From: a virus | Taxonomy: Duplodnaviria; Heunggongvirae; Uroviricota; Caudoviricetes | Length of the DNA: 12,024 nucleotides | Strand: one strand, 5' to 3' | Virus record (IMG/VR): IMGVR_UViG_2574180358_000007 | Shown here: positions 1 through 12,024 of the stretch, piece by piece | Position numbering within the stretch: position 1 is the first letter of the stretch | Layout: each line of letters begins with the position of its first letter | The notes under the pieces: generated by a model | Seen by the model: the letters and a program-made list of their open reading frames with translations, nothing else | Database searches by the model: none | What the model was told of the DNA's origin: nothing | Position numbers and translations under genes: made by a program

Positions 1-1209
1 TCATAAAGACTTGCTACTTTCTAATTCTGGGTTTCTGGATCTATTTTTACAACCTGAACCCGGCTGGGAATTTAGTATATCTTTTATCAAATCTTGTTCG
101 ATAGCATTTATTAAGAGCATTATGTCGAATTTATGCATGTCGTCTCCCCCTTCAGTCCTTAGATGTTCGGATGTGGTGAGTTGAGTCGCTAATTTGCTGT
201 TTGGCCCCCAAACAATATTATTCTCGAATTTCCCTTCATGCATTCGGTTATTATATATACAGTATTGTCTAATGTTTAATGCACTGGCTAAATGTACAAT
301 GGCAGTATCTACAGTTATAACAAAATCAGCATGGCGAACCAATGCAAATGAGCATCCTGCATCAGAAAATGGAGACAGAGACACATAATCCAATCCATTG
401 TGATTAATCTGTTTTCCCATGTTAAAAACTATTGTGTGATATCCCTTAAGATTGTTAAGGTAAACTAGTACTTTGTTTATCTGTTCATCAGATAAGGTTC
501 TGCTATTCTGAGAGCCATAAGGGTTAAATATAACTAATTTTTTGTTTTTCTTCCTGAATTCATTTGCAACAATATTTGCTGGCTCATATATTTTGTTGTC
601 AAAATTAAGCGCTGCAGCGTAATCATTATTTTTTATCTTTAGTAAAGATAAAACTTTTTTCATTCTTTCAGATGAGTGAACGGAACGGTTATCGATTATA
701 TTTGTATCAAAAATAGTTACGGCAGGATGATTAAAACAGATAGAGTGTTTAGGTTTAAGTAAATATAGTGTTTGCAATCTGGTTATCGCTGTGTTATCAA
801 AATTTGAGAAGTCAACAACAAGATCTACATTCAGTTTTTTTATCTTTGCTTTTAGTTCGTTAAATTTATTTTTCTCGTAAGAAATAAAGGCATCCACGCC
901 AACAATATCAGTAAAGAGGAATGATACTCTTGGAGGTGCTATCACATATACCACCATACCGGATTCTTGAAGTTGTTTAATAAACCCTGAGGTAACGATG
1001 CCGTCACCAATGGCCTGCATGTGCATGAAAATGCACACTGTTTTATAACTATCCGACTGTAATGATGTTTTCCTTCTGTATCGCATTTTTAGAAATGCCA
1101 GTCTGGCCTTCGTCTTTATCTTTTTTGTTTTAATATTTCGCTGTCTGTTAAGCTGTTTTAATGATGAAATAACATTCATAATGGTACCCTGAAATTCCAA
1201 ATCACTCAT
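1..1209 (-). CDS. Glycosyltransferase family 9 (heptosyltransferase-like) protein; start codon uncertain
   Basis: Minus-strand ORF ending at TAA (bases 3..1). The C-terminal half carries GT9-like motifs read from the translation: KKLVIFNPYGSQNSRTLSDEQ and ADFVITVDTAIVHLASALNIRQ, which resemble the HPGAS..K.WP and VGNDSGPMHLAAA regions of heptosyltransferases. An N-terminal Rossmann-like start is at KTVCIFMHMQAIGDG. The track ORF begins with GTG at 1347 and would overlap tfa; in-frame ATGs lie at 1209, 1179 (AGGG about 7 nt upstream) and 1086, and I chose 1209 without strong support. Codon usage is very A/T-rich and Lys-rich. Confidence 0.55.
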   Translation of the reverse strand: MSDLEFQGTIMNVISSLKQLNRQRNIKTKKIKTKARLAFLKMRYRRKTSLQSDSYKTVCIFMHMQAIGDGIVTSGFIKQLQESGMVVYVIAPPRVSFLFTDIVGVDAFISYEKNKFNELKAKIKKLNVDLVVDFSNFDNTAITRLQTLYLLKPKHSICFNHPAVTIFDTNIIDNRSVHSSERMKKVLSLLKIKNNDYAAALNFDNKIYEPANIVANEFRKKNKKLVIFNPYGSQNSRTLSDEQINKVLVYLNNLKGYHTIVFNMGKQINHNGLDYVSLSPFSDAGCSFALVRHADFVITVDTAIVHLASALNIRQYCIYNNRMHEGKFENNIVWGPNSKLATQLTTSEHLRTEGGDDMHKFDIMLLINAIEQDLIKDILNSQPGSGCKNRSRNPELESSKSL

Positions 1210-1273
1210 GTCATTCGAAACGAGCAGGGTACTATACAAAAAACTGGACTTCAATGGTTTGAAATGAAAGCCT

Positions 1274-1873
1274 TTATGCTTGTTTACTCCTTGATTCCAC
1301 TGGGGAAGCAGGCCACTCAATATCCGGTGCACTTGATGTATCAACACGGTTCAGCAATACCCGATACTTTTTCCATGCTTCCAGCAACGAGATTTCTTCC
1401 TCCGTTGCAATTTCCAGATCTGCAGCATCCTGAAGCGGCGCAATATGCTCACTGGCTACCTGCATCAGGTTGTTTTTTGTTTCTTCCGCCTCCCGTATCC
1501 GGAACAGTTTTTCTGCTTCCGTATCCTTCACCCAGGCTATGCCGTTCCACTTCTGATATTCCCCTTCCGGCGACAACCAGGTAACATTTTCCGGTAACGG
1601 ACCGAGTTCAGAAATAAATAACGCATCGCCGAAAGCCACGTCATAAACCGTTTTACCACGATGATCTTCAACGAGATGCCAGGACGCCTCATCACTGTTG
1701 AAAATAGCCACGAAGCCAGCCGGAATATCTGGCGGTACAATATCGGTACTGTTTGCAGGTAGACCTGTATGAGGTGGAATATATGTGTCACCTTCACCAA
1801 TAAATTCATTAGTTCCGGCCAGCAGATTATAAATTTTGATGGTTCGTGATTGTTCACTCATTCTGAATGCCAT
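1274..1873 (-). CDS. tfa: Phage tail fibre assembly protein (lambda Tfa / TfaQ-TfaR-TfaE family)
   Basis: The 199-aa translation [44 protein letters not shown]...[14 protein letters not shown] matches, from memory, the tail fibre assembly proteins of E. coli cryptic prophages (Rac, Qin, e14) almost residue for residue. ATG at 1873, stop TAA at 1276..1274. Confidence 0.85.
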
Positions 1874-1903
1874 TATGCAAGCCTCACAATATAGTTAAAT
1901 GCA

Positions 1904-2371
1904 ATGTTTTTGACGGTGTTTTCCGCGTTACCAGCAGCGTTAACGGTGATGGTGTGTCCATGTGAGCCAATCGCAACGGAGTGCGTGTGTGCACCAATAA
2001 AGGCAGTACGGGACCGGGTTCACAATGAACTCAATGCCGGACATCCGGTACCGGGGTTTAAACTGGTAACAGGAAAACAAGGTAACCGGGCCTGGAGTGA
2101 TGAAGAGGCAGCTCGCGCACTTCTGAAGGACCAGTTCAGGTACAAAACTGAAGAAGTATTCGACTTTAAACTTATTAGTCCCACAAAAGCCGAAAAACTT
2201 ATCAAAAAGGCCAGTCCGCGCCGTTGGTCAAAAGTCGAGGCACTGATAACACGAGCTGATGGTAAACCCACCGTCGTTCCCGAGTCAGACCCACGCCCCG
2301 TACTCAATATCAACCCTGTAAATGATTTCGACGACGTATCCGACGATACGCTAACCGCAGACCTCATCTGA
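1904..2371 (+). pseudogene. 3' remnant of a DUF2800-family (PD-(D/E)xK nuclease-like) phage replication gene; N-terminal part missing
   Basis: A 155-aa ORF ends 16 bp before the DUF2815 gene on the same strand, the position a full-length DUF2800 gene (about 400 aa) occupies in this conserved module. The translation FKLVTGKQGNRAWSDEEAARALL...KPTVVPESDPRPVL looks like the C-terminal region of such proteins as I recall them. In-frame stops lie immediately upstream and tfa on the opposite strand ends only 30 bp away, so no room exists for the N-terminal two thirds. Confidence 0.4.
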
Positions 2372-2386
2372 TTTAAGGAAATACCC

Positions 2387-2935
2387 ATGAAACTGAAGCT
2401 GAACAATGTTCGTCTGGCCTTCCCGTCTCTGTTTGAAGCTAAAACTGTAAACGGCGAAGGCGAGCCGCGTTTCTCCGCAGTATTTTTAATGTCACCCAAA
2501 CACCCACAACTGGAAGAAATCCGTAAAGCTATGAAGCAGGTAGCGAAGGAAAAATGGGGAGAGAAGTGGGAGCCCATTTATAGCCAGCTGGAGAAAAAAC
2601 TCAATCTGTGCCTGCATGATGGTGATGAAAAAGCAGAGTATGAAGGCTTCCCCGGCAATTTCTTCCTGAATGCTGCTAACAAAGCGCGCCCAGCTGTTCT
2701 TGATCGCGATCGTTCGCCACTAATTCAGGCTGATGGACGTCCCTATGCAGGGTGCTATGTAAACGCCGTTATCGATATCTGGGCACAGGACAATAATTTC
2801 GGTAAACGCATTAATGCCTCACTCGGCGGAGTCCAGTTCCTGCGAGACGGCGATGCATTCGCTGGCGGCGGAGTGGCAAGCGCTGACGATTTCGACGATA
2901 TCAGCGAAGGCGCTGATGCTGAAGCACTAATTTAA
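2387..2935 (+). CDS. DUF2815-family phage protein (predicted ssDNA-binding, replication module)
   Basis: The translation MKLKLNNVRLAFPSLFEAK...RFSAVFLM...LCLHDGDEKAEYEGFPGNFF...LDRDRSPL...GRPYAGCYVNAVIDIWAQDNNFGKRINASLGGVQFLRDGDAFAGG follows the DUF2815 consensus as I recall it. SD AAGGA lies about 8 nt upstream of ATG 2387. Position between the DUF2800 remnant and PolA fits the known module order. Confidence 0.8.
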   Translation: MKLKLNNVRLAFPSLFEAKTVNGEGEPRFSAVFLMSPKHPQLEEIRKAMKQVAKEKWGEKWEPIYSQLEKKLNLCLHDGDEKAEYEGFPGNFFLNAANKARPAVLDRDRSPLIQADGRPYAGCYVNAVIDIWAQDNNFGKRINASLGGVQFLRDGDAFAGGGVASADDFDDISEGADAEALI

Positions 2936-2986
2936 AAATATTCATCCCCCAGCTACGTGCTGGGGTATCTCATGAGGGAAAGTATA

Positions 2987-3628
2987 ATGTCACAGCCCGT
3001 ATTAACTAATCACCTTAAAACTCAAATCATCAATAACGCACTTGAGAAAGCGGGTATTCCCAAACGTAAATCAGCACTACGAGCTGCTCGTGTTGAATGG
3101 GCCGAACGTGTTCGGCTTGCAGCTATCGGGGGCGTAGAGAAAGAAGCTGAAATATTAAAAAATATAAAAAAGATTGAATCCATGGTCACAAAAATCCCTG
3201 ATTCATTAAAAACCAATAGTTCTTTAATTCGAAAAGATTGCTGCATATATCTCAATCTGGCTGGAGCCAGAGCAAACATTTATTTCAATGGCAACTACAG
3301 AGGTTATGAATCAGGAGCCCCCGAGCATATTAATAAAATAGCACCTGCAGAATTTACTCTACTTGGCGAAGATCCTCTGGTAACGGAGTTTTATAGCTTT
3401 GATGCTCTCTACACACAAATTAAAAGTGATGAAACCGAAATCATACAGAACGTCAGCGCGGCTCTAAATAAAGTTCGGACAGTAAAACGATTACTGGATG
3501 TATGGCCCGAAGCTAAAGAACTGCTTCCAACAGACGCACCGCCAGTCCCTTTAGCACCAGCAGTACATCGAGAGACATTAAATGAAATGATAGGCCTTCC
3601 TACCAATACAGTGTCTGATACTCAATAA
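2987..3628 (+). CDS. Hypothetical protein (A/T-rich insert between DUF2815 and DNA polymerase)
   Basis: Uninterrupted ORF; GAGGGA lies 7 nt upstream of ATG 2987 (alternative ATG 2972, track start GTG 2957). No family recognised from the translation. Composition is A/T-richer than the flanking replication genes. Confidence 0.5.
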   Translation: MSQPVLTNHLKTQIINNALEKAGIPKRKSALRAARVEWAERVRLAAIGGVEKEAEILKNIKKIESMVTKIPDSLKTNSSLIRKDCCIYLNLAGARANIYFNGNYRGYESGAPEHINKIAPAEFTLLGEDPLVTEFYSFDALYTQIKSDETEIIQNVSAALNKVRTVKRLLDVWPEAKELLPTDAPPVPLAPAVHRETLNEMIGLPTNTVSDTQ

Positions 3629-4311
3629 CAAGGGGGATGCTTATTATATGATTTTGAACGTTTTACAATCTCGTTAAGAGGCGTGAAATCAAAATCTCTG
3701 AATAACACATCAGGATACTTCGCTCTTGCTTTATCCTGCAGACCAGTTAAAGTATTTTTTGTGTTACCCAACATTGTATTAACCGCCACTACATGTCTAA
3801 TTTCTGGAGGTTTATCTATACCACCAGAAATTGCTTCATTAAGAACCGACGCCAGTGGGGTTTGTCCCTTACTTGTTGAATCCCACAGCGTCATTAACAG
3901 ACGAGCTGCGTCTATAAATAGCTTTTTGTCAGCATTTGGCTTGACAGTAATACCAGAACTACCTGAGCCAGAACCGGAACGTTCTATTGCTGCACTGGTA
4001 TCCGATTTCATAGGATTAAATAACGGCAGCTCTGTACAACCGATACGCCGAATGAAATCCTTTGCAACATCTCTACCACAGAAAAAAGCCCCTGTACAAT
4101 TTTCATCAGAGCGTTTTTTAAATGAAAAACAATAGTACTGATCGGTTAACGGATAACCGGAATAACTGGTTTTAGTTTGTCCAGTAATAAGTTTCAGGTG
4201 TGCAACAGGCTGAATAATAAAATCCCGAACTATCGCATCTTTTATGTCGTTACCACGGTGACAATAATATTCAGGTAATCCATTAGGCTGTCTCTTATTA
4301 CCCACAGTCAT
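3622..4311 (-). CDS. Hypothetical two-domain protein with a Gly/Ser linker, encoded antisense to the replication operon
   Basis: 229-aa ORF with a strong SD (AAGGAGA, 6 nt spacer) upstream of ATG at 4311..4309. An internal SGSGSGSSG linker separates a Cys/His-containing N-terminal half from the C-terminal half. The 3' end overlaps the 3' end of the convergent gene 2987..3628 by 7 bp. No family recognised. Confidence 0.6.
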   Translation of the reverse strand: MTVGNKRQPNGLPEYYCHRGNDIKDAIVRDFIIQPVAHLKLITGQTKTSYSGYPLTDQYYCFSFKKRSDENCTGAFFCGRDVAKDFIRRIGCTELPLFNPMKSDTSAAIERSGSGSGSSGITVKPNADKKLFIDAARLLMTLWDSTSKGQTPLASVLNEAISGGIDKPPEIRHVVAVNTMLGNTKNTLTGLQDKARAKYPDVLFRDFDFTPLNEIVKRSKSYNKHPPCY

Positions 4312-4372
4312 TAGTTGTCTCCTTTAATTCATGATATCTAGCATTTAACCATATACCATATGAGGATATTTT

Positions 4373-6436
4373 ATGTCCAATATACTATGGGGCGACCTGG
4401 AAACCTATTGTGACATTCCGATCAACAACGGTACCCATGCGTATGCCGAAGGCGTTGAAGTGATGCTTTTCGCATGGGCTATCAACGACGGGCCAGTAAA
4501 CGTGTGGGATATCACTGCCGGTGGTGGTATTCCACACGGCTTATACGAAGCAATCGCAGACCCTGAAACCCTGCTTTATTTCCATAACTCTCACTTCGAC
4601 CGCACCGTTCTGCGTTATGCAATGCCGCGACTGGCACCGCCTGTCGAACGTTGGCGCGACACGATGGTGCAGGCGCTGGCGCACGGTCTTCCGGGGTCTC
4701 TGGGGGAACTCTGCGAAGTACTAGGCGTCCCGCAAGACAAAGCGAAGGACAAAGAAGGTAAAGCGCTGATCCAGCTGTTCTGTAAGCCACGCCCGAAAAA
4801 CAGCAAACTGCGTCGGGCCACCAGTAAAACCCACCCGGAAGAATGGCGGCGCTTTGTTGCTTACGCCGGACTGGATATCGAGGCAATGCGCGAAGTCTAT
4901 AAACGTCTGCCGAAGTGGAATTATCAGGGGACAGAACTGGCGCTCTGGCATCGTGATCAGCAGATCAATGACCGGGGCGTCTGCATGGACATGCAACTCG
5001 CACGCGCTGCGATCGAAGCGGTAGACCAGGAACAAAAGCGCCTGGCAAAGCGTACACAGGAAATGACTGATGGCGAAGTGCAGGCAGCCACACAACGAGA
5101 CGCGTTGATTAAGCACATTGTTGAATCCTACGGTGTGGAGCTACCAGACATGCAACGCAGTACTCTGGAACGTCGTATTGCCGACCCCGATTTACCATCT
5201 GCCGTGAAAGAACTGCTGGCTATCCGACTGCAGGCCAGTACTACCAGCACCAGTAAATACAAGGCACTAATGAAAGGCGTAAGCCACGACGGGCGCTTAC
5301 GCGGTACGCTACAGTTCTGCGGGGCGTCACGTACCGGTCGTTGGGCCGGACGGCTATTCCAGCCCCAGAATCTTCCCCGCCCTTCACTAAAACAGGAACA
5401 AATAGACGAAGGCATCGAAGCACTGAAAGCCGGATGTGCAGACCTGCTGTTTGACAATATCATGGAACTAACCAGTTCAGCGTTACGTGGCTGCATTATC
5501 GCGCCAACAGGCAAAAAACTGGTGGTAAGTGACTTGTCGAACATTGAAGGCCGTATGCTGGCATGGTTGGCAGGAGAAGAATGGAAACTGAATGCATTCA
5601 GAGAGTACGACGCCGGAACGGGTTCGGACTTATATAAACTGGCGTATGCAAAAGCTTTCGATATTGCACCAGATGATGTTGATAAACACATGCGTCAGAT
5701 CGGTAAAGTCATGGAGCTCGGTCTGGGTTATGGTGGTGGTGTATCGGCTTTCATCACTTTTGCGCTGGTTTACGGTCTCGATCTCGACGAGCTGGCGAAC
5801 GCCGCATTGCCAAACATTCCCCGCGATGTTATCCGCGAGGCGAAAAGCTGGTACGACGAATCGGTTAAACGCAAGTCAACCTACGGGCTTTCTGAACGGG
5901 TATTTATCGCCTGCGACTCACTTAAACGTCTCTGGCGCAGGGCGCACCCGGCGACCTGCGATTTCTGGTACGAACTGGAGCGCACCGTCCGCACAGCAAT
6001 CGCCACACCGCAAAAAACATTGTATTGCGGCTATCTTAAAATCCGACGTGATGGCGCGTGGCTGCGCATACAGCTACCATCCGGACGCGCTGTATGCTAC
6101 CCGTCTCCGGTTATCGAAAAAGGGAATATCACCTACAGGGGTGTTAACTCTTATTCGCGTAAATGGCAACGACTCAAAACCTACGGCGGAAAGCTGGTGG
6201 AGAACGTCACCCAAGCAGCCGCCCGCGACGTTCTGGCCGGAAACATGCCGCTGATCGAGGATGCAGGTTACAGCATTGTGCTGACGGTACACGATGAGGT
6301 AATCACCGAGGCGCCGGACACTGACGATTTCAACGATAAAGCGCTTTCCGCGCTGCTCTCCACTAACCCCGAGTGGGCACCCGATATCCCGCTGAACGCT
6401 GGCGGCTTCGAGGCGTACCACTACCGTAAGGATTAG
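4373..6436 (+). CDS. Family A DNA polymerase with 3'-5' exonuclease domain (phage-type, no 5'-3' exonuclease domain)
   Basis: Exonuclease motifs WGDLET (Exo I) and [12 protein letters not shown] (Exo II). Polymerase motif [20 protein letters not shown], motif [17 protein letters not shown], motif [18 protein letters not shown] lies 6 nt upstream of ATG 4373. Confidence 0.9.
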
Positions 6437-6449
6437 CTGATCGCTGTCA

Positions 6450-6478
6450 TTGCTGCTTTGCTAAATATTGCTTATTTT
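6450..6478 (+). promoter_or_regulatory. Putative sigma70-type promoter upstream of the TIR-like gene (TTGCTG, 17 nt spacer, TATTTT)
   Basis: Hexamers read by eye in the 53-bp gap between the polA stop and the TIR-like start. The match to consensus is weak and the -10 element sits very close to the SD. Confidence 0.2.
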
Positions 6479-6489
6479 ATAGGAAAATA

Positions 6490-7251
6490 ATGATGCAGGA
6501 TCTCAATGAAATGGCTCTCAAATACCCACACCCTGTCGAAACTTTTCGTCAATTTTTAGTCGAATCCGGATTTGATGTTACCGGAGAAGAAAACAAAGCC
6601 GGTCATGATTGTTATCGTTTAAGTAATGGTGCCATCATAACGCTTTACCACACCGGAACGATTTTGATTCAAGGCTCACAAGCGGCAAAACCAGAGGTTG
6701 AAGCCATTATTAATGAACACTTGGGTAACGCGCCAGCTCAACGAGTTCAGCCAGCCCAGTTTCAAGAGCCAGCCAAAAAGATTTTCATCGTTCACGGTCA
6801 CGACCATGCAGCAAAAGAGCAGCTTGAGCTCATTCTTCATAAGCTTGGGTTACCTGATCATTTTATTTTGCAGAATACAGGCGGTACTGGACTTACGATA
6901 ATTGAAGAACTTGAGCGTGAAATTGGTCAAGGGCAGACAGCGACTCGTTTCGGCATTGTTCTTCTCACTCCCGATGATGTGGGGTACTCCAAAAGAGACG
7001 GTCAAGAAGCAGCCCTGCCCAGGGCTCGTCAAAACGTAGTTCTAGAAATGGGGATGTTGTTATCATCACTCGGGCGCAGTAACGTGGTCATCTTGCAGAA
7101 GCAACACCTTGAACAGCCTTCTGATGCTGCGGGTATTCTTTATCTCAACTTTAATGATCATGTTCGAGAAACTGTACCTCGCTTAATCCAGCGTCTTAAA
7201 CAGGCCGGTTTCACATTTAATGAAGCTCAAATAGCGAACGCTTCATCTTAA
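6490..7251 (+). CDS. TIR-like domain protein (COG4271 / Cap12-PycTIR-type predicted nucleotide-binding fold) with an N-terminal domain of about 95 aa of unknown function
   Basis: The C-terminal approx. 150 aa, KIFIVHGHDHAAKEQLELILHKLGL...IIEELERE...FGIVLLTPDDVGYSKRDG...PRARQNVVLEMGMLLSSLGRSNVVILQKQHLEQPSDAAGILYL, follows the TIR-like consensus as I recall it (FIVHGhD ... AIVLlTPDD ... RARQNVifELGyf.GkLGr.rV ... PSD..G). SD AGGA lies 5 nt upstream of ATG 6490. An intrinsic terminator follows immediately downstream. Confidence 0.6.
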   Translation: MMQDLNEMALKYPHPVETFRQFLVESGFDVTGEENKAGHDCYRLSNGAIITLYHTGTILIQGSQAAKPEVEAIINEHLGNAPAQRVQPAQFQEPAKKIFIVHGHDHAAKEQLELILHKLGLPDHFILQNTGGTGLTIIEELEREIGQGQTATRFGIVLLTPDDVGYSKRDGQEAALPRARQNVVLEMGMLLSSLGRSNVVILQKQHLEQPSDAAGILYLNFNDHVRETVPRLIQRLKQAGFTFNEAQIANASS

Positions 7252-7279
7252 TCAATCATTTTCCTAAAATGTAAAAAAA

Positions 7280-7301
7280 CCCTGCAAATGCAGGGTTTTT
7301 T
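7280..7301 (+). terminator. Rho-independent terminator downstream of the TIR-like gene (A-tract, GC hairpin, T-tract; potentially bidirectional)
   Basis: aaaaaaa-CCCTGCaaatGCAGGG-TTTTTTgttt is read directly from the sequence, 29 bp after the TAA stop at 7249..7251. Confidence 0.75.
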
Positions 7302-7317
7302 GTTTGAGGTAACCCCT

Positions 7318-7539
7318 ATGTCATTTAAATATCGGGACAGTCCCCTTTATTACCGGACTGCGCGGGAGGCTTTGCGCCTTGAGCAGATCGGCGAGTACGA
7401 CCGGGCGGCAAAAGCCTGGGCCAAAGCCAACCGCGAATCACGTAACGCACTGAATCAGGACTGGAGCGAACGCCGGTCTGATTTTTGCCTGATGCAGAAC
7501 ATGCGCGAAAAGCGTAAGGCGGTGGACGATGGCGTATGA
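7318..7539 (+). CDS. Small hypothetical phage protein (73 aa) translationally coupled to VRR-NUC
   Basis: ATG 7318 with GAGG about 10 nt upstream. Its stop TGA 7537..7539 overlaps the VRR-NUC start ATG 7529 (ATGgcgtATGA arrangement). The track ORF start at 7288 lies inside the terminator hairpin and is rejected. Confidence 0.5.
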   Translation: MSFKYRDSPLYYRTAREALRLEQIGEYDRAAKAWAKANRESRNALNQDWSERRSDFCLMQNMREKRKAVDDGV

Positions 7540-7801
7540 GCGTGAAAGCCTTATCGAAAAGCACCTCATCGCCGAAGTGAAAAAGGCTGGCGGGATCGCC
7601 TTTAAGTTTGTGTCACCCGGTCGCCGCTCGGTACCGGATCGGATTGTCCTGTTACCCGGCGGTCGTCTCGTCTTTGTCGAATGCAAAGCACCTGGCAAAC
7701 CACCACGCACCGACCAGCTGCGCGAGCATGAACGGCTGCGCGCGCTGGGCTTTACCGTGGTGGTGCTGGATAGCAAAAATCTTGAGGGGATATTATTTTG
7801 A
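7529..7801 (+). CDS. VRR-NUC domain nuclease (PD-(D/E)xK fold)
   Basis: 90-aa product with PDRIVLLPGGRLVFVECKAPGKPP, matching the VRR-NUC D...E.K core. It sits in the expected module position upstream of the SNF2 helicase. Confidence 0.8.
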   Translation: MAYERESLIEKHLIAEVKKAGGIAFKFVSPGRRSVPDRIVLLPGGRLVFVECKAPGKPPRTDQLREHERLRALGFTVVVLDSKNLEGILF

Positions 7802-8437
7802 TTTATCTTTAGGGCTGAGCAAACATGAACGGAAAGCATTCCGTTCTTCAGTACTGGATTTGATAAACGTGAAGTCCTTATCTGCATCTAATAGCTTAAA
7901 CGCCACCTCGTTAGTATCACATTTACCCACCAGAACCTTCTCACCCACGTTGTTAACAAGATGGTATCCTGGTATTTCTCTAACGATATATTTACCTGAA
8001 GAAACCCAAGCACTTATTTGAGCAACTGACGAGGTACATAACATTGTGAAGAGTGCAATAAGAACAACGTTGCTACCAGAAAGACTCCGAAAAGATTTAT
8101 GCCCATCCATTAACAGCTGCCACGTTAACAGTATGGGATAAAATGCAATAAAACAAATAGCGAAAACAATTGGTTTTCCGCCACTCATGTAAAAACCGAT
8201 CGGATTAACCAATCCAACAAACGAAAAATACAACACCGCCGCAACAACCGTAGTTAAAACAAAAGAGAGCCAGTACCTACTTAACTTATAAACCCTAAAT
8301 GAAGTAGCTATCGCTATAAAAATAGGCACTGAAGCCAAACCAGTAAATGAAAGAGTTTTTAGCAGCGAGCTAACATCTATCAATATAAAGTCAGCAGGAT
8401 AACTAAAAAAAATAAGCGAAAGACCATTGATAAACAT
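7793..8437 (-). CDS. Predicted integral membrane protein (about 5 TM helices) with a small soluble C-terminal domain; function unknown
   Basis: 214-aa ORF with ATG at 8437..8435 and no clear SD. Hydrophobic stretches LSLIFFSYPADFILIDV, GLASVPIFIAIATSF, WLSFVLTTVVAAVLYFSFVGLV, IVFAICFIAFYPILLTW, VVLIALFTMLCTSSV are followed by a polar approx. 65-aa tail. Visibly A/T-rich, antisense to the flanking replication genes, and overlapping the VRR-NUC 3' end by 9 bp. Confidence 0.6.
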   Translation of the reverse strand: MFINGLSLIFFSYPADFILIDVSSLLKTLSFTGLASVPIFIAIATSFRVYKLSRYWLSFVLTTVVAAVLYFSFVGLVNPIGFYMSGGKPIVFAICFIAFYPILLTWQLLMDGHKSFRSLSGSNVVLIALFTMLCTSSVAQISAWVSSGKYIVREIPGYHLVNNVGEKVLVGKCDTNEVAFKLLDADKDFTFIKSSTEERNAFRSCLLSPKDKSK

Positions 8438-8560
8438 ACACCAATAAATATGTAAAAATAGAGATCGCAGTTATTAGCGGAATTTTTTGGTCCCATAAAG
8501 ACTCCGAACGTTCAATTGTGGTCATATTCATATCATCATTATTTACATTGAGTGGCGTTT

Positions 8561-9958
8561 ATGAGTATAAACTTATTCTCACCCCATCCATATCAAAACC
8601 TCATCATAAACCACGAAATTGACACTCTGCGCTGCAACATCTGGGCGGGTATGGGAATGGGTAAAACCGTGGCGACGCTCACCACGCTGGAAGATCTTTT
8701 TATGGCGGGAGCGGAGACACAGCCCGCGCTGGTGTTGGCACCGCTGCGCGTAGCCGCCAGCACATGGCCGGATGAAGCGGTTAAATGGGGGCATTTGCGC
8801 AATATCGAGGTGCAGCCGATTATCGGTAATGCCAAAGCACGCGCGGCGGCATTGGCGAACAGCAACGCCAGCGTGTTTACAATCAACTACGACAATCTGG
8901 TCTGGCTGGTGGAAGAGCTGGGCGACAGCTGGCCGTTCGGTACCGTCATTCCGGATGAAAGCACCCGGCTAAAATCCTTCCGGCTGCGAGGTGGTGGTAA
9001 GCGCGCGGCGGCGCTGGGCAAAGTGGCGCATAAGTATGTCCGGCGCTGGATAAATCTCACCGGGACGCCAGCACCGAACGGCCTGGTAGATTTGTGGGGA
9101 CAAGCGTGGTTTGTGGACCAGGGGCAACGTCTCGGACGCACTTACGGCGCGTTTACCTCACGCTGGTTCAACTCGATACAGTTTCCAGGGCAGAGCTGGA
9201 CCAAACTGGAGCCGTTTGCTCACTCACAGGCTGAAATACAGCGAGCATTAGCCGATGTGACCCTCTCGCTGGATGCGGCCGACTGGTTCGATATCAAAGA
9301 CCCCATCCATAACGTAATCCGCGTGGATATGCCGCCGAAGGCCCGTCAGCAGTATCGTGAAATGGAAAAGGAAATGTTCCTCGAGCTGAATGGCGAAGGC
9401 ATCGAAGCACCGAACGCCGCGGCAAAGACACTGAAGTGTCTTCAAATCGCCAGTGGCGCAGTATACACAGACGACACCGGAAGTTGGTCAGAACTGCATG
9501 ACACCAAACTACAGGCGCTGGACAGCATACTGACCGAAGCAGCTGGCGCACCTGTGCTGGTTGCTTATCACTGGAAACACGATCTTGAACGCTTGCTTAA
9601 AGCATTCCCTCGCGGTCGTCACCTCGACCAGGATCCACAGACACTGCGCGACTGGAATTCCGGAAAGATTCCTGTTCTCTTTGCACACCCAGCCAGCGCG
9701 GGCCACGGCCTGAACATGCAGGACGGCGGGAATATACTGGTATTTTTCTCACACTGGTGGGACCTGGAGCAATATCAGCAAATTATTGAACGTATCGGCC
9801 CCACCAGGCAGATACAGGCCGGACACAATCGTCCGGTATTTATTCACCACATTATTGCTGCCGACACTATGGACGAAATGGTGATGGAGCGGCGCAACTC
9901 AAAACGAACAGTGCAGGACATCCTGCTCGATGCCATGAAAAAGAGAGGTATAGCATGA
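8561..9958 (+). CDS. SNF2-family (DEAD-like) helicase of the phage replication module
   Basis: Walker A GMGKT, motif II IPDEST, SNF2 motif III LTGTPAPNGLVDLW, and C-terminal helicase motifs HPASAGHGLNMQ and QQIIERIGPTRQ. ATG 8561 is preferred over the track GTG 8552; only a weak SD is present. Confidence 0.85.
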   Translation: MSINLFSPHPYQNLIINHEIDTLRCNIWAGMGMGKTVATLTTLEDLFMAGAETQPALVLAPLRVAASTWPDEAVKWGHLRNIEVQPIIGNAKARAAALANSNASVFTINYDNLVWLVEELGDSWPFGTVIPDESTRLKSFRLRGGGKRAAALGKVAHKYVRRWINLTGTPAPNGLVDLWGQAWFVDQGQRLGRTYGAFTSRWFNSIQFPGQSWTKLEPFAHSQAEIQRALADVTLSLDAADWFDIKDPIHNVIRVDMPPKARQQYREMEKEMFLELNGEGIEAPNAAAKTLKCLQIASGAVYTDDTGSWSELHDTKLQALDSILTEAAGAPVLVAYHWKHDLERLLKAFPRGRHLDQDPQTLRDWNSGKIPVLFAHPASAGHGLNMQDGGNILVFFSHWWDLEQYQQIIERIGPTRQIQAGHNRPVFIHHIIAADTMDEMVMERRNSKRTVQDILLDAMKKRGIA

Positions 9959-10155
9959 GCGAGAAACCCGACGATTTACTCACCCCGGATGAAGTATGCC
10001 AAAAGTTAGGTATTACACAGAAAACGCTATGTGAGTGGAATATTAAGCATCGTCATCGGGCTATCCTGGCACCAATTCGTTTCAGTGCAAAAGTAGTTCG
10101 TTATGAGCGCCGCAATGTCGACGCTTTTATTCAAAAGTGTCGCAGCCGGTATTAA
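9955..10155 (+). CDS. AlpA/Xis-family helix-turn-helix protein (putative excisionase or transcriptional regulator)
   Basis: 66 aa, LLTPDEVCQKLGITQKTLCEW...VVRYERRNVDAFI, matching the AlpA-type pattern (HTH followed by a conserved VRY/W segment). The start ATG overlaps the helicase stop (ATGA), with AGAGAGG upstream. Confidence 0.65.
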   Translation: MSEKPDDLLTPDEVCQKLGITQKTLCEWNIKHRHRAILAPIRFSAKVVRYERRNVDAFIQKCRSRY

Positions 10156-11549
10156 CCTCGCCGCCGTAGCAATGCCACCTGCGCAAGTATGCTCCGCTCG
10201 TGAGCCTCGAAAGCTTCGCGCTTTAACGCAATCTCTTCCTGCAAAATCTCATCAGAAAAGTCGTAATGTTCTGCCATCGGGTCATCTGACTTGCTGGAGT
10301 GGTGAAGGCAAAGGAGGCTGATTTCCCTTCGGTCTGATCGGGAATAGCCTCTTTCCTTCATCAAGGCAATAACATTGCTCTTAAGGAATTTACGGCACAT
10401 CGTATTAAATGCACCGTCTTTCCCTTTAACAGTCCCATCATGTTTTATTCCTTTTACAGCCCCATCCGGGCTGTATGTTTTCACTAGCTTATCCAGTGAT
10501 CGTTTTGAAAATGGCTGCATTGGATCACGCGGCTGCAAAAATACATAATCCCTGTTGCACTCAGGAACTGAATCACGCCATGCTTTCTGCTCGTCGATAA
10601 TCCGCCGGATCTCCGGCGTTATTGGCAGGCGGAAAGCCTTTTGTGTTTTCATAGCCCCTCGCATGCCGATAACCCCTTCAGGATAAACAATTTCGCCAGT
10701 CTCCTCGTGAACGTAGTCCCAGCGCAGGTTATGGACATTAATCGGACGAACGCCGGTGATGATCATGAAGCGAACAGCATTCTTCTGGTGTACAGAGGTG
10801 CAGGCGGCAACATTGAGCCAGAGCCGGGCGATTGACTCAATATCGGTAAAAAGCCGTGTGGGGGTGGGTTTCTGTACGCGGGAGGAAACATAATCATCTG
10901 GCAGACTGGCAGCAACATTGCGACCGTTACAAAGAGTAGGTGCGCAGAACTTCCAGAACCGACGGAGCTCGGCAAACAACTCCAGGGCGTTATTGTTCGA
11001 GCGAGTGGCGATCCACTCGTCCAGCACTTCCACTAGCCGATTGTATGTTACGTCGCCGAACACCTCGCGCTCGCCGAACGTGGCTTTAATCCGGTCGATA
11101 CGCACCCCGTAGGTTGTGAAACTGTCCGGGCTCAGCTTCTGCCGGGCTACTTTAGCTTTGAGGTCATCCCGGTACATTTCCAGCGCTGCATGTACGGACT
11201 CTGCCCGCAGTCCACCGTCAGCCATACCTAGTGCTTTTTCGCGCGCCAGCTGGATAGCGAGCTCCGGCCACTCGCCAAGCTTTTTACCTTTGAGGCCCAT
11301 CTTTTTTGGAAACTCGGCGTAAAATGTAACCTTACCGGCTTTGCTGAAATCGATACGGAGATAGTTCTCTTTTTCGTATTTGGAACGGCGAGCCACGCCG
11401 GAAGCGGCGAGGATGATTTTGGCAGCAGCAACACAGATTTTCATGTGTGCGCTGATATAGGGGGGTTTACAGGCGTCCCATTTTTCAGATGCGGCTAAAA
11501 CATCGTCATTATTGGGGCTATCCGGATTATGTGTTACAGTGCGCGGCAT
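10152..11549 (-). CDS. int: Tyrosine-type site-specific integrase (P4-like family)
   Basis: An N-terminal arm-binding-like segment (YLRIDFSKAGKVTFYAEF) precedes the catalytic domain (MIITGVRPINVHNLRWDYV ... LLCLHHSSKSDDPMAEHYD, with a C-terminal Tyr candidate). ATG at 11549..11547 has AAGGA 6 nt upstream. The track start is TTG at 11555, and an alternative ATG lies at 11444. Confidence 0.85.
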   Translation of the reverse strand: MPRTVTHNPDSPNNDDVLAASEKWDACKPPYISAHMKICVAAAKIILAASGVARRSKYEKENYLRIDFSKAGKVTFYAEFPKKMGLKGKKLGEWPELAIQLAREKALGMADGGLRAESVHAALEMYRDDLKAKVARQKLSPDSFTTYGVRIDRIKATFGEREVFGDVTYNRLVEVLDEWIATRSNNNALELFAELRRFWKFCAPTLCNGRNVAASLPDDYVSSRVQKPTPTRLFTDIESIARLWLNVAACTSVHQKNAVRFMIITGVRPINVHNLRWDYVHEETGEIVYPEGVIGMRGAMKTQKAFRLPITPEIRRIIDEQKAWRDSVPECNRDYVFLQPRDPMQPFSKRSLDKLVKTYSPDGAVKGIKHDGTVKGKDGAFNTMCRKFLKSNVIALMKERGYSRSDRREISLLCLHHSSKSDDPMAEHYDFSDEILQEEIALKREAFEAHERSILAQVALLRRRG

Positions 11550-11754
11550 TCTCAATCCTTATCTGCGTAGGCGCAGAAAACAAGCTCACACATATAAGTC
11601 TTTTCTACGGGACAAAATGCAATGTGTTGCGGTTTTGTGTTGCTGGACTGAGTTTATCAAGGTTAAATACACTGGATCAACATACAGTAAGTTAATGACG
11701 GTAAAGCATACAAACTCGATACAACTTACTGATTTTAAAATGATTTAACGGTAA

Positions 11755-12024
<270 letters not shown>

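Follow-up and report, generated by a model that had tools for sequence, protein, structure and literature searches.

The stretch of DNA analysed here (the window; 12,024 nt of the IMG/VR virus record IMGVR_UViG_2574180358_000007, Caudoviricetes) carries at one end a complete gene for a WaaU-like glycosyltransferase of family 9 (GT9; positions 1–1179, minus strand, 392 aa). We consider it rather probable that its product is an active cytoplasmic GT-B enzyme of the WaaU-like branch, carried as accessory cargo by a temperate myovirus and predicted to modify the lipopolysaccharide (LPS) core of the host.

The GT9 coding sequence, its fold and its relatives

An ORF scan showed that the open frame on the minus strand spans positions 1347 to 1 and closes with a TGA codon at 3–1. 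The first-pass annotation had placed the gene at 1–1209; the ORF is indeed complete and a start at ATG 1209, which would add 10 aa to give a protein of 402 aa, is possible, but ATG 1179 is the more likely initiation codon. It is favoured because the RefSeq CDS (WP_032161795) uses the same start, and because this Met corresponds to the first residue of homologues from other genera, in which a conserved basic N-terminal segment (LNRQRNIKTKKIK) follows. At its other end the protein has a disordered C-terminal tail of approximately 22 residues; neither WaaU nor the homologues outside E. coli possess it.

The A/T bias and Lys richness remarked on earlier are both evident. The gene has a GC content of 34.1% (GC3 31%), compared with 46.5% for the adjoining tail-fibre assembly gene (tfa) and 48.9% for the remainder of the island, and Lys and Asn each account for 9.2% of the residues. 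Two E. coli alleles of the gene gave a dN/dS ratio of 0.17 over residues 1–360. The ORF is therefore not due to chance, and the gene is under purifying selection. Among the E. coli copies, 48 of 49 match without interruption, while a single one (1/49) is broken by ISKpn26.

The proposed assignment to GT9 was upheld by the Pfam model PF01075, although weakly, with a score of 25.8 bits against a gathering cut-off of 22 (E 8e-6) and an alignment spanning residues 221–322 only. This match is weak and partial when taken alone, but both the profile comparison and the predicted fold bear it out; precomputed PF01075 matches were present in 21 of the 34 homologue clusters. The AlphaFold model of the protein (pLDDT 89.9, pTM 0.86) adopts the GT-B fold typical of GT9. 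The top-ranking Foldseek matches in the PDB were the GT9 protein 3TOV (E 3e-14), WaaC (6DFE, 2H1H, 2GT1) and WaaF (1PSW), with E values from 3e-14 to 2e-11 and, for the best GT9 structures, TMq of 0.57–0.64 and TMt of 0.68–0.72. Other searches were less productive: (i) phmmer against PDB chains found no genuine match, only a spurious one to hnRNP L (E ~0.01), (ii) NCBIfam gave only RfaQ and heptosyltransferase I matches of ~22 bits, against cut-offs of 185–467, (iii) no anti-phage defence family of PADLOC matched at E <= 0.1, and (iv) a fold search of BFVD retrieved only distant GT9-like metagenomic phage proteins (9–16% identity). The protein also matches PHROG 36326, a family of unknown function (E 5e-227).

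Five residues, G58, D59, D291, T292 and H296, do not vary among the 34 sequences of the family (34/34). The last four align to D13, D261, T262 and H266 of WaaC, i.e. to the Asp of the GD motif and to the D-T-x-x-x-H box. The phosphate-binding K192 of WaaC aligns with an invariant Arg (R227), and no clear conserved counterpart of the ribose-binding E222 was seen, in a loop that is poorly aligned and where the alignment is unreliable. With Arg at the K192 position and no evident equivalent of E222, a donor other than ADP-heptose is therefore possible.

The first-pass annotation had presented the protein as a divergent relative of the LPS-core heptosyltransferases WaaC, WaaF and WaaQ. Its GT9 membership stands, but its closest kin, as judged by hhalign, lie elsewhere. 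The family profile matched K-12 WaaU with a probability of 99.4% (E 6e-22, 307 columns), compared with E 4e-7 for WaaQ and E 1.4e-5, across 48 columns only, for WaaC; in tblastn, K-12 WaaU was the top reference match to the family gene in 26 of the 31 loci scanned. By these comparisons the nearest characterised relative is the outer-core heptosyltransferase IV, WaaU, and not one of the inner-core enzymes WaaC, WaaF and WaaQ. With the latter three and 3TOV the window protein shares the GT-B fold, the GD-motif Asp and the D-T-x-x-x-H box, but its identity to them is marginal (13–17%), and on sequence grounds it is not an equivalog of WaaC, WaaF or WaaQ.

In the outer core of K-12, WaaU (formerly RfaK) places the fourth heptose on the third glucose, the site of O-antigen attachment (PMC13293308). 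The window protein resembles it in its length, in its GT9 catalytic motifs, in the basic N-terminal segment or helix, and in the Y-x-N and W-x-P-N motifs that follow the DTxxxH box; both genes have a very low GC content (31% for waaU, 34% for the window gene). The differences are equally clear. Identity between the two proteins is only about 21–27%, and waaU has a fixed chromosomal place in waa operons of the K-12 type and is absent from the R3-core strains in which the window gene mostly occurs, whereas the window gene is prophage cargo. No E. coli copy with an examined or annotated flank is placed in the waa core operon; all of these copies are prophage-borne. The gene is accordingly best described, with regard to its predicted function, as one that would work like a waa gene yet is no orthologue of waaU.

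Prophage neighbourhood and co-inheritance with tail-fibre genes

In the window, the GT9 gene directly follows an intact tfa gene (positions 1274–1873, minus strand, 199 aa; Pfam Caudo_TAP, E 4e-43), from which it is separated by a spacer of 94 bp (positions 1180–1273, minus strand); this is the gene order first described. The depiction of tfa as an orphan was also correct, as just ~125 nt of the 3' end of a gpH-like tail-fibre gene (positions 1874–1998, minus strand) are left before a truncated DUF2800 gene. Positions 3–1998, tfa included, are 94.9% identical at the nucleotide level to P2-like prophages, and homology to both a P2-like prophage (L002) and a full-length prophage in yfhL (L016) ends at 1998–1999, a junction at which the RefSeq annotation lists a truncated tail protein together with the truncated DUF2800 gene. 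As read from these alignments, a deletion ending at 1998–1999 took out the lysis, head and tail modules.

Beyond the junction, the early/replication arm of this prophage has survived (positions 1904–11555, without strand assignment; Pfam and RefSeq annotation); it encodes the truncated DUF2800 protein, a DUF2815/Enc34 single-stranded DNA-binding protein, Nmad5, a family-A DNA polymerase, a TIR protein, a VRR-NUC protein, an SNF2 helicase and an integrase. The attachment core, the 18-bp sequence AATTGTGATATGTGTGAA (positions 11794–11811, plus strand), was sought in intergenic regions and not found there; it sits within the coding sequence of yfhL, at its 5' end. Across the island (locus L001), adjoining the GT9 end, the 5' end of yfhL occurs again as a displaced copy. 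In strain FDAARGOS_943, which carries a full-length version of this prophage, the GT9 gene is located at the far, attR-proximal end.

The gene is rare, being carried by 49 of 5426 complete E. coli genomes (0.9%), which is at odds with a conserved chromosomal waa paralogue in this species, the case that the first-pass annotation had named as one that would refute its proposal. The prophage cargo position that it had proposed was recovered in every case: wherever neighbours were examined, the E. coli, IMG/VR and Providencia copies are all in a prophage, just after tail-fibre genes, and all E. coli copies with an examined or annotated flank lie beside tfa. Two arrangements were distinguished. In P2-like prophages the GT9 gene is inserted between tfa and gpU, and 13 IMG/VR contigs likewise have tfa upstream and gpU downstream of it; in the yfhL prophage no other intact gene lies between it and attR. 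In sister P2-like prophages the same slot is occupied by an acetyltransferase (hexapeptide or serine type), which may or may not be accompanied by a macro-domain gene. A position at a module boundary or prophage end, a deviant GC content and a slot whose content varies among similar prophages are all features of an accessory gene. P2 itself has a cargo ("moron") slot after the tail-fibre genes, with Z/fun between G and FI. The window arrangement resembles it in that an AT-rich, non-essential gene directly follows the tail-fibre assembly gene and the content differs among sister prophages; in contrast to the Z/fun slot, however, the cassette holds a glycosyltransferase and also terminates an unrelated, E217-like prophage.

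The two prophage types are connected by a shared segment. A 3' fragment of gpU, the GT9 gene, tfa and the fibre tip are 90–93% identical between the P2-like prophage and the unrelated E217-like prophage in yfhL. In E. coli, the fibre tip, tfa and the GT9 gene have moved together between a P2-like and an E217-like prophage. Moreover, decayed prophages at two separate loci still contain the GT9 gene in intact form.

The same linkage bears on the timing of expression. A consensus scan of the 94-bp spacer and of the region downstream of the GT9 gene revealed no sigma-70-like site and no terminator, the numbers of candidate sites being no higher than in shuffled controls; the spacer holds no convincing promoter or terminator. 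Read-through from the late tail-fibre operon is therefore possible, and the enzyme might then serve the lytic cycle, altering the LPS of the infected cell and so sparing progeny virions from adsorption to debris or infected cells. The orientation of the gene, which is that of the fibre and tfa genes, and its co-inheritance with the fibre tip and tfa would be in keeping with such a role. We nevertheless regard it as quite unlikely, since the gene is intact and under purifying selection in remnants that cannot make virions, and since the alternative cargo of the tfa–gpU slot lies on the strand opposite to tfa, as would suit cargo genes that are expressed independently. Newly made LPS reaches the outer membrane, and dilutes the material already there, only with time, and such slow replacement fits poorly with a late function.

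Homologues in other taxa and the choice of acceptor

One of the checks proposed earlier was whether homologues are restricted to prophages. This is not the case, as other taxa carry them in waa or O-antigen clusters. In a metagenome bacterium, the homologue (P0009; 55% identity) closes a run of genes annotated waaL-GT9-GT4-waaP-GT4-GT8-GT8, directly before waaA-coaD; this position, last in the run of waa outer-core genes, is equivalent to that of WaaU. In Orbus and Gilliamella (Orbaceae), the homologues are located among GT8, GT2, WaaS-like and second WaaU-like genes. In Citrobacter sp. JGM124 the gene lies between asmA and galF, and a related metagenome homologue between galF and wzx; these two (46–47% identity) stand at the head of an O-antigen-type cluster. 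E217-like prophages of Providencia encode a homologue (48–54% identity) directly after the tail-fibre genes, paired with a convergent hexapeptide acetyltransferase gene. In Symbiopectobacterium the longest ORF is truncated and surrounded by transposase genes, and this copy is therefore uninformative with regard to function. Overall, the placement of chromosomal homologues within waa and O-antigen clusters strengthens the LPS reading.

The GenBank phage collection contained no DNA match to the gene, and a protein search of the same collection found only two Campylobacter phages (24% identity); the GT9 gene is thus carried by none of the sequenced isolated phages in this collection.

The enzyme might instead glycosylate a protein, be it the tail fibre of the phage or one on the host surface, in the manner of the autotransporter heptosyltransferases TibC and Aah. 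These two share with the window protein, distantly, a GT9-like GT-B fold; TibC is among the structural matches, a phage protein is labelled Aah/TibC-like in BFVD, and the GT9 gene lies beside tail-fibre and chaperone genes. The TibC match (4RAP; E 3.5e-6, TMq 0.47) is, however, much weaker than those to 3TOV, WaaC and WaaF (E 1e-11 to 1e-14, TMq 0.57–0.64), and no autotransporter gene is found nearby, either in the window or in the P2-like prophage neighbourhoods; on these two counts membership of the BAHT group (TibC/Aah) was rejected. Furthermore, the chromosomal homologues reside among LPS genes and not beside adhesins, and in the window the GT9 gene is still conserved although the fibre has been deleted. 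A protein substrate is, in our view, very improbable.

A second candidate acceptor is the O-antigen repeat unit or another undecaprenyl-linked glycan (enterobacterial common antigen, colanic acid or capsule), on which the enzyme would act as a cytoplasmic side-branch transferase in a form of classical seroconversion. The two homologues at the head of an O-antigen-type cluster are suggestive of this, as is the acetyltransferase paired with the Providencia gene, which belongs to a class typical of O-antigen modification; the O-antigen is also the target of known seroconverting prophages (PMC12373910). On the other hand, WaaU and all solved GT9 structures of known function among the best matches use lipid A-core, and the P0009 homologue is located inside a waa operon. 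The observed link is, moreover, to a core type (R3), across carriers of varied sources and pathotypes, and the O-antigen alternative therefore appears unlikely.

This link emerged when core types were compared. R3-type waaL and waaD were present in 45 of the 49 carriers (the other 4/49, AR_0118, AR_0119, AR_0128 and ET791, were not R3), compared with 1364 of the 5426 genomes overall (25%); Fisher's test gave p 4e-23, a value uncorrected for shared ancestry, and several carriers are near-identical isolates. Among genomes with the acetyltransferase cargo, at most 15% were R3. It should be kept in mind that the association could mirror the host range of the phage instead of the specificity of the enzyme.

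A cargo-specific link of this strength is hard to reconcile with neutrality, i.e. with a gene that no longer has a function in E. coli and is merely pulled along by tail-fibre recombination. The rarity of the gene, the ISKpn26 insertion in one copy and the apparently truncated Symbiopectobacterium copy among transposase genes might be viewed as signs of such hitch-hiking. Yet the dN/dS ratio is low across the catalytic body, all catalytic residues are kept and nearly all E. coli copies are uninterrupted, and we find a neutral passenger hard to credit.

Predicted lysogenic conversion at the LPS core

Modification of the LPS core remains the preferred reading, and the following course of events may be envisaged. 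The conserved basic N-terminal helix would hold the enzyme to the inner face of the cytoplasmic membrane, where a sugar, most probably L-glycero-D-manno-heptose from ADP-heptose, would be passed to the nascent lipid A-core before its export. The outer core, in E. coli probably of the R3 type, would thereby gain a side-branch or terminal residue. The expected outcome would be lysogenic conversion affecting the LPS core, a reading for which inference gives good support. The modified core may mask the receptor of the phage's own tail-fibre tip and of other core-binding phages, and the O-antigen ligation site could change. The gene travels together with the fibre tip and chaperone in a single cassette, and it stays intact after prophage decay, as in the window.

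Fibres of the P2 type bind the LPS core. We tentatively put forward a more specific possibility, which we hold with limited confidence, namely that the R3-type outer core contains a residue recognised by the fibre tip and that the linked WaaU-like enzyme caps this same residue in the lysogen. Such a bind-and-mask cassette might provide self-exclusion at the receptor level, might create a sixth, phage-determined E. coli core glycoform with a possibly altered O-antigen ligation site, and might be exchanged as a whole between unrelated myoviruses by recombination within the fibre gene.

Prophage-driven changes of LPS are already known for the O-antigen. As in GtrABC glucosylation, Oac O-acetylation and the iap/wzy system of phage D3, a temperate phage is proposed here to alter the LPS of its host and hence its susceptibility to phages. 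The target of those systems is the O-antigen, and most of them use bactoprenol-linked sugars on the periplasmic side, whereas the window gene encodes a single soluble GT-B enzyme of a core-assembly family. No gtrA or gtrB partner was found near the GT9 gene, whose neighbours are tfa and gpU or the prophage end; a Gtr-type seroconversion module was rejected, as this is a single gene without the set of gtrA (flippase), gtrB (bactoprenol glucosyltransferase) and a serotype-specific gtrC. A literature search on prophage core glycosyltransferases, heptosyltransferases, GT9 and R3 found no functional study and no prophage-encoded core glycosyltransferase; the sole mention was of "glycosyltransferase family 9" in tables of Pseudomonas aeruginosa prophages.

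The LPS core of E. coli is commonly viewed as a matter of five fixed, chromosomally encoded types (R1–R4 and K-12), and R3 strains include many STEC. If the proposed function is correct, the core would also vary through mobile elements, in a manner invisible to typing schemes based on the waa locus. It would offer a simple means of receptor masking, relevant to the prediction of host range in phage therapy of R3 strains, and would show clearly how a module for receptor binding and an enzyme for receptor modification can be inherited as a linked pair.

The GT9 gene and its predicted product

The GT9 glycosyltransferase gene lies in an open frame on the minus strand (window 1347 to 1, with TGA at bases 3-1), and since the window starts exactly at the stop codon, the coding sequence is complete. 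The first-pass annotation had placed the start at ATG 1209, a position covered by the open frame; however, both the RefSeq CDS (WP_032161795) and homologues from other genera, whose N-termini share the basic segment LNRQRNIKTKKIK and begin at the equivalent Met, match ATG 1179, which gives a 392-aa protein. The reported A/T and Lys bias was confirmed: the GC content is 34.1% (GC3 31%), versus 46.5% for the tail-fibre assembly gene (tfa) and 48.9% for the remaining island, and Lys and Asn each constitute 9.2% of the residues. The immediate upstream neighbour, on the same strand, is tfa (1274-1873, minus), which encodes an intact 199-aa protein (Caudo_TAP, E 4e-43). Scanning detected no promoter or terminator for the GT9 gene, and a role in the lytic cycle, rather than in the lysogen, is a rival reading.

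The match to Pfam Glyco_transf_9 was weak and partial (residues 221-322), although above the gathering score (25.8 vs 22 bits). The NCBIfam matches, to RfaQ and heptosyltransferase I, were sub-threshold only, phmmer against PDB sequences gave no meaningful match, and the strong PHROGs match (phrog_36326, E 5e-227) was to a family annotated as of unknown function. The AlphaFold2 model, built from a family alignment of 34 sequences, had a mean pLDDT of 89.9 and a pTM of 0.86, with disorder confined to the last 18 residues. In a Foldseek search of the PDB, GT9 structures ranked first, as the annotation would predict: 3TOV of Veillonella (E 2.8e-14, TMq 0.63/TMt 0.70), E. coli WaaC (6DFE, 2H1H, 2GT1) and WaaF (1PSW). 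In contrast, the protein heptosyltransferase TibC matched with only E 3.5e-6 and TM 0.47, a comparison that bears on protein glycosylation as a rival function. MAFFT alignment of the family with the four K-12 GT9 enzymes paired D59 with WaaC D13, and D291, T292 and H296 with WaaC D261, T262 and H266, all of them family-invariant; the invariant R227 was aligned with WaaC K192. Judging by this invariance of the WaaC catalytic positions, the enzyme looks catalytically competent.

WaaC, WaaF and WaaQ had been proposed as kin, but comparison of the family profile with K-12 enzymes (hhalign) points to WaaU among the K-12 GT9 enzymes (probability 99.4%, E 6e-22, 307 columns, 21% identity), versus E 4e-7 for WaaQ and E 1.4e-5 for WaaC, the latter over 48 columns. 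WaaU shares with the family a basic N-terminal segment and the Y-x-N / W-x-P-N motifs downstream of the DTxxxH box, and its gene is likewise very AT-rich (31% GC). This enzyme adds the fourth heptose onto the third glucose of the K-12 outer core, which is the O-antigen attachment site (PMC13293308). An exhaustive hmmsearch of 1.84 billion cluster representatives with the family profile yielded 117 proteins at E <= 1e-30, 750 at <= 1e-10 and 3119 at <= 1e-3; the WaaU-like family is a modest sub-family.

Chromosomal and phage-borne relatives

The homologues are not restricted to prophages. One of them, P0009 (55% identity to the window protein), is the last in the run waaL, GT9, GT4, waaP-like, GT4, GT8, GT8; it directly precedes waaA-coaD and adjoins mutM-rpmG-rpmB, the canonical core locus layout. 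Two others, P0027 (between asmA and galF in Citrobacter sp. JGM124) and P0029 (between galF and wzx in a related metagenome contig), each head an O-antigen-type cluster, and an O-antigen or another glycan, instead of the core, is a rival target. The gene is also chromosomal in Orbus, Schmidhempelia (an Orbaceae symbiont) and at least 8 Gilliamella species, where its neighbours encode GT2, GT8 (WaaO/WaaJ-like) and WaaS-like proteins, often with a second WaaU-like gene in tandem. In bee-gut Gilliamella (loci L020-L028, about 10000-12400), several GT8 genes (WaaO/WaaJ-like) flank the tandem pair, which looks like a non-canonical outer-core locus.

Among 5426 complete E. coli genomes, 49 contained the GT9 gene, in no case on a plasmid, and 45 of these copies were ~96.5% identical to the window. 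Those examined resided in P2-like prophages, with tfa on one side and the tail gene gpU on the other; the same arrangement (tfa upstream, gpU downstream) was found in 13 IMG/VR viral contigs, in keeping with the cargo position first proposed. In Providencia, the homologues (48-54% identity) belong to E217-like myovirus prophages and directly follow the tail-fibre gene or, in two loci, tfa; some are followed by a convergent hexapeptide acetyltransferase gene. In sister prophages with matching flanking tail genes, the slot holds a 181-aa hexapeptide "transferase" or a serine acetyltransferase, sometimes also a macro-domain gene, with the cargo on the opposite strand, and is therefore a variable cargo site.

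Small hexapeptide-repeat acetyltransferases recur at the post-tail-fibre position (L094 2292-2837, L080 11158-11724, L005 11167-11733), replacing GT9 in E. coli P2-like prophages and convergent to it in those of Providencia, suggesting that this site holds a set of cargo genes for modifying surface glycans. When the E. coli acetyltransferase was the query, about 59 matches lay on plasmids.

A further rival is that the gene is a neutral passenger. Between the two E. coli alleles, dN/dS was 0.17 over residues 1-360, and the catalytic body is under purifying selection. The disordered tail (residues 361-392, window 1-96), absent from non-E. coli homologues, differs at 10 of its 32 residues (10 non-synonymous changes vs 1 synonymous). 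Decay is also evident in the P2-like prophages of strains 165 and AR_0128, whose capsid and baseplate genes are truncated, but GT9 is intact in both. The only visibly inactivated copy of the 49 is split by ISKpn26 (NZ_CM166354.1, strain CH468, 4426774-4429150).

Origin and content of the island

In four genomes the window allele (>= 99.9%) lies between yfhH and yfhL. At this site FDAARGOS_943 carries a nearly full prophage, in the order integrase, replication, lysis, head, E217-like tail, tail fibre, tfa, GT9, frameshifted gpU fragment, yfhH. In the window, the same element has lost everything from DUF2800 up to the final 125 nt of the tail-fibre gene, and homology to both references ends at 1998-1999; tfa is indeed an orphan, its fibre partner deleted but for those 125 nt, which at the junction (~1998) are fused to the remaining 3' portion of DUF2800. 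A segment comprising the gpU 3' fragment, GT9, tfa and the fibre tip is common to the yfhL and P2-like prophages (19600-22016 and 22159-22437 of the P2-like prophage L002, 90-93% identity), so GT9 came into the yfhL prophage along with the receptor-binding tip and the chaperone of that tip.

The three closest complete genomes carry IS903B in or beside the 5' end of tfa (21906-22874 in the yfhL-site relative L001); the window lacks it and so derives from, or represents, a pre-IS form. Integration occurred within the 5' end of yfhL, the prophage supplying a replacement 16-residue N-terminus (window 11764-11811, L001 19370-19417), with the displaced original at the other end of the island; both copies contain an identical 18-bp core, AATTGTGATATGTGTGAA (window 11794-11811). 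No tRNA was found in the window.

The replication module (window 1904-9958) comprises the truncated DUF2800 gene and genes for a DUF2815/Enc34-type ssDNA-binding protein, Nmad5, a family-A DNA polymerase, VRR-NUC and an SNF2 helicase; Nmad5, a nucleotide-modification-associated domain, is a hint of base modification in the DNA of this phage group. Amid the replication genes lies a 253-aa TIR-domain protein (6490-7251, plus strand) matching the PADLOC candidate defence family PDC-S35 (E 1.6e-109) and the Pfam CAP12/Pycsar-type TIR, probably a prophage-encoded anti-phage effector. Two AT-rich ORFs oriented against the replication genes around them (3622-4311, minus, 229 aa; 7793-8437, minus, 214 aa), hypothetical in RefSeq and with no Pfam or PADLOC match, look like further cargo insertions.

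Association with R3 core hosts and proposed function

Window-like strain L6-21 carries an R3-type waa locus (waaQ-G-P-I-Y-J-D-L), and both published R3 typing primers (PMC13293308) match it, with the expected 1021-bp product. Using a chimeric query of GT9 and 1 kb of R3 waaL, we detected R3 waaL in 45 of the 49 GT9 carriers, versus 1364 of 5426 genomes (25%); an R3 waaD search returned the same 45 carriers and the same four exceptions (AR_0118, AR_0119, AR_0128, ET791). For the control, the acetyltransferase cargo of the sister prophages, R3 was found in at most 33 of 184-217 carriers (<= 15%). The Fisher p of 4e-23 is uncorrected; because the carriers include several near-identical isolates, fewer independent events underlie it than the count implies. 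Phage host range, acceptor specificity of the enzyme, or both could account for the signal.

The evidence best supports a GT9 enzyme, cytoplasmic and membrane-associated, that would put a sugar on the outer core of the host while LPS is being assembled. The analogy with WaaU makes heptose, donated by ADP-heptose, the probable sugar, and the acceptor in E. coli would probably be the R3 core; the outcome would be lysogenic conversion at the core level. P2-type fibres bind to the LPS core. Since GT9 and the fibre tip are inherited together, GT9 would most economically serve to mask the receptor used by the phage's own fibre.

The protein is already annotated as "glycosyltransferase family 9 protein", and GT9 genes occur in viral metagenomes and in tables of Pseudomonas aeruginosa prophages (PMC10449497); functional studies of a core glycosyltransferase carried by a prophage were absent from the literature searched. 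The case here would be one of phage-driven LPS modification by a WaaU-like core enzyme, linked to a single core type, that co-travels with the tail-fibre tip; this inferred function is open to direct test.

Follow-up and report, generated by a model that had tools for sequence, protein, structure and literature searches.

How did a phage tail fibre assembly gene (tfa) come to lie directly beside a replication gene of the DUF2800 family? Both are found near the left end of the 12,024-nt stretch of prophage DNA analysed here (hereafter the window), and the replication gene is far shorter than the usual members of its family. A first-pass annotation made from the sequence had proposed that the element is a cryptic prophage whose morphogenetic region disappeared in one deletion or illegitimate recombination event with breakpoints near 1874..1903, or that it is a chimera of two phage remnants. 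We examined the genes on both sides of the scar, mapped the junction and compared the element with longer relatives at the same chromosomal site.

The start of tfa on the minus strand at position 1873 was confirmed. Its 199-aa product matched Pfam Caudo_TAP (PF02413) with an E value of 4.2e-43 over profile positions 1-130 of 131, and the score of 147 bits against a cut-off of 22.1 makes this a full-length family match. The tail fibre gene (stf) that should precede tfa had been reported as absent. A complete copy is indeed not present upstream, but the last 41 stf codons and the stop codon, a remnant of 125-127 nt, are still in place. All 41 residues are identical to residues 167-207, the C-terminus, of the stf copy in genome FDAARGOS_943, a copy likewise annotated as a pseudogene with an incomplete N-terminus. 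In the minus-strand translation the stf stop overlaps the tfa ATG as TAATG, as it does in intact phages, and the same 1-nt overlap is annotated in FDAARGOS_943. The interval 1870..1910, where microhomology at the scar had been expected, therefore contains no junction: it is the native stf-tfa boundary, contiguous sequence that is common to about 3900 E. coli genomes. The match of the window to intact stf ends at 1999.

The 155-aa open reading frame on the plus strand had been described as a C-terminal DUF2800 fragment. This description holds for residues 32-155, which by BLASTP are identical at 122 of 124 positions to residues 310-433 of the MINF_2E protein, but not for codons 1-31, which are the antisense strand of the stf remnant. 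Consistent with this division, the match to the DUF2800 profile (PF10926; E 9e-22) spans residues 32-132 of the reading frame and covers just profile positions 272-368 of 368 (97 C-terminal model positions). The expectation that a complete DUF2800 protein of around 400 aa had been truncated was borne out, as the intact homologue has 433 aa. The intact protein carries a PDDEXK_1 domain (PF12705) at residues 7-255 that is wholly deleted in the window, so that 29% of the protein is left and the nuclease domain is gone. Judged from these alignments, the DUF2800 piece is a gene fragment and not a member of the family in any functional sense.

We read no recognisable ribosome-binding site for the 155-aa frame from the sequence, and a promoter and terminator scan of 1200..2450 gave matches no commoner than in shuffled sequence; the one promoter-like site upstream of the frame falls within chance expectation. 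The frame is an accidental fusion and most probably a pseudogene that would have no function of its own. In the scar-bearing genome L6-21, PGAP marks both the stf and the DUF2800 pieces as incomplete pseudogenes. The exact 155-aa protein is found on 45 public contigs, where it is named 'Bbp38' or hypothetical, and a 140-aa version is found on one further contig. At 90% identity the protein falls into a cluster with the full-length proteins of 433 aa and thus does not represent an independent small-protein family, a possibility that would have argued against truncation.

The gene to the left of tfa encodes a glycosyltransferase of family 9 (GT9) that corresponds to RefSeq CDS WP_032161795.1 and occupies the equivalent position in L6-21 and FDAARGOS_943. 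Its GC content is low (30-39%). It forms the left end of the prophage, on the yfhH side, where it is the gene that natively follows tfa, and it lies outside the scar. Strain 2020CK-00188 has a serine acetyltransferase gene at the GT9 position, and prophages at other loci contain GT9-tfa-stf at 95% identity as well. The features of the window are collected in Table 1.

Table 1. Features of the window, with positions counted from its first nucleotide.
Feature	Position	Strand	Basis or extent
Glycosyltransferase family 9 (GT9) cargo gene	1..1179	-	Pfam Glyco_transf_9, 8e-06
tfa, full-length, 199 aa	1274..1873	-	ORF list and Pfam Caudo_TAP
stf 3' remnant, 41 codons and stop	1873..1999	-	Minus-strand translation, match to stf of FDAARGOS_943
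Chimeric 155-aa ORF	1904..2371	+	31 antisense-stf codons fused in frame to the DUF2800 remnant
Deletion junction, 2-nt microhomology TA	1998..1999	.	Three-way alignment
DUF2800 / PD-(D/E)XK nuclease gene, 3' remnant	1998..2371	+	nt 929-1302 of 1302, residues 310-433 of 433
Right arm, whole	2387..11555	both	Pfam matches, L6-21 RefSeq annotation
DUF2815/Enc34 SSB (PF10991)	2387..2935	+	Pfam/RefSeq annotation of L6-21
Nmad5	2957..3628	+	Pfam, E 1.7e-54
Hypothetical, 229 aa	3622..4311	-	No Pfam or PADLOC match
Family A DNA polymerase (PolA)	4373..6436	+	Pfam/RefSeq annotation of L6-21
TIR protein	6490..7251	+	Pfam CAP12-PCTIR_TIR, 5.8e-31
ANR-type regulator	7288..7539	+	Pfam/RefSeq annotation of L6-21
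VRR-NUC	7529..7801	+	Pfam/RefSeq annotation of L6-21
Membrane protein	7793..8437	-	Pfam/RefSeq annotation of L6-21
SNF2 helicase	8552..9958	+	Pfam/RefSeq annotation of L6-21
HTH_17	9955..10155	+	Pfam/RefSeq annotation of L6-21
Tyrosine integrase	10152..11555	-	Pfam/RefSeq annotation of L6-21
18-bp attachment core AATTGTGATATGTGTGAA	11794..11811	+	Inside yfhL 5' end; right element boundary

The junction was mapped with a megablast search of window positions 1..4400 against 5426 complete E. coli genomes and a three-way alignment of the window with an intact DUF2800 gene and a longer stf copy. Genomes with an intact DUF2800 gene matched the window over 1998..4400 at up to 99.5% identity, and FDAARGOS_943 matched it over 1..1999 at 99.8%, a clean split of the search results. 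Read from the left, the window tracks stf to ...GCACCAA, continues with TA, and then follows DUF2800 from AAGGCAGTACGG..., so the alignment to relatives with an intact DUF2800-DUF2815-PolA module places the breakpoint at 1998/1999, and the interval proposed earlier lay about 100-125 bp too far left. The dinucleotide TA is the sole sequence common to both parents at the join. Over the 22 nt around it the parents agree at 8 positions, a value equalled or bettered by 16% of random registers between the two genes, and there is thus no meaningful homology at this site. Few shared nucleotides and flanking similarity at chance level are what is expected of an illegitimate deletion at a microhomology. 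The alignment revealed no IS copy, IS end, terminal repeat or target-site duplication at 1998/1999.

Two further explanations of the breakpoints were tried and rejected. The four parental breakpoints, compared by eye with the footprint of IS5 (YTAR) or of another transposon that targets TA, gave no fit and no IS ends, and no extended or imperfect homology above chance was found at the breakpoints.

Both sides of the junction come from one prophage. FDAARGOS_943 carries a longer version of the element at the equivalent site between yfhH and yfhL, with nucleotide identities of 99.75% to window positions 1..1999, 99.77% to 2515..7346 and 99.94% to 7334..12024, and its GT9, TIR, VRR-NUC, helicase and HTH proteins are identical to those of L6-21. 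This prophage also bears IS66, IS110, IS600 and ISEc60 together with an IS600-associated deletion. The order in L6-21 is yfhH, a tail-protein fragment, GT9, tfa, the stf remnant, the DUF2800 remnant, DUF2815, Nmad5 and PolA, followed by TIR, VRR-NUC, helicase, HTH, int and yfhL.

As intact relatives we used the 42-kb prophage of MINF_2E and the 42.7-kb record ON470579 (Escherichia phage vB_EcoM-606R2). Both are 96-99% identical in nucleotide sequence to the window over the 3' part of DUF2800, DUF2815, PolA, helicase and int, and share its gene order and chromosomal site. From the left, they contain yfhH, cargo or a Pin-invertible segment, tfa, stf, and the baseplate, tail, head, terminase, lysis and Q genes, and then the VapE primase, cro/repressor, two small genes, DUF2800, DUF2815, PolA, helicase, int and yfhL; their genes lie on the strands that the window also uses for them. 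They differ from the window in that they keep the structural, lysis, regulatory and primase genes and the 433-aa DUF2800 protein, and their left end has a Pin-invertible tail fibre segment (tfa'/stf' and pinE) instead of GT9. In these phages tfa and the replication module stand at opposite ends of the genome, so the proximity of the two genes in the window is not a routine arrangement. The equivalents of the two breakpoints are 28.7 kb apart in MINF_2E and 29.2 kb apart in ON470579. Because the exact undeleted parent is absent from the genome collection, in which FDAARGOS_943 is the closest copy, the deleted length was estimated from these intact relatives, which are more distant and have different stf C-termini.

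The right boundary of the element is an 18-bp attachment core that adjoins the tyrosine integrase gene. A second copy adjoins yfhH in a sister genome (locus L001, 8400-8417), about 600 bp past the left edge of the window, and it is accompanied there by the displaced original 5' end of yfhL; this copy was seen in the sister genome only. Taken together, the cores in yfhL and beside yfhH give a remnant of about 12.4 kb, which has the integrase and, by virtue of the copy in L001, the repeated attachment site that are expected of a prophage. A repeat search limited to intergenic regions found no attachment repeat; the core lies within the yfhL coding sequence.

These results bear on the idea that the window is a chimera, in which recombination or insertion united remnants of two unrelated phages. 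Since stf-tfa cassettes occur in thousands of unrelated E. coli prophages, the left side alone is not diagnostic of any one phage. However, each side matches one end of a single yfhH-yfhL prophage, that of FDAARGOS_943, with an identity of 99.75% or more, their orientation is collinear with the intact relatives, and the one attachment core in the window has its partner beside yfhH in the sister genome. Because the intact relatives are collinear with the window, a single internal deletion suffices and a chimera is not needed; we consider a chimeric origin scarcely credible.

Several details of the integration site were observed in addition. The gene yfhL is a published site of prophage integration (PMC3603311; PMC12029490) and is one of the genes that Bobay et al. 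2013 (PMC3603311) list as 'disrupted' by integrating phages. The 18-bp core covers yfhL codons 11-16 (window 11764-11811; L001 8370-8426), and the phage provides a replacement yfhL start in place of MALLITKKCI..., so that yfhL is still an 86-aa reading frame. The displaced 5' end beside yfhH reaches a stop after 18 codons. Between yfhH and GT9, at L001 8594-8891 (about 110-400 bp left of the window start), lies a frameshifted 'phage tail protein' fragment without its N-terminus, on the strand opposite to stf. A former invertible segment may have left it behind as the relic of an alternative tail fibre C-terminus.

To the right of the junction, the neighbours of the DUF2800 remnant are its usual partners in a replication module composed of DUF2800, an Enc34-type single-stranded DNA-binding protein (SSB) and a family A polymerase. 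As the first-pass annotation had stated for structural and lysis genes, none were detected in the window by the ORF list or Pfam, and the same holds for immunity genes. The capsid, tail, terminase, lysis, repressor and primase genes that are absent from the window are all present in MINF_2E and ON470579.

Two intervals of this arm vary between relatives. The TIR gene lies between those for the polymerase and VRR-NUC, and its product matches PDC-S35, a candidate single-gene defence system in PADLOC (1.6e-109). In MINF_2E and 2020CK-00188 this slot is occupied by a gene for an ATP-binding protein in the reverse orientation. The comparison suggests a slot for variable cargo that the deletion spared. 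Nmad5 and the 229-aa minus-strand reading frame lie between the genes for the SSB and the polymerase; the corresponding interval of ON470579 and 2020CK-00188 contains one shorter minus-strand hypothetical reading frame without an annotated Nmad5, and has no DNA-level match to the window.

The window is very probably the remnant of a prophage of about 42 kb that underwent a deletion of about 29 kb by RecA-independent illegitimate recombination. The proposal that the element is a cryptic prophage and that an internal deletion took away its morphogenetic region is thus upheld by the identity to FDAARGOS_943, the collinear relatives and the size of about 29 kb that they give. The parent would have been a myovirus-like temperate phage that integrated into the 5' end of yfhL. 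The deletion would have joined a point 125-127 nt before the end of stf to nt 929 of the 1302-nt DUF2800 gene, removing most of stf, the baseplate, tail, head, terminase and lysis genes, the Q antiterminator, the VapE primase, repressor/cro, two small early genes and the first 309 DUF2800 codons. The repressor and both early promoters would thereby have been lost along with Q, lysis and all morphogenesis genes, and the predicted outcome is a non-inducible cryptic prophage, a harmless remnant. Because only TA is common to the parents, the recombination would have been illegitimate, and neither homologous nor IS-mediated nor site-specific. The ends may have been joined by end joining, replication slippage or topoisomerase-mediated exchange on minimal microhomology, pathways among which a 2-nt overlap does not discriminate. 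A one-step deletion is the parsimonious reading of a junction that records the last event only; successive overlapping deletions would leave an identical scar, so 'one deletion' is not proven.

The int-helicase end of the prophage was found in 161 of the 5426 complete E. coli genomes and the DUF2800 region in 157, among which the gene is intact in 153 and truncated in four. Three of the truncated copies (ECZP248, L6-21 and ET729) have the exact junction of the window (type A). The fourth, in strain 2020CK-00188 (locus L006, 6014-6260), is a second stf-DUF2800 deletion (type B), in which a stf remnant of 245-247 nt is joined to nt 417 of DUF2800. The type B parents likewise share exactly TA at the join, and the two types account for every truncated DUF2800 copy in the 157 carrier genomes. 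Type B has different cargo genes, its tfa is only about 88% identical to that of the window, and at 1987, 1990 and 2011 the window departs from it and is identical to undeleted relatives. Type B is therefore independent of the event recorded in the window. These junction-proximal mismatches also rule out the window as a nested derivative of type B.

Decay in several steps, through nested or overlapping deletions or through a deletion mediated by an IS that was lost afterwards, would fit a prophage family that gathers IS elements and IS-associated deletions, as in FDAARGOS_943, and whose sister genomes bear IS903B and IS1A. By geometry alone, the shallower deletion in 2020CK-00188 could even be an intermediate. 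The junction, though, bears none of the marks of an IS described above, and the mismatches and the divergent tfa show that the window does not descend from type B. We regard a multi-step history as improbable.

IS903B was also considered as the cause of the deletion and rejected, as it is a later simple insertion. This 1057-bp element lies in tfa, 150 bp from the junction, in all three complete genomes with the scar, where it is flanked by a 9-bp duplication (GGTTCGTGA) of window positions 1841-1849, and it is absent from the window. Read against these genomes, the window is an earlier, IS-free state of the scar-bearing lineage. ECZP248 has an additional IS1A; the tfa of L6-21 is annotated by PGAP with an internal stop, and the window and L6-21 differ by a substitution at 1532.

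In recombination by serine invertases, the strands are exchanged with a stagger of 2 nt. Given that the intact relatives have pinE and an invertible stf/tfa segment, and that both independent junctions show exactly 2 shared nucleotides, such a stagger would fit the TA overlap if a Pin-type invertase had recombined a crossover site in stf with a quasi-site in DUF2800. We take the sites of the Din family (Pin/Gin/Hin/Cin) to be 26 bp long, of the type AAACC-NN-GGTTT, and centred on the exchanged dinucleotide. A generic inverted-repeat search missed the Pin sites, and a targeted 26-mer comparison found them: the genuine sites in MINF_2E (locus L004, 17448-17473 and 19257-19282) agree with the family consensus at 15 of 16 positions, and the former lies 282-307 nt upstream of the stf stop. 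In contrast, the four parental breakpoint regions reach 7-9 of 16 against the same consensus, their best matches are not centred on TA, and the window lineage has no pin gene. An invertase-mediated deletion is accordingly a very remote prospect, and illegitimate recombination is preferred.

The recurrence of TA at both junctions raised the question of whether the stf 3' end and the DUF2800 interior form a recurrent deletion pair in the yfhL prophage family. If they did, breakage and joining might follow a specific process, for instance through an enzyme that cuts at TA, or else through a replication or packaging intermediate that unites both regions, or the end points might be under strong selection. 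Two junctions with a shared TA could equally have arisen by chance, and two of roughly three independent decay events are too few for a hotspot claim. We consider a recurrent pair unlikely.

Cryptic prophages of E. coli K-12 such as e14, Rac, Qin, DLP12 and CP4-57 contain orphan stf/tfa fragments. The window resembles them in that an integrase and scattered genes are kept, morphogenesis and lysis are lost, tail fibre genes are truncated and IS elements arrive later. It differs in its module of family A polymerase, DUF2800, DUF2815, VRR-NUC and SNF2 genes, in its myovirus-like character and integration in yfhL, and in the presence of near-identical longer relatives at the locus, which allowed the scar to be mapped to the nucleotide. 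Illegitimate deletion in E. coli is known from spontaneous lacI deletions, lambda-bio formation and alternative end joining, and the window is similar in joining unrelated sequences at 2 nt without the signature of a mobile element or recombinase site. A literature search on the phage name 606R2 returned unrelated papers only, and one on DUF2800/DUF2815 returned phage genome papers, none on this E. coli yfhL prophage. The scar is ordinary prophage decay, already known in kind, and its pseudogenes are already flagged in public annotations.

The meaning of the finding is mainly one of annotation. The 'Bbp38' or hypothetical 155-aa frame is a fusion artefact to be treated as a pseudogene, and tfa and the GT9 gene belong with the polymerase module in one decayed prophage. 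For the E. coli clone in which it occurs, the mapped scar can be used to mark the lineage. The element also offers a clean, nucleotide-resolved example of prophage inactivation or domestication by what would be one illegitimate deletion, which takes immunity, lysis and morphogenesis together while the cargo at both ends, GT9 and the candidate-defence TIR gene, survives.

Follow-up and report, generated by a model that had tools for sequence, protein, structure and literature searches.

Three junctions of a phage replication module as probable hotspots for swappable cargo genes

The window, by which we mean the whole stretch of 12,024 nucleotides that was analysed, very probably (about 0.8) contains the replication module of a widespread temperate phage of enterobacteria in which three gene junctions act as hotspots for swappable cargo genes. 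The module consists of DUF2800, DUF2815, PolA, ANR, VRR-NUC, and SNF2, after which come an excisionase-like gene and the integrase. The slots lie at the DUF2815|PolA (slot 1), PolA|VRR-NUC (slot 2), and VRR-NUC|SNF2 (slot 3) junctions. When a junction is in its minimal state, the core genes on either side abut or overlap, and in most lineages one to three A/T-rich genes of foreign composition stand between them. We found no published map of cargo slots for this phage lineage in the literature.

The replication module and the composition of its genes

The features of the window are as follows.

1998..2371, + strand: DUF2800 (PD-(D/E)XK/Cas4-like) nuclease gene, C-terminal remnant; PF10926, profile positions 272-368 of 368 only; partial in RefSeq
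2387..2935, + strand: DUF2815/Enc34-type ssDNA-binding protein, core, left flank of slot 1, found in every relative examined; PF10991 5.4e-44, phrog_112
2936..4372, no strand: slot 1, 1437 nt, GC ~0.40
2987..3628, + strand: Nmad5-family gene, optional; PF18757 1.7e-54, 185.5 bits (gathering cutoff 27), phrog_1965
3622..4311, - strand: 229-aa UCP028583 (PF27729) protein, nested add-on downstream of Nmad5; precomputed Pfam tag
4373..6436, + strand: family A DNA polymerase (PolA) with an N-terminal 3'-5' exonuclease region, core; PF00476, phrog_17 2.4e-126
6437..7313, + strand: TIR cassette in slot 2, with AT-rich leader, RBS, ORF, and terminator
6490..7251, + strand: 253-aa TIR protein, PADLOC candidate PDC-S35; PDLC05003 1.6e-109, PF10137 5.8e-31
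7274..7301, no strand: terminator hairpin of the TIR gene, 12-bp stem, A6 and T6 flanks, A/T runs on both sides, AAAAAACCCTGCAAATGCAGGGTTTTTT
7318..7539, + strand: ANR-family small regulator, near-core within slot 2; NF033650 3.9e-19, phrog_2227
7529..7801, + strand: VRR-NUC nuclease, core, left flank of slot 3; phrog_93 2.3e-30, RefSeq annotation
7793..8531, - strand: slot-3 membrane-protein gene, frameshifted; intact form 243-245 aa, five TM helices and a C-terminal beta domain
8405..8412, - strand: homopolymer, T8 on the coding strand, T7 in intact alleles
8552..9958, + strand: SNF2-family helicase, core, right flank of slot 3; PF00176, phrog_62 6.5e-157, RefSeq start 8561
9955..10155, + strand: small HTH protein (AlpA/excisionase-like); RefSeq annotation, weak TIGR01764 match, PF05930 at the homologous position in one relative
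10152..11555, - strand: tyrosine integrase, adjoining the host gene yfhL (11764 onward)

The E. coli prophage in the window is defective and adjoins yfhL. Everything between a tail-fibre fragment and the 3' end of DUF2800 is missing, an IS903B lies at this junction in three complete genomes that are identical, and tfa is present as a pseudogene. The prophage is a remnant that lacks the repressor and structural genes, so its regulation may be disrupted. In relatives the DUF2800 gene encodes 433 aa, and homology to the window begins at 1998; the ORF at 1904-2371, read from sequence only as a DUF2800 remnant, is one from about 1998 onward, and its 5' part derives from the tail-fibre fragment.

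Such losses, together with the frameshift in the slot-3 gene, would suit a dead prophage whose unusual genes are decaying relics with no present function in this strain. We consider this unlikely, because the ORFs of PolA, SNF2, VRR-NUC, the integrase, Nmad5, UCP028583, and TIR are all intact and share 99-100% identity with their counterparts in intact prophages, and the frameshift comes down to one homopolymer slip that is absent from a nearly identical sister allele.

The sequence-only reading had singled out four ORFs (2987..3628, 3622..4311, 6490..7251, and 7793..8437) as A/T-rich, moron-type insertions in a compositionally uniform backbone. All four are present at these positions, and their GC contents, 0.408 for Nmad5, 0.394 for the 229-aa gene, 0.450 for TIR, and 0.375 for the 214-aa gene, are lower than the 0.50-0.56 of the main replication genes (DUF2800 remnant 0.502, DUF2815 0.497, PolA 0.541, ANR 0.559, VRR-NUC 0.557, and SNF2 0.550). 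The GC and codon-usage profile proposed there as a check showed a composition that is not uniform. In GC3 the flagged genes range from 0.28 to 0.38 and the main replication genes from 0.48 to 0.64; every same-length window of the core genes has a GC of at least 0.48, and against that distribution the flagged genes fall at z = -4.0 to -6.7. Their RSCU is uncorrelated with that of the pooled core (-0.20 to 0.06), compared with correlations of 0.51-0.79 for DUF2815, PolA, ANR, VRR-NUC, SNF2, and the integrase. Uniformity of the backbone is only approximate, for the small HTH gene has a GC of 0.448.

That gene, and the general variability of GC among short genes, might be taken to mean that the difference merely reflects gene-specific codon usage in ancestral core genes of no horizontal origin. 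This explanation is extremely improbable given the size of the z values, the exact junctions, and the presence or absence of the genes on a near-identical backbone; it was refuted by their distribution among 159 E. coli genomes and by the many states of the slots, as described below.

Variation at the three junctions

In a comparison sample of about 95 related loci, in which E. coli is over-represented and a few loci are duplicated, we counted 30 sequence states for slot 1 (91 loci), 48 for slot 2, and 44 for slot 3. Empty states were seen in slots 1 and 3, and empty or minimal states at all three junctions: slot 1 measures 73-98 nt and is empty but for a hairpin in 20 loci, and slot 3 is 0 nt in one locus. 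In relatives the same junctions hold dozens of other cargos or none, and annotated relatives have different genes there. The insertion points supposed from sequence are thus indeed variable slots, three rather than four in number, the 229-aa gene being nested downstream of Nmad5.

Presence and absence were also scored in 159 E. coli genomes that carry the window's PolA at 95-100% nucleotide identity. Of these, 26 carry the pair of Nmad5 and the 229-aa gene, 10 the window's TIR allele, and 6 the 214-aa gene, so the flagged genes are not fixed in place; Nmad5 is present in 59, as two alleles (~99% and ~81% identical). The mean difference of slot GC from core GC is -0.166 in slot 1, -0.070 in slot 2, and -0.150 in slot 3, and the AT bias is stronger in antisense than in sense cargo families (mean difference -0.165 versus -0.095).

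The slots assort independently. Among 33 loci whose PolA is at least 97% identical there are 25 slot combinations, and overall 69 in 83 loci; the TIR state alone pairs with 5 states of slot 1 and 6 of slot 3. Each junction would exchange its cargo separately, and homologous recombination within the conserved core genes on either side is the most plausible means.

As noted from the sequence alone, two of the four flagged genes (3622..4311 and 7793..8437) are antisense, with tail-to-tail overlaps with their neighbours at 3622-3628 (7 nt) and 7793-7801 (9 nt), and consequently lie outside what the module's own transcript can express. Antisense cargo, like cassettes that bring a terminator, may be expressed from the repressed prophage, presumably to the benefit of the lysogen.

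The cargo genes of the window

In slot 1, Nmad5 runs in the same direction as the replication genes and is widely linked to replication modules of this type; it occupies the slot by itself in three loci of the sample. Nmad5 is not an obvious or recognisable defence gene. Dhillonvirus phages can do without it; there it helps to determine sensitivity to the Tmn defence system and is not a defence gene (PMC11846954). We propose that Nmad5 is an optional lytic-phase gene, probably sharing a transcript with the replication genes, with a possible role in DNA modification or counter-defence. Other relatives carry a SIR2 gene (PDC-S25) or one of several antisense membrane proteins in this slot.

The 229-aa protein encoded behind Nmad5 was unmatched in our local Pfam search, and the PF27729 assignment is a precomputed tag found on 17 of 17 homologues, including a 99%-identical one. 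The family is world-wide, with 433 clusters at 50% identity. Structure comparison of its AF2 model (pLDDT 82.6) gave no fold match. Elsewhere, UCP028583 genes lie inside a type I R-M locus, beside a large SIR2 protein, and beside Mrr; they also occur in ordinary metabolic neighbourhoods. It is by its genomic context alone that we regard this gene as a candidate defence gene.

In slot 2, comparison with three minimal relatives shows that the TIR cassette is an exact insert between the PolA stop codon and the 'CCCT-ATG' start of ANR. The TIR gene does have its own terminator, as the sequence had suggested, and the stem of the hairpin at 7274-7301 is kept by compensatory changes across TIR alleles. 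The small ORF that follows exists and encodes an ANR-family regulator found in nearly all relatives, with its start at 7318 and not at 7288, because the latter position falls inside the hairpin. Other cargo in slot 2 includes many small sense-strand genes, such as DUF4406, DUF7446, HNH, Arc, and antirepressors.

The PDLC05003 match of the TIR protein is full-length (residues 11-253 versus profile positions 3-245 of 245), and the protein comprises an N-terminal domain of ~95 aa followed by a CAP12/Pycsar-type TIR domain. Its 'NVVLEMG' motif aligns with 'NVVFEFG' of Cap12, which places Glu186 at the position of the conserved Glu that we take to be catalytic. The N-terminal domain gives a sub-threshold hint of DUF3378, and the protein scores 32 bits against the cutoff of 450 of the NCBIfam Cap12 equivalog. 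There is no CD-NTase, cyclase, SAVED, or ThsA partner gene in the window, and a CBASS, Pycsar, or Thoeris system was rejected on this ground. Compared with the PADLOC candidate PDC-S35 and CAP12/Pycsar-type TIR effectors, the protein thus shares the full-length match, PF10137, and the Glu motif, and differs in having no partner gene. Judging from its family, it is most likely a single-gene, NAD+-degrading abortive-infection effector whose N-terminal domain would sense infection.

In slot 3, the ORF of 214 aa at 7793..8437 is real; it is only the downstream piece of a frameshifted gene that spans 7793-8531. The T8 tract is T7 in a related locus and in the FDAARGOS_943 allele, which is 99.9% identical and has an intact ORF of 243 aa, and the slip from T7 to T8 would switch off or truncate the protein in the window. 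The family is the commonest of slot 3 in our sample (16 members). It extends to prophages of Salmonella, Klebsiella, and Mixta, whose integrases differ, and always lies antisense between VRR-NUC and SNF2. Its alleles are 13-26% identical to one another, with conserved motifs kept.

These observations raise the possibility, to which we give somewhat less than even odds, that the slot-3 gene, and perhaps Nmad5, is an ancient, fast-evolving resident under diversifying selection, whose alleles are swapped by recombination and not inserted; its low GC would then come from its own history or from the composition of a membrane protein. The confinement of so divergent and so common a family to one slot and one orientation across four genera argues for it. 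On the other side, many close relatives have nothing in slot 3 or carry unrelated genes there (BstA, Dcm, PDC-S42, and DUF6338), and it is hard to see how a GC3 of 0.335 versus ~0.6 in the flanks could arise unless the gene had a separate origin. For the slot-3 gene, allelic replacement is a better description than foreign insertion.

For the slot-3 protein we found no homologue whose function is known and no match in Pfam, PHROG, PADLOC, NCBIfam, PDB, or BFVD. P22 SieA, T4 Imm, and lambda RexB are phage superinfection-exclusion membrane proteins, and like them it is a small multi-pass membrane protein; it is antisense in the prophage and extremely divergent between close phages, and we found no similarity to them in sequence or fold. 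Since homology to Sie, Imm, Rex, or Abi proteins is lacking, an exclusion role is a functional analogy only. By this analogy, it would most likely be a superinfection-exclusion or Abi-type membrane factor, one of the lineage's own and fast-diverging.

A further, tentative proposal, which we hold to be rather doubtful, is that UCP028583, as an intracellular Abi protein or sensor, and the five-TM family, as a membrane superinfection-exclusion factor, are unrecognised single-gene anti-phage systems, with the T7/T8 tract as a slipped-strand on/off switch for the five-TM gene.

Defence content and related systems

The expectation that such slots often hold defence cargo is supported in the relatives, where both validated and candidate defence genes occur. 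The relatives carry BstA (4.6e-113, with homologues in slot 3 of nine loci), the SIR2 of PDC-S25 in slot 1 (3.8e-158), the TIR of PDC-S35, PDC-S42 in slot 3, type II or orphan methyltransferases, and BrxP/SspD-like PAPS reductases. Among the four window genes, only TIR matched any defence library, as PADLOC candidate PDC-S35, and Nmad5 and the 229-aa and 214-aa genes were unmatched. PDC-S35 and the other PDC families are candidate systems in PADLOC (Payne et al., bioRxiv 10.1101/2024.01.29.577857).

It is quite possible, although the odds seem to be against it, that the cargo is accessory but mostly serves the phage's own functions (DNA modification, counter-defence, or replication accessory) or lysogenic conversion. 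The orientation of Nmad5 and its behaviour in the lytic Dhillonvirus favour this, as do the many small sense-strand genes of slot 2 and the lack of a PADLOC match in about two thirds of the 36 cargo families of at least 150 aa, the remaining third having one. Against it stand the BstA, SIR2, TIR, and PDC-S42 genes of the slots, and the antisense orientation, own terminators, and stronger antisense AT bias, which suit morons expressed from the prophage.

The hotspot arrangement itself is familiar from morons and prophage defence hotspots; the phage lineage differs. Morons of lambdoid phages, in the concept of Juhala and Hendrix, are extra genes between otherwise adjacent genes, of deviant composition, often with their own terminator, and with presumed expression in the prophage state. 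The flagged genes likewise sit between genes that are adjacent in relatives and have a distinct base composition, and the TIR cassette matches point for point in junction, composition, and terminator. To this extent the moron assignment is borne out, whereas a scan for consensus sigma-70 promoters found none for any of the four genes, with fewer sites than in shuffled sequence. The window genes differ from morons in being packed into the replication module rather than into late or immunity regions, and Nmad5 in being seemingly co-transcribed with core genes and not autonomous.

Hotspots for defence genes are also described for P2-like prophages and for P4 satellites, as are 'dedicated positions' of Felsduovirus prophages (Hochhauser et al. 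2023, PMC10121019). Rousset et al. (2022) reportedly dealt with hotspots of this kind as well. These hotspots share with our slots the fixed positions, the conserved phage-gene flanks, and a very diverse cargo of known defence genes and unknowns. The lineage of the window differs in its PolA/SNF2/VRR-NUC module, with three small slots among essential replication genes and a cargo of mostly single small genes. BstA is a prophage-borne abortive-infection gene of a mosaic hotspot (cI-N region), downstream of the repressor (Owen et al. 2021, PMC8585504). The slot-3 loci also carry BstA in a mosaic prophage hotspot, but antisense between VRR-NUC and SNF2; the window has no BstA. The acpS-yfhH prophage of ETEC H10407 is listed as a BstA carrier, and H10407 also has the PolA of the window.

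If UCP028583 and the five-TM family are indeed unrecognised anti-phage systems, the three slots of the replication module would be a productive mining ground for defence genes, given that roughly two in three of the 36 larger cargo families lack a defence annotation.

Organization of the prophage remnant

The window matches three complete E. coli chromosomes at 100% identity and is located between yfhH and yfhL. Leftward from the integrase lie a small HTH/excisionase-like gene, the SNF2 helicase, VRR-NUC, an ANR-family regulator, and PolA; to the left of PolA follow the ssDNA-binding protein DUF2815/Enc34 and the 3'-terminal ~124 codons of the DUF2800 nuclease gene. The genes flagged here and the integrase are arranged as follows.

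2987-3628, sense strand: Nmad5 gene (PF18757, 1.7e-54), in slot 1 (DUF2815 to PolA)
3622-4311, minus strand: gene for a 229-aa protein, all of whose homologues carry the precomputed PF27729/UCP028583 tag, in slot 1
6490-7251: TIR gene, a full-length PADLOC PDC-S35 match (1.6e-109), in slot 2 (PolA to VRR-NUC)
10152-11555, minus strand: tyrosine integrase, abutting yfhL (11764 onward)

The fourth flagged gene, previously taken as 214 aa, occupies slot 3 (VRR-NUC to SNF2). The intact relatives of this element are prophages of ~36-43 kb, three of which have been induced and sequenced (vB_EcoM-606R2, vB_EcoM-689R2, and vB_EcoM-611R5). The window lacks everything from the lambdoid-type tail-fibre fragment to the 3' end of DUF2800, and its prophage is therefore a defective remnant. 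At the junction near 1998 (window ~1873-1998), a lambdoid side-tail-fibre fragment is fused to the DUF2800 3' end, which suggests that the prophage has lost a large internal segment. In the sequence-only reading the module was taken to begin at 1904, but the DUF2800 homology begins only at ~1998. In the three identical complete genomes, an IS903B, absent from the window, is situated between tfa and the DUF2800 remnant (7906-8874 of locus L001, strain L6-21) and accounts for 1,066 extra bases in the L001 alignment.

A very AT-rich (GC 0.34) family-9 glycosyltransferase gene (window 1-1179, minus strand) adjoins the tail-fibre and tfa remnants; it looks like further moron-type cargo at the other end of the remnant, possibly with a role in LPS modification. 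Within the tail-fibre-assembly pseudogene, the minus strand at 1332-1530 shows a full-length match to the Rfam sRNA candidate IS009 (219 bits). The HTH/excisionase-like gene between SNF2 and the integrase (9955-10155 in the window, 13361-13555 in the related locus L002) is annotated only in some relatives, and its position may be a fourth variable one.

Composition and exchange of the three slots

We regard the region as three independently reassorting cargo hotspots within a conserved prophage replication module. An A/T-rich break at the four flagged genes had been noticed by eye, and the sliding GC profile has three troughs there. The GC contents calculated per gene are 0.408 for Nmad5, 0.394 for the 229-aa gene, 0.450 for TIR, and 0.375 for the slot-3 gene, compared with 0.497-0.559 for the replication genes; GC3 is 0.28-0.38 versus 0.48-0.64. 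None of the equal-length windows within the core genes falls below GC 0.48, and the flagged genes lie at z = -4.0 to -6.7. Their synonymous-codon usage correlates with the core at r = -0.20 to 0.06, whereas the main core genes reach 0.51-0.79. Two of the genes are antisense and two tail-to-tail overlaps exist, as previously described, and the separate terminator assigned to TIR is a hairpin with a 12-bp stem at 7274-7301, flanked by A6 and T6, 3' of the TIR stop codon. Two gene calls had to be revised: the "small ORF" is the ANR-family regulator, with its start at 7318, and the 214-aa ORF is not a whole gene but part of a frameshifted one. A scan for consensus promoters found 7 sites versus 10.9 expected in shuffles.

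The cargo is rarer than the backbone that carries it. In a megablast search of 5,426 complete E. coli genomes, the PolA lineage was present in 159, in 157 of them at 95-100% identity, compared with 26 genomes for the Nmad5 and 229-aa pair, 59 for any allele of Nmad5 (including a second, ~81% identical allele), 10 for the TIR allele of the window, and 6 for the slot-3 gene. The lineage extends beyond E. coli to Salmonella, Klebsiella, Enterobacter, Pectobacterium, Serratia, and Morganella. In the RefSeq relatives, slot 1 is occupied by Nmad5 with the 229-aa gene, by a gene for a 493-aa SIR2 protein, or by antisense genes for hypothetical proteins of 199 or 209 aa; slot 2 by TIR with ANR, ANR with DUF4406, ANR with DUF7446, or an antisense ATP-binding protein; and slot 3, among other occupants, by a Dcm methyltransferase with a small gene, by DUF6338, or by three hypothetical genes.

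We collected 80 IMG/VR and 10 GTDB loci via PolA, mapped the core genes, and extracted the three slots. Slot 1 shows 30 sequence states in 91 loci, 20 of which are essentially empty (73-98 nt). Slot 2 shows 48 states in 95 loci, the smallest being 215 nt with the ANR gene alone. For slot 3, 93 loci show 44 states, and in one further locus the slot has a length of 0 nt. A filler of 159 nt, the commonest "empty" form of slot 3 (ten loci, including L051, L059, and L064), is actually coding, with a conserved 57-aa ORF on the sense strand (cargo family F13). The mean GC of the slots is below that of the core by 0.166, 0.070, and 0.150 in slots 1, 2, and 3, respectively. Among the 33 loci with a PolA at least 97% identical to that of the window, 25 slot combinations exist, and the TIR state pairs with five slot-1 and six slot-3 states; the slots therefore swap cargo independently of one another.

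The slot borders are exact. Minimal relatives have CCCT between the stop codon of PolA and the start codon of ANR, and the 877-nt cassette of the window (6437-7313) lies precisely between these two codons; in the related locus L049, the stop codon of VRR-NUC and the start codon of SNF2 overlap. Flanking repeats of the transposon or integron kind were considered as an insertion mechanism and rejected, as no direct repeats bracket any slot and the inverted repeat at TIR is allele-specific. Neither uniform composition nor conservation in place describes the flagged genes: GC, GC3, and codon usage all differ from the core, and the cargo varies at exact junctions among relatives with the same PolA. 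The sequence-only reading, accessory cargo amid a conserved module, is essentially right in both its observation and its interpretation.

Cargo of the slots

Clustering sorted the slot ORFs into 98 families, with representatives of at least 150 aa in 36 of them, and the cargo was scanned with PADLOC and Pfam. As anticipated for such insertion points, the matches in all three slots include known or candidate defence families.

Slot 1: PDC-S25, a 500-aa SIR2 protein (3.8e-158)
Slot 2: PDC-S35 TIR, type II methyltransferase, PAPS-reductase (BrxP/SspD-like), GHKL-ATPase
Slot 3: BstA (4.6e-113; nine loci)
Slot 3: PDC-S42 with two companion genes (six loci)
Slot 3: Dcm methyltransferases (ten loci)
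Slot 3: a second PAPS-reductase, a weak TIR, DUF6338
Other cargo: HNH, Band-7, DUF4145, and antirepressor genes

The slot cargo mixes validated and candidate defence genes with orphans and with accessory genes on the phage side. BstA, a prophage Abi protein with experimental validation, is reported to lie downstream of the repressor in BTP1-like prophages (PMC8585504), whereas here its homologues, at L068:10751-11674 and in eight further loci, occupy the antisense strand between VRR-NUC and SNF2. Hochhauser et al. listed a 43.7-kb acpS-yfhH prophage of ETEC H10407 with BstA, flagged as not one of their hotspots (PMC10121019); H10407 is among the genomes matching the PolA of the window. The PDC systems are 145 candidates from "guilt-by-embedding" (bioRxiv 10.1101/2024.01.29.577857).

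The TIR protein has a CAP12/Pycsar-type TIR domain, and its alignment with the Cap12 motif NVVFEFG puts Glu186 where the motif has its glutamate. Neither a CD-NTase nor a cyclase nor a ThsA partner was found among the window genes, which rules out a CBASS, Pycsar, or Thoeris system. TIR/PDC-S35 is a credible defence candidate; infection would trigger its predicted NADase activity and lead to abortive infection, with the ~95-aa N-terminal domain as the putative sensor. This domain (window 6490-6780, residues 1-97) gave a sub-threshold match to DUF3378 (E = 0.005, 17 bits versus a cutoff of 27), and sub-domain Pfam scans (E <= 10) returned nothing else. DUF3378 corresponds to the N-terminal domain with which RNase HIII binds its substrate, which hints at possible nucleic-acid binding by the putative sensor. 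The terminator is kept in the ~99% and 71% protein alleles with compensatory changes in the stem. Around the ORF, a 20-nt inverted repeat (6472-6491 and 7255-7274, 16/20 complementary) was matched by 0.3% of the shuffles; its 3' arm is complementary to the RBS region, and it is kept in the 90-100% alleles but absent in the 71% allele. It may damp translation of a toxic gene by 5'-3' pairing, or it may be chance. The adjacent ANR gene (7318-7539; NF033650, 3.9e-19) is near-universal in the phage replication module, an odd site for a family named as negative regulators of AraC-type activators.

Nmad5 begins directly 3' of the DUF2815 hairpin with its own RBS, is the sole slot-1 occupant in three loci (L082, L085, and L095), and also occurs in Salmonella and Morganella relatives. 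In Dhillonvirus, Nmad5 can be dispensed with and is toxic to clone; a K-to-E substitution allows escape from the Tmn defence (PMC11846954). It is probably an optional lytic-phase gene with a phage-side function rather than a defence moron. An obligate two-gene system of Nmad5 and the 229-aa gene is rejected because each is found without the other and the ~81% Nmad5 allele has another small antisense gene as its partner.

A UCP028583 profile search recovered 433 clusters at 50% identity, and almost all of these proteins stand alone, with lengths of ~200-230 aa. Homologues occur in the same slot of another prophage, inside a type I R-M locus with HigB/HTH, beside a 1,056-aa SIR2 protein, beside Mrr and an IS, and also in ordinary neighbourhoods; it is therefore an independently mobile single gene, for which a defence role is plausible. 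In the confident AF2 model (pLDDT 82.6, pTM 0.80), a Gly/Ser linker joins an alpha/beta N-domain to a helical C-domain, and structure comparison found no matching fold.

The homologues of the slot-3 gene encode 241-245 aa. The locus L007 and the 99.9%-identical FDAARGOS_943 allele have T7 and an intact 243-aa ORF, whereas the window and two loci identical to it, L001 and the IMG/VR contig L009, have T8 at 8405-8412 (minus strand). This homopolymer slip, the sole difference from the FDAARGOS_943 allele, splits the gene, which is truncated or switched off in the window; T8 may reflect a recent loss of function, or the tract may act as a slipped-strand on/off switch. The family comprises 26 clusters, restricted to Enterobacterales and lacking a Pfam domain, and in every context examined, including those with other integrases and attachment sites, the gene is antisense between VRR-NUC and SNF2. 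Identity between its alleles is 13-26%, but a YYGYPxxFIxID motif and, at the C terminus, a GxC...C domain are conserved. For the intact protein, the AF2 model (pLDDT 72) shows five TM helices together with a small beta domain and a terminal helix. By analogy alone, the protein is proposed to be a membrane factor of the superinfection-exclusion or Abi type. Profiles of Nmad5, UCP028583, and the slot-3 family found no match among PDB sequences, and NCBIfam likewise gave none for the three proteins.

Implications for prophage hotspots

Literature searches on PDC-S35, UCP028583, DUF2800+DUF2815 hotspots, and yfhL prophages yielded no description of these internal slots. The organization is of a known type, that of morons and the P2/P4/Felsduovirus hotspots, in a lineage for which no earlier description was found. 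Both UCP028583 and the membrane-protein family of slot 3 may prove to be new genes for defence or exclusion. In the window itself, TIR is a defence candidate, the two orphans are worth testing, and Nmad5 is probably phage-side. Prophage hotspots have ranked with the most productive sources of new defence systems, and these three sharply bounded slots, with their dozens of small and largely unannotated genes, offer a compact, easily cloned candidate list. Defence cargo can thus sit among essential replication genes, besides the prophage ends and immunity regions.

What the first reader, a model, noticed from the sequence alone, without database searches (positions are those of the whole stretch)
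3622..4311. Antisense two-domain protein with a strong RBS, convergently overlapping its neighbour
The gene has one of the best ribosome-binding sites in the window (AAGGAGA) yet is transcribed against the replication operon. It has an SGSGSGSSG flexible linker between a Cys/His-containing N-terminal half (CHRGNDIKD...C...C...C) and a distinct C-terminal half. Its stop overlaps the stop of 2987..3628 by 7 bp, so convergent transcription must collide. Opposite-strand, self-contained genes inside prophage early regions are typical of defence or exclusion cargo. Its function is unknown and possibly novel.
Basis: partly seen in the sequence, partly recalled or inferred. Interest (0 to 1): 0.55.

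Follow-up and report, generated by a model that had tools for sequence, protein, structure and literature searches.

The report
Orphan prophage cargo gene, unknown family
This is a real, self-contained accessory gene carried by a decayed E. coli prophage; it encodes a two-lobed protein of a catalogued but uncharacterised family (Pfam PF27729/UCP028583) that repeatedly sits next to anti-phage defence systems and on plasmids, so it is a reasonable but unproven candidate for a role in phage/plasmid conflict.

Summary
A 229-codon ORF lies on the minus strand at 3622..4311, with an AAGGAGA ribosome-binding site, a disordered Ser/Gly linker, and a 7-bp stop-to-stop overlap with the Nmad5 gene.

It is under strong purifying selection (dN/dS 0.11-0.16). 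It travels as a cassette: the gene plus a conserved 37-nt promoter-like block.

It occupies a variable antisense slot upstream of the polymerase gene in a yfhL-integrated prophage, which is only a remnant in this window. It is present in 27 of 5426 complete E. coli genomes.

The protein belongs to Pfam PF27729 (UCP028583), with 428 cluster representatives across Proteobacteria, Firmicutes and others. It has no hit in the local Pfam copy, PHROGs, PADLOC, NCBIfam, PDB sequences, or fold searches of PDB and viral models. No catalytic residue set or strict zinc site is conserved.

Relatives sit directly beside Avs2, DndFGH, CBASS, SIR2 proteins and type I R-M. In one locus a relative occupies the third-gene position of a PD-lambda-2-like system. 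Other relatives lie in small-gene arrays of conjugative plasmids and ICEs.

Best reading, at about 0.4 confidence: a lysogen-expressed, non-enzymatic, cytoplasmic anti-phage or exclusion factor. A counter-defence or establishment role is the main rival. Interest is moderate.

The parts
3622..4311 (-). CDS of 229 aa plus stop; member of Pfam PF27729 (UCP028583); RefSeq WP_000215799.1, hypothetical protein
   Evidence: purifying selection
4318..4324 (-). Shine-Dalgarno AAGGAGA, 7 nt upstream of the ATG
   Evidence: duplex energy -8.7 kcal/mol; strong SD also present in homologous cassettes
4344..4380 (-). Conserved 37-nt upstream block TTGGACATAAAATATCCTCATATGGTATATGGTTAAA. It contains a -35-like TTGGAC(A) and a TG-extended -10-like TGGTATATG(GT). 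This is the inferred promoter that travels with the gene. On the + strand it overlaps the polymerase ATG (4373) and SD.
   Evidence: 78-89% identical to the E. coli window in six other enterobacterial loci from five further genera, against about 50% between block and ATG and about 40% further upstream in non-prophage loci. The generic sigma-70 scan did not flag it.
4009..4272 (-). N-lobe, residues 14-101: helix, three-stranded sheet, helix. Carries C17, H38, Y59, Y60, C61, F62, C78, G79 and the LPLFNP motif.
3943..4008 (-). Flexible Ser/Gly-rich linker, residues 102-123, including SGSGSGSSG at 3952..3978
   Evidence: pLDDT below 50 for residues 104-121; length and sequence vary in the family
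3625..3942 (-). C-lobe, residues 124-229: six-helix bundle with invariant N178 (VNT motif) and F209
   Evidence: only generic helical matches in PDB
3622..3628 (.). 7-bp stop-to-stop overlap (TCAATAA) with the convergent Nmad5 gene. It coincides with the 3' edge of the mobile cassette.
   Evidence: Homology with the Dickeya and Enterobacter loci ends at window 3620/3621 and with Morganella at 3626, i.e. at or within a few bases of the stop codon.
3620..4404 (-). Extent of the transferable cassette: gene plus 70-93 nt upstream. Defined by homology to orphan copies in the Dickeya, Enterobacter and Morganella loci; the Providencia copy is truncated (191 aa), so only its 5' end, at 4380, agrees.
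   Evidence: blastn

Best explanation
The gene is a 'moron': a self-contained accessory cassette with its own promoter-like block, a strong RBS and one ORF. It sits antisense in a variable slot between the Nmad5/SSB genes and the family-A DNA polymerase gene of a yfhL-integrated prophage.

It encodes a basic, soluble, cytoplasmic protein of the uncharacterised family PF27729/UCP028583. The protein has an alpha+beta N-lobe with a partly conserved Cys/His cluster, a floppy Ser/Gly linker and a six-helix C-lobe.

The most likely role is a stand-alone anti-phage or exclusion factor made from the resident, here defective, prophage. I infer that it acts by binding something, either invading nucleic acid or a phage/host protein, rather than by catalysis. 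In some genomes it may serve as an add-on specificity component of neighbouring toxin-antitoxin-like defence modules.

Shown: gene reality, cassette structure, family membership, cargo status, neighbourhoods, and the lack of any known fold or catalytic motif.

Inferred: expression in the lysogen, the defence phenotype, and the binding mechanism.
For: 1. Real gene under constraint: dN/dS 0.11-0.16, synonymous sites saturated.
2. Cassette: homology between the E. coli copy and copies in Dickeya, Enterobacter, Morganella and Providencia starts 70-93 nt upstream. In the three full-length copies it stops at or within a few bases of the stop codon. The 37-nt upstream block is 78-89% identical while its flanks are about 40-50%.
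3. Cargo: low GC. Present in 27/5426 complete E. coli genomes, always single copy and intact. The slot holds unrelated antisense membrane-protein genes in strains IAI1 and A34. A 57%-identical homologue occupies the same slot in a Pantoea-type prophage.
4. It stays intact in a prophage remnant that has lost its structural genes. It also persists as orphan single-gene islets in chromosomes. This argues for a benefit to the host cell.
5. Defence neighbours of relatives: Avs2; NERD-UvrD plus DndFGH plus GmrSD; a type IV-like CBASS; a large SIR2 protein; PDC-S25 SIR2-STALD plus ToxN; type I R-M. Lamassu lies 5 kb away in Enterobacter. In this window a PDC-S35 TIR gene is one gene away.
6. In loci L006/L007 a relative follows a HigB-like gene and a PD-lambda-2B-like Xre-peptidase gene by 8 bp. 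That is the position of the third component that PD-lambda-2 needs for defence (PMC9519451).
7. No conserved catalytic set. The best-conserved residues are mostly hydrophobic or structural, plus N178. pI is about 9 and there is no TM segment.
8. Absent from sequenced phages and from PHROGs, so it is not a routine phage structural or replication protein.
Against: - No experiment supports any phenotype.
- No PADLOC model matches it or any of 121 relatives.
- About a third of the sampled contexts are co-directional small-gene arrays in conjugative plasmids and ICEs, next to SSB, topoisomerase, ArdC-like, JAB/RadC, orphan methylase, HU and Ros/MucR genes. Such arrays are typical of establishment or counter-defence genes.
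- Several orphan copies have no defence neighbours.
- The promoter is inferred from conservation only. The consensus scan did not find it, and no convincing terminator follows the gene (hairpin z-score -0.71).
- The context sample is about 20 loci, with no statistical background.
Confidence: 0.4

Rival explanations
1. It is a counter-defence or establishment factor of mobile elements. It would protect or escort incoming DNA, or neutralise a host defence or the SOS response, when a plasmid, ICE or phage enters a cell. The chromosomal and prophage copies would then be leftovers of such elements.
For: - Relatives sit in long same-strand arrays of small genes beside conjugation genes. Neighbours include SSB and T4SS genes, JAB/RadC, DUF3846 and an endonuclease on S. 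aureus pWBG707-type plasmids, an ArdC-like zincin, topoisomerase, TraN/TraH, and an orphan methylase, UDG, Ros/MucR and HU.
- 29 plasmid records carry a relative.
- Rare fusions to DUF5710 (E 9e-17) and a weak cold-shock-like domain. The basic pI fits DNA association.
Against: - In the prophage it is antisense to the early/replication genes. That is the wrong orientation for a gene needed at entry.
- It is absent from sequenced phages and PHROGs.
- It persists under purifying selection as orphan gene-plus-promoter cassettes and in a dead prophage, where an entry function would be useless.
- It often sits next to chromosomal defence systems.
Confidence: 0.25
2. It is a DNA-binding regulator or nucleoid-associated accessory protein of the element. 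For example, it could tune the divergent polymerase gene or the lysis-lysogeny state, with no direct role in conflict.
For: - Both lobes are basic.
- The promoter-like block overlaps the polymerase start codon and SD.
- Neighbours such as HU, Ros/MucR and AP2.
Against: - No recognisable HTH or other DNA-binding family matches.
- Sibling prophages replicate without it and carry unrelated membrane proteins in its place.
- Orphan copies have no polymerase gene to regulate.
- All fold matches are below the usual significance levels.
Confidence: 0.15
3. It is one component of a multi-gene system with a neighbour in this window, such as the Nmad5 protein it overlaps or the PDC-S35 TIR protein beyond the polymerase.
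For: The stop codons overlap the Nmad5 gene. The TIR gene is 2 kb away. A relative occupies the third position of a PD-lambda-2-like operon.
Against: - No partner is conserved.
- Strain IAI1 has the TIR gene without this gene, and A34 has Nmad5 without it.
- The Pantoea-type prophage has this gene next to a non-Nmad5 neighbour.
- Orphan cassettes carry the gene alone.
Confidence: 0.08
4. It is a decaying or functionless ORF that happens to remain open.
For: The prophage in this window is a remnant. There is no functional annotation anywhere.
Against: - dN/dS is 0.11-0.16 with saturated synonymous sites.
- All 27 E. coli copies are full length.
- The family has 428 cluster representatives with conserved architecture.
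- The fold prediction is confident: pLDDT 81.5 for the full protein and 89 for the N-lobe.
Confidence: 0.02

Closest known systems
Pfam PF27729 / PIRSF UCP028583 (uncharacterised conserved protein family)
   Same: The 99%-identical cluster representative P0001 and all 16 other homologues carry the precomputed PF27729 hit. The family name is shown. Length is the same at about 200-230 aa, and the two-lobe architecture is shared across 428 representatives.
   Different: Nothing differs; it is a member. The enterobacterial subgroup is slightly longer at the N terminus and has C61 instead of the commoner C50. The family has no known function, and no paper in the searched library mentions it.
Prophage morons and superinfection-exclusion or defence cargo (lambda-type morons; defence hotspots of P2/P4-like elements)
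   Same: It has its own promoter-like element plus an ORF. It is inserted between backbone genes in the opposite orientation, has deviant GC, and varies in presence among sibling prophages. Sibling prophages carry small membrane proteins in the same slot.
   Different: No convincing terminator. Expression in the lysogen and any exclusion phenotype are untested. The protein is soluble, unlike classic Sie proteins.
PD-lambda-2 (HigB-like toxin, Xre-peptidase, third accessory component; Vassallo et al. 2022, PMC9519451)
   Same: In metagenomic loci L006/L007 a family member sits 8 bp after a HigB-like gene and a PD-lambda-2B-like gene (E 1.5e-38). That is where the defence-essential third component lies.
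   Different: There is no sequence similarity to any PD-lambda-2 model. The E. coli gene has no HigB or Xre-peptidase partner. This rests on a single type of locus.
DUF151 / bifunctional nuclease domain (TM0160, PDB 1sj5)

Membership tests
Pfam PF27729 (UCP028583) | Significant match to the family HMM over the whole protein | tested here: met
   Precomputed PF27729.1 hit on P0001 (99% identical, 229 aa, full coverage) and on all 17 homologues. The family is named. The model is absent from the local Pfam copy, so the direct scan returned nothing.
Pfam PF27729 (UCP028583) | Shared architecture: N-lobe, variable linker, helical C-lobe, about 200-230 aa | tested here: met
   Profile search: 428 representatives, almost all 195-235 aa and matched end to end. 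Alignments.
Prophage moron | Located inside a prophage, between backbone genes | tested here: met
   Integrase, yfhL attachment region and replication genes are in the window. The full prophage is seen in strain FDAARGOS_943.
Prophage moron | Present or absent among otherwise related prophages | tested here: met
   27 of 146 E. coli genomes with a related polymerase 5' end carry it. Other genes fill the slot in IAI1, A34 and VL7S7.
Prophage moron | Own promoter and terminator | tested here: inconclusive
   A conserved 37-nt block with -35-like and extended -10-like elements travels with the gene. The consensus scan does not call it, and the downstream hairpin is not significant.
Prophage moron | Expressed from the repressed prophage | not testable with these tools
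   Needs RNA-seq or 5'-RACE of a carrier strain.
Known anti-phage defence systems (PADLOC-DB 2.0) | HMM match to a protein of a described or candidate system | tested here: not met
   No hit for the window protein at E up to 1 or for P0016/P0017 at E up to 0.1. Among 121 relatives there are only five scattered single-member hits, best E 4e-4, and no recurrent family.
Known anti-phage defence systems | Protection against phage when expressed | not testable with these tools
   Needs plaque assays.
Zinc-finger / treble-clef DNA-binding domains | Four conserved Cys/His metal ligands | tested here: not met
DUF151 bifunctional nuclease | Fold and sequence-family match | tested here: inconclusive
Toxin-antitoxin module | A conserved adjacent partner gene | tested here: not met
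   About 20 contexts show no recurrent neighbour.
Membrane superinfection-exclusion proteins | Transmembrane segment(s) or a signal peptide | tested here: not met
   Maximum 19-residue Kyte-Doolittle hydropathy is 1.01. The AF2 model is a soluble two-lobe fold.
Routine phage structural or replication proteins | Membership of a phage protein family, or presence in sequenced phages | tested here: not met
   No PHROG hit; among the 121 relatives only seven scattered single-member hits, best E 3e-4. No tblastn match in 50,697 phage records. No BFVD fold match.

The most novel reading that the evidence does not exclude
PF27729/UCP028583 could be a widespread family (at least 428 clusters at 50% identity) of single-gene, non-enzymatic immunity or conflict proteins with a fold not seen in the PDB. 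It would move as a minimal promoter-plus-gene cassette. It would work through a new binding-based mechanism, either alone or as a swappable specificity component of TA-like defence modules such as PD-lambda-2.
Probability: 0.3. Interest if true: 0.7.

Novelty: new member of a known kind. Interest (0 to 1): 0.45.

Why it matters
If the defence or counter-defence reading is right, a small protein family found from E. coli to Bacillus, Staphylococcus, Clostridium and Campylobacter would gain a function. That function would have no enzymatic domain and no structural precedent, and would add a new binding-based mechanism to phage/plasmid conflict.

The carriers include EHEC O26/O111 strains and a probiotic strain (M-17), so it could affect phage susceptibility in strains of practical interest.

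The minimal cassette, about 780 bp with its own expression signals, makes the hypothesis cheap to test. If the gene shows no phenotype, the finding is just one more conserved hypothetical prophage gene.

Tried and rejected
- Direct family scans of the protein against Pfam, PHROGs, PADLOC and NCBIfam found nothing. Scanning 121 relatives gave only scattered chance-level hits.
- PDB sequence search with profiles of 15 and 121 sequences gave nothing meaningful: one hit at E 0.21 to a Plasmodium rhoptry fragment.
- Foldseek against BFVD viral models gave nothing. The AlphaFold-database library was unavailable.
- Literature searches for PF27729, UCP028583 and WP_000215799 gave no papers. Searches on the prophage type and on prophage defence screens gave nothing specific.
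- I tested whether the 209-aa slot gene of strain IAI1 is a distant relative. It is not: hhalign probability 0.2%, and it is a membrane protein.
- I tested whether Nmad5 is a fixed partner. It is not.
- The downstream hairpin as an intrinsic terminator is not better than shuffled sequence.
- The N-lobe profile search for domain fusions found only fragments on short contigs.
- The genome-contig scan gave only 3 loci, because the degenerate patterns were narrow. The 121-sequence alignment was too diverse for that tool.
- Rfam and tRNA scans found nothing in the gene region.
- A strict CCHC zinc finger was rejected on conservation grounds.
Full report
**1. What is in the sequence**

The window holds a 229-codon ORF on the minus strand, 3622..4311.
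- The ATG at 4311 is preceded by AAGGAGA (4324..4318) at a 7-nt spacing.
- Predicted pairing with the 16S rRNA 3' end is -8.7 kcal/mol. That is third best of 15 gene starts in the window, against a background mean of -2.2.
- Its stop (TGA, 3624..3622) overlaps by 7 bp the stop of the convergent Nmad5 gene (2987..3628; Pfam Nmad5, E 1.7e-54).
- The SGSGSGSSG run is residues 112-120.

The ORF is a real gene.
- Between the E. coli copy and its homologues, synonymous sites are saturated (pS 0.78-0.89) while pN is 0.17-0.30.
- For closer pairs dN/dS is 0.11-0.16.
- RefSeq annotates it as WP_000215799.1, hypothetical protein.

**2. Setting**

The window is the integrase-proximal end of a prophage inserted next to yfhL. 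Its genes, in order:
- a truncated DUF2800 gene
- an Enc34-type ssDNA-binding protein
- Nmad5
- the target gene (antisense)
- a family-A DNA polymerase
- a TIR protein matching the PADLOC candidate PDC-S35 (E 1.6e-109)
- an ANR/PerC-like regulator
- VRR-NUC
- a second antisense ORF
- an SNF2 helicase
- an HTH protein
- the integrase

In strain FDAARGOS_943 the same region continues into lysis, head and tail genes. In this window, as in strains ET729, ECZP248 and L6-21, the structural block is deleted and DUF2800 is cut. The element here is a remnant.

**3. It is cargo, and it moves as a cassette**

GC content is about 0.40 for the gene and 0.55 for the polymerase.

Of 5426 complete E. coli genomes, 146 carry a related polymerase 5' end. 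Only 27 carry this gene. In those it is always single copy, full length and at least 99.3% identical.

Sibling prophages fill the same position differently:
- IAI1 has an unrelated antisense 209-aa membrane protein.
- A34 has an antisense 89-aa membrane protein.
- VL7S7 has a sense-strand BRO-N gene.

A 57%-identical homologue occupies the same polymerase-upstream slot in a Pantoea-type prophage. Its downstream neighbour there is not Nmad5.

Closer homologues (61-73% identity) occur as lone genes at unrelated chromosomal sites. These are in Dickeya, Enterobacter, Morganella, Providencia and several metagenomic contigs.

Pairwise blastn shows where homology to the window runs in these orphan loci. 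It starts 70-93 nt upstream of the ATG (window 4380-4404). In the three full-length orphan copies it ends at or within a few bases of the stop codon (3620-3626). This explains the 7-bp overlap with Nmad5: the cassette ends at its stop codon.

Within the upstream stretch, a 37-nt block (4380..4344) is 78-89% identical across six other enterobacterial loci from five further genera. The sequence between the block and the ATG is about 50% identical. The sequence further upstream is about 40% identical in the non-prophage loci.

The block contains TTGGAC(A) and, 17-19 nt later, TGGTATATG(GT). These resemble a -35 element and a TG-extended -10 element. I infer that this is the gene's own promoter. 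The generic scan, which requires T at the last -10 position, did not report it.

On the other strand, the block contains the polymerase start codon and Shine-Dalgarno sequence. The orphan copies keep 8-32 nt of polymerase 5' sequence. This suggests they derive from a prophage copy.

No convincing terminator follows the gene.

**4. The protein**

It has no match in the local Pfam-A, PHROGs, PADLOC or NCBIfam, nor in PDB sequences even with profiles.

The large protein database gives only 17 close relatives. All of them carry a precomputed hit to PF27729, named UCP028583. This is a Pfam family newer than the local copy and uncharacterised. No paper in the searchable library mentions the family or the accession.

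An exhaustive profile search finds 428 cluster representatives, 89 of them at E up to 1e-30. Almost all are 195-235 aa and match end to end. Named members come from Bacillus, Lysinibacillus, Aeromonas and Thermodesulfatator. Plasmid copies come from Staphylococcus, Vibrio, Clostridium, Campylobacter, Hafnia and others.

AlphaFold2 gives a confident model, with pLDDT 81.5 and pTM 0.79:
- an N-lobe (residues 14-101) of helix, three-stranded sheet and helix
- a disordered linker (104-121)
- a six-helix C-lobe

The high pTM and the constant co-occurrence of the halves suggest one two-lobed unit.

Fold searches found no informative match:
- Nothing matches among predicted viral structures.

Conservation across 121 representatives:
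- G79 and N178 are invariant.
- Y59, F62, F209, F98, P100 and L41 are nearly invariant.
- C17, C78 and H38 are frequent but not universal (108, 93 and 87 of 121).
- The fourth candidate ligand alternates between C50 and C61 or is missing.

There is thus no strict zinc site and no obvious catalytic constellation.

The protein is basic, with pI about 9 in both lobes in about two thirds of members. It has no hydrophobic segment.

Rare fusions add a C-terminal DUF5710 (E 9e-17) or a weak cold-shock-like N-terminus.

**5. Neighbourhoods of relatives**

One set of contexts is defence islands:

| Locus | Neighbours |
|---|---|
| L018 | Directly upstream of Avs2 |
| L017 | Between a NERD-UvrD helicase and DndF-DndG-DndH plus GmrSD |
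| L014 (Bacillus safensis) | 190 bp after a CBASS-like operon of 2TM effector, QueC, TGT and cyclase |
| L005 (Dickeya) | Convergent with a 1056-aa SIR2 protein |
| L020 (Hafnia plasmid) | Between an ArdC-like gene and a PDC-S25 SIR2-STALD gene plus ToxN |
| L006/L007 | Inside a type I R-M locus, 8 bp after a HigB-like gene and a PD-lambda-2B-like Xre-peptidase gene (E 1.5e-38) |
| L008 (Enterobacter) | 5 kb from a Lamassu system in an integrase-bounded island |

PD-lambda-2 is a three-gene Abi system whose third, unrelated component is needed for defence (PMC9519451). In L006/L007 the family member occupies that third position.

A second set of contexts is conjugative elements:
- a Thermodesulfatator ICE among T4SS genes and SSB
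- S. aureus pWBG707-type plasmids beside JAB/RadC, DUF3846 and AP2 genes
- Campylobacter and C. perfringens plasmids
- an array with an orphan methylase, JAB, UDG, Ros/MucR and HU

No neighbour recurs, so the gene behaves as an independent module.

**6. Interpretation**

The defence reading is the best single hypothesis. I put it at about 0.4, for these reasons:
- The orientation is antisense to the lytic genes.
- The slot holds exclusion-like genes in sibling prophages.
- The gene survives intact in a dead prophage and as orphan cassettes under purifying selection.
- Relatives repeatedly lie next to bona fide defence systems.

The protein lacks any enzymatic signature or membrane segment. I therefore infer that it acts by binding nucleic acid or a protein target. 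It may sometimes act as a specificity add-on to TA-like modules.

The main rival, at about 0.25, is an establishment or counter-defence role. This is suggested by the plasmid and ICE arrays, the DUF5710 fusion and the basic charge. Against it are the antisense orientation, the absence from sequenced phages and the orphan chromosomal copies.

A regulatory or nucleoid-associated role (about 0.15), dependence on a local partner (about 0.08) and a junk ORF (about 0.02) are less likely.

The claim that convergent transcription must collide is plausible for an induced intact prophage. It is untested, and it is moot in this remnant.

**7. Novelty and score**

The gene is a new member of a catalogued but uncharacterised family, in a familiar kind of genomic arrangement (a prophage moron).

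Its interest lies in five features: the apparently unprecedented fold, the breadth of the family, the minimal mobile cassette, the consistent conflict-related neighbourhoods, and the ease of testing.

Many conserved hypothetical prophage genes share this profile, so I score interest at 0.45. If the family proves to be a new binding-based immunity or conflict module (probability about 0.3), it would merit about 0.7.

Noticed in passing
window 6490..7251 (+): A 253-aa TIR-domain protein lies just after the polymerase gene. It matches the PADLOC candidate single-gene system PDC-S35 almost end to end (E 1.6e-109) and Pfam CAP12-PCTIR_TIR (E 5.8e-31). It is likely a defence gene carried in sense orientation. 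It is present in IAI1 and absent from A34.
   Followed up: partly
window 7793..8437 (-): A second antisense ORF of 214 aa lies between VRR-NUC and the SNF2 helicase. GC is very low (0.35-0.40) and the sequence has several hydrophobic stretches. It has no family hit in Pfam, PHROGs, PADLOC or NCBIfam. Sibling prophages carry other antisense hypothetical genes in this second slot.
   Followed up: partly
window 1274..2371: The prophage is a remnant. The DUF2800 ORF (1904..2371) matches only profile positions 272-368 of 368. It abuts a tail-fibre assembly gene (1274..1873, minus strand) and a family-9 glycosyltransferase gene. About 30 kb of lysis, head and tail genes present in strain FDAARGOS_943 are missing. 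The same junction is found in strains ET729, ECZP248 and L6-21.
   Followed up: partly
window 4344..4404: The polymerase start codon (4373) and its Shine-Dalgarno sequence lie inside the conserved promoter-like block of the antisense gene. Orphan copies of the cassette in Dickeya, Enterobacter, Morganella and Providencia retain 8-32 nt resembling the polymerase 5' coding end. This suggests the orphans were captured from a prophage copy.
   Followed up: yes
L006 3660..5741 and L007 742..2823: Inside a type I R-M locus, a HigB-like gene and a PD-lambda-2B-like Xre-peptidase gene are followed 8 bp later by a PF27729 member. That is where PD-lambda-2 has its unrelated third component. This may be a component swap in a TA-derived Abi system.
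   Followed up: partly
window 1332..1530 (-): Rfam match to the IS009 RNA family (RF02111): 219 bits, full length. It overlaps the 3' part of the tail-fibre assembly gene and the start of the glycosyltransferase ORF.
   Followed up: no
window 2987..3628 (+): The Nmad5 gene is itself low in GC (about 0.40). It is absent from IAI1 and split into two ORFs in A34. The whole interval between the SSB and polymerase genes is therefore a variable cargo region, not just the antisense gene.
   Followed up: partly
protein P0108 (metagenomic relative), residues 221-261: One family member carries a C-terminal DUF5710 domain (E 9.4e-17). From memory, this domain is otherwise attached to primases and topoisomerases of mobile elements. 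Another member (P0057, in a Thermodesulfatator ICE) has a weak cold-shock-like N-terminal extension.
   Followed up: partly
window 7288..7539 (+): An 83-aa ORF is annotated in RefSeq as an ANR family regulator. It has a weak PerC match (E 0.016) and matches PHROG 2227 (E 3.4e-25). In strain FDAARGOS_943 an ISEc60 lies immediately upstream of it.
   Followed up: no

Follow-up and report, generated by a model that had tools for sequence, protein, structure and literature searches.

A prophage accessory gene joining a predicted TBP-like N-terminal domain to a CAP12/Pycsar-type TIR domain is a candidate single-protein anti-phage system

The stretch of DNA analysed here (the window) is 12,024 nt long. 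The gene under study lies in it as an intact open reading frame of 253 aa on the plus strand (6490..7251), found in the ORF list and supported by PADLOC, phrog_16442 and homologues. It follows the family-A (PolA-type) DNA polymerase gene of a prophage (4373..6436, plus strand; PF00476, E 6.6e-14; "DNA polymerase" in RefSeq). Downstream, also on the plus strand, are the gene of a small ANR-family regulator (7318-7539) and that of a VRR-NUC nuclease (7529-7801). Both were annotated by RefSeq, and the pair gave matches to phrog_2227 or phrog_93. The VRR-NUC gene had no match in Pfam, and its label was taken from RefSeq and the phrog_93 endonuclease match (E 2e-30). An earlier note on this DNA had the gene flanked by PolA and VRR-NUC genes. 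PolA is indeed directly upstream, and VRR-NUC is downstream with the small ANR-family gene between it and the cassette.

The cassette begins with a 53-nt AT-rich spacer 3' of the PolA stop codon (6437..6489, plus strand), in which the Shine-Dalgarno sequence AGGA was read at 6481-6484, 5 nt ahead of the ATG. It ends with a symmetric, bidirectional intrinsic terminator (7274..7301), detected by terminator scan and folding. The hairpin, AAAAAACCCTGCAAATGCAGGGTTTTTT, had a folding energy of -20 kcal/mol (z = -4.7), and none of 200 shuffled sequences was equally stable. The Shine-Dalgarno sequence and strong terminator proposed in the earlier note were thus both recovered. A consensus scan, which weak or non-consensus promoters may escape, found no sigma-70-like promoter in the 53-nt spacer or in 6200-7600, and manual reading of the cassette gave hexamers of 7/12 quality only, for which no promoter is claimed. 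Therefore, we credit the cassette with its own Shine-Dalgarno sequence and terminator, not with a demonstrated promoter. The Rfam scan gave no RNA element inside or near the cassette, and no tRNA was found there. The GC content of the cassette was ~45%, against ~55% in its flanks.

The borders of the cassette were placed by comparison with related prophages. On the left, the PolA stop codon (6434-6436) is the insertion boundary, since an empty-slot prophage (L005) and prophages carrying different cargo cease to be homologous right after it. On the right, homology to empty-slot prophages restarted at ~7314, just 5' of the ANR start at 7318; this junction was inferred from comparing the empty-slot sequence with the window sequence. 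In the empty-slot prophages, ANR and VRR-NUC directly follow PolA. A survey of 159 E. coli genomes showed this slot either empty or occupied by a second TIR allele, DUF7446, a SAM methyltransferase, Ant or an ATP-binding protein. When the alternative cargo was scanned with PADLOC and PHROG, the only matches were to phrog_10579 and phrog_3364, neither of known function, and a weak partial one to DrmA. PADLOC gave no match among the immediate neighbours of the gene, and two adjacent reverse-strand orphan ORFs gave nothing in either scan. Because these scans yielded so little, we call the site a variable accessory slot and not a proven defence hotspot.

We concluded that this insertion is a prophage "moron": related prophages may lack it, its site between conserved phage genes is fixed, its composition is atypical and it brings a terminator of its own. 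The host prophage belongs to a family that is common in E. coli and integrated beside yfhL. It is a decayed remnant without structural genes, in which the TIR gene is intact. Other genes near the cassette include Nmad5 and an Enc34-type SSB. The location inside the phage replication module and the decayed state of the prophage were both counted against a defence reading of the gene, as were the lack of PADLOC matches among its neighbours and the negative promoter scan.

The C-terminal half of the protein is a CAP12/Pycsar-type TIR domain, as the earlier note had proposed from a TIR-like consensus. The Pfam model PF10137 (CAP12-PCTIR_TIR; cut-off 24.7 bits) scored 107.4 bits on residues 97-222 (E 5.8e-31), the match spanning positions 1-118 of the 119 in the profile. 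Together with a C-terminal helical extension, the domain occupies residues 96-253 (6775..7248, plus strand), as delimited by PF10137, Foldseek and profile matches, the last of which include Cap12 and PycTIR chains. With a predicted model of only moderate confidence in this half (pLDDT 50-88), Foldseek placed 9lmq, 9lmr and 7un8 at the top, with ~155 aligned columns and E values from 1.5e-5 to 1e-3; for 9lmq and 7un8, which are TIR-STING NADases that form filaments, the range was 1.5e-5 to 3.8e-4. No match to PF08937, the ThsB-type TIR, was found in the protein with Pfam.

The predicted catalytic glutamate is Glu186 in the motif QNVVLEMG, encoded by the GAA codon at 7045..7047 (plus strand). 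It was invariant among 90 homologues, and it aligned with the glutamate of NVVFEFG in SfSTING Cap12 (7un8) and in a second TIR-STING (9lmq), and with that of NVHLEFG in PycTIR (8jsj). The fold and the TIR-like glutamate were among the checks that the earlier note had asked for, and both came out in its favour. The segment H102-G-H-D105 of the domain was also invariant. In CAP12/Pycsar TIRs, a catalytic glutamate and activation by oligomerisation have been described, and for the amoeba proteins TirB and TirD of the CAP12 clade no processing of NAD+ was seen, so that not all such TIRs are NADases (bioRxiv 10.64898/2026.04.30.722052). The domain is probably an NAD-destroying enzyme, and by analogy it would be activated by oligomerisation.

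The region N-terminal to the TIR domain had been described as an unrecognised domain of about 95 aa. Both parts of this description needed correction. The folded part covers only residues ~9-78 (6514..6723, plus strand) and is followed by a linker of ~17 residues (residues 79-95, 6724..6774, plus strand) with low model confidence, its residues 81-92 having pLDDT <50. The linker, delimited by pLDDT and conservation, is the least conserved segment of the protein (mean pairwise identity of 20% over the family; dN/dS of ~1 for the E. coli alleles) and is probably disordered. The predicted fold of the domain (helix, four-stranded antiparallel sheet, helix) could be superposed on RNase H3 N-domains, and on this modelled structure we assign it to the TBP-like domains of the RNase HIII N-domain / RnlA type, with sequence homology remaining below threshold. 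The window protein scored 15.6-17.7 bits with DUF3378 (PF11858), under the cut-off of 27. Sub-threshold matches to PF11858 appeared in 6 of 37 family members (best E 0.002) and to RnlA_toxin (PF15935) in 9 of the 37 (best E 8.6e-5), and a PDB profile comparison of the domain with RNase HIII/RnlA gave E ~0.25. Among the viral folds of BFVD, the N-domain had no significant match (best E 0.017); an RNaseLS-like phage protein was in that non-significant listing.

The N-domain carries the motif Y53-H-T-G-T-I-L-I-Q-G62, in which G56, T57, Q61 and G62 are invariant or at least 90% conserved. The RNase H3 N-domain binds RNA/DNA hybrids only, via Arg32, His28, Tyr43, Ser45, Ser47 and Gly52 (PMC4132731). 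In our protein, H39...R43 and Y53-x-T55-x-T57-x4-G62 have the same spacing as His28/Arg32, Tyr43, Ser45, Ser47 and Gly52 of Ta-RNase H3; this is agreement in register only, since residues were mapped by spacing and not from a printed structural alignment. We predict that the N-domain is probably nucleic-acid-binding.

The suggestion that this part forms a module of its own, with a sensing or regulatory role, was supported by its reuse and by its much faster divergence relative to the TIR half. There were 1027 N-domain matches in all. The N-domain heads 105 of 120 relatives of a dCTP-deaminase fusion, being up to 52% identical, and these include proteins named "anti-phage dCTP deaminase" by NCBI. 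A ~9-TM protein and proteins with other C-termini begin with it as well. Fused TBP-like domains are likewise carried by RNase LS HEPN toxins and bacterial Schlafens (PMC3710099, PMC13056530). Between the two E. coli alleles, the N-domain was 47% identical and the TIR domain 89%; the mean pairwise identities family-wide were 36% and 73%. The dN/dS values between these alleles were 0.20 for the N-domain and 0.03 for the TIR domain. Because dS was saturated (2.3-3.3), these values are uninformative on positive selection and were used as relative rates only. The non-coding flanks of the gene also differ between the two alleles.

The earlier note had presented the gene as the strongest candidate in the window for an undescribed defence function. 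The family is, however, already listed: the protein belongs, over its full length, to the PADLOC candidate family PDC-S35 (model PDLC05003, E 1.6e-109, positions 3-245 of the 245 in the profile), and four more PDC-S35 models matched at E 1e-43 to 1e-58. It also matched phrog_16442 (E 3.9e-78), and RefSeq names it "TIR domain-containing protein". The two-domain architecture, the length of ~250 aa and the single-gene organisation are all common to PDC-S35 and this gene, and we saw no structural difference between them. PADLOC PDCs came from "guilt by embedding" and are unvalidated candidates (PMC12988326). PDC-S35 is accordingly a computational candidate only, for which we found no published domain description, trigger or phenotype. 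Our literature search found no experiment on defence or NADase activity for the family, no experimental or descriptive paper on the TBP-like plus TIR architecture, and none mentioning PDC-S35.

More than 3300 homologues of equal length were found, and only 4 of 50,697 phage records matched. The family occurs mostly outside phages, in integron cassettes, ICE/integrase islands and chromosomes of many phyla. In Ralstonia, V. cholerae and a third lineage, homologues had no conserved neighbour; the islands that carry them are of the integrase, recombinase or ICE kind, and the genes alongside encode Mrr, PemK or an SMC-ATPase. In V. parahaemolyticus, the homologue is the single gene of an integron cassette between attC-like repeats. 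A 71%-identical allele was found at the same site in the genome record of an inducible phage.

The earlier note had also seen no cyclase or ThsA partner, and this observation was borne out over a wider range. No cyclase, CD-NTase or ThsA gene was present in the window, and none was annotated in the 20 kb to the left or right of the locus in E. coli L6-21, which is 100% identical. SIR2/SLOG or any other conserved partner gene was likewise absent from the window, the L6-21 locus and the homologue contexts examined. Membership in CBASS, Pycsar and Thoeris was rejected because the partner genes and sensor domains of these systems are absent. For CBASS with a Cap12 effector, there is no adjacent CD-NTase in the window, within 20 kb of the L6-21 locus or beside distant homologues, and no STING or SAVED sensor. 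For Pycsar, pyrimidine cyclase and cNMP-binding domain are lacking, and for Thoeris, there is neither a PF08937 match nor an adjacent gene for ThsA or another effector.

The best structural match, Cap12 TIR-STING (SfSTING 7un8 and 9lmq), has in common with our protein PF10137, the glutamate motif xNVVxExG and presumably the chemistry, which by analogy would be oligomerisation-activated NAD+ hydrolysis. The sensor of TIR-STING is, however, a C-terminal STING domain, whereas here a TBP-like domain stands at the N-terminus and no CD-NTase accompanies it. Identity between the TIR domains is ~21-23% only, and the NCBIfam Cap12 equivalogs NF050172 and NF050171 scored 32 bits against a cut-off of 450. 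PycTIR (8jsj) belongs to the same Pfam family, its NVHLEFG aligning with QNVVLEMG, and the PADLOC PycTIR match (E 3.6e-10) was confined to the TIR part; unlike PycTIR, our gene has no cNMP-binding domain and no adjacent pyrimidine cyclase. The N-domain points to other relatives. A large sub-group of anti-phage dCTP deaminases of ~600 aa opens with the same TBP-like domain (E 1e-24 to 3e-7 with a profile derived from the TIR family). Like the TIR gene product, each of them is a single protein through which an essential nucleotide would be depleted, but their effector is a kinase-like plus cytidine-deaminase module instead of a TIR domain. The studied dCTP deaminase of E. coli AW1.7 (576 aa, P-loop at G29/C30) appears to be without the TBP-like N-domain. 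In RNase HIII and RnlA/LsoA, the domain is joined to an RNase H or HEPN nuclease, whereas here it is joined to TIR, and its nucleic-acid binding is predicted.

We propose, with slightly better than even confidence, that the gene codes for an autonomous anti-phage system made of one protein and acting by abortive infection or superinfection exclusion, in which a TBP-like sensor is coupled to a TIR NADase effector and carried in a prophage moron. The single-gene defence system of the earlier note is partly supported in this way by anatomy and domains. What the data show are the domain identities, the invariant catalytic motif, the movement of the gene on its own and the reuse of the N-domain in other proteins; NADase activity, its activation by oligomerisation and the defence phenotype are what we infer. 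The effector would be the C-terminal TIR domain of CAP12 type, which, to judge from TIR-STING and further CAP12/Pycsar TIRs, would be inactive as a monomer or dimer. Once a ligand was sensed, the protein would oligomerise and the TIR domain would turn into an NAD+ hydrolase. NAD+ would then be drained, phage replication stopped and the infected cell sacrificed. The ligand, which is the least certain part of the proposal, would most likely be a nucleic acid made during infection. Our specific guess is an RNA/DNA hybrid, because the closest structural relative binds only hybrids and the contact residues are kept in register.

A more general reading, which we regard as doubtful, is that the TBP-like N-domain is an unnamed and widely shuffled infection sensor of a nucleic-acid intermediate arising in phage replication or transcription, most likely an RNA/DNA hybrid. 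It would be coupled to at least three unrelated kill switches (TIR NADase, dCTP deaminase and a membrane effector), and more distantly to RnlA-type HEPN RNases and bacterial Schlafens.

The site between PolA and VRR-NUC in the replication module, near Nmad5 and the Enc34-type SSB, raises the question of whether the gene serves the phage, as an accessory of replication or nucleotide metabolism or as a counter-defence factor. For example, the TBP-like domain might bring a TIR/NDT-like N-glycosidase to RNA/DNA primers, or the protein might destroy or sequester host immune nucleotides. Such a role would be consistent with the presence of DUF4406, SAM methyltransferase or Ant, and not classical defence genes, in the same region of related prophages, with the inducible-phage record of the 71%-identical allele, and with the action of the closest N-domain relative on replication intermediates. 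We nevertheless consider it unlikely. The family is mainly found outside phages and is very rare among phage records, the cassette is optional within its prophage family, an intact gene has been kept in a remnant without structural genes, and the N-domain is also joined to a validated anti-phage effector class. A different function of the TIR domain, making an ADPR-derived messenger for an unlinked effector like ThsB without NAD+ depletion, would agree with reports that many bacterial TIRs signal instead of depleting NAD+ (bioRxiv 10.64898/2025.12.03.692087) and that TIR phylogeny does not always predict chemistry (bioRxiv 10.64898/2026.04.30.722052). The domain belongs, however, to the CAP12/Pycsar clade and not to ThsB PF08937, and neither the contexts examined nor the single-gene integron cassette offered a conserved partner, making this very unlikely in our view.

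The best-known PF10137 TIRs are the effectors Cap12 and PycTIR, so that the protein might also be an orphan effector of the CBASS or Pycsar type, activated by a cyclic nucleotide from a cyclase elsewhere in the genome or on another mobile element. We judge this highly improbable, as no cyclase was found in the window, within 20 kb or by distant homologues; the N-domain fold is not STING, SAVED or cNMP-binding; the scores with the Cap12 equivalogs were far below the cut-off and the PycTIR match was limited to the TIR part; and the single integron cassette speaks for autonomy. Just as improbable is a prophage-stabilising toxin, an addiction module held by a labile RNA or host factor on the TBP-like domain in the manner of AvcD/AvcI, with the anti-phage effect as a by-product. 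The retention of the gene in a decayed prophage would suit it, and tampering with host RNA polymerase triggers the dCTP deaminase response. The N-domain is common to RnlA/LsoA toxins and to dCTP deaminases, which have RNA-regulated toxin relatives. On the other hand, there is no antitoxin ORF, the flanks of 53 nt and ~60 nt leave no room for an sRNA, conservation does not extend to the non-coding flanks of the two E. coli alleles, and an AvcI-like antitoxin RNA is unsupported because the Rfam scan was empty. An addiction role also overlaps heavily with the anti-phage reading that we favour.

How single-protein abortive-infection systems sense phages is open for many families, and a 253-aa protein of two domains is a compact case of this problem. 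The E. coli setting makes phage panels and genetics easy. The effector chemistry, a TIR NADase with a catalytic glutamate, is predictable by analogy, and the closest solved relative of the sensor binds RNA/DNA hybrids specifically. Since the family is already a PADLOC candidate, the finding amounts to a well-motivated experiment and not to a new class. The fixed slot in the prophage replication module is also a place to seek further accessory or defence cargo. Because the same sensor stands on many anti-phage dCTP deaminases, a result obtained here would probably transfer to them. If the sensor reading is true, infection sensing by a whole set of single-protein defences, among them the dCTP deaminases with this N-domain, could be studied conveniently on this small prophage gene.

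The interval 6437-7304 holds a sole ORF, an intact CDS for a 253-aa protein at 6490-7251 (+), with a Shine-Dalgarno sequence (AGGA) 5 nt before its ATG. No sigma-70-like promoter was found by promoter scan in the 53-nt spacer upstream. Terminator scan and folding located a perfect 12-bp, GC-cored hairpin with A and T runs on either side at 7274-7301 (-20 kcal/mol, z = -4.7); 200 shuffles yielded no fold as stable. Upstream lies a family-A DNA polymerase (PolA, 4373-6436), and downstream a small ANR-family gene (7318-7539) followed by a VRR-NUC nuclease (7529-7801). The ORF, its own Shine-Dalgarno sequence, the strong terminator and the PolA and VRR-NUC flanks were all found, and therefore the anatomical description of the cassette in the earlier note was correct.

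The TIR-like C-terminal domain proposed there was borne out by Pfam HMM search, in which residues 97-222 matched PF10137, the CAP12/Pycsar effector TIR domain, far over threshold (E 5.8e-31). A profile of 90 homologues matched solved chains of Cap12 TIR-STING (7un8, 9lmq) and PycTIR (8jsj), and it aligned Q181-N-V-V-L-E186-M-G of the window protein with NVVFEFG and NVHLEFG. E186, H102-G-H-D105 and about 50 more positions are invariant in the 90 sequences. The closest PDB matches of the AlphaFold2 model (mean pLDDT 75, the TIR half at moderate confidence only) were filament structures of TIR-STING (E 1.5e-5). By alignment with the Cap12/PycTIR motif, E186 is the predicted catalytic glutamate. 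CAP12/Pycsar TIRs act as NADases via a catalytic glutamate and are switched on by oligomerisation, and some members of the clade are inactive in vitro (bioRxiv 10.64898/2026.04.30.722052).

The N-terminal domain, previously described as unrecognised and about 95 aa long, turned out to be a recognisable TBP-like domain at residues ~9-78 followed by a linker. A confident helix, four-strand sheet and helix, with a low-confidence linker next, came out of two models, one full-length and one of residues 1-80 only (pLDDT 86), and Foldseek with the full model matched 4py5 over 76 columns (prob 1.0). Of 37 family N-domains, nine gave sub-threshold Pfam matches to RnlA_toxin (best E 8.6e-5) and six to DUF3378, which represents the N-domain of RNase HIII. 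The two best PDB profile matches, LsoA and Aquifex RNase HIII, had the common motif Y-x-T-G-(S/T)-x-x-I-Q-G. The sequence evidence for a TBP-like identity is weak but consistent.

The isolated RNase H3 N-domain binds RNA/DNA hybrids and neither dsDNA nor dsRNA, and its contacts are Arg32, Glu27, His28, Tyr43, Ser45, Ser47 and the Gly52 backbone (PMC4132731). In the window protein, H39...R43 and Y53-H-T55-G-T57-I-L-I-Q-G62 have spacings identical to those of the contact residues, and G56, T57, Q61 and G62 are invariant or at least 90% conserved in the family. By register, rather than by a printed structural alignment, these positions may correspond to the RNase H3 contacts. A weak match to KH_DEAH11 was also seen in the domain (window 6652-6717, residues 55-76, E 0.04-0.14). 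Dictyostelium TirB and TirD, CAP12-clade TIRs of bacterial origin, have a common small N-terminal partial-KH-like domain (bioRxiv 10.64898/2026.04.30.722052); because of this and the weak KH_DEAH11 match, they might descend from a bacterial TBP-like plus TIR architecture of the window type.

The N-domain does recur on other effector types, a point that the earlier note had raised. A search with an N-domain-only profile gave 1027 cluster representatives at E <= 0.001 (334 at E <= 1e-10), and C-terminal architecture was classed for the best 150 of the 1027. A TIR domain followed in 33 of these 150, a dCTP-deaminase module in 5 and other C-termini in 23; the remaining 89 were N-domain only, or fragments. 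Among the other C-termini were a 428-aa protein predicted to span the membrane ~9 times and recurrent ~150-165-aa proteins with a small common C-terminal domain (ends such as '...IHIRKL'); these two types comprise P0174, P0177, P0199, P0200, P0208, P0213, P0222 and P0268. Pfam and PADLOC scans of some of them matched no family.

The protein P0255 (617 aa) carries the N-domain at residues 1-73 and matched the PADLOC dCTPase model at E 7e-173. The N-domain was present at E 1e-24 to 3e-7 in 105 of its 120 closest relatives. These 105 are 571-675 aa long and include Pseudomonas proteins named 'anti-phage dCTP deaminase' by NCBI, and 14 of the 15 relatives lacking it were only 495-529 aa long. The N-domains of the TIR and dCTP-deaminase families reach 52% identity, with the common consensus Q-(I/F)-R-x3-G-(A/G)-I-L-N-W-Y-x-S-T-G-T-I-x-F-Q-G. 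The experimentally studied dCTP deaminase of E. coli AW1.7 (576 aa, P-loop G29/C30) apparently lacks the N-domain; its activation was tied to interference of the phage with host RNA polymerase (bioRxiv 10.1101/2021.04.26.441389). The ~600-aa 'anti-phage dCTP deaminase' proteins with the N-domain (among P0255 and P0271-P0389) occur in Pseudomonas, Myxococcota and many metagenomes, and the domain is seemingly unmentioned in the original dCTP deaminase description. TBP-like fusions have been reported for RNase LS-type HEPN toxins (PMC3710099) and for 1.5% of bacterial Schlafens (PMC13056530).

Two alleles of the TIR gene share one E. coli prophage site; among 5426 complete genomes, 10 have the window type and 37 the IAI1 type. 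Between them the N-domain is 47% and the TIR half 89% identical, with dN/dS of 0.20 and 0.03, respectively (dS saturated); family-wide, identity is 36% and 73%. Such a fast front end and strongly constrained enzyme fit, without proving, a sensor-effector split.

A decayed prophage lying between yfhH and yfhL makes up the window; it carries an integrase at 10152-11555 and a truncated DUF2800 gene and has lost its structural genes. GC content is ~45% in the cassette versus ~55% in the flanks. Homology with related prophages ends at the PolA stop and restarts just before the ANR start, and in an empty-slot relative ANR starts within 6 nt of PolA. In 159 E. coli genomes with this polymerase, the slot was empty or filled with varied cargo: either TIR allele, DUF7446, a SAM methyltransferase, an Ant antirepressor or a reverse-strand ATP-binding protein. 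The IAI1-type allele was found at the same place in deposited phage genomes (vB_EcoM-689R2 and relatives). Because of the low GC, the homology breaks, the empty or differently filled slot and the phage-genome copies, the TIR gene is a moron, optional and always in this one slot. Since a defensive role is not clear for the remaining cargo, the slot is not put forward as a proven defence hotspot. The 342-aa 'ATP-binding protein' (phrog_3364) in the PolA/VRR-NUC slot of E. coli MINF_2E (L004 3945-4973 (-)) showed weak, partial similarity to the N-terminal end of DISARM DrmA (E 2.9e-8). DUF4406 also occurs near the slot; in the one case read, it lay just outside, between ANR and VRR-NUC.

A second variable accessory slot of the replication module lies between Nmad5 and PolA, where the reverse-strand ORF 3622-4311 (-) (229 aa, ~40% GC) had no match in Pfam, PADLOC or PHROG and IAI1-type prophages carry a different 209-aa protein (phrog_10579, function not annotated). 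A third, situated between VRR-NUC and the SNF2 helicase, contains the reverse-strand ORF 7793-8437 (-) (214 aa, 33-40% GC), which matched no family and looks membrane-embedded in its hydrophobic N-terminal part, and related prophages have unrelated reverse-strand proteins there, of 265 aa (IAI1, MINF_2E) or 236 aa (FDAARGOS_144). The region 1904-3628 (+) encodes the truncated DUF2800 (C-terminal 155 aa only), an Enc34-type ssDNA-binding protein and the 'nucleotide modification associated' protein Nmad5, and related prophages have an additional DUF4406 (nucleoside deoxyribosyltransferase-like) in the replication module; with this gene content, the phage family might modify DNA or nucleotides. 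At the far end of the remnant, a family-9 glycosyltransferase (heptosyltransferase-like, 1-1347 (-)), which may be phage-borne LPS modification cargo, adjoins a tail-fibre assembly gene (1274-1873 (-)). The sole Rfam match of the window, IS009 at 1332-1530 (-) (219 bits; gathering score 117), overlaps the region of the tail-fibre assembly gene. E. coli L6-21, whose locus of the TIR gene is 100% identical, has an IS903B copy, absent from the window, between this block and the truncated DUF2800.

The lack of a cyclase or ThsA partner, stated in the earlier note, was upheld: no cyclase, CD-NTase or ThsA-like gene lies within the window, nor does the annotation show one up to 20 kb to the left or right of the L6-21 locus, where the element is flanked by ordinary housekeeping genes. 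The window protein scored 32 bits with NCBIfam Cap12 equivalog models against a cut-off of 450, and the PADLOC PycTIR model covers its TIR part only. On these grounds a component of CBASS, Pycsar or Thoeris was rejected. In Ralstonia, Vibrio cholerae and one further lineage, distant homologues are located in integrase, recombinase or ICE islands with varying neighbours (Mrr-type nuclease, PemK toxin, SMC-like ATPase), never beside a cyclase. In Vibrio parahaemolyticus, the homologue P0053 (52% identity) forms a cassette of its own, with no other gene, in a chromosomal integron (L016 6963-7979, GCA_014919565.1), bounded by an attC-like repeat (TAACAAA...GGCGTTA) present in 23 copies in 16 kb of the array. 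Since it travels as a single gene, this is strong evidence that the protein works alone. An orphan CBASS or Pycsar effector driven in trans is accordingly very improbable, and a TIR that signals, as ThsB does, to an unlinked effector is hardly less so.

The most likely reading, which we consider somewhat probable, is that the gene encodes a one-protein abortive-infection or superinfection-exclusion system, combining a TBP-like sensor or regulatory domain with a TIR NADase. The analysis has shown what the domains are, that the catalytic motif is invariant, that the gene moves singly and that its putative sensor is reused as a module; for its ligand, activation mode, enzymatic activity and phenotype we infer the following course. 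A ligand that accompanies infection, most plausibly a nucleic acid and, as the specific proposal, an RNA/DNA hybrid, would be sensed by the TBP-like domain or would regulate it; its binding would allow TIR-TIR oligomerisation, which would lead to NAD+ hydrolysis via E186, and loss of NAD+ would arrest cell and phage. For a moron set among replication genes, a role beneficial to the phage, in replication, nucleotide metabolism or counter-defence, is conceivable but unlikely. There is also a very slight chance of a toxin or addiction module held under a labile RNA or host factor.

The idea that the gene represents an undescribed defence function did not hold. The window protein matched PADLOC PDLC05003, a model of the putative single-gene family PDC-S35, nearly over its full length (E 1.6e-109, positions 3-245 of 245), as well as PHROG 16442 (function not annotated), and RefSeq names it 'TIR domain-containing protein'. 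Because of these matches, it counts as one more member, newly added, of a known but unvalidated candidate family, and its defence function is putative. PDCs are unpublished 'guilt-by-embedding' candidates of PADLOC, mostly unvalidated (PMC12988326), and our literature search found no paper naming PDC-S35 or describing its TBP-like plus TIR architecture. What the earlier note had observed was confirmed, while its reading as a sensor-effector protein was supported in part, without the claimed novelty. The present analysis adds what the N-terminal domain is and that it is reused as a module, and so turns an 'unknown sensor' into a specific testable hypothesis, common to many anti-phage dCTP deaminases.

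Follow-up and report, generated by a model that had tools for sequence, protein, structure and literature searches.

Between the genes for a VRR-NUC nuclease and an SNF2-type helicase, the 12,024-nt stretch of viral DNA analysed here (the window) carries an A/T-rich reading frame on the opposite strand. What does this gene encode, is the copy in the window intact, and what would an intact copy do for a prophage? A first-pass annotation had described a foreign antisense accessory gene, located in a prophage early region and coding for a polytopic membrane protein, and the composition, the orientation and the exchange of genes at this position all agree with that description. Other parts of the annotation, including the extent of the gene, needed revision.

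The minus-strand ORF has a GC content of 37.5% (GC3 33.5%) while VRR-NUC and the helicase have 55.7% and 55.0%, bearing out the foreign composition that had been noted by eye. It lies antisense to the replication module, with a 9-bp overlap onto the 3' end of VRR-NUC (7793-7801), also as annotated. The ORF is hydrophobic with segments of transmembrane (TM) grade by hydropathy. It had been taken for an intact gene, but its start is wrong and the gene is frameshifted. Residues 1-11 (MFINGLSLIFF) are read in the wrong frame and only from SYPADF onward does the ORF correspond to residues 43-245 of the intact protein. Removal of one T from the window yields a 245-aa protein whose N-terminus agrees with its homologues. 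The true start is the ATG at 8531 or a second ATG, equivalent to 8525, which PGAP chose in intact alleles. We hold this gene anatomy and the frameshift with high confidence. The features are collected in Table 1.

Table 1. Features of the disrupted membrane protein gene and of the slot that contains it, in window coordinates.
Feature	Coordinates	Strand	Description
VRR-NUC/PDDEXK nuclease	7529..7801	+	phrog_93; conserved left flank, convergent with the membrane gene
Variable cargo slot	7802..8551	.	Low-GC block from the VRR-NUC stop at 7801 to the helicase start at 8552 (GTG; 8561 per RefSeq)
SNF2-type helicase	8552..9958	+	Conserved right flank
Whole disrupted gene	7793..8531	-	245-aa family member split by a +1 frameshift; ATG at 8531, stop at 7793-7795
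ORF of the first-pass annotation	7793..8437	-	214 codons; RefSeq WP_032161662.1; residues 1-11 out of frame
Orphaned 5' segment	8403..8531	-	42 codons and TAG; translation MNMTT...FAYFF*; cytoplasmic N-terminus and TM1
T8 homopolymer, site of the frameshift	8405..8412	-	A8 on the plus strand; intact alleles have T7
TM1	about 8406-8477	-	Residues 19-42; invariant Y28; one of the best-conserved regions in the family
TM2-TM5	8000..8374	-	Residues 53-177; AF2 helices 53-79, 83-104, 119-143 and 152-177; also by hydropathy
C-terminal domain	7796..7999	-	Residues 178-245; five-strand β-sheet and terminal helix; predicted periplasmic; C204 and C236 invariant

To place the gene in a family we used an alignment of 25 members (A3) for the conservation, topology and profile tests. 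Among 1.84 billion proteins the family has 26 representatives, all from Enterobacterales. They are 228-269 aa long, apart from one fragment of 105 aa, and nearly all align over most of their length. The ORF in the window matches the A3 HMM with E = 3.8e-55 and, once repaired, the protein shares 96-97% identity with the member P0001. Low GC is common to all members (30-37%, vs ~55% in the flanks). That the membrane gene is genuinely protein-coding, rather than an ORF open by chance, follows from a dN/dS of about 0.09 between its alleles and from full-length homologues encoded in other genera. It is under purifying selection. The profile phrog_35408 (PHROGs v4) matches 22 of the 25 members over positions 9-205 of 228 and is this same family as compiled from the genomes of phages and prophages, although the subtype found in the window matches weakly on its own (E = 0.012 for P0001). 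This PHROG comes with neither a function nor a description, so that the match supplies a name and nothing more. None of the 25 members matched Pfam at E ≤ 1, the NCBIfam search was also negative, and the 5027 defence-protein models of PADLOC-DB v2 gave no match to the membrane protein at E ≤ 0.01. No annotated exclusion PHROG was matched by the family, and tblastn with two subtypes against 50,697 phage genomes returned no match.

With 25 sequences in the alignment, AlphaFold gave a confident model of the intact protein (pLDDT 86.7, pTM 0.83), in which five TM helices are followed by a β-domain and a terminal helix. The model has no structural relative among solved or viral structures. In all 25 members the positively charged residues follow one pattern, with an average K+R of 7.6 for the N-terminus and loops 2 and 4 together and 2.0 for loops 1 and 3; loops 2 and 4, on the cytoplasmic side, are K/R-rich. 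Together with the predicted structure, this adherence to the positive-inside rule argues strongly for a cytoplasmic N-terminus, five TM helices and a periplasmic C-terminal domain. The count of five TM segments in the first-pass annotation thus holds for the intact protein but not for the ORF as called, which contains TM2-TM5 only, since the out-of-frame residues 1-11 had been included in the count; the true TM1 is encoded upstream in the other frame. What had been called a short cytoplasmic tail is a domain of about 70 aa that both the positive-inside rule and the predicted structure place in the periplasm.

Conservation is concentrated in TM1 (mean pairwise identity 35%), periplasmic loop 1 (51%) and the C-terminal domain. 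TM2-TM5 (12-19%) and the cytoplasmic loops (7-11%) are near-random. Of the conserved TM1, its Y28 and the GYPxxFI loop, the ORF in the window retains only SYPADFI, and all are recovered once one T is removed. The C-terminal domain has exactly two cysteines in every one of the 25 members, in a GKC motif followed after about 30 aa by the second C, and the ORF of the window keeps both C204 and C236. They probably form a disulfide that staples the ~70-aa periplasmic β-domain, as strongly suggested by these features. A similar size and layout is seen in the TfpY/FimB-like pilin accessory proteins, which at 235-245 aa begin with a short cytoplasmic stretch ahead of N-terminal TM helices and end in a β-domain in the periplasm (PMC11841053). 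They differ in having three TM helices and two β-sheets, in being encoded next to pilin genes and in acting in pilus assembly (PMC11841053), while the family described here has five TM helices and one sheet. Among members with precomputed Pfam data, only P0006 from Yersinia has a weak match to PF27470 ("TfpB"), which we assume to be this TfpY/FimB group. No pilin gene is near a family member in any context examined.

We then asked whether the position of the gene is shared. Members of the family in E. coli, Kluyvera, Erwinia, Yersinia and one further host are found in this very slot, flanked by VRR-NUC and the helicase, in BPP-1/APSE-like prophages. These proteins are only 23-29% identical to that of the window or lie beyond the reach of tblastn, while the flanks are 85-97% identical. 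Deeply diverged members in one slot across genera do not fit a one-off insertion. In sister prophages the slot holds BstA, a PDC-S42 cassette of candidate defence genes, a TIR-like protein, DUF6338 or a Dcm methyltransferase. BstA is found antisense in this slot in two E. coli prophages (L004 and L025; PADLOC E = 1.4e-115) and PDC-S42 is also a strong match. BstA is a soluble, DNA-associated protein of the KilA-N/HTH type of ~310 aa, unrelated to the membrane protein in sequence or structure; by position the two are functional alternatives. The DUF6338 protein (PF19865; L002) is uncharacterised, hydrophobic, of ~206 aa and likewise antisense in the slot, but it is not homologous to the family (BLASTP E = 1.7; hhalign probability 0.3%). 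Cargo in this slot is also found in viable phages of the BPP-1/APSE-like type. The window itself is a cryptic prophage remnant adjoining yfhL.

The membrane gene is therefore dispensable, as sister phages with helicases that are 95-97% identical carry unrelated genes in its place. It is also mobile as a unit, given that it occurs antisense in an unrelated lambdoid prophage of Raoultella, where the L007 block corresponds to window positions ~7720-8762. With its distinct composition, its own orientation, its replaceability between near-identical flanks and its presence in a lambdoid prophage, the gene is very likely an accessory moron in a hotspot. The intact gene would then be a moron of BPP-1/APSE/YeP4-like temperate phages of Enterobacterales, coding for a putative 245-aa inner-membrane protein with a conserved TM1, a GYPxxFI periplasmic loop and a periplasmic β-domain of about 70 aa.

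Because the gene is antisense in the VRR-NUC|helicase slot, its transcription would be independent of the phage early operon and would converge on it. Upstream of it only weak sigma-70 promoter candidates (8-of-12) were found. The first ~70 codons of the helicase (to ~8762) moved with the membrane gene into the lambdoid prophage and so probably hold its promoter. Expression would presumably take place in the lysogen, of which we are moderately confident. A terminator-like hairpin at 7846-7827 was not counted as it is inside the coding region and has a poor T-tail.

A role in exclusion or defence, put forward in the first-pass annotation, is still the most plausible one in that the slot alternates with BstA, PDC-S42, a TIR-like protein and DUF6338, but it is without backing from homology (PADLOC, Pfam, NCBIfam, and hhalign to SieA and SieB). 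The most likely function of the intact protein would be to guard the lysogen from superinfecting phages on the periplasmic side of the inner membrane, possibly by hampering DNA entry as P22 SieA does. For SieA the proposed target is the DNA-delivery conduit of the incoming phage at the inner membrane and periplasm (PMC10883804). Like the gene studied here, sieA codes for a polytopic inner-membrane protein as a single prophage gene antisense to neighbouring phage genes, and its types are <30% identical at the same genomic position (PMC10883804), the pattern also found for the members sharing the slot. At 162-164 aa SieA is however shorter, its TM helices number 3-4 and the motif it conserves is predicted to be cytoplasmic (PMC10883804), whereas the present family has ~245 aa, five TM helices and a periplasmic domain with a Cys pair. 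Homology to SieA, whose motif FxRYPxEAxxFNK lies near the C-terminus, is not detectable, hhalign of A3 against P22 SieA giving a probability of 0.2% over six aligned columns, and against P22 SieB the probability was 0.15%. From its genomic context, the chances that the intact protein has an anti-phage role of any kind appear evenly balanced. The same context suggests exclusion weakly, and a block of DNA injection specifically is doubtful. Taken as a whole, the window would hold an inactivated copy of a superinfection-exclusion or defence moron expressed by lysogens, a tentative reading to which we give slightly less than an even chance.

Several other functions were weighed against exclusion by a lysogen. 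Polytopic membrane proteins are frequent effectors of abortive infection, and the intact protein could be a standalone effector that senses infection, depolarises or permeabilises the inner membrane and kills the cell without blocking entry. Toxicity of such a protein would explain the persistence of the frameshifted allele in its lineage, and the BstA found in the same slot is a proven prophage abortive-infection protein (PMC8585504). Conservation in the family is however on the periplasmic side and lowest in the cytoplasmic loops, so there is no obvious cytoplasmic surface for sensing. As the slot also holds no partner gene and PADLOC gave no match, we consider a membrane-disrupting effector unlikely.

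A conserved surface facing the periplasm would equally suit a protein of lysogenic conversion unrelated to phages, for example an orphan protein giving immunity to pore-forming bacteriocins or contact-dependent membrane toxins, or a modifier of some envelope process. The immunity proteins of pore-forming colicins are small polytopic inner-membrane proteins, and the extreme divergence of alleles is also in keeping with an arms race between toxin and immunity. Yet a toxin gene is adjacent in none of the ~15 contexts examined, the family has no similarity to immunity families in Pfam or NCBIfam, and the remaining identifiable occupants of the slot are anti-phage or DNA-modification genes. We rate immunity or conversion a little below abortive infection.

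The family is tied to one slot of one phage replication module in several genera, which would be consistent with a part in the life cycle of the phage itself, such as anchoring replication to the membrane, timing lysis or excluding its own kind only after induction. Such a part is hard to reconcile with a gene that is swapped for unrelated ones beside near-identical helicases, runs antisense to the early operon and behaves as a transferable unit, being present in a lambdoid prophage that has another replication system. A role in the life cycle of the phage is improbable.

Whatever the role of the intact protein, the state of the copy in the window depends on the T-tract. The extra T in the T7 run splits the gene and removes TM1, and full-length product would thus be absent or present in trace amounts at most. 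T8 is found in the window and at three further loci (L001, L011 and L012), while T7 is found in three E. coli genomes (L005, L006 and L013) where the gene is intact and annotated as a 732-nt CDS. Minus one T the allele of the window is identical to that of FDAARGOS_943, the T8 and T7 alleles being otherwise the same over 738 nt. Homopolymer runs are error-prone in long-read assemblies. The near-identity of the alleles might suggest that T8 is a sequencing or assembly error in an intact gene. T8 is however present in four separate assemblies, the window and three complete genomes from different isolates, against T7 in three others, and RefSeq holds the 214-aa product as a non-redundant protein of its own. 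Alternatively T8 is real and slippage allows low-level expression. The upstream frame reads TAT TTT TTT TAG through the site, and a +1 slip at UUU_UAG permits perfect re-pairing and would regenerate the intact protein exactly. Against slippage, no Shine-Dalgarno-like stimulator was found 5' of the slip site and the tract is not conserved in the other subtypes. The four T8 copies are near-clonal with 0-4 SNPs per 10 kb and thus trace back to a single mutational event, which speaks against error or slippage. We give error or slippage together as little chance as a role in the phage life cycle. The best reading of the window copy is that it was recently inactivated and is now a pseudogene in a decayed prophage.

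Two further candidates relating to inactivation were set aside. A T-tract serving as a conserved device for phase variation was ruled out as the tract is missing from this position in all other subtypes. The truncated homologue P0004 was considered as a sign of recurrent inactivation, but its contig is chimeric and joined to Bacteroidetes SusC/SusD genes.

A bolder joint reading sees in these proteins a new family of single-gene superinfection-exclusion or defence factors, built on a new membrane fold and with a working surface facing the periplasm, and in the T8 allele one that is down-tuned rather than dead. Ribosomes would slip +1 at UUU_UAG, with the P-site tRNA-Phe re-pairing perfectly while the stop codon is in the A site, or RNA polymerase could slip on the T8 run. 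If true, the allele would yield a small amount of wild-type protein and the homopolymer would work as a dimmer, or a switch, for a membrane protein that carries a cost. All of this holding together is quite improbable, slightly more so than error or slippage.

The first-pass annotation had also speculated on a link to the TIR gene at 6490-7251, which strongly matches the PADLOC candidate family PDC-S35. Both genes are found in the window and at L001, L005, L011, L012, L014 and L028, but a family member is present without TIR at L006, L013, L024, L016-18, L021 and L022, and TIR without a family member at L002, L003, L029 and L030. Because the two occur independently of each other, the membrane gene is unlinked to TIR; with the genes also on opposite strands in different slots with core genes between, and PDC-S35 listed with the single-gene systems, which PADLOC denotes by "S", a signalling defence system with the membrane protein as effector of the TIR protein is very unlikely. 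The L014 locus was considered as a case of selective co-retention of both genes and rejected, as it is a single collinear remnant of 3.5 kb whose interior was kept by the position of the deletion endpoints.

As a pseudogene in a decayed prophage, the copy in the window has little biological consequence by itself. For annotation, it shows that the 214-aa "hypothetical protein" in RefSeq (WP_032161662.1) results from a frameshifted gene that was called too short. If the intact protein proves to block infection, the few exclusion proteins of the inner membrane that lend themselves to mechanistic work would be joined by a new family of unprecedented structure, with the conserved periplasmic loop and the Cys-pair domain as a handle for dissecting the mechanism. 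The replication module of BPP-1/APSE-like prophages has three variable slots, SSB|PolA, PolA|ANR and VRR-NUC|helicase, which hold SIR2, TIR/PDC-S35, BstA and PDC-S42. Should the intact protein be shown to block phages, these three slots would be a defence hotspot worth mining.

The 214-codon ORF reported in the first-pass annotation is present at 7793-8437 (-), antisense and sharing 9 bp with the stop region of VRR-NUC. Its composition is foreign as described, with 37.5% GC and 33.5% GC3 against 55-56% GC in both flanks. Full-length homologues of 241-245 aa carry about 31 N-terminal residues more than the ORF. The missing N-terminus, MNMTTIERSESLWDQKIPLITAISIFTYLLVYVYQWSFAYFF, is encoded immediately upstream from ATG 8531 in another frame, terminated by a TAG within a run of eight Ts (T8) at 8405-8412. 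Removing one T from the window sequence yields a 245-aa protein, and residues 1-11 of the ORF (MFINGLSLIFF) are the codons for VYVYQWSFAYFF translated out of frame. RefSeq WP_032161662.1 (214 aa) is the same truncated call. The ORF is a 3' fragment of a gene split by a frameshift. It was rightly taken as coding, as the dN/dS of 0.09 between intact alleles indicates a real gene.

The window shares the T8 allele with three complete genomes (ECZP248, L6-21, and ET729). FDAARGOS_943, O8:H8 16F5M1D1, and JNE23-001 have seven Ts, and there PGAP annotates an intact 732-nt gene. The window and FDAARGOS_943 alleles are identical across 738 nt except for the extra T and the four T8 remnants differ by only 0-4 SNPs per 10 kb, which points to a single recent mutation in one lineage. 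The frameshift separates the N-terminus and TM1, which is among the best-conserved segments and carries the invariant Y28, from the rest. The remaining helices would then insert inverted or not at all. The copy in the window is best treated as a pseudogene.

Slippage could restore the protein. The site reads UAU UUU UUU UAG in the upstream frame, and a +1 slip of the P-site tRNA-Phe would re-pair perfectly, place AGU next, and regain the exact wild-type protein. A run of eight U/T also lies at the margin of the lengths on which RNA polymerase is known to slip. However, no Shine-Dalgarno-like stimulator was found upstream of the slip site, the T tract is not present at the equivalent site in other subtypes of the family, and T8 is confined to one near-clonal lineage. 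Simple recent inactivation is therefore much the more likely reading, with leaky expression of low probability.

The window covers part of an E. coli chromosome in which a decayed prophage is integrated beside yfhL. The prophage is a deletion remnant: its tail-fibre-assembly gene abuts a 5'-truncated DUF2800 gene, so that the structural, lysis, and immunity regions are gone.

Features of the prophage remnant, from its right-hand to its far end
Feature	Coordinates	Strand	Remark
Integrase	10152-11555	-	right-hand end of remnant
Small HTH gene			between integrase and helicase
SNF2-type helicase	8552-9958		flank of membrane-gene slot
Membrane-protein ORF	7793-8437	-	between helicase and VRR-NUC
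VRR-NUC nuclease	7529-7801		other flank of slot
ANR regulator			next leftward, before TIR gene
TIR protein	6490-7251	+	PF10137 match
Family-A DNA polymerase	4373-6436		left of TIR gene
229-aa ORF, antisense	3622-4311	-	between Nmad5 and polymerase
Nmad5 (nucleotide-modification-associated domain 5)	2957-3628	+	E = 1.7e-54; in replication module
DUF2815 ssDNA-binding protein			left of Nmad5
DUF2800 gene, 5'-truncated	1904-2371		abuts tail-fibre-assembly gene
Tail-fibre-assembly gene	1274-1873	-	abuts truncated DUF2800
GT9 glycosyltransferase, heptosyltransferase-like	1-1347	-	35% GC; far end of remnant

The GT9 gene is possibly an LPS-modifying lysogenic-conversion gene. A full-length Rfam match to IS009 (RF02111; 1332-1530 (-), 219 bits, gathering score 117) overlaps its 5' end and the 3' part of the tail-fibre-assembly gene. 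The close relatives L001, L011, and L012 have an IS903B at window-equivalent 1841-1849 (a 9-bp overlap of two alignment blocks) and L001 also an IS1A; the window's source has neither. Nmad5 is missing in O8:H8-type relatives (L006).

For the membrane protein, a profile search across 1.84 billion cluster representatives yielded no more than 26 relatives. They are of 228-269 aa except for one 105-aa fragment, and the match spans most of the protein in nearly all. Those with a named host are from Serratia, Yersinia, Enterobacter, Kluyvera, Erwinia, Raoultella, and E. coli, every one annotated as hypothetical. Searches of Pfam, NCBIfam, PADLOC, and PDB sequences revealed no relationship. The PHROGs entry, phrog_35408, matched by 22 of 25 members, has no function assigned there. 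GC content is 30-37% in every member. One member, from Yersinia enterocolitica (L022/L023 8001-8726), alone among those with precomputed Pfam data, has a weak match to PF27470 (TfpB); a distant link to pilin accessory proteins is possible. A 138-aa homologue (P0004, on metagenome contig L015, ENA ERZ501982 NODE_576) was rejected as a biological truncation: the contig becomes Bacteroidetes SusC/SusD genes after about 526 nt and is evidently a chimeric assembly.

A confident AlphaFold2 model built from the 25-sequence alignment (pLDDT 86.7, pTM 0.83) has five TM helices (residues 19-42, 53-79, 83-104, 119-143, and 152-177), in agreement with hydropathy, followed by a five-strand β-sheet (181-224) and a terminal helix (227-244). 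Five TM helices, the number proposed earlier, are predicted for the intact protein; the frameshift cuts TM1 off the window copy. K+R residues average 7.6 in the N-terminus and loops 2 and 4 versus 2.0 in loops 1 and 3, with the same sense in 25/25 members. Given this unanimous positive-inside signal, the N-terminus is predicted to be cytoplasmic and the C-terminal domain periplasmic, contrary to the short cytoplasmic tail first described. The C-terminal domain has exactly two cysteines in every member (25/25), both invariant (C204 and C236), which in a predicted periplasmic domain most simply implies a disulfide. Mean pairwise identity is 51% in periplasmic loop 1, 35% in TM1, and 24% in the C-domain, while in TM2-5 and the cytoplasmic loops it falls to 7-19%, which leaves them almost without constraint. 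The conserved surface is therefore predicted to face the periplasm.

In a megablast search with the flanks, 159 of 5426 complete E. coli genomes proved to carry this prophage type, but only six the window's allele. The VRR-NUC|helicase interval is always occupied; its cargo differs and is mostly antisense. Among the relative loci it holds BstA (L004, L025; PADLOC E = 1.4e-115), a cassette with PDC-S42 among its three genes (L027), a 305-aa protein that weakly matches a TIR effector (L029), DUF6338 with a 47-aa ORF (L002), a Dcm methyltransferase with a 106-aa ORF (L026), or a 104-aa ORF (L003). With the family HMM, 265-aa hypothetical proteins in the slot proved strong members (E. coli MINF_2E and C11, E = 2.5e-65 and 2.5e-62), a subtype found in 17 further genomes. 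Kluyvera, Erwinia, Yersinia, and one further host carry members in the same slot, in prophages of this type that are integrated at other attachment sites. At these loci, identity to the window's proteins is 94-97% for the helicase and 85-93% for VRR-NUC, falling to 73% for both in Yersinia; for the slot proteins it is just 23-29%, or tblastn detects no match. Either the slot proteins diverge very rapidly or old alleles are being swapped; P22 SieA types have been reported to behave alike (PMC10883804). Related phages include induced E. coli phages (vB_EcoM-606R2, polymerase 98% identical), Yersinia YeP4-6, Bordetella BPP-1, and APSE, and viable phages of this type likewise have cargo in the slot.

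An unrelated lambdoid prophage of Raoultella (L007) has a 59-61% identical homologue, antisense, in its nin/DinI/RusA region. The block it imported matches window ~7720-8762 and includes the VRR-NUC tip and helicase codons 8-69. This prophage, whose homologue is 241 aa, also encodes near its lysis genes (1078-1371) an Acb2/Tad1-hairpin family protein, by its Pfam label an anti-CBASS/anti-Thoeris sponge.

Only about 25 nt separate the membrane-gene and helicase starts, so the membrane-gene promoter is probably inside the helicase 5' coding region, where the sigma-70 candidates that a promoter search turned up were all weak. Two starts are possible for the helicase (+), GTG 8552 for the longest ORF or, as in the RefSeq orthologue, 9 nt downstream at 8561; with either, the gap to the divergent membrane-gene start is only ~20-30 nt. 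Early-operon transcription towards the helicase must run antisense through the membrane gene and would oppose its expression in lytic growth.

The TIR protein matches PF10137 (CAP12/Pycsar-type TIR, E = 5.8e-31) and PDC-S35, a PADLOC candidate single-gene defence family (E = 1.6e-109). Its gene occupies a second variable slot, polymerase|ANR, which is empty in L004 and L006 and in L024 is filled by an antisense HATPase_c protein that gives a weak DrmA-like match. Family members occur without the TIR gene in L006, L013, L024, L016-18, L021, and L022, and the TIR gene without a family member in L002, L003, L029, and L030. The two genes assort independently, and the functional link raised earlier is not supported. 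A third slot is likewise variable. In the window it lies between Nmad5 and the polymerase and holds the 229-aa ORF (39% GC; no match in Pfam, PHROG, or PADLOC), elsewhere proteins of 199 aa (L006), 89 aa (L004), 227 aa (Kluyvera L016), or 176 aa (L021); in L026 a SIR2 protein lies there, just upstream of the polymerase.

The membrane gene is dispensable, independently oriented, AT-rich, mobile between phage types, hypervariable between sister phages, and under purifying selection, and it swaps position with proven or candidate anti-phage genes. On this context and the predicted periplasmic conserved surface, the intact protein is best read as a lysogen-expressed protective moron that would act at the inner membrane's periplasmic face. 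Superinfection exclusion through interference with DNA delivery is its most plausible role. The proposed likeness to P22 SieA is in mode of action; the family is not a SieA member (hhalign probability 0.2%). As rival readings, the protein may be a membrane Abi effector, may serve in orphan immunity or lysogenic conversion, or may work for the phage itself during its life cycle. From context, the exclusion or defence role first suggested is plausible for the intact protein, the window copy being broken. For this uncharacterised family, no solved or viral structure is known to share the fold, though prophage membrane morons in defence hotspots are familiar as a class. The intact family and the three-slot hotspot are targets for screening, more so than the broken window copy.
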